Assembly: GCA_963836185.1 (NCBI GenBank)
Contig: CAWIIQ010000001.1
Span: forward strand, 2,250,874-2,314,873
Direction of reading: 5' to 3'
Source of the DNA: Candidatus Krumholzibacteriia bacterium
GTDB taxonomy: Bacteria > Krumholzibacteriota > Krumholzibacteriia > Krumholzibacteriales > Krumholzibacteriaceae
DNA length: 64,000 nucleotides
The notes below the pieces were generated by a model. The model saw nothing but the letters and a program-made list of their open reading frames with translations, did not search any database and was not told where the DNA came from. This document shows positions 1-64,000 of this stretch, one piece after another (the first letter of the stretch is position 1; each line of letters opens with the position of its first letter). Position numbers and translations under genes: made by a program.

Positions 1-1013
<1,013 letters not shown>

Positions 1014-2072
1014 CTATCCACGGATAAACATCACATCGCCGTAACTGTAGAAACGAAACCTTCTCTCCACCGCCCAGCGATACGCGCTGAGTATTCTCTC
1101 CCTGCCGGCGAAGGCCGCCACGAGAGTCAGGAGACTCGATCTTGGCAGGTGCATATTCGTCAACAGAGAGCTGACGACCCTGAACTCGAAGCCCGGATAT
1201 ATGAAGAGATCGGTCCAGCCCGTAAGGTATTCCGCGCCGTCCACTTCTACCTTCTCCGCACCATCGATGGATCCCGAAACGGCCGCCTCGAGCGCCCGCG
1301 TGACAGTCGTGCCGACGGCGACCACCTTTCTCCCGCCTCTTCTCGCGGAGATTATCTCTTCGAGATAGTCCGTCCTTATCGAGACATGCTCCGCGGAAAG
1401 CGTATTCTCCTCGACCACTTCCTTTTCAAGGGGCCTGAAGGTCCCCGGACCGACATGCAGGGTAACAGGTATCACGGTCACTCCTTTGCGGCGCAGGCCA
1501 GCGAGGACCTCCCCGGTGAAATGGAGCCCGGCGGTCGGCGCAGCGACCGAACCTTCGACCCTGGCGTAGACTGTCTGGTAGCGCCCCCTGTCCACTTCCT
1601 CATCCCCGCGCCTTATGTAGGGCGGCAGGGGGATGTGCCCGAACCTCTCGATAAATCCCGTCTCCGTGATCCCTTCCGGCATCGAGACGATCCATTCGCC
1701 GCCGCCCGCCTCTTCTTCGATCTTGATCTCATGACCCACTTCGCCGATCAGGACCCTGTCGTTCACCTTGAGCTTCCTCGACTGGCGGCAGAGAGCTCGC
1801 CACCTGCCCTCTCCAAGGCGGCGGACCAGGAAGACTTCGATAGCTGCCCCGCTCTCTTTCCTGCCGAGAAGGCGCGCGGGTATTACCTTCGTGTCGTTGA
1901 CGACCACGACATCGCCTTCATGAAGATACCTGGGGAAGTTAGTGAACTTCGTCTCGCGCACATCGTCCCGGCTGCGGTCGAGCATGAGCATCCTGCTCTC
2001 ATCGCGCCGCTCAGCCGGATACTGCGCAATGAGTTCCTCAGGGAGTTCGTAATCGAAATCGCTTATTCTCAT
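1014..2072 (-). CDS. queA: S-adenosylmethionine:tRNA ribosyltransferase-isomerase
   Basis: MRISDFDYELPEELIAQYP, PLPPYI, GSVAAPTAGLHFT, TLHVGPGTF, FRFYSYGD. Confidence 0.97.
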   Translation of the reverse strand: MRISDFDYELPEELIAQYPAERRDESRMLMLDRSRDDVRETKFTNFPRYLHEGDVVVVNDTKVIPARLLGRKESGAAIEVFLVRRLGEGRWRALCRQSRKLKVNDRVLIGEVGHEIKIEEEAGGGEWIVSMPEGITETGFIERFGHIPLPPYIRRGDEEVDRGRYQTVYARVEGSVAAPTAGLHFTGEVLAGLRRKGVTVIPVTLHVGPGTFRPLEKEVVEENTLSAEHVSIRTDYLEEIISARRGGRKVVAVGTTVTRALEAAVSGSIDGAEKVEVDGAEYLTGWTDLFIYPGFEFRVVSSLLTNMHLPRSSLLTLVAAFAGRERILSAYRWAVERRFRFYSYGDVMFIRG

Positions 2073-2110
2073 CTTGCTTTCCGTTGCGGAAGTAAGGGGC
2101 CGCACGGGCC

Positions 2111-3139
2111 CTAGAGGATCCTGCCCTGCTTTCCATCGCCAGCGGGCGGCTCGGCGCCGATGTGCCTGTAACCGGCATCGGTGACGATCCTCCCCCGCTG
2201 GGTCCTCTGGAGCAGGCCTTCCTGGATGAGGAACGGCTCGTAAACATCCTCGATCGTGTCGCTCTCCTCGGAAACGGCCACCGCGAGTGAGCCTATCCCC
2301 ACCGGCCCTCCGGAGAATTTCTCTATCACGGCGGAAAGGATCCGCCTGTCCATCTCGTTGAGCCCCCGCTCATCTACCTCGAGCATCTCGAGTGCGTATT
2401 TTGCCATCTCGATATCTATTGTGCCGTCGCCCTTTATCTGCGCGAAGTCGCGCACCCTGCGCAGCAGTCTGTTGGCTATCCTCGGTGTCCCTCTCGAGCG
2501 GCCCGCTATCTCCCCGGCTCCATCGTCATCGATCGCGACCCCGAGGAGTCCCGCCGAACGCTTTACGATGCTGTACAGGTCATCGGGTGAATAGAAATCG
2601 AGCCTCGCCACCACTCCGAACCTGCTTCGCATCGGAGGCGTGATCATCCCCGCTCTCGTCGTTGCCCCTACGAGTGTAAACGGCTCTATCTGGAGCGAGT
2701 AATGTCTCGCGTGCGGTCCCTTGTCCACGATCAGCTCGCACTTGAACTCCTCCATCGCCGGATATAGATGCTCCTCGACGATGTGGCTGAGCCTGTGGAT
2801 CTCGTCGATGAAAACGACATCCCTCGCCTCGAGCTGTGTGAGGATGCCGAGAAGATCGGCCGGGCTCTGGAAGACCGGGCCCGAAGTGCTCCTTATATGG
2901 ACCCCGAGCTCGGAGGCGATGATATGCGCCAGCGTCGTCTTGCCCAGCCCCGGAGGGCCGTAGAGAAGCACATGGTCGAGCTGCTCGCCGCGCCTGCCCG
3001 CCGCCTCGATGAATATCGAGAGGTTCTCTTTTACCTTCTTCTGCCCTACGAACTCGTCGAGCGAGGAGGGCCGCAGAGTAGACTCCGACAGGAGCTCGTC
3101 GCGCATGGCATTCGGGTCCGTTATCAGTTTCTCTTCCAT
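2111..3139 (-). CDS. ruvB: Holliday junction branch migration helicase RuvB
   Basis: [50 protein letters not shown]. Confidence 0.98.
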
Positions 3140-3160
3140 GGGATCCTTCCCCGCCCTGAA

Positions 3161-3760
3161 CTAGAGAGAGGCCTTCCTCAGCGCCATCCTTACGATATCC
3201 TCTACCGAGTAGCGGGCGGCATCGCCCTCGAATTCGACCCTGTCGAGGGCCTTCTCGGCATTGCCCCGTGTCAGGCCGATCGACATCAGCGCCGCGACAG
3301 CTTCTTCAAGAGTCTCGGGACGGGCCGCGGGCCCTGCCTGGCCGGCGGTATCTCCCGAGACCTCGATCTTGTCCTTGAGCTCGAGTATTATCCTCTCCGC
3401 TGTCTTCTTCCCGATGCCGGGGATCTTTACCAGGGCGCGGACATCCTCGTCCCGGATCATCCCTGCCAGGACAGCCGCGCTGCCCTGCGACATGACCGTC
3501 AGAGCCGCTTTGGGCCCTACTCCGCTGACCCCGAGAAGGGCGGTGAATACGCTGCGGTCATACTCGCTTGCGAAACCGAACAGGGTCAGCGCGTCCTCAC
3601 GGACATGCAGGTAGGTGCTGAAGCTGACCTTCTCACCTATCTTCCCGAGCGCTGCGATGGCCGGCGCCGGCACGTGGAGCTCGAGGCCGAATCCGCCCAT
3701 CTCCACTACGACGCCCGTCTCGGTCCTGCCGGCCAGAATACCTTCGATAGATGATATCAT
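3161..3760 (-). CDS. ruvA: Holliday junction DNA-binding protein RuvA
   Basis: VREDALTLFGF, VSGVGPKAAL, IPGIGKKTAERIILELKDK. Confidence 0.97.
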   Translation of the reverse strand: MISSIEGILAGRTETGVVVEMGGFGLELHVPAPAIAALGKIGEKVSFSTYLHVREDALTLFGFASEYDRSVFTALLGVSGVGPKAALTVMSQGSAAVLAGMIRDEDVRALVKIPGIGKKTAERIILELKDKIEVSGDTAGQAGPAARPETLEEAVAALMSIGLTRGNAEKALDRVEFEGDAARYSVEDIVRMALRKASL

Positions 3761-4251
3761 ACATCTCTCCAGACGGGAGCTCCCGCCCTCAGCGCATGGC
3801 AGAAAGCGACTGCCAGGGCATCGGTCTCATCCTCACAGGCCGGTTCATGGCCGGGCCGCAGCAGCCGCACGACCATCGCGCCCACCTGGCTCTTGTGAGC
3901 CGAGCCGGTGCCGGTCACGCTTGCTTTCACCTCGCGGGGCGAATATTCGAATACCTCGAGCCCCGCTTCGGCGGCGGCCAGGATCGCCACTCCCCGCGCC
4001 TGCCCGAGTTTGAGCGCGCTCCTGGGATTCTTCGCAACGAATACTTCCTCTATGGCCACGGCCTCCGGCTGAAATTCCCTCAGCACCTCGTCGAGCCCGC
4101 GCTTTATCGACGCGAGCCTGACCGGCATCGGGTCCGCCGCCCTGACCTTTATCGCGCCCGACCCTATATAGACGATCCCGGAACCCCGCTTCTCGACCAG
4201 GCCGTAACCGGTGACGCGGCTTCCGGGATCTATACCGATGATGACAGTCAA
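3757..4251 (-). CDS. ruvC: Crossover junction endodeoxyribonuclease RuvC
   Basis: IIGIDPGSRVTGYG, AIEEVF, LGQARGV, DETDALAVA. Confidence 0.97.
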   Translation of the reverse strand: MTVIIGIDPGSRVTGYGLVEKRGSGIVYIGSGAIKVRAADPMPVRLASIKRGLDEVLREFQPEAVAIEEVFVAKNPRSALKLGQARGVAILAAAEAGLEVFEYSPREVKASVTGTGSAHKSQVGAMVVRLLRPGHEPACEDETDALAVAFCHALRAGAPVWRDV

Positions 4252-4269
4252 TGCTCCCTCCGGAGGGCG

Positions 4270-5025
4270 CTATATCTGGTCCTCTATCTGACTGAGTATC
4301 TCGTCAGTGATATCGAAGTTCGCGCTGACCCGCTGTACATCTTCATTATCCTCGAGCGCTGATACGAGTTTGAGCACCTTGACCGCCTTGTCGCTGTCAA
4401 GCCCGACGGTCGTCTTGGGATGCAGGGATACTTCCGCTACCTGGTACTCTATACCGGCCGCGAGTATTCCGTCCCTGATCCCGTCGAATGCATCGGGCGG
4501 ACAGAGGACCTCGAAATGGCCGTCCTCGGACCGGATATCCTCAGCGCCGTTCTCCAGCGCTATCTCGTATACCTGTTCCTCTTCGGCTACGGCCTGGTCG
4601 ATGATGACCATACCCTTGCTCTCGAACATGTATGCTACGGAACCCGGCTCGCCGAGATGTCCGCCGTGCTTGGTGAAGATATGGCGGACCTCCGCGGTCG
4701 TCCTGTTCCTGTTGTCGGTCAGTGACTCGACGAGCACCGCGACTCCGCCGAGTGCGTAACCTTCGAATGTCGCGGCCTCGTAGACCACGCCCGGCAGTTC
4801 ACCGGTGCCGCGAAGGATCGCTTTATCCATGTTCGCCGCGGGCATATTGGCGTCGCGCGCGGCCTGAACGGCTGTCCTCAGCCTCGGATTCGTGTCCGGG
4901 TCGCCGCCGCCCTCGCGGGCCGCCACGACGATCTCCTTGATAAGCTTGGTGAAGATCTTGCCTCTCTCGGCGTCGGCCTTCCCTTTCTTACGCTTTATCG
5001 TGCTCCACTTGGAATGTCCTGACAA
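4270..5025 (-). CDS. yebC: YebC/PmpR (TACO1) family protein
   Basis: MSGHSKWSTIKRKK, DPDTNPRLR, TDNRNRT, EDVQRVSAN. Confidence 0.96.
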   Translation of the reverse strand: MSGHSKWSTIKRKKGKADAERGKIFTKLIKEIVVAAREGGGDPDTNPRLRTAVQAARDANMPAANMDKAILRGTGELPGVVYEAATFEGYALGGVAVLVESLTDNRNRTTAEVRHIFTKHGGHLGEPGSVAYMFESKGMVIIDQAVAEEEQVYEIALENGAEDIRSEDGHFEVLCPPDAFDGIRDGILAAGIEYQVAEVSLHPKTTVGLDSDKAVKVLKLVSALEDNEDVQRVSANFDITDEILSQIEDQI

Positions 5026-5047
5026 CGAATTCCTCCAGATGCTGCTG

Positions 5048-7123
5048 TTACTTCTCTTCTTCCTTCTCAGCCTCCGCCTCGGCGATCAGCCTCTGAGCTA
5101 TATCGTGAGGTACGACCTCATAATGCGAGAAGGTCCTCCTGTGAGAGGCCTTACCCTGGGTCATCGACCGCAGCGAGGTAGCGTAGCGGTGCAGGTCCGC
5201 CAGAGGGACCTGCGCCTTTATCTTCTGCAGGCTTCCCTCCTGCTCGGTGCCCTGGATCTTGCCGCGGCGTCCCGAAAGGTCGCCCATGATGTCCCCCATG
5301 TACTCCTCGGGGACAAGTACTTCCACATCGTAGACAGGCTCGAGGATCACGGGCTTGGCCTGCTGGACGGCGGCCTTGAATCCCTTCGACCCGGCCATCT
5401 TGAAGGCGGCGTCTGATGAGTCGACTGTATGGAACGAGCCGTCATAAAGTGTGACCTTGACGTCCTGAAATTTGTACCCGGCCACAACGCCGTTCTTCAT
5501 CGAATCCCTTACGCCCTTCTCGACAGCGGGGATGAACTTGCCGGGGATCACTCCGCCGACGATCGCGTCGACGAATTCGAACCCGCCTCCGCGCGTCAGA
5601 GGCTCCAGCTTCAGCCAGACGTCGCCGTACTGGCCGCGTCCTCCGCTCTGCTTCTTGTGCTTGCCCTGCGCCTCGGATGTAGCCGCGATGGTCTCCCTGT
5701 AGGGGATCTTCGGCGCGATCATATCGACCTCGACGCCGAACTTTCTTTTCAGCCTCCCGAGAATGACCTCGAGATGAAGCTCTCCCTGTCCCGACAGAAT
5801 CGTCTGCCTCAGCTCGGCATTGTTCTCGACGGTGAAGGTCTGATCCTCATCGGACAGCCTCGTCAGCCCCGCGCTGACCTTGTCCATCTCGCCCTTGGCC
5901 CTGGCCTCGATCGCCGTATGGAGCGAGGGCTGAGGGAAATCGATCGGAGCGATGATTATCTGCTTCGATTTGGGGCAGAGAGTATTGCCGACCTTCGCCG
6001 ATTTCAGCTTGACCGCCGCGCCGATATCTCCCGCGGGTATCGAATCGGTGTCCGACCTCTCCTTGCCCTGCACGAAGTAGAGCTGGCCGATCCTCTCTGA
6101 CGAATCGAGGGAGGAGTTATAGAGATCCTCGCCTACCTTCATCTCTCCAGAAAATGTCCTGATGAAAGAGAGGTCGCCGAGATGCTTCTCGGAAAGCGCC
6201 TTGAATACGAATGCCGCGGTCGCTTCGCCCGGCCCTATCTTTATCTTCTCGATCTCGTCGCCCTTCGCGATATCTATCTCGCCGCGCCAGGCGGGTGATG
6301 GAAGCATCGAGGCTATCAGATCGAGAAGCTGCCGGACGCCGATATTCTCCGTCGCCGATACGGCTACCAGCGGCACGAATGTTCCCGCCAGGCAGGCGAC
6401 GGAAAGGCCCTGGATGAGTTCCTCGTTGCTGAGCTCACCGCTCTCTAAGAATTTCTCGAGAAGCGAGTCGTCTGACTCGGCCGCGAAGTCCATCAGCTTC
6501 TGCCGCATCTCGTCGACGTTGCCTTCCATGTCGGCCGGAACTGCTTCTTCGGTGACCTTGCCGCCGGAAGTGATGAACGCCCTGTTCTTCAGGACATTGA
6601 CGACTCCCTTGAACGAGTCGCCCTGGCCGATCGGAAGCGTAAGGGGCACGACCTTGGCCCCGAGATAGCTCTGCGCGTCAGAGACACACTTGTCGAAATC
6701 GGCATGCTCCTTGTCCATCTTGTTGACGCACACGATCTTCGGATGCTTCTTAGCCTCGAGGAGTTTCCATGTCTTCTCGGTGCCGACCTCTACTCCTGAA
6801 TCCGCGGCGATGACGACCACGCCGCCCTCGGTGACCGCGATCGACGAGATGACCTCACCGATAAAATCCTCGTAGCCGGGAGTGTCGATGATATTGATCT
6901 TGGCCTTGTCATGCTCGCACCACGAGAGACCGGCATTGATCGATATCTGCCGCTCGATCTCGTCAGGAGCGGAGTCGAAAACGGTGTTTCCATCCTCGAT
7001 CTTCCCGATCCTGCTCGTGACGCCGGTGTCAAAAAGCATCGCCTCGCCGAGGATCGTCTTCCCCGACGACTGGTGCCCAACCAAGACAATGTTCCTTATC
7101 ATGTCGATCGAAAACTTCTTCAA
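5048..7123 (-). CDS. fusA: Elongation factor G paralog (EF-G2/FusA2 type)
   Basis: EF-G architecture (KKQSGGRGQYGDV, GQGELHLEV, DGSFHTVDSS) with divergent G-domain motifs GHQSSGKT, RQISI, DTPGY; not in an str operon. Confidence 0.9.
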   Translation of the reverse strand: MKKFSIDMIRNIVLVGHQSSGKTILGEAMLFDTGVTSRIGKIEDGNTVFDSAPDEIERQISINAGLSWCEHDKAKINIIDTPGYEDFIGEVISSIAVTEGGVVVIAADSGVEVGTEKTWKLLEAKKHPKIVCVNKMDKEHADFDKCVSDAQSYLGAKVVPLTLPIGQGDSFKGVVNVLKNRAFITSGGKVTEEAVPADMEGNVDEMRQKLMDFAAESDDSLLEKFLESGELSNEELIQGLSVACLAGTFVPLVAVSATENIGVRQLLDLIASMLPSPAWRGEIDIAKGDEIEKIKIGPGEATAAFVFKALSEKHLGDLSFIRTFSGEMKVGEDLYNSSLDSSERIGQLYFVQGKERSDTDSIPAGDIGAAVKLKSAKVGNTLCPKSKQIIIAPIDFPQPSLHTAIEARAKGEMDKVSAGLTRLSDEDQTFTVENNAELRQTILSGQGELHLEVILGRLKRKFGVEVDMIAPKIPYRETIAATSEAQGKHKKQSGGRGQYGDVWLKLEPLTRGGGFEFVDAIVGGVIPGKFIPAVEKGVRDSMKNGVVAGYKFQDVKVTLYDGSFHTVDSSDAAFKMAGSKGFKAAVQQAKPVILEPVYDVEVLVPEEYMGDIMGDLSGRRGKIQGTEQEGSLQKIKAQVPLADLHRYATSLRSMTQGKASHRRTFSHYEVVPHDIAQRLIAEAEAEKEEEK

Positions 7124-7188
7124 GACAACCTCCAGTTCGTATACTTATCAATTTATATCGATCCGCCCGTGGCGGAAAATACCCGTGA

Positions 7189-7929
7189 TCAGCCTCCGCC
7201 GCCGAGGCCATTGAGCATCAGCAGGAGGACTCCAAGCACCCACACGACGATCGTGGGGACTATAGCGGTCTTCCGGTCTATCTCGTATACGACCGAGACA
7301 CCGATAGTAAACAGTATCAGGAACCATATCTGGAATATGCTGAAACTCTCCAGCACGGCGCGGAGAATGCCGTCGCTCTCGATAAATCTCGTCAGAGAGA
7401 ATGAGACCGAAAAGAGATCATCACGCGAAGTTATATTCTCAATACCCTTGCTGTGAATGATGAGCATCTTCAGGGCCTGCTCGATGAGACCGACGAGAGA
7501 AGCGAAGCTCAGCAGGCTGAGCATCTTCTTGAAACTCGATTTTCCGCTTACGAGATTGGCTGTAACGTTACAGAGCGCCGCGAGGATAACGTATACGAGA
7601 AGTATGACCAGCGGCGCCGCAATCAGGCCTATCATGCCGAATTTTTCCATTATCTCGCCCTGAGCCTGCAACTGCTCCTCGGAGAGTCCTCTCTCGTTGA
7701 GCATGAATATCTGCTTGTTTATCGGCTGCTGAAAATAGGCGATCACCGATGAGGCTATTGCGATGACCAGATACGGCTGCCACCACGGAAGGCCCGCCTT
7801 GATCCTTTTGAAGACCTTGACCGGCTCGATGAATATGTCGATAAGTGAGGCCCAGAATCCGCCCTTGCCTTCGCCGGAGGGCGATACTTCTTCCATCTCC
7901 TCGGGAATACCACCCGGGTTCTCGTTCAT
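7189..7929 (-). CDS. YIP1-family membrane protein
   Basis: IFIEPVKVF...PWW motif and several hydrophobic helices; ATG preceded by AGGAG. Confidence 0.75.
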   Translation of the reverse strand: MNENPGGIPEEMEEVSPSGEGKGGFWASLIDIFIEPVKVFKRIKAGLPWWQPYLVIAIASSVIAYFQQPINKQIFMLNERGLSEEQLQAQGEIMEKFGMIGLIAAPLVILLVYVILAALCNVTANLVSGKSSFKKMLSLLSFASLVGLIEQALKMLIIHSKGIENITSRDDLFSVSFSLTRFIESDGILRAVLESFSIFQIWFLILFTIGVSVVYEIDRKTAIVPTIVVWVLGVLLLMLNGLGGGG

Positions 7930-8006
7930 CTTCCCACTCCTTTTGCCTGTGAATAGACCACGGCGACCACCCGTTCGGGTGCCGCCCCGGGATAGGAACA
8001 AGAGTT

Positions 8007-8035
8007 AAAATAGACTACTTTCCGCCTCCTGTCAA
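8007..8035 (-). promoter_or_regulatory. sigma70-type promoter for the YIP1-fusA-yebC-ruvCAB-queA-tgt run
   Basis: TTGACA-17 nt-TATTTT on minus strand. Confidence 0.65.
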
Positions 8036-8051
8036 TAACCTGTCTCCAGAA

Positions 8052-8092
8052 AGCGAGGAGCCGGCGACCATTAAGGCTGCCGGCTCCTCGCT
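8052..8092 (-). terminator. Stem-loop, likely terminator after the PDZ gene
   Basis: 14-bp perfect inverted repeat AGCGAGGAGCCGGC...GCCGGCTCCTCGCT; weak U-tract. Confidence 0.6.
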
Positions 8093-8113
8093 ACGCTGGA
8101 ATTTGCCCTGTCC

Positions 8114-9197
8114 TCAATCGTTTTTATCTATCTCTTCAAGCTTCTTCTGAAGCTTCTCCATCTCCTTCTCGAGAGCCTCGAGCTTGGCCTCGACCTTCTC
8201 CTGCTCCATGCTCTGGATCTTGTACTTCTTGATCATGGGCTCTTTCATCATCTTGAGATGCTTCATCTCCTCCATCTGCGGCCCCTTGATGAAGAATTCC
8301 TTGTGCATCGCGAAATCGTCATCGAGTTCGATATCGAACGTCTTGGTCTTGCCGTTCCGCATCACCGTGACTGCCACGTTCATGTCGATCGTGACGTCTA
8401 CCTCGGCCTCGTCATCATCCTCTTCCACCTCGACATGCACCTCGTTGATCGCCTCGAAGACATCGTCGATCTCCTCTATCTCCTCATCGCCGATCTTCAC
8501 GATCACGTCGCCTGCCTTGATACCGGCCTCCTCGGCCGGAGAATCCTCGAAGACCTTCAGGACGAGCACTCCTTCACCCTCCTTGACCTTGAAGTAGGGA
8601 GCGAGGTCCTCGTCGAGCTCATGAAGCTGCACGCCCATCCTGCCGCGGCCGCCGTAGACCGAGAAAGCGTTTCCCGTCGAGGTGACCCATACGTTCCCAC
8701 CCTTGCCGAGGGTGTTGTAATGCATGTTTTTCGACATATCATCGTAATCATCTATATCTATCGTCACGTATGCTGTCTTCTTCTCCCCGAGTGCGAGATC
8801 GAAACTCTTCTTCCTGCCGTCTCGGTAGACGACGACCTTGACCTCATCGCCCGGCTCCTTCGATCCGATGAGCTTGCCCAGTTCCTTTCGAATCCTTTAC
8901 CTTTTCGCCGGCTATCGAATAGATGACGTCATGCTTCTCCAGCCCTGCCTCCTCAGCGGGACTGTCATCGACGATTCCGGTGACAAGGACCCCCGTCGAT
9001 TTGGGGTAATCGAATTTTTTGATCATTTCCTTGTCGAGATCTTCCATGTAGATACCGAGAAATGCTCCCTTTTCCTCGATCTTTTTAATGTTCTTGTCCT
9101 CGATCACGATCGTCTTCTGCTCCGCGAAAGCGAAGGCCGTCAACGAAAGTGAGACCGCCACGAAAATTGCCAGTGAAAGTATCGCTAATTTCCTCAT
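8114..9197 (-). CDS. Exported tandem-PDZ protein with C-terminal coiled coil (frameshift near 8885)
   Basis: Signal peptide MRKLAILSL...AFA; two PDZ units (GVLVTGIVDDSPAEEAGL, GVLVLKVFEDSPAEEAGIKAGDVI) joined by one frame change. Confidence 0.8.
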
Positions 9198-9301
9198 CTC
9201 CGCCGGCCGCTTTTCCTGGCGACCGATCACCTCCTCAGGGGCACAATGGAAAGGGCAGTGACTCTCTTCTCCCCCATATATCCCGGAGCCGGTAAAAAGT
9301 T

Positions 9302-10484
9302 TCAGGTTTTTATGGATATTTTCAGGATGAAGGCTGCCCGTTCCGGTTCGATCAGCTCTTCGTAGACAGAGACGGTCCGGCTTCCCCATATCTCAAGGTC
9401 GAAGTACTCCATCGCCCTGACCCTGGCGCATCTTCCCAGCTCAGCGCGCAGGGCTGGATCAGCGGCAAGCCGTTCCATGACACCGGTGAGCCCCCCGAGG
9501 TCTCCGGATTCGAACATGCTCCCGCAATCGCCCAGCAGCTCCGGCATCCCGCCGACCCTGCTGGCTGCACAGGCGAGGCCGCAGGACATCGCTTCGAGCA
9601 TCGCCATAGGGATCCCTTCCGTCAGGGACGGGAGCACGAAAAGGTCGAGCAGCGGAAGATACTCCTCGGGTCTGTCGCTGTGCCCCGGAAGCGAGACGGC
9701 CGTCCCGATCTGAAGGTTCGAGACAAGTCCCTCGAGCTCTTCTCTCGACTGTCCCTCACCGACTATGATCAACCTCGCGGTATCGACTCCCGAGGATACG
9801 AGGGAAGCAAAGGCCTTCAGCAGCAGGGGAAAGTTCTTTACAGGTTTGAGTCCGCTGACCGATCCGATAAGACAGGCTATCCTCACCGCCCCCGGCAGGG
9901 AAATGCTCATCGAACATCCGGTTCCTCTCACTCTTCCTCAGCGCGGGATCGAGCGGCCGGAACCTCGATGTATCGACGCCATTCGGTATGACTACGACCG
10001 AATCAGGGGAAGCGCCGATCTTCAGCGCCTCCTCCGCGGCTCCTGAGCTGACAGCGATCACACGCCTGCGTCCATCTGCCCGCGAACGCCGCAGCGATCC
10101 TTCTCGGATCCATTGAACTCGAGGCCGGAACTGTGCCTCGTGACGACAAGCGGCAGGCCTGAAGCCGACGATGCGAAGGCGGCGACGATCTCGGCATGAT
10201 ACATATGGGCATGAATGATATCCGGGGCAGCGGCAGTCACGATCTCCCGTATCCTTTTCCTTACTGCCGGACGCGCGATATCGCGGAGTGACCCTATCCT
10301 CAGCTCATCGATCGAGACACCCAGCTCTTCAAATCGGCCCCTCAGTCCCACCGTCCATATCGAGGGTACAGACCGACACGCGGATCCCCTGTCCGGTGAG
10401 GTACCGGCACAGGTTGAGAAGATGCAGCTCGGCGCCGCCAGTGTGGAGTGAAGTAACGAAGAACAGGATATTGCGGGGTATCAT
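9302..10484 (-). CDS. Glycosyltransferase family 4 (multiple frameshifts)
   Basis: Consecutive fragments TSLHTGGAE, PDIIHAH, VIPNGVD, LFVLPSLTEGIPMAMLEAMSCG. Confidence 0.85.
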
Positions 10485-10546
10485 ATCGGAATCGTCACGT
10501 GATCCGTTCATACTTCTCGACCGGATCGGAGGTCTTCTTTCTTCCC

Positions 10547-11737
10547 TCAATTACCTTCAGTACCGGCTCGACAAAGGAATTCTCCTCGACATATCCTCGT
10601 CGTCTCGGCCTTTTCCCACGAAGAGAGCCGCCCGCCCGAAAGATATTTGAATATGGCCGCCATGGCCGCGGCATTTACCATCACGAAATAGAAAGGCACG
10701 AAGAAAATCTTCGTCCTGACCCTTCCCCTTCTCAGGATGGCGCCGATCGCAGCGAAGATGTAGAAGAGATTCTGCAGCGCGAAGAAGACCGCGAAGAAAG
10801 GCTCGCGGACAAGAAAGAGGCTGGCAATGTAGACTACTGGAAGCGCCGCGCCGACACACCATCTGAGCAGCTTCCTCGAAACGAACTGGAACGATCGAAG
10901 CTTCCCTCCGAAATTGTGCCGCAGGTGGCTGTACCCGGTCAGTCCCCTTACGACGATCCGGCGCTTGCGGCTGAATTCCTCTCTGAAGAAATAGGTAGAG
11001 CGCTCGAAGGCGACGGCATCAGGTTCGTAGACAACGCCGTACCCCTGAGAGGCTACCTCGGCGGGTATCTGGAAATCGTTGGCGACATCCTTCAGGACGG
11101 GCCTGAACAGTTCCCTGCGGATCGCAAATATCGTCCCGGTCGCGACAAGTACCGAGCCGAGCCTGCTCTCGAGCCTGTTGAGCAGCCCCTCGTAACGCCA
11201 GTAGAGGCTCTCGCCCTTGCCGACGTAAGATTCGTTATCGAGGTATACCAGCCTTCCTACTACGCATCCTGTCTCCTCGACATCGAAATTCCTGACGAGC
11301 TTGAGCAGTGCGTCTTCCTTGTAGAAGGCATTGGCGTCCGAGAATACCAGCACATCTTCCTCGATGCCGAGCACGGTCTTCGTCAGGGTCGCGCTCTTTC
11401 CCTCGCGCCGCGCGAAAGCCTTCAGGACCACACCGCTGCTCTCGTATTCACCGACGATATCGTTCGTCCCGTCCTCCGAACCATCGCTCGAAACTATGAT
11501 CTTGAGCCGGTCCCTGGGATAATCGAGTTTAAGGCAGTTTTCGATCTTCTCCCGGATTATCCTCTCCTCGTTATGAGCGGAGACGATCAGCGCGATCGTA
11601 GGCAGCTGATCTCCTCCACTGCCGCGGCGGCGCGGCGCGAAGATACCCAGGAACGCCAGGATCAGGGGGTATCCGGCGTAGATATACGCTGTGAGCGCAA
11701 TGATGGTAAAGACTAGAATCTTCAGGAAAGTATCCAT
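10547..11737 (-). CDS. Glycosyltransferase family 2 (CESA-like)
   Basis: IVSAHNEE, SDGSEDGT, FSDAN, C-terminal transmembrane helices. Confidence 0.9.
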   Translation of the reverse strand: MDTFLKILVFTIIALTAYIYAGYPLILAFLGIFAPRRRGSGGDQLPTIALIVSAHNEERIIREKIENCLKLDYPRDRLKIIVSSDGSEDGTNDIVGEYESSGVVLKAFARREGKSATLTKTVLGIEEDVLVFSDANAFYKEDALLKLVRNFDVEETGCVVGRLVYLDNESYVGKGESLYWRYEGLLNRLESRLGSVLVATGTIFAIRRELFRPVLKDVANDFQIPAEVASQGYGVVYEPDAVAFERSTYFFREEFSRKRRIVVRGLTGYSHLRHNFGGKLRSFQFVSRKLLRWCVGAALPVVYIASLFLVREPFFAVFFALQNLFYIFAAIGAILRRGRVRTKIFFVPFYFVMVNAAAMAAIFKYLSGGRLSSWEKAETTRICRGEFLCRAGTEGN

Positions 11738-11819
11738 TTCCCCGTTTCCCCCGTATAAGCGAAGTCATGTATTGATAACACACAACGGAAAATCTTCAAG
11801 GATAAAACCTTCCGCATAT

Positions 11820-11893
11820 AAAAAAACGCGTTACCCGTTTTTCCGTACTTCGGGCCGCGCTCGACGGATGACAATACGGAAAAACAATAACGC
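11820..11893 (-). terminator. Long hairpin with U-tract (intrinsic terminator or attenuator)
   Basis: Minus strand GCGTTATTGTTTTTCCGTA-27 nt-TACGGAAAAACGGGTAACGC followed by GTTTTTTT. Confidence 0.6.
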
Positions 11894-11923
11894 TTGCTCT
11901 ATATGACTCCTTTTTCATTACTC

Positions 11924-11952
11924 AATATACACTTTACGAGTCCCCGTGTCAA
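11924..11952 (-). promoter_or_regulatory. Near-consensus sigma70 promoter
   Basis: TTGACA-17 nt-TATATT; the -35 box overlaps the upstream gene's stop codon. Confidence 0.65.
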
Positions 11953-13945
11953 TGACCAGCGGCTCTGTACCTCGTTACTCCGCCGTATCTTGTTCCTATC
12001 CACACAGTGCCCGATGGATCCTCTTCGATCGCCAGCACATGGTCATCACCGAGACCGCTCGCGCTGTCGACATGAAGCCATCTGCCGTCTTTCAGGACAT
12101 ATGCCCCTCCGCCTTCGGTCCCGAGCCAGATACTTCCGTCGGTCGGTCCCTCTCAGCGCCGTCGGACGCGGGCCCTGCCTGCGCAGCGGAAGATCGATGA
12201 GCCTCCAGCCCGCCTCGGAAAGGAAGAATATTCCTTCCTCAGTGCAGAACATGCACCTTCCCGAGCCGTCGAGCCCGATGACGGGAGCGAAGGCTCCACC
12301 CGTCCCTCCCCCCGTGAGGGCAGTATCCTGACCGAGGGATCCTCCAGAAAGATCGAGTCGGCAGGCATGACGATCGGTCCCTTCCCCGGATCCGTTCCCG
12401 CTATATCCAGTCTCTCCCAGTTCACACCCGTGAACCCCGCGACCCTGCCTGACTGTGTCGAGACCCATACCTTCCCTGAGCGGTCGGCAGCTATCGAAGA
12501 TATCCTCTCGTCCGGCAGTCCGTGCTTTCGCCTGTAATGGACCCAGCCCTCCGAAGTCGAGCCGAAGCACTCCGCTGTCGAAAGTGCCGAACCACAACTC
12601 GCCGTCGTTCCCCGCGGCGGCACAGGTAAAGTGCTCCGTCGGCAGCCCCTGCCGGCGGTCGAATACCTCCCATGAGTTCCCGTTATGATGCAGTATACCG
12701 AACCTCGTGGAGAGCCACATCCTGCCCCCCTGTTCAGGCACCAGGCCGGTCACCGCCCCTTCGAACCACTTTCCGGGCAGACCGACCGGCGTGAATCCGC
12801 CGTCGAACCTGTATACAGCCCTGCTTCCAGACATGAGGACCGTCCTGCCCGACCTTACTATCAGTCCGATCATCATATCGGGACCGCTCCCCGGCAGGAC
12901 CCGTTCCCTGTACGAATCGCGCGCGACAGAGGCTATCATCCCTCTCGAGGTACCGAGGTATGTGTTCCCCTCAAGATCGTGCCCGACGGAGAGATAATCA
13001 CGCTCTCCAAGGGGGATGCCGGGAAGCCGGAGCGGCGTCCACCCGGACCCGTCCCACGTGCTGAGCCCGAAACGTCCCGCGGCCCAGACCTTTGCCTCGG
13101 CATCAAGTCCGAACTTGTAGATGTCCCTGTCGGGAAGACCCTGTCCGGGACCGTACCTGTTTACCCTGCCGAGGCTGTATTTCGCGACTCCCTGCCTCGC
13201 TACGGAGACGAACAGATCCCCTTCCTCAGCAAGTATGATATCGCGCACTCTCCCTACGGGGATCCTGCTGCCGTATCTCATCGGGGTCCAGCTGAAACTG
13301 TCCGCCCTGCAGACCCCGCTGTCCGTTCCGATCCATATCGTGTAATCACTCTGCTCGACAACGCATGTCACCCTGTCATCGAGAAGAGAGTCGGCGCGCG
13401 AAAGTATGGTCAGAGTGTCGCCGACGACATACCCGCAGCCATGCCCCCATGTGGAGATCCAGACCTTCCCCTCGCCATGTCTCAAATCGGTGATCCGGGA
13501 GAAGAAAGGATGCTCGCTGCGCGGTATACCTGTCCCAGCCCCAGTCGTGCCTTATGCTGAGCCCGGCATCTCCACCGACCCATATCTCCCCGCCTTCACC
13601 TGCGGCAAGGCTCGACACCGAGGAAAGGCGCGATCCTCTCTCTGCCAGAACGGTGTCCGATCCGGGAACCCATATGAACAGGCCGCCATCTGTACCGACC
13701 CATACGGAATCGCCAGCAGCGAGGATCGCTCTCACGCCGCCGGCCGGCACAAGGACCTCGAAACGGCCGGCCGGTCTTTCGACCTTCCTGTGGACCAGCC
13801 CGCCCATGGATATCTTCACACCGGAATCGAGCCACCCCTGTTTTTCCTCTATCTCAGACTCAGCCGCCGGCAGGACCGCGGAAAGCAGCACCGGCAGGGC
13901 AGCCAGGAAAAGGACCGGCATGACCGTCTTTGATAACTTTCTCAT
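11949..13945 (-). CDS. Exported beta-propeller protein (Reg_prop-type repeats; several frameshifts)
   Basis: Signal peptide; repeated WIGT/WVGT/GLP motifs across frames; last segment ...GTVWIGTRYGGVTRYRAAGH ends at TGA 11949. Confidence 0.7.
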
Positions 13946-13978
13946 GGTGAGAGACTTTATTACAGCGAGAGGCGCAAA

Positions 13979-15373
13979 TCAAGAAGATACGTCACCGGAC
14001 TGTGCGGGCAGGGGATCGGCGAGAATTTTCTCGATAAACGCTGTCAGATCGGCGCCTGTCTCGGCTAGAATGGCATCACAAAGCTCCCTGGCCCCTATAT
14101 CCCTGCCTCCGGAATCCTCCGTGTAGAGCCTTCTGATAACATCTATCAGACCGATCCGGCCGTCTGTGAGCGAAAGGATCCTCTCGTCGACCGCGCGGGC
14201 TGCCAGGTACCCTCCATCGTAGAGAAGATTGACCATCTCCCGGTCTGAGAGGTCGTTGTTGCCCGCCATCGAAAGAGGGATCGAACCGCGCAGCGTATTC
14301 TCGAGGTACCTGCCGGTTATCGCCGACTCAGCCGCTTCGTACTGAAGAGTGTTTATGATGCCGGCATTCAGGACTACCTTGTATGAAAAATAGACAGTCG
14401 CTCCCTCGGTGAACCACATGAATGAATCATCGGCCGGCCTCAGGATCTCCCCGTTCCAGTTGTGGAAGAATTCGTGGGCGATGATCGACATCGGGGCCCC
14501 GTACAGTTCGCTCCTGTCGATTCCGGGATCGAGCAGAAGGAGAACGGTCCCACCGAAATGTATCCCGTAATAGTTGAATCCCTTTCCGCCTTTGACGGGA
14601 TTGTAGTCGCAGATAACGAGGTGCCTGTCCCTCGGCGATGACCCGAGCATGGCGATCTCTTCTGACACGATGCTGCGAACCGTCTCGAGGAGCTCGCCGT
14701 CACCGAAGTCCCACTGTCCGCCTACGGCGAGGTTGAGCCTGATGCCGGAAACGGACGTCTCCAGGAACCGGTACCCTCCCGCCGCGACGAGCGTCATCGG
14801 CAGATCTGACACCGACGGCACTATCATCCTGCTGCCGGTCGTTTCCCATGGCGCCCCTATCCTCGAGGAGCCGTGGATACCGATATCGACGAGTATGCCT
14901 CCCGCCACCTGATGTTCCGGCTGGACGAAGAGATCCCTCCCCATCAGCCGCGACCTGTCCTGACCGAGATGGCTCAGCATCCCTCTCACCTCGGGCGTAT
15001 AACTGTCCTCTATCGTCATGACCAGGTCGTACCGCAGGGTAAAGTCGCCGTTCCCGCACCTGATTTCCCATCTGTCCGGGCCTGCCTCGATCTCGAGCGG
15101 AAGGCCGTCAGCACTGAAGGCCTCGATCCCGATAGGCTCGAGCCTTCCTCCCACGTCATTCTCGAGGGCGGAGAAAGCGAATTTTCTGCCGGTCCGGCCG
15201 AAAACCTTTCCCTCCACGGTGATGACATTCAGTGCCGGGTCTTTCATGCAGACCGACCACTGGATGATCGGATCGGGAGCCGCGGAGTATGGCAGGGTAA
15301 GGGACACCATGACGAGACTCGATGCAAACAAACCAGTTGCGACGATCCTGGATATACTTTTATACAGTTCCAT
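13979..15373 (-). CDS. Zinc metallopeptidase, M61/gluzincin-like, exported
   Basis: IAHEFFHNWNG and WFTEGATVY motifs; N-terminal hydrophobic signal. Confidence 0.8.
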   Translation of the reverse strand: MELYKSISRIVATGLFASSLVMVSLTLPYSAAPDPIIQWSVCMKDPALNVITVEGKVFGRTGRKFAFSALENDVGGRLEPIGIEAFSADGLPLEIEAGPDRWEIRCGNGDFTLRYDLVMTIEDSYTPEVRGMLSHLGQDRSRLMGRDLFVQPEHQVAGGILVDIGIHGSSRIGAPWETTGSRMIVPSVSDLPMTLVAAGGYRFLETSVSGIRLNLAVGGQWDFGDGELLETVRSIVSEEIAMLGSSPRDRHLVICDYNPVKGGKGFNYYGIHFGGTVLLLLDPGIDRSELYGAPMSIIAHEFFHNWNGEILRPADDSFMWFTEGATVYFSYKVVLNAGIINTLQYEAAESAITGRYLENTLRGSIPLSMAGNNDLSDREMVNLLYDGGYLAARAVDERILSLTDGRIGLIDVIRRLYTEDSGGRDIGARELCDAILAETGADLTAFIEKILADPLPAQSGDVSS

Positions 15374-15480
15374 CTATCAGAGGCCTCCAACGGACAGTCC
15401 TGCGGCGGGACCGTTCGGCGGCAGTCGGCTTGACCAGGTCATTTTATGCCCATGCTGATTGCAAGGTACATTCCAGCTTC

Positions 15481-15510
15481 TTGACCATCCCGGAGCCTGT
15501 AACGTATTCT
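15481..15510 (+). promoter_or_regulatory. sigma70 promoter giving a probably leaderless cobB transcript
   Basis: TTGACC-18 nt-TATTCT, 6 nt before the ATG; no Shine-Dalgarno. Confidence 0.6.
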
Positions 15511-15516
15511 TCCCGC

Positions 15517-16305
15517 ATGAACGGGTTTATTGACAAGGCGGCCTCGGTCCTTGCCCGCTCGAAAAGAGCGGCCGCGCTCACCGGCGCGGGCATTTCGAAA
15601 GAGAGCGGGATCCCTACATTCAGGGATGCCGATGGAGTATGGGGGAAATACAGGCCGGAGGACCTCGCCACACTCGAGGGATTCCTCTCCGACCCCGGCC
15701 TCGTCTGGCGGTGGTACATGGAGAGGCTCTTCTCCGCGCGGACGAATAGACCCAACCCCGGTCACTACGCCCTTGCACGCCTGGAAAAGATCCTGCCCCG
15801 CTTCGTCCTGGTGACCCAGAACATAGATGACCTGCACAGAAAAGCCGGAAGCTCGGACCTGGTCGAACTCCATGGAAACATTGAAGCATTCAGATGCCTC
15901 GATGCCGGTCACCCTGCGGAGTACGATCCGGATTGGGGAGATGAACCACCGCTCTGCCACTGCGGATCGCTCATCAGGCCCGGCGTGGTCTGGTTCGGAG
16001 AGCCGCTTCCGGAGAAAGATATCGAGAGGGGTTTCCGTGAATCGGAAAGATGCGACGTGATGCTTGTCGCCGGGACATCCGGCCTCGTGACGCCGGCCTC
16101 TCTTCTTCCCCTCGCAGCGAAAGACGCGGGCGCCGTGGTAATCGAGGTGAACACCGAACGCACAGCGTTCACTCCCCTGGCGGATATTTTCCTGAAAGGC
16201 CGCAGCGGCGAAATGCTTCCCAGCCTCGTCTCGAGAACGGAGGATATGATCGGGGAGACCGGCGGCACGCGGCCATCAGACCCCGAGACGCCTGCGGATC
16301 TCTGA
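15517..16305 (+). CDS. cobB: NAD-dependent protein deacylase (class III sirtuin)
   Basis: GAGISKESGIPTFR, TQNIDDLH, ELHGN, RPGVVWFGE; YxxR motif (WYMER) typical of desuccinylases. Confidence 0.93.
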   Translation: MNGFIDKAASVLARSKRAAALTGAGISKESGIPTFRDADGVWGKYRPEDLATLEGFLSDPGLVWRWYMERLFSARTNRPNPGHYALARLEKILPRFVLVTQNIDDLHRKAGSSDLVELHGNIEAFRCLDAGHPAEYDPDWGDEPPLCHCGSLIRPGVVWFGEPLPEKDIERGFRESERCDVMLVAGTSGLVTPASLLPLAAKDAGAVVIEVNTERTAFTPLADIFLKGRSGEMLPSLVSRTEDMIGETGGTRPSDPETPADL

Positions 16306-17454
16306 GATGTCGCTGCCGACCTGATCGACAACGCTTTTTAACGCTTCGTCCTCTTCCCCCGACCTCTCCTTCATGGTGATCCAGGCCCACCACGCGAGTA
16401 TCAGGGACATCCAGATTCCACCAACGGCGAATGATACGAGTATAAAGGCCCAGCGCGGGATGCCGGCCCGCTTTTCAGGCACTCCCGGCGGATCGACGAC
16501 CTGAACGGACGAAGTGGTCCTGGCAAGGTCGATCCCGCTTTCTTCGTGCTTCTGCAGCAGGAAGGAATAGACCCTCTCGTTGACTTCTATTTCCCTTTTA
16601 AGCGCGGCATATTCCTGGTGGAGGGCGGGAATCTTTTCGAAGGGAAGAAATACCGTTATAACGGTATCGCCCTTGACGATCATTCCCAGCTGCTTGTTTA
16701 TATTCTGTAGTTCGAGTCTTTTCTTGCCCAGCTCTATCGCGTCATCCCTGGAGAACTCTCGCATTATGTCGATCTGGATAGATATGATCGCTGCCTGGAC
16801 CTTGAGGGCGCTGGCCACATCTATCGCGCCGCGGATCTGCTCATCGAAACTTACTATCCCATGCTCTTCCTGGAACGCAGCGATCCGGGCCCTCGATTTC
16901 GCGAGACGGAGCCTGTACTCCTCTATCTGCTTCCTGGTGAATACCAGCGTACCCTCCGCCCTCTCCCTGAGAAGGCTGTGGTTGATCGAATCGAGGCTGG
17001 AAATATGGTGAAGGGCGATCTTCATCGCCATCTCGGGATTCCTGTCACGGGCCTTGAGAGTGATTATCCCCACGTTGGATGTTCCGGTCGAGATCGATCC
17101 CCGGAGCCTCCTGACGGCATCATCCATCGAGCCGACACCGTACCACTCTATCAATCCGAGGTCGGTGACCACCTTCTCCGCGATCCCCCTGCCGCTGAGG
17201 ATATCGACCATCACCGCGGCCGACATCGAGCCGCCGCTCAACGGAGAGATCATCGAAGGAAGGTTCATCGAAGCCATCCAGGCGGTGAGGAGCCCCTCCC
17301 CTCCTTCCTCGACGGGCGGCATGAGCAGTGCCCGGGATTCATACGCCGGGTCAGCGACAAGGATGTACAGCGATCCCGCGACAGCAAAGACAACGGCGGC
17401 GGCAAGTATCATCCGCCTTCTCTTTATCAGATAGTCCAACAGCCTGAATCCCAT
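16276..17454 (-). CDS. Wzz/polysaccharide co-polymerase family protein
   Basis: N- and C-terminal TM helices, P-x-Y-E-S-R-A motif, coiled-coil periplasmic part, VQVVDPPGVPEK. Confidence 0.8.
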   Translation of the reverse strand: MGFRLLDYLIKRRRMILAAAVVFAVAGSLYILVADPAYESRALLMPPVEEGGEGLLTAWMASMNLPSMISPLSGGSMSAAVMVDILSGRGIAEKVVTDLGLIEWYGVGSMDDAVRRLRGSISTGTSNVGIITLKARDRNPEMAMKIALHHISSLDSINHSLLRERAEGTLVFTRKQIEEYRLRLAKSRARIAAFQEEHGIVSFDEQIRGAIDVASALKVQAAIISIQIDIMREFSRDDAIELGKKRLELQNINKQLGMIVKGDTVITVFLPFEKIPALHQEYAALKREIEVNERVYSFLLQKHEESGIDLARTTSSVQVVDPPGVPEKRAGIPRWAFILVSFAVGGIWMSLILAWWAWITMKERSGEEDEALKSVVDQVGSDISEIRRRLGV

Positions 17455-17482
17455 CGGGACACCTTTCGCATGGCGGGACCGG

Positions 17483-17830
17483 TCACCCGCTGAAAAGTTC
17501 CTCCATCCTGGCGGCGGCACGCCTCAGATGCGGGATAACGATCGAGCCGCCGACGATCAGGGCCACGTTAAAAGCCTCGTAGAACTGCTCCTTCGTGACA
17601 CCCTCTTCGAAACATCTGGCAATATGATAGTTTACGCAGTCATCGCACCTCAGCACCATCGAAGACGCCAGCCCCATCAGTTCCTTGGTCATCGCGTCGA
17701 GGGCACCGTCGGCGTACGCCTGAGTGTCGAGAGCGAAGAATCTCTTTATCCCCATATGGTCTGATGAAAGGACGGTCTCGTTGAGCCGGTCCCTTTCCAC
17801 GTCGAACTCTTTTCTCCAGTCTCCTGACAT
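17483..17830 (-). CDS. Carboxymuconolactone decarboxylase/AhpD-like protein
   Basis: GALDAMTKELMGL, LRCDDC, GGSIVIPH. Confidence 0.88.
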   Translation of the reverse strand: MSGDWRKEFDVERDRLNETVLSSDHMGIKRFFALDTQAYADGALDAMTKELMGLASSMVLRCDDCVNYHIARCFEEGVTKEQFYEAFNVALIVGGSIVIPHLRRAAARMEELFSG

Positions 17831-17858
17831 CTTCGACGACCTCCATCCGACCCGGCGA

Positions 17859-19085
17859 TCAGACCGGGAGGAGCCTCATGTATTTCTTCTTCCCTGCCCT
17901 GAGAAGCACGAATCCCTCTTCGATATCTCCTGCTGTGATCTTCTCGTCGAACTCCTCGATCCGCCGGCCGTTGACGTACGCGCCTCCCTGCTGGATGAGG
18001 CGCCTCGCTTCCCCGCGTGATCTTACCAGTCCGGCATCGGAAAAGAGAACGAAAACAGGCACTCCCTCCTCCAGCTTTGCCTTTTCGAATTCGACCGTCG
18101 GAACCGCGTCTCCAGCGGGCGCTCCCCCTTCGGAGAAAAGGGCCTTCGATGCCTCTCGGGCCTCGGCGGCCGCTTCATCCCCGTGCAGGATGGCGGTGCA
18201 CTCCCGGGCGAGGACCTCCTTGGCCTCCCGTATTTCCGCTCCCTCGAGAGATGAGAGCCGCCGCACCTCGTCCATCGGAAGAAAGGTGAACAGCGCGAGG
18301 AACTTTCCTACATCCCTGTCATCAGTATTGATCCAGTACTGATAGTAATCGTACGGGGAGGTGCGCTGAGGATCGAGCCACACTGCGCCCTTCTCCGTCT
18401 TGCCCATCTTGCTTCCCGACGCGGTGGTCAGGAGAGGGAAGGTAAGCGCCTCCGCGTCCCCTCCTTCTACCCTTCGTATAAGGTCGGTGCCGGCGAGGAT
18501 GTTTCCCCACTGGTCGTTCCCGCCCATCTGCAGCGTGCAGTCTTTATCCCTGAAGAGGTGCAGGAAATCGTACGCCTGCAGGAGCATGTAGTTGAATTCT
18601 ATGAAATTCAGGCCGGTTTCGAGTCTCATCCGGTAACTCTCGGCGGCAAGCATCTTGTTCACGCTGAAGTGCCGCCCGATATCACGCAGGAATTCGATGA
18701 AGTTCAGCGGCATGAGCCATTCGGCGTTGTTGAGCATAAGCGCCCTGCCGCCGGAAAAATCGAGGAAGTGAGATAGCTGCTTCTTCAGCCCCTCGGCGTT
18801 CGCTTCGATCCTTTCAGGCGTCATCAGCTGCCTCAGCTCGGTCTTTCCGCTCGGATCGCCTATCATCGCGGTACCGCCGCCGACGAGCGCGATGACGCGG
18901 TGCCCCGCCCGCTGCATGTGGGCAAGCGCCATTATCGGCACCAGGCTGCCGCAGTGGAAACTGTCCGATGTCGGATCGAAACCGATGTAACAGGTGAGCG
19001 GGCTTTCCAGCATCTCCTTCACCCTGCCGGTGTCAGAGCACTGCTCGATCAGTCCCCTCTCCTCGAAAATATCGTATACGTTCAT
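17859..19085 (-). CDS. tyrS: Tyrosine--tRNA ligase
   Basis: YIGFDPTSDSFHCGS, LLQAYDF, GGNDQWGN, KMGKT, C-terminal S4 domain. Confidence 0.97.
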   Translation of the reverse strand: MNVYDIFEERGLIEQCSDTGRVKEMLESPLTCYIGFDPTSDSFHCGSLVPIMALAHMQRAGHRVIALVGGGTAMIGDPSGKTELRQLMTPERIEANAEGLKKQLSHFLDFSGGRALMLNNAEWLMPLNFIEFLRDIGRHFSVNKMLAAESYRMRLETGLNFIEFNYMLLQAYDFLHLFRDKDCTLQMGGNDQWGNILAGTDLIRRVEGGDAEALTFPLLTTASGSKMGKTEKGAVWLDPQRTSPYDYYQYWINTDDRDVGKFLALFTFLPMDEVRRLSSLEGAEIREAKEVLARECTAILHGDEAAAEAREASKALFSEGGAPAGDAVPTVEFEKAKLEEGVPVFVLFSDAGLVRSRGEARRLIQQGGAYVNGRRIEEFDEKITAGDIEEGFVLLRAGKKKYMRLLPV

Positions 19086-19256
19086 CCTCTGTTCTCCGTT
19101 AAAGTCTTTCATCGGACCGCGTCGCAGAATGATAACACGGCAAAGAGAGGTCCGACACTGGTTTTTTGCCGAATAGGTCTTGAACTGACCGACCTCTTCA
19201 ATATACTGGCGGGAAACAGTCGTATTGAAAAGATGATTCAATGAAAGGAACGACCG

Positions 19257-20351
19257 ATGATGAGACAGGCAGCCGCGATCATCCTGGCGGCGCTGCTGTG
19301 CGCGGCGCCCTGCGGGGCGCAGAAAGCGGCGGAATCAGCCGCGGACCCAGCGGTGGAGGAACTTCGGGATTTCGATGAGAGCCTGCGTCACAGGCTCGAT
19401 ATCCTGGAGAAGAAGATCGACGACCTTCTCTGGTTCGAGAGGGTCGATGACGCCGCCTTTATCGACAAGGTCTATATAACGGGGCCTCCACTTCGCGAGG
19501 AGAAGAACCCTACCGCCCAGGGCGCCGGCAACCCGGTCAAGTTCTGGGCATATATCTTCGTTCCGCGCGATACCGATATGTCGAAGAAATATCCCCTTAT
19601 CGTATTCCCTCACGGAGGCGTGCACGCCAGCTTCGTCACATATTACACGCATATCATAAGGGAACTGATGGCTCAGGGATATATAGTCGTGGCTCCCGAG
19701 TACAGGGGAAGCACCGGATATGGAAGATCGCACTACGAGAAGATAGATTACGGCGGCCTCGAGACGGAGGATGTATGGTCGAGCAGAAACTTCATGATCG
19801 AAAATTATCATTTCGTCGACAGCAAGAGAGTCGGGATAATCGGCTGGAGTCATGGCGGCCTTATCGCGCTGCATAACATATTCGACCATCCCGGCGATTA
19901 TAATGTCGCCTTCGCCGGCGTCCCGGTAAGCGATCTTATTGCCCGCATGGGATACAAGACGCAGGAGTACAGGGACCTCTACTCGGTCGACTACCATATC
20001 GGCAAGACAGCGTACGAGGACGTCAACGAGTACAGGCGCCGTTCTCCGGCATGGAACGCTCACAAGCTCAGCACCCCGCTGCTGATACATACGAATACAA
20101 CCGACGCAGACGTGAACGTCTTCGAGGTCGAACACCTCATAAAAGCACTCAAGGCCGAGGGGAAAAAGTTCGAATACGAGATATACAAAGCGGTCCCCGG
20201 CGGGCATTCATTCGACAGGATGGACACAAAAGAAGCGAGAGAGATCAGGCTCAAGATATGGCAGTTCCTCGCAAAGCACCTTGATCCACCGGTACAATTC
20301 GAAACTGTCGATGACATCAACAAGGCTTCATACGAGAAGCAGGGGGACTGA
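19257..20351 (+). CDS. Exported S9 prolyl-oligopeptidase-family alpha/beta hydrolase
   Basis: Signal peptide; PHGG, YRGSTGYG, GWSHGG nucleophile elbow, GGHSF. Confidence 0.88.
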   Translation: MMRQAAAIILAALLCAAPCGAQKAAESAADPAVEELRDFDESLRHRLDILEKKIDDLLWFERVDDAAFIDKVYITGPPLREEKNPTAQGAGNPVKFWAYIFVPRDTDMSKKYPLIVFPHGGVHASFVTYYTHIIRELMAQGYIVVAPEYRGSTGYGRSHYEKIDYGGLETEDVWSSRNFMIENYHFVDSKRVGIIGWSHGGLIALHNIFDHPGDYNVAFAGVPVSDLIARMGYKTQEYRDLYSVDYHIGKTAYEDVNEYRRRSPAWNAHKLSTPLLIHTNTTDADVNVFEVEHLIKALKAEGKKFEYEIYKAVPGGHSFDRMDTKEAREIRLKIWQFLAKHLDPPVQFETVDDINKASYEKQGD

Positions 20352-20354
20352 GCG

Positions 20355-21212
20355 ATGGACTCAGCCGGCCAGATCGTCTACCTGGACGGGGACTTCGTTC
20401 CCGTCGATAAAGCAGCCGTCTCACCCCTTGACCGCGGCTTCCTTTTCGCCGACGGCGTCTATGAGGTATTACGGTCGTACAGAGGCTCTCTCTTCGAGCA
20501 GAAGGCCCATATCGAGAGGCTGCGCCGCAGTCTGCGTGAGATCAGGATCTCTCAGGGCGCCGCGGAAGGGATAGAGGAGATCTTTCCCATGCTGCTCGAA
20601 AGCAACGGGCTCTCGGATTCGGAAGCACTTGTCTACCTGCAGATCACAAGGGGCGCCGCGCCCCGTTCGCACCAGTTCCCCGGCAGGGAAACAGCTCCGA
20701 CCGTCTACGCCCATGCAGTCCCCTTCGAGCCGCTGACAAGTCAGCGTGACACCGGCATTCCCGTGATCCTTGTCCCCGACACGAGATGGAGCAGATGCGA
20801 CATCAAGTCGATCGCCCTCTTGCCGAACATCCTCGCCAGACAGATGGCCGAGGATGCGGGGGCCGGCGAAGCTGTATTCATTCGCAACGGCATGGTGACC
20901 GAAGGATCGTCATCGACATTCTGCGCCGTTTTCAGCGGAACTGTCGTGACACATCCCGAATCGAACGTCGTCCTCTCGGGGATAACGAAGAGGGTCGTCT
21001 TCGAACTCTGCGCGCGTACCGGGATTCCCGTCGCTGAGAGACCGTTCAGGGAGGATGAACTTTCCCGCGCGGCGGAGATGATGCTGCTCAGCACTACGCG
21101 GGAAGTCATGCCTGTCGTTTCGGTGGATGGCATGAAGGTCGGAGACGGGACCCCGGGTCAGCTCACGAGAAAGCTCCAGGCGGCATTCTCCGAGGTCATC
21201 CGTTCTCTCTGA
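20355..21212 (+). CDS. dat: D-amino acid aminotransferase (PLP fold IV)
   Basis: DRGFLFADGVYEV, YLQITRG...RSH, RWSRCDIKS, TEGSSS, LSGIT. Confidence 0.85.
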   Translation: MDSAGQIVYLDGDFVPVDKAAVSPLDRGFLFADGVYEVLRSYRGSLFEQKAHIERLRRSLREIRISQGAAEGIEEIFPMLLESNGLSDSEALVYLQITRGAAPRSHQFPGRETAPTVYAHAVPFEPLTSQRDTGIPVILVPDTRWSRCDIKSIALLPNILARQMAEDAGAGEAVFIRNGMVTEGSSSTFCAVFSGTVVTHPESNVVLSGITKRVVFELCARTGIPVAERPFREDELSRAAEMMLLSTTREVMPVVSVDGMKVGDGTPGQLTRKLQAAFSEVIRSL

Positions 21213-21688
21213 CGGCGGCGGATCTCGTCACTTCGCCGCCGGCAAGCCGGACGAAGACATCGAATATGCCGGCACTGTCAGTGCGAAATAGATGGGATGA
21301 GCAGCCGCAGTCTGAGGACCCGAATCCCGGCACCACTTCCTCGACCCCCTCGATACCGGCCAGGATACCGGCCCAATCGTGTTCGAACCTCTCCTCCGAT
21401 TCTATATACCACACTTCCGAGAGGTATCCGGCAAACCCAAGATAATCAATGTGCCATTTCGGAAGCTTCAGCGAATCGGGAATGGTGGGCGATCCTGGCG
21501 GCCAGCCCGCCCGGGCCGAGAGCGCTTCCGCAGTAGAGATATATGCCCGCGGGGAAGGTCAGCTCACCGAGTGCTCCGACATCGATAACGGTTTCCCAGT
21601 GGACCTTGAGATGAAGCACATAGGTACCGTGGGAGTCGGGTATATCGAAACGGTCCTGGTGGCCGCTCCCGCAGTGGCGCGCGCTCAT
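21196..21688 (-). CDS. GIY-YIG/DUF123 nuclease-family protein (frameshifted)
   Basis: GTYVL...[25 protein letters not shown] (other frame), [15 protein letters not shown]. Confidence 0.8.
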
Positions 21689-24600
21689 CTGTCCTCCAGG
21701 GTATCCCTTATCTTGTCGGCAAGTTCCCTGACCGTAAACGGCTTCTGGAGAAACTTGACGCCTTCATCCACGAAGCCCTTGTGTATGATCACATTATCCG
21801 TATAGCCTGACATGAAGAGGACCTTCGCCTGCGGACAGTGTTCTATTACCCGGCGGTGAAGTTCCCTTCCGTTCATACCAGGCATAACCACATCGGTGAC
21901 AAGAATATCGAGCCCGCTGCCCGCCTTTTTCGCGATCTCGAGCGCCTCCACCCCTTCAGAAGCACAGTGCACGTCGTATCCGCGTTCTTTCAGTATCCTC
22001 TCCACGAGGTTGAGGACGATCCTGTCGTCTTCTACTACAAGTACGGTCTCACTGCCTCCGGCGGCGATACCGGTCTGTTTCGCTGACTCCTCCCTTACGA
22101 TCTCCTCGACGGTCGGCGGGAAGAGAAGCTTGAAGCTCGATCCCTCGCCCGGCTCGCTGTAGACGTAGATGTATCCCCCGTGCTGCTTGACTATCCCGTA
22201 GACGACGGCGAGCCCGAGCCCGGTCCCTTTTCCTCTCTCCTTGGTCGTGAAGAACGGATCGAAGATCTTGTCGACAATACCATCGTCCATACCGGTGCCT
22301 GTGTCGGATACCGAAATCTGCACGTAGTCGCCGGGCTCGAGTATGAAGTGAGGCTTGATCATCCTCTCCTCGATCTCGACGAACTGTGTCTCGATGAACA
22401 GCTTGCCGCCTTCAGGCATCGCGTCCACCGCGTTTATCGAAAGATTGATCAGCATCATCTCGATCTGCGTCGGATCGGCCTTGATCTTCTTCTCCCCGGG
22501 ATCGAGGTGAATGGACAGTTCGATGTCTTCTCTCAGAAGCCTCGCGAGCAGAGGCTGCAGCTCTTCTATGACATCATTCACGTCTACTACGTTAGCCTCG
22601 AAGACCTGTTTCCTGCTGAAGGCGAGGAGCTGCTTCGTCAGCCTCGAGGCCTTGATCCCCGTCCTGTGTATATCATGGACCGTCGTATAGGCCGGATCGT
22701 CCTCGCTGATCATACCCAGCACAAGATCTGTGCCTCCTATGATCGCGGTGAGGATATTGTTGAAATCGTGGGCGATTCCCCCGGCAAGGGTACCGACCGC
22801 TTCCATCTTCTGAGCCTGTTGAAGCTGTTCCTGCAGTCTTCTGGCCTCTGTGACATCCCGCATCGAACCAACGATCCTCGGCGCTTCCTCGCCCTCGACC
22901 GAAATGAGCGTCGCCGTTATCGATACGGGGTGTACCGTCCCCTCGCTGTCGGCCATATCGACGAAGTAGTTCGTCACGGAACCTTCGTTGCGAAGCGTCT
23001 CGGTAAATCTCTTCCTCGCCTCCGGATCGACATACATGAAGACAGCGTTCCTGTCGAGGACATCCTTCCTCTTCACCTTGAGGATATCCTCGACGGAAGG
23101 GCTTATTTCGATGACTTCCCCGTCGAGTGTCGATTCGAAGTATATCTCCCTGACATTCTCGAATATCCTCCTGTACCTGCTCTCGCTCTCCCGCAGCGCC
23201 TCCTCGGTCCTCTTTCTCTCGGTCACGTCGAGGAACATCGCAGCCATCTTTCCCGGAGCGGTCTGGAAGGCGTAGACCTCGTATGCGCCTCGGATCCCCT
23301 CGAAATCATAGTCGATCTGCTCCATCTTCCATGGGATTCCATCTCTGGCTACATCCCTGTACCTGTCCGGTACCTCGGTGCCGGCCAGGGGAGGAAAGGC
23401 CTCTTCGATGCTTTTGCCCGCGAAGAGACTGTTATCTATGCCGAGGATAGTATCAGCGGCTGGATTGGCCCCGATGAATACGAGGTTCCCGTCATCTTCG
23501 AGCTGATAGAGATGCATCCCCATCGGCGAGGCTTCGACGATATTCCTGAACTTCTCTTCCGACTCCATCAGGGCCCGTTCGACGATCTTTCTCTCCGTGA
23601 TATCGGTGAATACGACGACACCCGCGGCGATCTTGCCCCGTGCGTCCCTTACAGGCGCCGCGTTCGTCAGGATCCACCTGTCTTCGCCGTCCTGGCGCCT
23701 GATGATCGCCTCGATGTTCCGCGAGATCTCCCCTTTCATCACAGCTCTTGAAAGGGGAAGGTCCTCTGGTTCAAAGATCGAGCCATCCGGGTGAAACACC
23801 TGCCAGTTCGCCGGATGCAGTTCCGCCGGTATTCCGGTAAGCGCAGCCTTGCTGTCCCCGCGAATACCGAGTGCGGCTGGATTCGCTACCCTGATATTGA
23901 CGTCCGGAGCGTCGGCGATCAGGATACCCGCCGCGCTCTGCTCGATGGCAGCGGTAAGAAGGGACCGCATCCTCTCCAGCGCCTCCTCCGTCTCCTTGCG
24001 CTTGGTTATGTCCCTCACGATCGCCTGAATGAACATCTCGCCCGAAAGCTCGAGGCTGTTGAGGCTTACCTCAGCATCGAACGTGGTCCCGTCGCTTCGT
24101 AGATGCTGCCACTCGAATATCTGGAACTCTCCCGCGATCGCTGATTCTATCTTCTCGAGCGCCTTCTCCCTGGAATCACGTCCGTCAGGCTGCTGCGGAG
24201 GAGAAAATTCGTACGGCGGATGGCCGACTATCTCGTCGCGTAAACATCCGAACATCTCGAGCGTCCTGGGATTGCAGTCGATGAACTTGTCTTCCTTCAT
24301 CAGGAAGATCGCGTCGTTCGCCAGTTCGAAGAGGAGCCTGTATCTCGTCTCACTCTCGCGCAGCTCGCGCTCCGTCTTCTTTGCCCGGGTGATATCACGC
24401 GCGACGGCGAAAACGAGCTCCCCTTCGGGGATCGGAAACGAGTTCCATTCGATCCATTTATACGAACCGTCGCTGCACCTGTACCTGTTCTCGAATCCCT
24501 GGATCTCCTCGCCAGCCGCAAGCCTCTCACGGGCAGCGATCGTCCGGGTATGATCATCGGGGTGAACAAATTCAAGGGGAGCCTTATCGAGCAGTTCCTC

Positions 24601-24798
24601 CTCATCCCATCCGAGGGTCCTCTTCCAGGCCGGATTGAGGTGAATGAAACGGCCGTCCATACCGGTAACGCAGAGCATGTCTATCGATAGGCCGAAGAAG
24701 AGGTCGCGCCAGGCGGAAGTCGATTCAGTATCACCGGGGCGGCCTTTCAGATCAGCTATCCTCGCCAGAAGGTCTTTTCTCGGTGGTGTTCCCGGCAT
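21685..24798 (-). CDS. Multi-PAS hybrid sensor histidine kinase/response regulator
   Basis: About five PAS domains; [11 protein letters not shown]; DPFFTTK...GTGLGL; receiver VLVVED...TDVVMP...FLQKP. Confidence 0.95.
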
Positions 24799-24810
24799 CC
24801 ATCGCTCCCA

Positions 24811-25732
24811 TCAGAAGTAGAAGAAAAGTTCCAGCATCGATTCGGATCCGCGAAGCCTGTTCCTGGCCGCGAACTGGGAATATGCGCGCCATCTGATCTC
24901 GACAGGCTGGTCAGGAACATGAAGGGCGAGCTCGATACCGGCTGCCATCACGCTGCTCCTTATCCCCTGGTCTTCCGGGGGTACCGCGCTGCCCGAGTTA
25001 TCCGTCACCTGCCAGACACCGTAACCGGCAGCTCCGATATCGAAAACATCCCAGAGGCGTTTCCCGAACGCAGCTTCCAGAATAGTGTCATTCCCCGGCC
25101 TGATATCCCTTTCCTCGAGCTCCATATTGATTTCGTACCGCGCTATCAGCGTACCGGACCATGTGCTGTCCGCGCCTGCATACCCGGTCCCACCCAGTGA
25201 GAACAGATGGCTCCAGTGTCCGTTCCCGACATTATCGACGGCGTCAACGTCGTACCTCCCGACAGGGATGTAGAAGCAATACTCAAACATCCAGTGGAGA
25301 CGTCCCGATTCCCAGCCGAGTATCAGAGGGGTCACTCCCGGATCCCCCACTCCGACCGGACCGTCCTGTATGTCGGGGTTCGGGGTATTAAAGTCGGCCT
25401 CCGCGAATATAAAATCGAAGGCGAACCCGTAGTTTCCACCGAGCAGTTTCCTGCCTGTCATGAACCTGTACCTGATACTCCCGAAAAGGACCTCGATATC
25501 GGCATTTATACTGCCCGTGCTGCCGTCATCCTGCGCATATTCTGAAGTGAAATACATGCCGGTCAGGGTCTTGAAACCGTGGTCCCTGTCCTGCGGCAAA
25601 ACGGCAGAGTTCATCCCGTTGCTTCCCGGCTGGTAATGCCCGGACTGGGCCGACACCGCGCCGGCCAGGAAGACCGTAAGGACAGTCGGCCAGGAAAGAA
25701 GACTTCAAGTTGTACCTGCAACTGACGTTCAT
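24811..25732 (-). CDS. SphA/MetA-pathway-like outer-membrane beta-barrel (frameshift in signal region)
   Basis: GHYQPGSNG, GVGDP, YIPVGRYD, alternating beta-strands, terminal FFYF. Confidence 0.7.
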
Positions 25733-25780
25733 CTTTACGATTATATCCAGGGATATCCCGCGGTAAAGGAAAATCAGGGG

Positions 25781-25813
25781 AAAAAAAGGTCGCACCTTCG
25801 AAAAGGGCGACCT
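25781..25813 (-). terminator. Intrinsic terminator
   Basis: AGGTCGC...GCGACCT hairpin followed by a U-tract on the minus strand. Confidence 0.8.
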
Positions 25814-25841
25814 AAATATCTCAGCCTATGTCACTTCCCGC

Positions 25842-26384
25842 TTACTGAGGCGGGAACTTGGCGAGAAGCTGGTCGACAGCCTTCTGCATGTTCTTATCGG
25901 CATCCTCAGGGCTTGACGTTTCCAGAGAGGGCCTTCTGGGCTGTTCCTCTCCAGACGATGTTCTTCGTCTCGTAGTCGATGAAATCGAGGATCAGCGTTC
26001 CCTCTGTATACTGGATGACGTCTACCGACTCGCCCCACGGTCCCCAGTACGGCCCGTAGGTGTAGCCCCAGTTCGTCACGTTGACCTTGTCCTGGACACC
26101 GGTGTGATACATGATGACGAAGTCGGGATCAGTCGTATTGATGGAGTAGCCCTTGGCCTCGAGGTTGCTGTTCACAGCATTCTTGAGCCTGCTGTCAAAA
26201 AGGCTGTTATTCGCCTGGCCGCCTGGGCGCTGCCGCCGGTATTGACCTCGCGCGGCATCCAGGCGAATGTCTGAAGCTTTGAGAAATCTGCAGTGTTGTC
26301 ATAATCGAATGATGTATTGACCGTTGAACACCCTGATATCACCAGGGCCGCGATACCGAGCAGAATAACCGTCGTCCTTTTCAC
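25842..26384 (-). CDS. DUF4136-family lipoprotein (frameshifted)
   Basis: Lipobox ISGC; DYDNTADFS..TFAW; YTEGTLILDFID..VWRG; terminal KFPPQ. Confidence 0.82.
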
Positions 26385-26563
26385 TTCTGCACCTCCTGCA
26401 GATCTTCTACAGTCCATCCTCTGACCTTTTTGCCGCGGTATATCCCCGGAAAACAGGGTCCGTTGATGTCCTGTCTAATTATCATTGTTTTTAGTAACTT
26501 ATTATTATAGTAATACTGAAGTCAAGGAATCCTTTTCTCCTTAACGCAGCCTGAATGGATGAG

Positions 26564-27425
26564 ATGAAGAGATCTTCAGCGTATCTGCTCATACTTGCGC
26601 TTGCCGCCATTTCGTGCGGTTCGATCAACAACTACCTCGACCCCGAGGGGCCGAGGGTCGACGGGGATTGCGCCGACGGCGCACCCTGCGAGACAGCCCC
26701 CGATACGGTCAAGGTGATCTCATACAACGTCAAGTTCGGTAAAAAGGTCGACACGGCGATCGAAGAGCTCAGGACCGTCCCGTACCTGAGACTGCGCCGA
26801 CATCATCCTGCTCCAGGAGATGGACGGCGAAGGGGTCAAGCTCATCGCCGACAGTCTCGACCTCGAGTACGTCTACTATCCCGCTTCGGTCCACAAGGCT
26901 CACGGCAAGGATTTCGGAAACGCGGTCCTCTCGAGATGGCCGATCGAGGATTTCAGAAAGGTCATCCTTCCGCACTCGAAACCGACCGATGACCAGAGAA
27001 GGATCGCGGTGGGCGCCACCGTCATGGCCGGCGGCCTGAAGATAAGGGTGTTCAGCGTCCACACCGAGACCTTCTGGATGAACTACGACAAGAGGCTCGA
27101 GCAGGCCGATTCACTCGTAAGAGCCATCTCGAAGGATTACTCGCAAGCCATCATCGCCGGGGATTTCAATACTCCCTTCGGGAGAAATGTGAAGGATATC
27201 GAGAATACTTTTGCCGCTTCGGGGTTCGTCAGGGCGAATTCGGGTGTGGGATGGACCGCAAGGGTCCTGCCCTTCGGGCTGTGGAAGATGGAACTCGATC
27301 ATATCTTCGTGAAAGGATTCGAGGTAGTAAGATCGGGCAAGTTCGAGGAAGGAGAGGCGAGCGATCATGTGCCGCTGTGGACGATACTCAGGCCTCTGCC
27401 GGCCGATGTCCCCGATGTTCCTTAA
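26564..27425 (+). CDS. Endonuclease/exonuclease/phosphatase-family lipoprotein (frameshift near 26790)
   Basis: Lipobox AISC; SYNVK, LLQE, GNAVLSRWP, AGDFN, LDHIF, SDH. Confidence 0.85.
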
Positions 27426-27437
27426 GCGATCCGCCGG

Positions 27438-28746
27438 CTACCTGACCCGCTCCCTCTGCCGTTCGGCCTTCTCTCCCGTCGCGAAATGGAACCTGTACCA
27501 GGGATCACCATCCTGGAATCCGAAATCCATCCTCACGAGCCCGACGTACGGGACTATCAGCCTCAGCCCCGTTCCGCCGCTCCACAGGAAGTTCGGCTCG
27601 AACTCAGCTTCCGTGTTCCATGCGGATCCGAAATCGGTGAAAAAGGCGAGCTGCATCCCGAGGGACGCCGTGATCCCGAAATAGCTGAACGGCCTCGGCT
27701 GCATGAAGTTCCAGCGGTACTCGACCGTATTGATGAACTGGTTCTTGCCTACCTTCGTGCCGACGCCATAACCCCTGATCGAGTTGCTCCCCCCGACACC
27801 GAATGTCTGCCAGTAAGCTACCTCTTTGTTTACCGCTCCGCTTGTATTGGTGTAGAGGGAGAAGAAACACAGGGTATGGTCGAGCGCGAGGGGTTGAAAA
27901 CGCCTCAGGTCGAAGTTGCTCTGCCAGAAATCGCTGTCGGTGCCGAATAGTCCAGACTTTGCGAGCTCGACGCTCGACCACCAGCCCTCGTGCGGATTCG
28001 AATAGAGATCCCTGCTGTCGTACCCGACGAAGAGGCTCCCGTATATGACATGATCAGTATTGTCGGATGAGAGGGTCTTGCCGTCCGTATCGCTCTGGAT
28101 CCCCTGGTAGTACAGACCGGCCGCCGGCCCTGCCGTACTCGCCGATATATTTTCTCAGCATAGTGTAGACCTCGTCGGCCGTCTCCGTGAAGCCGTGGAT
28201 CACGTTGTCCCTGTCACGATGATAATATTCCGCCTGGTATCCGATGCGGTTACCCGCTACCCACGGATCGCGAAGGTCGATCTCGACGGTGGTCTCCCCG
28301 CCGAACCTCGCCACACCGGAGAGGTATATGGCCCTTCCGAGCAGGTTTACCGACTTGAGCCCGCCTCCTATCGAAAGGCCGTTCTCGTCGCTGACAGAGA
28401 TACTTACAACGGGGAGATAGGCGAATGTCTCCTTCACCTCGATGAAGACGACCAGCCCGCCGTCATTGTCAAGCGAAGTATATATCTTGACCTCGCTGAA
28501 GATCTGAAGCCGGTCGAGGCGCTCGTAGTCCTTCTGCTCGTTTTCCTTCGTGAACGGCTCGCCGACCTTCGTAGCGAGCTCGCGATCTACGACGTAGGAT
28601 TTCGTCGTCTCGAGCCCGATGACTCTAATGTCGGTAACGATCTGCCCGTAGACGTGCGAGTCATCGGCTTCCTGCGCACGCGTCGATGAAGCTGTGTAAA
28701 GGAGCAGAAGGACCACGGGAAGGAAAGTATGGACCGATCTCCTCAA
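27438..28746 (-). CDS. Omp85/BamA-TamA family outer-membrane protein with one POTRA domain (frameshifted)
   Basis: Signal peptide; POTRA (IRVIGLETTKSYVVDREL...LQIFSEV); GGSNSIRGY; GTGLRL. Confidence 0.8.
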
Positions 28747-28762
28747 GGAATACCTTCCCGCG

Positions 28763-31700
28763 CTACAGCGCCAGTTTGATGTATCTGCTCAGCTTGGCTT
28801 TGAATCCGGAAAACGCCGGCATCATCTCATCGAGGGTCTGGAGATCTTCGACCCATGTCGATATGAGCAGCAGCTCTATCAGGTCGAGGAAAGCGACCGC
28901 CGCCCTCAATCCGGAAGTTACGAAAAGGACCTCTCCGTCCATGATCTTTCCGCGGTAATCCTGGTTCTGGGAACCGATGGTGAGGTACATCGACAGCTTC
29001 TCCAGTTCCCCCGGTTCTATAGCCCCGGCCCATTCCCGTATGAGCTTCCCGCTCCTGCGCGCGAGATGTTCCCTCAGTTCCTTCACGTCGACATAACTGT
29101 CCTCGTGAGCAGACTGCTCCGCCCTGGCGATCAGGTAGTCCCTGAAGAGGGGCCCCCATGCTTCGAGAGGAAGCAGTGTCTCCCCGACCTGCGGAGTATA
29201 GAAGAACTGCGCCTTGAGGTGGATCTTCGGCTTCCTCGCTACAGCATCCGCGGTAAGATGGGTGGTCCTGTATTCCTCTTCCTTCAGCATATCGATCGCT
29301 TCCTCGATATACCCCCTGACCGACTCGTGGGAAGGAAATACCTCGTGTATCCAGTCATACTCGTCCATATGCTTCAGCATCGCTTCTGCCCGTCCGACCT
29401 GGTCCTGGACATCTCCGTCGTAATTATAGACTCCGAGCCTGAATCGTCCTCCCACCTGCTCGAGTTCTTCGTCGAACACGTCCCTAAGAAGGACAAATCT
29501 GGTGAAGAGCTCGTTCGCTCTGGCCATCTGCGGGACACCGTCGCTCGGGGCATTGAGTAGCGAAGGAGCGATGACATGTATCCTGCATCCCCTCATCGCC
29601 GCGCCGTAAAGCATCGATCCCCAGAAGGTGCTGTTCCACAGAGAATCGGGGATAAGCATGAATGAACCGGACGGCATCAGGTTGTAGAGGACTCCCTTGA
29701 CCACGTTATCCCATTTCTGGTTGAACCCGGTATGATTGTGAAGCTGCATCGATGATGCGTTCCAACCATTCTCCACCAGGGCCTGGACCTTGTCGTCATA
29801 GTCGTCAGGCTTCGGCAGGGGCCTCAGCGGCTCGGGGATCTGATCGACCTTGAATCCCTGCTCGAGAAGGAGGTTCCTCGCCTCGGTCTTCAGATCGAGG
29901 ACGGCTGGTCCCCTCGCGAGAATCGCCCTGTCGTCCCAGGTCGCCCCGGCGTAGTGCTCGCCGACACCCATCCCCGTGAACATCCCCTCGCCCCTGCCCG
30001 GATCGAGTTCGGTGAGATCGTAGAAGCTGATCTTCCTGTGGTCCCTGAAGAGGATGTCTGGCACGAAAAAGAGGTACTTGAACATGTTCGCGCTTCTGAA
30101 CGAGAAGTCGGCGGGATTCGTGATATTGATATGTACCTTTACGAGGTTTTTGAGCCACTTATCGCCGTATGCCTCACGCCCGGCGCTGAGAGTCTCGGAT
30201 GAATCGACAGCTGCGCGAAGCTCGTCCTGGAGACTCAGGATGTTCTCTTCCCATTCCTCGAATCCGTCGGGAAGATCTACCTTCCTGTCTAGAGGATCCT
30301 CGAGGAACTCGAGCCAGAGCTTGCCGTTTCCAGCCTCGAAATAGAACTGGTCGAGGATGACAGTCAGAACAGGCATCTTTCCCGTTCTGTCGAACTCTCT
30401 GACATTCTGGATGATCGCCTTGAGGTATCCGCCTGTCGACATCCTGTACCCGATCAGGTCCGGGTCACCGAGATTGTTCGTCCCCCTGTAATCGTGGATC
30501 CAGAGGACATGATAGTCCTCAGCCGCATGGATCATCCTCGCCAGCTCCCACTGGAACTGCTCGTTTATGACATAGTGCAGGTCGTTGCCGGTAGTAAATC
30601 CCTTGCCTACCGCCCTCTCGATGATCGCGTCAAGTTCGGCCCTGGTGTCGTGCTGATCGGTGTCGAACGAATAGTTAAGTGGAAGCCAGACGAGCCTCGA
30701 ATCCTGCCAGTTCTTTTTCAGAGCCTTGCGATTAGTTTCGACAATGTCGATAAGCCCGGCGAAGAGATAGTTCAGCGCTTTGTACTCATCTGCGTTGACA
30801 TCGAAGCGGGGCTGGATCGAATCGGCAAATTTCTTCTTCGCCTCGATGGCCAGGCCGAGGATCGTCTCGTCTTTCTTCCGTTGTCCCAGCAGCCTGTTAT
30901 ACGGGAGCAGTATCTCGTCGAGGAGCACCTCCCTCGCCAGGTCCGCCGTCTCCGATCCAAGTTCTTTGTCACCTCCGCAGGCGATCAAGAAAAGCTTTCT
31001 TCAGTTTTCTGTGATATGCGTTGATGACAGCGTTGAATGTATGTCCCTCAGGATGATCCTCGTCGGTCGTGTGGAAATATTCTCTTGAATTCAGCGACAC
31101 CTTCTTCGATCTTCTCTATGTGTTCTTCTTCTTCGAGATTGAACTCTTCGTCTGAGAAGAAGGTCGTATAGTCCTGGATATCGAAAGCCGGTCCTTCGAT
31201 CTGTTTGATGGCCGCCGTGAGATCGGCTGAAGGTGCGAACTCAGGATCCTTCTTCCTGCTTTTTCCAGGAAGAGATACGTGAGCTCGTTTAGGTCTGGTC
31301 TTGCCCATCCAGGGCTGGCCGATAGGTATGTTGACCCCGAAATTGAATGTATTCTCCCGGCCGGGGAGCCAGTCGACCCGGAAATCCCCACCCTGGCCGA
31401 AGAGCCCGCCACGCCTGAGAGGGAACTGGATCGACCATATCGAGCTCCAGTCCTCTTCTGTTATCGAATAGTCGGCACCGCCAGCGAACATGAAGAATTT
31501 CATCTGGCCCATCAGCCTCAGGCCGGCTGTTCCCTCACCGTTTGACTGGCCGCCATATGCCTCGAAGAGCGCGCCGATTATACCCATGTTGGGATTGAGC
31601 AGATCCCTGTAGACGGAGAGATTGAACTCCACTCCGCTCTGTGTACCCTCTCCCTCGCCGTCGAGGACATAAGATACGCCGACCCTGGGCATCCATTTCG

Positions 31701-31827
31701 GCGGGAAGCTCATCGATTTGACCATCTCTCCCCTGGCGGGAAGCTCGACAGTCTCAGCGGCCGAGAGACATGGTATCATGAATGTCGCTACTATTATTGT
31801 TGCTGTCAGAGAGAGTCGGGTTCGCAT
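28763..31827 (-). CDS. Large exported phospholipase D/cardiolipin synthase-like protein (two frameshifts near 31075 and 30990)
   Basis: HRKISFYD (HKD), WDDRAILARGPAV, HLK, IGSQNQDYR; N-terminal signal peptide and beta-rich region. Confidence 0.65.
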
Positions 31828-32291
31828 TCCTCTCCTTTGCCGATCGTGTCGGGTGGTGCTGCGGATGCCGTATCAGATAGCGCTGCTGATGCAGTATCGG
31901 CTGCTGCTTCCACGGGCGGGTTCCTGTACCGTTTCAGTTCGGCCAGAAGCCAGTCCTGCGATGTCATGACGGTACCGTCCTTGAGCCTTATCTGGTACTT
32001 CTTGCCGCTCATCATGCTCTTCGTGGCGCTCTTCTCGATGAAATCCTCGGGCGTCTTTATCTTCTTCTTGTAGTGGTTGTATTTCTTCTCTATATGCTTT
32101 TCGGCGTCCTCAGCCGAGTGCTCCTTGCCGTTCCTGATAAAGACCACATCGGCTGTCCGGACATACTCGAGCAGATGGGCGATCGTCGCGTCGAGGTCCT
32201 CCTTGCTTACGTCATCAGCCTTCTTTTCGGCTGCGGCGTGAACGGATACCAGCATCACCGCAATAGCGGCGACAGTCATAAATACCTTCAT
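31806..32291 (-). CDS. DUF5329-family exported protein
   Basis: FIRNGKEH...AEKHIEKK...TPEDFIEKSATKSMMSGKKYQI. Confidence 0.8.
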   Translation of the reverse strand: MKVFMTVAAIAVMLVSVHAAAEKKADDVSKEDLDATIAHLLEYVRTADVVFIRNGKEHSAEDAEKHIEKKYNHYKKKIKTPEDFIEKSATKSMMSGKKYQIRLKDGTVMTSQDWLLAELKRYRNPPVEAAADTASAALSDTASAAPPDTIGKGEECEPDSL

Positions 32292-32374
32292 AGTCTTACC
32301 ACCTTTGATTATCCGTGAGTCTCTACACACAGGAATATACCGAATATACTGCAACAGGGGATAATAATTGTCAA

Positions 32375-32815
32375 TTATACTTGGTCGGGGTCGAATTCGG
32401 GGTCATCTGTGAGCCTCTTGCCGAAGCCGATGACATGATCGCTGCTGTATCCTATCTTCTCGTAGAATCTTATGACGTCGAGGTTGCTCTCCCGAATCTG
32501 GAGATTGATCTTCGGGCACCCCATCCCGGTCAGGCCTTCCTCGATCCGTTCCATCATCAGCCGGCCGAGCCCTCTTCGCCTCATACCGGGATCCACGGCG
32601 AGATAGTTGATCCATCCCCTGTGGCCCTCGTACCCACCCATGGCAGTCGCGACGACATTGCCGTCGATGACACCGACAAGGAAGAGCTCGCCCTGCACCT
32701 TGAGTTTCCTGTCTATGTCGCAATCGGGATGGTTCCAGTCCACAAGGAGGCCGCACCTGTGCCACAGCGAGACTACGGCCCTCCTGTCCTGTTCCCTGAA
32801 TGATCTTATTTCCAT
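32375..32815 (-). CDS. GNAT acetyltransferase (YpeA-like)
   Basis: MGGYEGHRGWINYLAVDP...GCPKINLQIR...FYEKIGY. Confidence 0.9.
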   Translation of the reverse strand: MEIRSFREQDRRAVVSLWHRCGLLVDWNHPDCDIDRKLKVQGELFLVGVIDGNVVATAMGGYEGHRGWINYLAVDPGMRRRGLGRLMMERIEEGLTGMGCPKINLQIRESNLDVIRFYEKIGYSSDHVIGFGKRLTDDPEFDPDQV

Positions 32816-32831
32816 GACAGCCTGCCGTTGT

Positions 32832-34709
32832 TCAATGTGGGATGCTGTATGATACCACCGAGCCGCTGGAGAAGGTAGGGATAATCACCCTCTTCCTCTT
32901 CCTGTCGTACCCGAAGTTGGCGATATTGGCTCCGGGTGATGTAGTATCGAGTATCCTCAAGACCTCTCCGCCTGGAGAGATCCGGTACATCCTGCCTTCC
33001 CAGTGCGAGACAAGCAGCCCGCCGGAACCGTCAGATTCGATTCCATCGATGATGCCGGGGCCCAGCAGCGGCAAAGGTCTTCATAGAGCCGTCAGCTATA
33101 TCGACAGCCCTGACGGTCCCGTCTCCATTACTGCCGATAAAGAGGGTGCCGCCTTCAGCGTGGAGACCGTTCGGCTGGGCGATCTGCCCCGCGGGGATGA
33201 ATGCCTCGAAAGACTCCTTCCGAGAAACTGTAGACTATCCCCAGGCGCGAATCAGATACGAATACCGCTTCCCCGGCTACGGCGATATCGTTGAGAAAAC
33301 CTGCCGTGAGAAGGGGATGCCGCGCTGTCACCTCGCCTGTCGCCGTGTCTATCTCTACGAGGGCCTTGCGCTCGACAGCGAGTAGTGTGTTTCCCTTCAA
33401 GGCCATTCCAGTCGGGTTCGACAGGCCCTTCGCCCAGTCCGATATCGACTATCTTTCCTTCAGGAGTAAGTTTCGAGATCGACTGTCTCCCCGCACCGGG
33501 AGCGAAATCGAATCGGTCGAAGTTAGATACGTATATCATGTCCAGTCCTGGATCGTAGAGCGCTGTCTCCGGTATCCTGAAGTCCCCGTCGGCCTCCCAT
33601 TCCTTTCTATGCCCTCGCCTGTGTATATCGCCTTCCCGTCCTGACCCATGAATCCCCAGCCGCCGAATCCCTCTGCGACCATCATGAGGAGCTCGTTCTC
33701 ACCCTTCTCGAGAGGGAGATAGAGCGCATCGAAGAAACCGGCGATACCGAGAAAAGAGGGATCACGGTACCTGTAGGAAGAGTTGGCGGCAAAAAGCAGC
33801 TGCCCGTTGAGAAAGACAGCAGCAGCGTCACTGTACCCGAACTTCAGTTCCATCGTCTCATCGCCTTCTGACTCGATGACGGTTTTCGCTATCGCTACAT
33901 CAGGTTCCCTTCCCGAACGCCCGAAGTATTTCGCTATATCTACAAGTCCGCTTGCCGCGCACTCGGCGTCGAGCCAGACGACCTCTCCGATATCCTGCTC
34001 CCCGGGATGTTTCTCCAGGTCGACATCACTCAATCTGTATGGTCCCGCCAGCTTCCACTTCTCTATCACGCCGGGGGGCGGAAAGCTCGCCGGGGGCGAT
34101 TCGAAGACGAGGCTGTCGTCAGCCCTCCAGCTGAAATTTGAGAAGTAGGCCGATCCGTCCCGGGGACCGTTCAACCCGATCGTCCCCCTGCTGATACCAT
34201 GGACGAGCTCATCGACCTCGAGCACCGGGGTTTCCATGTCGCCGAGAAATACCCTCGCCTGTGTGCCGCTGCACCTCTATGCGCAGGTGGACCCACTCGC
34301 CCGAAGGAATCTCACCGGTAGTGGTGAATCCGGCACCGTTGTATAGCTGCCAGCCGGCGATCCCGTTTATCACAGGCGTATACTGGTGCACATCGGGGTA
34401 CTGTCCGCATGTCCTGTGGGGCCTCATGTAATAACGCTCGTAATCCCGGGGCGACTGGATCCTGAAATTTATTCCAGGGTAGGACCGCCTCCCGTCGACG
34501 GCTACATCGACATCGATCACGCCGTTCTCGAATTCCACTCCCTTCAGGAATGCGGTACCGACTAGGCATTCCCTTCCGAGGTGCTCTACCACTGTCGCAC
34601 CCTGCAGTTCCCAGATCTCCGGATCGAATCCGGCCGCACTGGCGGAAACGGCCGCGAAAAGAGATAATACGAGGGTAAGGCCGAATGACGATACCAGGAT
34701 CCTTCTCAT
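32832..34709 (-). CDS. Exported multidomain protein: concanavalin-like domain plus SMP-30/gluconolactonase-like propeller (frameshifted)
   Basis: Signal peptide; FENGVIDVDV...EWVHLRIEV; IYVSN...ISKL, FLNDIAV, IDGIESDG. Confidence 0.6.
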
Positions 34710-34802
34710 CCTGTCCTCCTGTCGGAATAAACTGTCATATAATTAGTTACCATGTTATTAAATACGCCTCCACCTCACGATTGTTCCAGAATAATCGCCT
34801 TC

Positions 34803-34831
34803 TTGACGGGTATATCGATTTACGCTATATT
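34803..34831 (+). promoter_or_regulatory. sigma70 promoter of the radical SAM gene (very short leader)
   Basis: TTGACG-17 nt-TATATT, 11 nt before the ATG. Confidence 0.65.
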
Positions 34832-34842
34832 CCACTCCTGTC

Positions 34843-35835
34843 ATGGAAAAAGTAGGACGCATAAATGCCATAAGGCTTTATCTGCGGGGGAATCTCAATT
34901 TCCTCCTGGGCAGGCCTCTTGTCGTCTCGTTCGAGGTGACCTCGTCGTGCAACGCCGACTGCAGGCACTGCGACAAGGGCGGGATCATCAAGGATGAGAA
35001 GCACCTCTCTCCCGATGAGATCGGCGCCATATACCGGAAGCTCAAGCCGGTCGCAGTGCAGCTCTCCGGGGGCGAGCCCCTCCTCAGAAAAGACATCATC
35101 GAGATAGTGCGGGCGATCAAGGAGAAGGGCGGAGCCCCCTACCTGATCCTCGTCTCCAACGGCCGGCTCCTGACAAAGGAGAAGTACCTCGCCCTCAAGG
35201 AGGCGGGCGTCGACCAGATCTCGATCTCCCTCGACTATCCGGACGAGAGGCACGACGAGTTCAGGAAGATACCGGGGCTCTTCAACTATCTCGAGCAGAT
35301 AGTCCCTCAGCTTACAGCCGAGGGGAACAACGACATCGCGATCAATACGGCGATATCGAGAGAAAACATGACCTCCCTGAGGATGATCTGCGACAGGGCG
35401 GAGGAATGGGGAGCGCAGATATCGTACAGCGCCTACTCCTCGCTCAGAACCGGGGACACATCTCTCTCGATCAGCAGCGAAGAGGACCTGCGGACACTCA
35501 GGGCGGCCATCGATGAGCTGCAGGAGATGAAGAGGGCGGGGCGCAGGATCAGAAATACACCCGCGATCCTCGAGAACACGTACGGGTTCTTCCGCGACGG
35601 CGGGGTCCCGGGGTGCAAGGCGGGATACAGGTTCCTCCTCGTGACGCCGGAAGGTTATCACAGGCCCTGCGCGCACAAGCGCCTGAAGTACGGGTCCCAG
35701 AAGGAGCTGATCGAGAACTTCTCGAGGAACAATAATTGCGGCGGATGCTACGTGGCGATAAGGAGCTACTGCGACAAGTCGTACTTCGACCTCACCAAAG
35801 AGCAGATCATCGCGCGCCTGATGCACCAGACGTAG
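34843..35835 (+). CDS. Radical SAM enzyme with SPASM/twitch-like C-terminus
   Basis: CNADCRHC, SGGEPLL, SNG, ISLD; C-terminal CKAG...PC...CGGC. Confidence 0.9.
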   Translation: MEKVGRINAIRLYLRGNLNFLLGRPLVVSFEVTSSCNADCRHCDKGGIIKDEKHLSPDEIGAIYRKLKPVAVQLSGGEPLLRKDIIEIVRAIKEKGGAPYLILVSNGRLLTKEKYLALKEAGVDQISISLDYPDERHDEFRKIPGLFNYLEQIVPQLTAEGNNDIAINTAISRENMTSLRMICDRAEEWGAQISYSAYSSLRTGDTSLSISSEEDLRTLRAAIDELQEMKRAGRRIRNTPAILENTYGFFRDGGVPGCKAGYRFLLVTPEGYHRPCAHKRLKYGSQKELIENFSRNNNCGGCYVAIRSYCDKSYFDLTKEQIIARLMHQT

Positions 35836-35861
35836 GGCGCGTTCTTATGAAAGAGATCAAC

Positions 35862-35891
35862 AAAAAAAGGGCGGCCTCCTGGCCGCCCTTT
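35862..35891. terminator. Probably bidirectional terminator between the two convergent radical SAM genes
   Basis: A7-GGGCGGCC-TCCT-GGCCGCCC-TTT. Confidence 0.8.
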
Positions 35892-35916
35892 CCATTATCG
35901 GTCTCTGTCACCTCTG

Positions 35917-37672
35917 TCAGGCATCCGCCCCTCTTTTACGGGCCTTCCATTCATCCATCGAGATCGAGTACTTCTTCTCGATCCTCTCACGGTGGACCGG
36001 CCCGGAGTTGTAGGCGCAGAACGGGTAGAGGCCCTCTGGCGTCGAGTAATGGATCACGCAGCGCTTGACCCTCTCCACGTCGTAGTTGTACCTGTCCTGG
36101 AAGTGCATCGCCGCCGCCATAAGGGTGCGGTATGTCGTCTCCCCGGTCTTCCCCCTGCCCGTGCCCTTGTCGGTAAGCCCTTTGAGGGTATGCATGAACA
36201 TCTTGACGTCCATCCCCGCGGGAGCTTTTTTCGGGTCGAAGTATTTGCGGAAAAGACCCGGGACCCTGAGCTTGTAGAAGAAGGAGAAGCGTGAACTCTC
36301 TATCTTTTCGGCCAGTTCCTCCATCTCGGTGAAGAGCCCCTCGACATCGAAGAACCTCGTTATCGGCACGGCGTTGTGATCCTTGTCGACGACAAAATAT
36401 GTCCCTGCCGAGCAGCAGGGATGAGAGGTAGCTGTGATCTTGGGATCGCCTGTCACCGCTGCCAGCAGCCTCGAAATAGGCGAGACCATCGAAAGGGGAT
36501 AGAAATCCCTGCCGACCTCCGTCAGGCCCGTCCTGGAGATCTCCTCGGCCAGGTCGCCCATCGTGTAGCGCTGGCTCTCCCTCTCCTCTGTCGATATCCT
36601 GCCGGTAAAGGCGACCGGCTGGTAGGCGATCGCCGAGACGACATGGATATTGTCGATGGCGAACTGCAGGATCTTCGGCACCTGGTCGTCGTTGATCCCT
36701 TTGACGATCGTCGGGACGAGACAGGCCTTCATACCGGCCTTGTGGATGTTCTCGAGCGCCTTGCGCTTGATGTCCATCAGCTTCCTGCCCCTGGTGAACT
36801 CGTAGACCTCGTCATCTACCCCGTCGAACTGCAGGTAGACGGTATGCAGTCCCGCTTCAGCGCATTTCTCGGCGAATCCGGGCTCCGCGAGGGTTATCCC
36901 GTTGCTCGCTATCTGGATATGGCTGAATCCCATATCCCTCGCTGTGCTTATGATCCGCAGAAATTCGGGATGGATCGTCGGTTCGCCGCCGGAGAACTGT
37001 ACAGCCGAAGCCGGTGTCGGCTTGTAGTCGCGCAGCGTCCTGAGCAATTGTACGATCTCATCGAAGCCGGGCTCATATATATAACCGGCGACGCTTGAGT
37101 TGGCGAAGCATATCGGGCAGGCGAGGTTGCACCTGTTCGTAAGGTCGACCTGGCCGAGAAGGGTATGGCTCTGGTGCATGTTGCAGATCCCGCAGTCAGC
37201 CGGGCAGTCTACCGCATCGGTGACGACCGGGTTCTCGAGCCCTCTTCCCTCCTTGAAGGACCACTCCTGCATCTTGAGGTAAAGAGCGGTGTTTGTCATG
37301 ACCCTGTCCCTGCAGTATCCGTGATCGGGGCATGTCTTTTCCATGTAGACATTACCGCGCCAGTCGTAGACCCGGCCGATCACCTTCCGGCCGCATTCGG
37401 GGCAGAGAGTCTCCACCGACTTGGGAAGAAGGCGTACAACCGGATTTATCCGGGACCCGGTATATGTCTGGATAGCATCTTCTGCCTCTACGAAGAGCCT
37501 GTCGTTCAGCTTCTCTTCCATGCGGCCGTGCTCGGGACAGTTCTTCTCGATGAAAGACCTCCCCGCTCTTCCAGACCATCATGCCTGGAACGACACGCTC
37601 ACACTCGAGACACTGGGTCTCGACATTAAGAGGCAGTCCGGCCTTGACCGGATCGAACTTCACTCCGGCCAT
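35917..37672 (-). CDS. Tetraether lipid synthase (Tes/GDGT-MAS)-like radical SAM enzyme (frameshift near 37554)
   Basis: LCPEC...KTCPDH, CPADCGICNMH, LTNRCNLACPICFAN, FSGGEPT, YLQFDG, HPCC, MHFQD..NYDVERVKRCVIHY..PFCAYN. Confidence 0.88.
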
Positions 37673-37847
37673 GAAGACCTTTCTTTCTACTTCTGCAGCT
37701 GACGGAGTAGCTCCGGTCTTCTGCGCGATTGTCGGGCGCAAATGTAGTCTCCGGAGGATTCATCATCAATTCCTTCCGATACCGGCCTCGAGGCGATGTC
37801 ACATACTAGTCTTGTTTCTGAAGCAAGAATTTCCGTTTAACCAGAGA

Positions 37848-37876
37848 ATGGTATTGAACGGCCGGGTGAAAGTCAA
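37848..37876 (-). promoter_or_regulatory. Possible sigma70 promoter for the Tes-like gene
   Basis: TTGACT-17 nt-TACCAT. Confidence 0.5.
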
Positions 37877-37903
37877 TATCAAAGAGAGATTTTTCCGGCG
37901 GGC

Positions 37904-38555
37904 TCAATACTCGATCAGCTCGTACCCGTCAGGCACGTAAAGCTCGAATTCGTCAGGGCCGACAGGCACTCCGGACTCCATTGAGCTCGAACTCGAAGAT
38001 GAGCAGATCCCCTGAATGCTCGCGAAAGACCACGAGCCTGGGAAGGAAATCGCCGGGGTCAAGCCCCAGCTCTATCATGGAGAAATACGGGGATATCTCA
38101 TCGGATGTCGGTACCATCTCGAGAATGATCAGGCCGTTCTCCTCCCCTTTCAGCGATATATCGAAATCCTCTTTCATGCCTGTCCCGCACGAGCCGAATC
38201 CGACTATCGACATGACCCTGTCAGTGCTCGAGCCTCCCAGCCTTACCTTCTGGATCTGCCTGATATGGGGCAGCACGGTCCAGGCGACATCCCCGTTTAC
38301 CACCGTACTCGTACTGTCGGGCGAGGTGAAGCGCCAGCTCAGCATGCCTGGCCGGAGAAATGTGAAATCACCGGATGATTCTTCCTTCTCGTCGAAGAGG
38401 GTAAAGACCTTGGTCTGCGTAAACCCTGCCCTCAGGGAAACGAGCGATTCCCTCGCCGCGCAGTGCGCGTCGAGCACATCGTCGAGCTGGAGTCCCTGCC
38501 CACGGGCTGGAGAAAAGAGAAGAAGAAAAACTGCCAGGAATATCGATACCTTCAT
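37904..38555 (-). CDS. LolA-like periplasmic carrier protein (C-terminal frameshift)
   Basis: Signal peptide; SLRAGFTQ...SSGDFTFLRPGMLSWRF..P; shifted tail DEFELYVPDGYELIEY. Confidence 0.8.
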
Positions 38556-38556
38556 A

Positions 38557-39222
38557 TCATTCCCCTCCCGAACGGCGCTTCTCTATGAGTTTCGAGATCC
38601 CTTTGATCGCGCCTATCAGGACTGTCGCTAGAAAGACGTAGAATATCGCCTTGTTAGAGAGCTTCAGCTCGTATCCGAGCCAGGCGAGCAGAAGGTAGCG
38701 GGGGAACCGGCCGGCAAAGGTGGCCAGCGTGTACTTCACCCTCGAGTACCCGGTGGATACGGCCAGTATCCGCACTATATCTATCGGGATCGGCACGAAC
38801 GAAGCAATCGTCAGTGTCAGGAAAGGAGCCCTCTCGAACCACTTCACCGCGCTGAGATAGAACCCCCTCTTCTTAACCTTCCCGATGCGGTCAAGGCCGA
38901 AGAGATAGTTGAGTATATAGTAGTCGTGAAGGTTGGCCATGCAGGTCCCCGCGGCGGCAATCAGCGCGACGCTCAGAGGATCGGTCTCCCGCGCCGCCCA
39001 GAGAATGATCCACGCGGTAGGCAGGGGCAGAAAGGTGCACGCCACACTGGTGTAGAGCAGAAGCAGCAGCATTATCTCGAACGGGGCAAACGAGTCGACT
39101 TCGCGGCTCAGCAGGTAGAGTGCCCCCGCCGCGACGAGGAATACGGCGAAAGAAGCGATCCATCTCTTCGCCGAGATATCACGCGTTTCCCGGATCACGG
39201 CCGCGTCGGGACATTCGCTCAT
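38557..39222 (-). CDS. VTT/DedA (SNARE-associated) family membrane protein
   Basis: FLPLPT...AAAGTC...VPIPIDIVR...GRFPRY. Confidence 0.8.
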   Translation of the reverse strand: MSECPDAAVIRETRDISAKRWIASFAVFLVAAGALYLLSREVDSFAPFEIMLLLLLYTSVACTFLPLPTAWIILWAARETDPLSVALIAAAGTCMANLHDYYILNYLFGLDRIGKVKKRGFYLSAVKWFERAPFLTLTIASFVPIPIDIVRILAVSTGYSRVKYTLATFAGRFPRYLLLAWLGYELKLSNKAIFYVFLATVLIGAIKGISKLIEKRRSGGE

Positions 39223-39899
39223 GCCCCCGCTCCTTCTCCGTCTACAGTCATTCCATCCTTCATCTCGATTATCCTGTCGGTCATCGAGGCGAGCGTCCGG
39301 TCATGTGTGATCATGAGTATCGTGTGCCCGTGATCGGAGCTCATCGCCCTGAACAGGTCCATGATGTTGAGCGAGTTCTCGGAGTCGAGATTTCCGGTAG
39401 GCTCATCGGCGAGCAGTATCTTCGGCTCCTTGATAAGGGCGCGTGCGACGGCCACTCTCTGCTGCTCTCCCTGGGAGAGATCGAGCGGCCTCATGTCCAT
39501 CTTGTGCTCCAGCCCGACACGCTCGAGCATCGCACTGATACGGCTTTCGGCGCCGCCGAGCCTCCCCTGGATCCTGCACGCGATCCTGAGGTTATCGTAT
39601 ACGCTGAGCGCGCCGATCAGGTTGAACTTCTGGAAGACGAACCCGATATTTTCGCGCCTGAACGCCGTGAGCTGTGAATCGCTCGCTCCCGTGATATCAA
39701 AACCATCGATCTCGGCACTTCCCGATGTGGCCTTCAGAAGGCCGCCGAGAAGGTAGAGCAGGGTCGACTTTCCGCACCCCGACGGACCGGCCACCGCGGT
39801 GAATCCGCCCTCATCGATCTCGAAGTCGACGCCCCTGAGGGCATGCACGACTACCCTTCCCGTCCTGTAATCCTTATTGAGATCTTTTACCCTTATCAT
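39219..39899 (-). CDS. ABC transporter ATP-binding protein (LolD/MacB-like)
   Basis: GPSGCGKST, IGFVFQKFNL, LSQGEQQRV, LADEPTGNLD. Confidence 0.93.
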   Translation of the reverse strand: MIRVKDLNKDYRTGRVVVHALRGVDFEIDEGGFTAVAGPSGCGKSTLLYLLGGLLKATSGSAEIDGFDITGASDSQLTAFRRENIGFVFQKFNLIGALSVYDNLRIACRIQGRLGGAESRISAMLERVGLEHKMDMRPLDLSQGEQQRVAVARALIKEPKILLADEPTGNLDSENSLNIMDLFRAMSSDHGHTILMITHDRTLASMTDRIIEMKDGMTVDGEGAGA

Positions 39900-39904
39900 A
39901 TTCC

Positions 39905-40999
39905 TTACTCGTAACTCAGTGCCTCGACCGCGTCGTGCCTGACTGCTATATACGCCGGATATAGAGCGCCGATGACTCCCCCGGCTATCCCGAGAAGGCT
40001 CCCGGTGACCATCCAGTATGCAGTGACCTCGATCGTCAGAAGCGGGTATACCATACCAAGGTACTTCACTGCCGCGAATGTCAGGATAAAACCGACTACG
40101 ACGCCGCAGACGGTCAGGATGACCGATTCGAGGAGGATGTTTCCCATTATGAAGGCCCTCGACGCGCCGAGTGACTTGAGGATGCCTATCTCCTTCGTAC
40201 GCTCCATTATAGTCGTATACATCGCCAGCAGGATGACCAGCAGGCTCACTATCAGGGTCGTCGCGGTGATCGCTCCGATGAATTCCTTCAGCCCGCTCAT
40301 CGAGTCAGCCATCTCGTCGGCGAAATTCTCGAGAAGCTGGCACTTCACACCCTTGATCTCCGATTCGATCCTTTGAGCAGTCGGCTTCACCGCTTCGGGC
40401 GAGTCGCACCTGACGAAGAACAGGGAGACCCTGTCCTCCTGATGAAGCATTGACTGGAGCTCGCTCTTGAGCATGAATATCCTCGCTCCGATCCCTTCCT
40501 TCGATATACCGACGATACCGAAGGAGGTTCCGAGCATCTCGATGTTGTCTCCGATGACCAGCCCTGTCGCGGCGGCCATCCTCGAGTCGATCACGATCTC
40601 TCCGTCGGCGGAAAGCTGCCTCCCCTCGACGATCTTCAGCTCGCCGCCTATCGTCGAGAACTGGGCAGGATCGATCCCGTAGACGACATAGAACTGGTTC
40701 CTGAATGTCGTCGTCCATGTGACGACCGGAGATACGGCGCTCACTCCTTCGACTTCCGATATCAGTTTTCCGTATTTCTCGGGGATTATGCCGCTCTTGA
40801 GGGCAAAGAAGTTAGTGGCGCCTGCCTGCTGGACGATCATGTCGCCCCCGACGTTCTGTATCCGTGACGCGACCTCGTTGATAGAGCCCCGAGTCATCCC
40901 CACGAGGACGAGCAGCAGGGTCACGCCGATGGCAACGGCCAGGATGCTGATCATGCTCCTGACCTTTCTCTGAAGTATATTGGCTAACGCGAGTGTCAC
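39905..40999 (-). CDS. ABC permease, FtsX/LolC-E/MacB family
   Basis: One TM helix, a periplasmic domain, then three TM helices; ERTKEIGILKSLGAS; EALSYE. Confidence 0.9.
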   Translation of the reverse strand: MTLALANILQRKVRSMISILAVAIGVTLLLVLVGMTRGSINEVASRIQNVGGDMIVQQAGATNFFALKSGIIPEKYGKLISEVEGVSAVSPVVTWTTTFRNQFYVVYGIDPAQFSTIGGELKIVEGRQLSADGEIVIDSRMAAATGLVIGDNIEMLGTSFGIVGISKEGIGARIFMLKSELQSMLHQEDRVSLFFVRCDSPEAVKPTAQRIESEIKGVKCQLLENFADEMADSMSGLKEFIGAITATTLIVSLLVILLAMYTTIMERTKEIGILKSLGASRAFIMGNILLESVILTVCGVVVGFILTFAAVKYLGMVYPLLTIEVTAYWMVTGSLLGIAGGVIGALYPAYIAVRHDAVEALSYE

Positions 41000-41883
41000 T
41001 CTTCATCGTCCTGGTCGAGCCTGATGACCTTCGTGCCGAGGGGCGCCTCGAACCTGAACGCCTCCGGCGGTATACCGGTCGGGTTCAGTGTCAGATCCCG
41101 TATCCTTATCGAGATCTCCCTGCCCGAATCGGGTTTGAATATCGTGATCTCCAGGGGATAATGCAAGCCGTCTGAAAGCGTATGCTTCGACCTGCGCAAC
41201 TCGAGGTCCTCCCCGCCAGCCGGATTGTAGTATTTTTCCATGACGACCGCGAACATCTTTTTTTCTATCCACAGCCTCCGCAGCAGGCTGCCGTCACGCG
41301 TCAGTGTAAGGATATAGACTCCCGACTCCTCGCTCAACCCTGCGACATCTGCCGGATCGAAGGGCTCGACGAAGAGCGCCCTCGACAGGTCCGCCGCCTC
41401 GAGATCGACCTCGGCCGTATCGGCAGTTTCCACCCGGTCGTACGGCCCGGAATAGACGACCTTCTCGCTCGGGATGTGCAGCCAGAACCCGGTACCGTCA
41501 CTCTTCAATGTGAAGAATGAAGGAATCAAATTCTTGTATCCCTTGAGGTATATCTTCGAGCCGATGCCTTCCCATTCGGATCTGAGCGCGACAAGTTTTC
41601 CCTGGCACCCCTTTACCTTTTCACCAGGTGCGCGAAGGAAGAACATGTCGAGGTCGGCCTTTATCCCACGCACGCTGCCAGACCGTGCGTTGATTCCATC
41701 GACCAGCTCTGCCGCAGTAGCCTCGAGCTCCGGCATCATCGTCGTGTCGACGGGTTCTACGTTCGGATCTCCAGCACAGCCGCAGGTGACAATGACAGTC
41801 AGCACGAAAAGGTTCCGGGCACGCGCCAGGACACGACCTGGAACAATATTACAATTTCTGGTGATCAATATCTCCTGCTTCAT
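40996..41883 (-). CDS. Putative lipoprotein with LolA/LolB-like fold (DUF4292-like)
   Basis: Lipobox TCGC; FFTLKSDGTGFWLHIPSEK; tail FRFEAPLGTKVI resembling the LolA C-terminus. Confidence 0.6.
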   Translation of the reverse strand: MKQEILITRNCNIVPGRVLARARNLFVLTVIVTCGCAGDPNVEPVDTTMMPELEATAAELVDGINARSGSVRGIKADLDMFFLRAPGEKVKGCQGKLVALRSEWEGIGSKIYLKGYKNLIPSFFTLKSDGTGFWLHIPSEKVVYSGPYDRVETADTAEVDLEAADLSRALFVEPFDPADVAGLSEESGVYILTLTRDGSLLRRLWIEKKMFAVVMEKYYNPAGGEDLELRRSKHTLSDGLHYPLEITIFKPDSGREISIRIRDLTLNPTGIPPEAFRFEAPLGTKVIRLDQDDEE

Positions 41884-41952
41884 AAAGGCAGAGCCTTCTT
41901 AATCTTCCTGCCTTCTCAGGCGTATAGTAGGGGCAACTGTCGACATGAAGCG

Positions 41953-64000: not shown

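Follow-up and report, generated by a model that had tools for sequence, protein, structure and literature searches.

The producers of brGDGTs, the enzymes that make them and the place of these lipids in the cell are open questions beneath widely used paleo-temperature proxies. A proposed route to brGDGTs combines PlsAR/Ger with the tetraether synthase Tes (accessible part of PMC10087280), and as of 2025 the production of membrane-spanning lipids by any bacterial Tes was still undemonstrated (PMC11868695). In the window, by which we mean the whole 64,000-nucleotide stretch of Candidatus Krumholzibacteriia DNA that was analysed, the gene for a Tes homolog follows five genes that resemble parts of the Lol lipoprotein-sorting machinery. 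The question raised by this locus is what such a cassette might carry, and in which direction. Judged from sequences and gene neighbourhoods, we read the cassette as an accessory Lol-like trafficking module tied to Tes/ether-lipid synthesis, and its cargo is probably some lipid; that this is a Tes-pathway lipid, taken from the inner membrane and brought to the outer one, strikes us as an evenly balanced proposition.

All seven open reading frames lie where the first-pass annotation had placed them and were correctly annotated there. The tight coupling it saw among the five minus-strand genes is borne out by joints of -4 nt between the genes of a LolB-like lipoprotein (40996-41883) and a type VII ABC permease (39905-40999), +5 nt between the permease and a LolD/MacB-type ABC ATPase (39219-39899), -4 nt between the ATPase and a DedA/VTT membrane protein, a predicted flippase or scramblase (38557-39222), and +1 nt between the latter and a LolA-like periplasmic carrier (37904-38555; called ORF 37953-38555). 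The five genes had also been placed directly upstream of tes (minus strand, 35917-37766; called ORF 35917-37521); here the coupling holds, but a gap of about 140 nt lies between lolA and tes, while the two genes overlap at two other loci (L119 and L120). Since this gap holds a sigma70-like site (minus strand, 37848-37876; a consensus match only, with a similar -35 region in the relative G003), tes may have its own promoter in the window. The promoter scan gave 12 promoter-like sites against 5.8 expected, and any single site is therefore weak. The gene for a second radical SAM enzyme (plus strand, 34843-35835) converges on tes, and an intrinsic-terminator-like hairpin between them (35864-35893), called on the minus strand only, is plausibly a terminator common to both genes. 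Among the public sequencing runs, no RNA run was listed as containing the locus (all shares 0.13 or less). Membership of the RND-OMF genes further upstream (41953-47697) in the system was weighed and rejected: an RND system of another type is found at L113, and none at the other loci examined.

The reading frames of tes and lolA are broken by one-base frameshifts near 37553 and near 37986, respectively. Assembly error is the likely cause, since both are absent from G003 and from the contigs of two public runs. Read through as in the relatives, tes starts at about 37765 and encodes about 614 residues, and lolA stops at 37904.

The Tes-like identity claimed at the outset is firmly supported. The window's protein, a long form with two N-terminal Zn-ribbons, scores 533 bits against NF045702 (cut-off 450) and 429 bits against the archaeal Tes/GDGT-MAS (PDB 7TOL). 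With the intact G003 orthologue aligned to 7TOL, reading by eye shows that the metal-ligand motifs of the M. jannaschii Tes are kept: three Cys and a His in the rubredoxin motif, three Cys and a His for the N-cluster, the radical SAM CxxxCxxC, and three Cys and a Met for the C-cluster, with the ligand types per cluster taken from PMC13459092. Bacterial Tes homologs are best described as candidate enzymes, predicted to couple lipid chain termini through C-C bonds. The second radical SAM enzyme, a protein of 330 residues with a C-terminal Cys motif, stays under every NCBIfam cut-off listed, and NCBIfam and structure comparison gave no close characterised family or solved enzyme. Its gene accompanies the Tes clade of the window and is also found with Tes-Ger in two Acidobacteriota; one genome (G043) has it without Tes.

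The permease, which contains MacB_PCD and FtsX domains, has the features of a type VII ABC protein: it has four TM helices, its TM1 is followed by a large MacB-type periplasmic domain, and the ABC ATPase is a separate protein. Its earlier description as LolC/E-like is right as to the type VII class but not as to LolC/E proper. It scores 60.5 against TIGR02212, where 362 is needed, and its structural fit is closer to MacB-like proteins, YbbP and HrtB (TMq 0.61-0.64) than to LolC/E (0.38-0.54), a subfamily from which it stands apart. The ATPase matches ABC_tran and likewise remains below the LolD cut-off (TIGR02211, 210 vs. 308). A fold search on the permease model is equally compatible with the presence and the absence of the LolC hook/pad that recruits LolA, and the predicted complex of a permease dimer with the LolA-like protein (0.36, against 0.18 for the control) points neither way.

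The LolA-like carrier has a signal peptide and matches PF03548 (42 vs. 23.6); the LolA equivalog cut-off TIGR00547 is missed by the intact G003 orthologue (88 vs. 112). Scores against NF053544, the LolA2/LolB2 family of the flexirubin locus, also stay below the cut-off (53.5-60.7 vs. 125). The lipoprotein, which is DUF4292-related, has no Pfam match, but the LolA/B fold attributed to it appears in an AF2 model (pLDDT 75.9). The best VIA match of this model is the P. gingivalis LolB 9tpm (Z 18.7, rmsd 3.4, 222 aligned), in effect a tie with the LolA-like sorting protein ranked second, less than one Z unit behind. A regular expression found a lipobox-like Cys within residues 1-75 in 24 of 35 homologs; the protein probably starts slightly downstream of the ORF start and is a putative outer-membrane LolB-like receptor. 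The fourth protein carries the VTT domain PF09335 (36.4 vs. a cut-off of 33.9), and members of the DedA/VTT family act as flippases or scramblases. Its standing as a core part is not supported: among 80 permease loci just 10 have it, with a different DedA in three more, and it is absent from most relatives.

Does the cassette travel with Tes? Among 201 genomes of the window's own phylum, the permease (E<=1e-30) occurs in four, and in each of them a Tes of the long clade lies beside genes of the cassette, which are arranged in two different orders. The same four have close orthologues of the DedA protein (E<1e-80), while a PF03548 LolA occurs in five and nothing but a distant DedA in seven further genomes; in G130 the cassette is spread across two contigs. 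Four genomes of the same genus have neither Tes nor cassette and retain lolE. Among 121 Acidobacteriota, in which related genomes are not independent, a Tes homolog (E<=1e-40) is present in 47 of 48 permease-positive genomes compared with 29 of 73 permease-negative ones, and the permease lies within 10 kb of Tes in 8 of the 47, where about 0.2 would be expected. For the permease clade of the window, Tes is the constant partner (12/13 informative loci). Tes trees were built with FastTree on all rows and with IQ-TREE on 49 of 106; a single clade of the 21 cassette-linked Tes proteins is rejected (p-AU 3.5e-7), with at least five changes forced. The conserved neighbourhood on which the original proposal depended is thus seen across phyla, in differing gene orders and with unrelated Tes clades.

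Other counts weigh against a strict partnership. Of the 80 nearest Tes loci, many of them on short contigs, just 6 have cassette genes nearby and 74 do not, and 12 of 16 genomes with a Tes homolog in the phylum of the window have no permease match; with most Tes loci and Tes genomes lacking the cassette, a need of Tes for it is not supported. A sample of 150 Planctomycetota genomes, taken in addition to the centre genome, showed no co-occurrence: three genomes have Tes without the permease, three of the four permease matches beyond the centre genome belong to a different ABC subfamily without LolA, and the sole true cassette of that sample (G385) comes without a Tes match. At one locus (L121) the cassette is complete and Ger is present, yet 10 kb around it contain no Tes, and one genome (G027) has a cassette-type LolA without Tes. 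Two Bryobacteraceae MAGs contain the permease and ATPase, with DedA about 2 kb off, and have no adjacent LolA/LolB.

The neighbours of the cassette bear on what it carries. Ger/PlsA-type proteins adjoin it at L053, L121, L122, L126 and L132, and a match of this type is found at 34 of the 80 nearest Tes loci. The architecture of two PF01869 domains with PF09989 (BBD) was met in L122, L038 and L068; the domain set is defined in the accessible part of PMC13159169. The Ger-type homolog of the window's own genome is on contig C3, where a single stop interrupts the match. CDP-alcohol phosphatidyltransferases flank the cassette at several loci, and 25 of the 32 permease loci of at least 10 kb hold Tes, Ger, SPT-like, CDP-transferase or partner radical SAM genes. 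That genes for Ger/PlsA-type proteins, CDP-alcohol phosphatidyltransferases and other lipid functions lie beside the cassette adds to the case for a lipid cargo.

The likeness to Lol raises readings of a more familiar kind. One is that the cassette is the housekeeping Lol system, or stands beside tes by chance. In its favour, PF03548 matches no protein of the genome other than the cassette LolA, but this reading is scarcely credible and largely refuted. A separate lolE-lolD pair lies beside lysS (its permease scores 326 against the LolC/E cut-off of 362), so the cassette is not the sole housekeeping system. Moreover, lolE is present in 5/5 genomes of the genus, the distribution of the cassette is patchy, and the linkage to tes persists through different orders and Tes clades. 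Of the canonical Lol genes expected elsewhere, lolE-lolD was found and a second LolA was not. The host has the outer-membrane markers BamA and LpxC, and PF17131 proteins sit in other operons of its genome. A divergent housekeeping LolA was sought in five cassette-less relatives with a cassette-LolA profile, which gave only weak partial matches, in two of the five. Being the only PF03548 match, the cassette LolA might also do some lipoprotein work. We find it doubtful, and rather unlikely, that the cassette as a whole is a second lipoprotein-sorting pathway, one for a subset of lipoproteins or for ether-linked or tail-coupled anchors that Lgt would make from an altered phospholipid pool; in such a reading it may also supply the phylum's only recognisable LolA. 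Every transport part is of Lol type, the cassette LolA has no PF03548 companion in the window's genome, no lolA follows ftsK there, and the cassette adjoins ftsK, divergently, in G243 and G209. Yet there is one Lgt each in 5/5 genomes, cassette-bearing or not, with no Lgt paralog as a partner; no dedicated cargo lipoprotein gene recurs at the loci examined; the permease resembles MacB-like proteins, YbbP and HrtB more than LolC/E; and cassette-positive Acidobacteriota retain a separate LolA and lolC/E.

Two further readings accept a lipid and change its nature or its direction. The cassette could export specialty membrane lipids in general (sphingolipid-like ones, ether lipids or phospholipids with unusual head groups), with Tes as one of several paired pathways, and carry here a lipid that does not span the membrane, for instance a diether or whatever the second radical SAM enzyme produces; we consider this reading possible, though on the unlikely side. 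A distant permease clade adjoins SPT-like, SDR, acyltransferase, DAGK and CDP-transferase genes, and the SPT-like, acyltransferase and DAGK neighbours point to a sphingolipid-like cargo in that clade. A small radical SAM gene, belonging to one of three families that are about 25% alike, stands beside 35 of 80 permease loci, and Mla genes adjoin the cassette at L139, L144 and L253. This breadth has to be set against the constancy of Tes in the window's own permease clade and the nesting of the permease within Tes-positive Acidobacteriota. Alternatively, an inward or recycling module would bring exogenous or outer-membrane lipids, for example diethers, to the inner membrane, where DedA would flip them to cytoplasmic Tes. 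Direction is not given by gene linkage, and DedA scramblases work both ways. Such a module is nonetheless very unlikely, as the characterised type VII ABC systems LolCDE, MacB and YbbAP extract or push outward (accessible part of PMC12646458), and heme export by HrtBA is outward as well (PDB entry titles).

In the preferred reading, that of a Tes-linked route to the outer membrane, a Ger/PlsA-type enzyme encoded elsewhere in the genome would make alkyl-ether lipids, and cytoplasmic Tes would couple chains at two of their ends, giving a lipid that is macrocyclic or spans the membrane and that the second radical SAM enzyme may tailor. The DedA protein would flip the head group across to the leaflet facing the periplasm, the permease, which probably forms a homodimer, would use ATP to extract the lipid and load the LolA-like carrier, and the LolB-like lipoprotein would place it in the outer membrane. 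A bolaform chain in extended form is a less likely cargo than a folded tetraether or a macrocyclic diether with one head. What stands of the dedicated lipid-export pathway first suggested is the co-occurrence with Tes and the non-housekeeping nature; an indispensable DedA and a specifically bolaform cargo are not supported. We would only tentatively propose that bacterial ether lipids of the membrane-spanning kind (brGDGT-type) have here a first transport route of their own, in which DedA would set them across the inner membrane and an ATP-driven Lol-type relay would deliver them to the outer one. The literature covered, main texts with few subscription papers among them, held no description of such a cassette and no statement on membrane-spanning bacterial lipids reaching the outer membrane.

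The locus and its relatives link Tes both to an enzyme for ether bonds and to a full relay for transport through the periplasm, and because this relay includes soluble carrier proteins, the bound lipid should be directly readable by mass spectrometry. A Lol-type ABC/LolA/LolB system that carries lipid and not lipoprotein would, if true, be a new lipid route from the inner to the outer membrane. Together with the Tes-Ger linkage, the tentatively proposed brGDGT-type route would complete a set of genes for both making and delivering the brGDGTs, orphan biomarkers of paleoclimate, in Acidobacteriota and other sediment bacteria.

It is instructive to place the locus among known systems. The window Tes shares the ligand motifs of archaeal Tes (7TOL), and its genome has a Ger-type gene, as in the PlsAR/Ger plus Tes route; it differs from the archaeal enzyme in its bacterial host with fatty-acyl chains, its extra N-terminal Zn-ribbon and its activity, which is predicted. 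The accessible part of PMC10087280 proposes no transport step for that route. For lipid handling by LolA/B-fold or type VII proteins there are precedents (accessible parts of PMC11885536, PMC10576003 and PMC12646458). LolCDE-LolA-LolB (E. coli; P. gingivalis LolB 9tpm) likewise unites an ABC transporter of type VII, a LolA-fold carrier and a LolB-fold lipoprotein. The cassette, in contrast, fails the LolC/E and LolD cut-offs, has one permease gene and an added DedA, and is patchily distributed alongside lipid enzymes in a host with a separate lolE-lolD. In F. johnsoniae, LolA2/LolB2 are confined to the flexirubin locus and proposed to carry its lipid-like product, and are thus likewise a LolA/LolB pair at a lipid-like biosynthesis locus (accessible part of PMC11885536). 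The cassette belongs to another sequence family, has its own type VII ABC and DedA, and is partnered by Tes/Ger and not by a polyketide pigment pathway; the window contains no flexirubin genes. LprG of mycobacteria is LolA-like. In the Rv1410-LprG system, an inner-membrane transporter passes a membrane lipid, TAG, to a periplasmic lipoprotein carrier, a kind of hand-over that the cassette might also perform, although Rv1410 is a proton-coupled MFS protein and not an ABC transporter, with a single carrier, another lipid and another envelope (accessible part of PMC10576003). YbbAP-TesA and HrtBA (PDB 9ge6 and 7w78), whose structures are among the best fits to the permease, are type VII systems that lift hydrophobic molecules from the membrane (accessible part of PMC12646458); the TesA of the former is an unrelated thioesterase and not a tetraether synthase. 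Their partner is a hydrolase or none, whereas the cassette has a LolA/LolB relay.

The cassette of five minus-strand genes beside the tetraether synthase (Tes) gene lies on contig C1 of a 3.5 Mb genome, G000, which is 92.5% complete and whose BamA and LpxC mark the host as a diderm. The tight coupling read from the first-pass annotation (gaps of -4 to +5 nt) was borne out, with joints of -4, +5, -4 and +1 nt. The genes encode a lipoprotein without a Pfam match, a MacB_PCD/FtsX permease, an ABC ATPase, a VTT (DedA) protein and a PF03548 LolA; the gap of ~140 nt between lolA and tes holds a promoter-like site. Both tes and lolA carry a one-base frameshift, likely an assembly error in each case, since other genes of the same assembly are split likewise and neither shift is seen in G003, a relative with both genes intact, or in contigs from two public runs. 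Directly upstream of the cassette is an RND efflux operon (window positions 41953-47697), whose AcrB-like gene has a frameshift near 44270; a membrane gene of the GT-C/PMT type lies divergently at 47854-49473. L113, a homologous locus, has a similar GT-C gene and a different RND in the same position. Elsewhere in the window, the stretch at 52000-58000 is lower in G+C (0.51-0.53), lacks convincing ORFs and is by appearance a candidate rRNA operon, and a 741-aa ORF without a Pfam match (28763-30988) adjoins POTRA/BamA-like fragments.

The gene after the cassette passes the 450-bit cut-off of the Tes model with 533 bits. Its intact orthologue, aligned to M. jannaschii Tes (7TOL), reaches 429 bits and keeps the metal-ligand motifs. 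The second radical SAM enzyme, encoded by the gene converging on tes, matched no curated family. The predicted model of the lipoprotein has a LolA/LolB fold, with P. gingivalis LolB as its top match (Z 18.7, rmsd 3.4, 222 aligned), and 17-20% of the members of the Atlas clusters grouped with it carry DUF4292. The permease had been called LolC/E-like. Its model (pLDDT 86.9) is indeed of type VII, but membership in LolC/E did not hold: it scores 60 against the LolC/E model, where the cut-off is 362, and a streptococcal MacB-like protein, YbbP and HrtB (TMq 0.64, 0.62 and 0.61) fit better than LolC/E (0.38-0.54).

It had also been pointed out that the cassette might be the sole housekeeping Lol system of the genome. 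It is not the housekeeping system, as G000 has a lolE-lolD pair beside lysS (326 bits), separate from the cassette. lolE is retained in four same-genus genomes without the cassette; among 121 Acidobacteriota, 118 have PF03548 LolA, in many cassette-bearing ones with the top match outside the cassette, and all five tested have a separate lolC/E. It should be noted that PF03548 LolA is found in only 5 of the 201 genomes of the window's phylum, the cassette LolA being the sole match in G000; the other 196 are without it, yet lolE is kept in five same-genus genomes tested. No lolA follows ftsK in G000 (C1:1836411-1839042), where rimO comes directly after it, and no housekeeping lipoprotein carrier of the host lineage was recognised via PF03548 or at this ftsK. 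In two Acidobacteriota with a separate LolA, the cassette adjoins ftsK divergently (L241:10554-13898; L231:5945-9240).

The expected co-occurrence with Tes held in the window's phylum and in Acidobacteriota, but not in the Planctomycetota sample or in most of the nearest Tes loci. Tes homologs occur in 16 of the 201 phylum genomes and the permease in four, the same four that have close DedA orthologues. In all four, a long, two-ribbon Tes clade adjoins the cassette genes, ordered as in the window or as tes-rSAM-lipoprotein-permease-ATPase-DedA (G130 is split over two contigs). In a further genome, the same-class relative G126, the run ATPase-lolA-tes borders an N gap; no cassette gene was found near the other 11 phylum Tes homologs. 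Outside this sample, full cassettes adjoin Tes at L026 (Acidobacteriota) and L053 (Chlamydiota), and L046 (Eisenbacteria) has lipoprotein-tes-lolA. The inverted second radical SAM gene and the IS integrase upstream of tes at L026:4205-8831 suggest a recent rearrangement or transfer there. Eight of 80 metagenomic permease loci contain Tes and a ninth terminates in its N-terminus (L119 and L120 are near-copies of each other); within the window's permease clade, Tes is present in 12 of the 13 loci with informative flanks, six short contigs left out, the exception being L121. DedA is found in 10 of the 80 permease loci and another DedA in three, a small membrane protein often standing in its stead. 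This protein, elsewhere located between the ATPase and lolA, is by eye apparently fused to the LolA N-terminus at L228:9518-10327, L229:6778-7575 and L230:9819-10607; the fusions adjoin a long (~700 aa) Tes-like gene, and a polyprenyl synthetase lies inside the L229 cassette.

In the 121 Acidobacteriota, a Tes homolog is present in 47 of the 48 genomes with the permease and in 29 of the 73 without it, in a sample whose centre genome was reached through Tes, whose kin are not independent and whose 29 include the unpublished G232. Counting only Tes over the cut-off, 17 of 24 genomes are permease-positive. Tes and permease lie within 10 kb of each other in 8 cases versus ~0.2 expected (20 of 48 regions inspected in full). 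Among 150 sampled Planctomycetota, three Tes genomes were without the permease and the one true cassette without a Tes match; both are present in the centre genome, G206, at a distance of 63 kb. Of the 80 nearest Tes loci, only 6 have cassette genes close to Tes and 74 do not, so Tes does not require the cassette in its vicinity. A single clade of the 21 cassette-linked Tes was rejected (p-AU 3.5e-7; at least 5 changes needed) on a tree taking in 49 of 106 Tes rows, a pattern that may reflect repeated pairing or an old pairing frequently lost, both of which fit the tree.

Lipid enzymes recur around these genes. A protein of 1,420 aa carrying the BBD domain set, which defines Ger in PMC13159169, adjoins the cassette in five loci, and CDP-alcohol phosphatidyltransferases are found repeatedly beside it. 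Of the 80 nearest Tes loci, 34 match a profile of this Ger-type protein, in many cases solely through a separately encoded C-terminal part; G000 has such a gene on contig C3, as do 80 of the 201 phylum genomes. This context fits the proposal in PMC10087280 that Solibacter brGDGTs are made by PlsAR and then Tes; bacterial Tes activity was unconfirmed as of PMC11868695. In the 34 loci, tes adjoins the Ger/PlsA-type gene, often in one run (examples from L028-L099 are L038:5195-11830, L065:9980-16096 and L068:3526-9917). They span Planctomycetota, Acidobacteriota and Glassbacteria, the planctomycete ones adding a 560-aa SPASM radical SAM gene. At the level of gene order, this adjacency is direct genomic support for the putative Ger plus Tes route to brGDGTs. 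A distant permease clade, with no ATPase or LolA beside it, adjoins an SPT-like enzyme (top PDB match Sphingobacterium SPT, 303 bits; under the NCBIfam cut-off), an acyltransferase, a DAGK-like protein and another radical SAM gene. At L160:2420-11848, L164, L190, L192 and similar loci, this permease relative lies divergently from a cluster encoding radical SAM, SDR, SPT-like, DAGK-like, acyltransferase and CDP-alcohol phosphatidyltransferase proteins, which may form a sphingolipid pathway of soil bacteria.

The cassette is a real and conserved Lol-like module, apparently undescribed, that is coupled to Tes and ether-lipid synthesis. Its cargo is quite probably a lipid, since the parts make a complete outward relay and the steady neighbours are lipid enzymes; of the single readings, the product of the Tes pathway ranks first, at about even chances. 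Because Tes is cytoplasmic, its product would at first have its head groups on the inner face. These would be flipped by DedA, the ABC transporter would extract the lipid, and the LolA-like and LolB-like proteins would ferry and then insert it. In the article texts searched, neither the cassette nor any transporter that moves bacterial membrane-spanning lipids turned up, in line with the earlier statement that no described one was known. The nearest precedents are Rv1410-LprG, YbbAP-TesA and the LolA2/LolB2 pair of the flexirubin locus, put forward in PMC11885536 as the authors' candidate for the first pathway-specific pair, with a predicted role.
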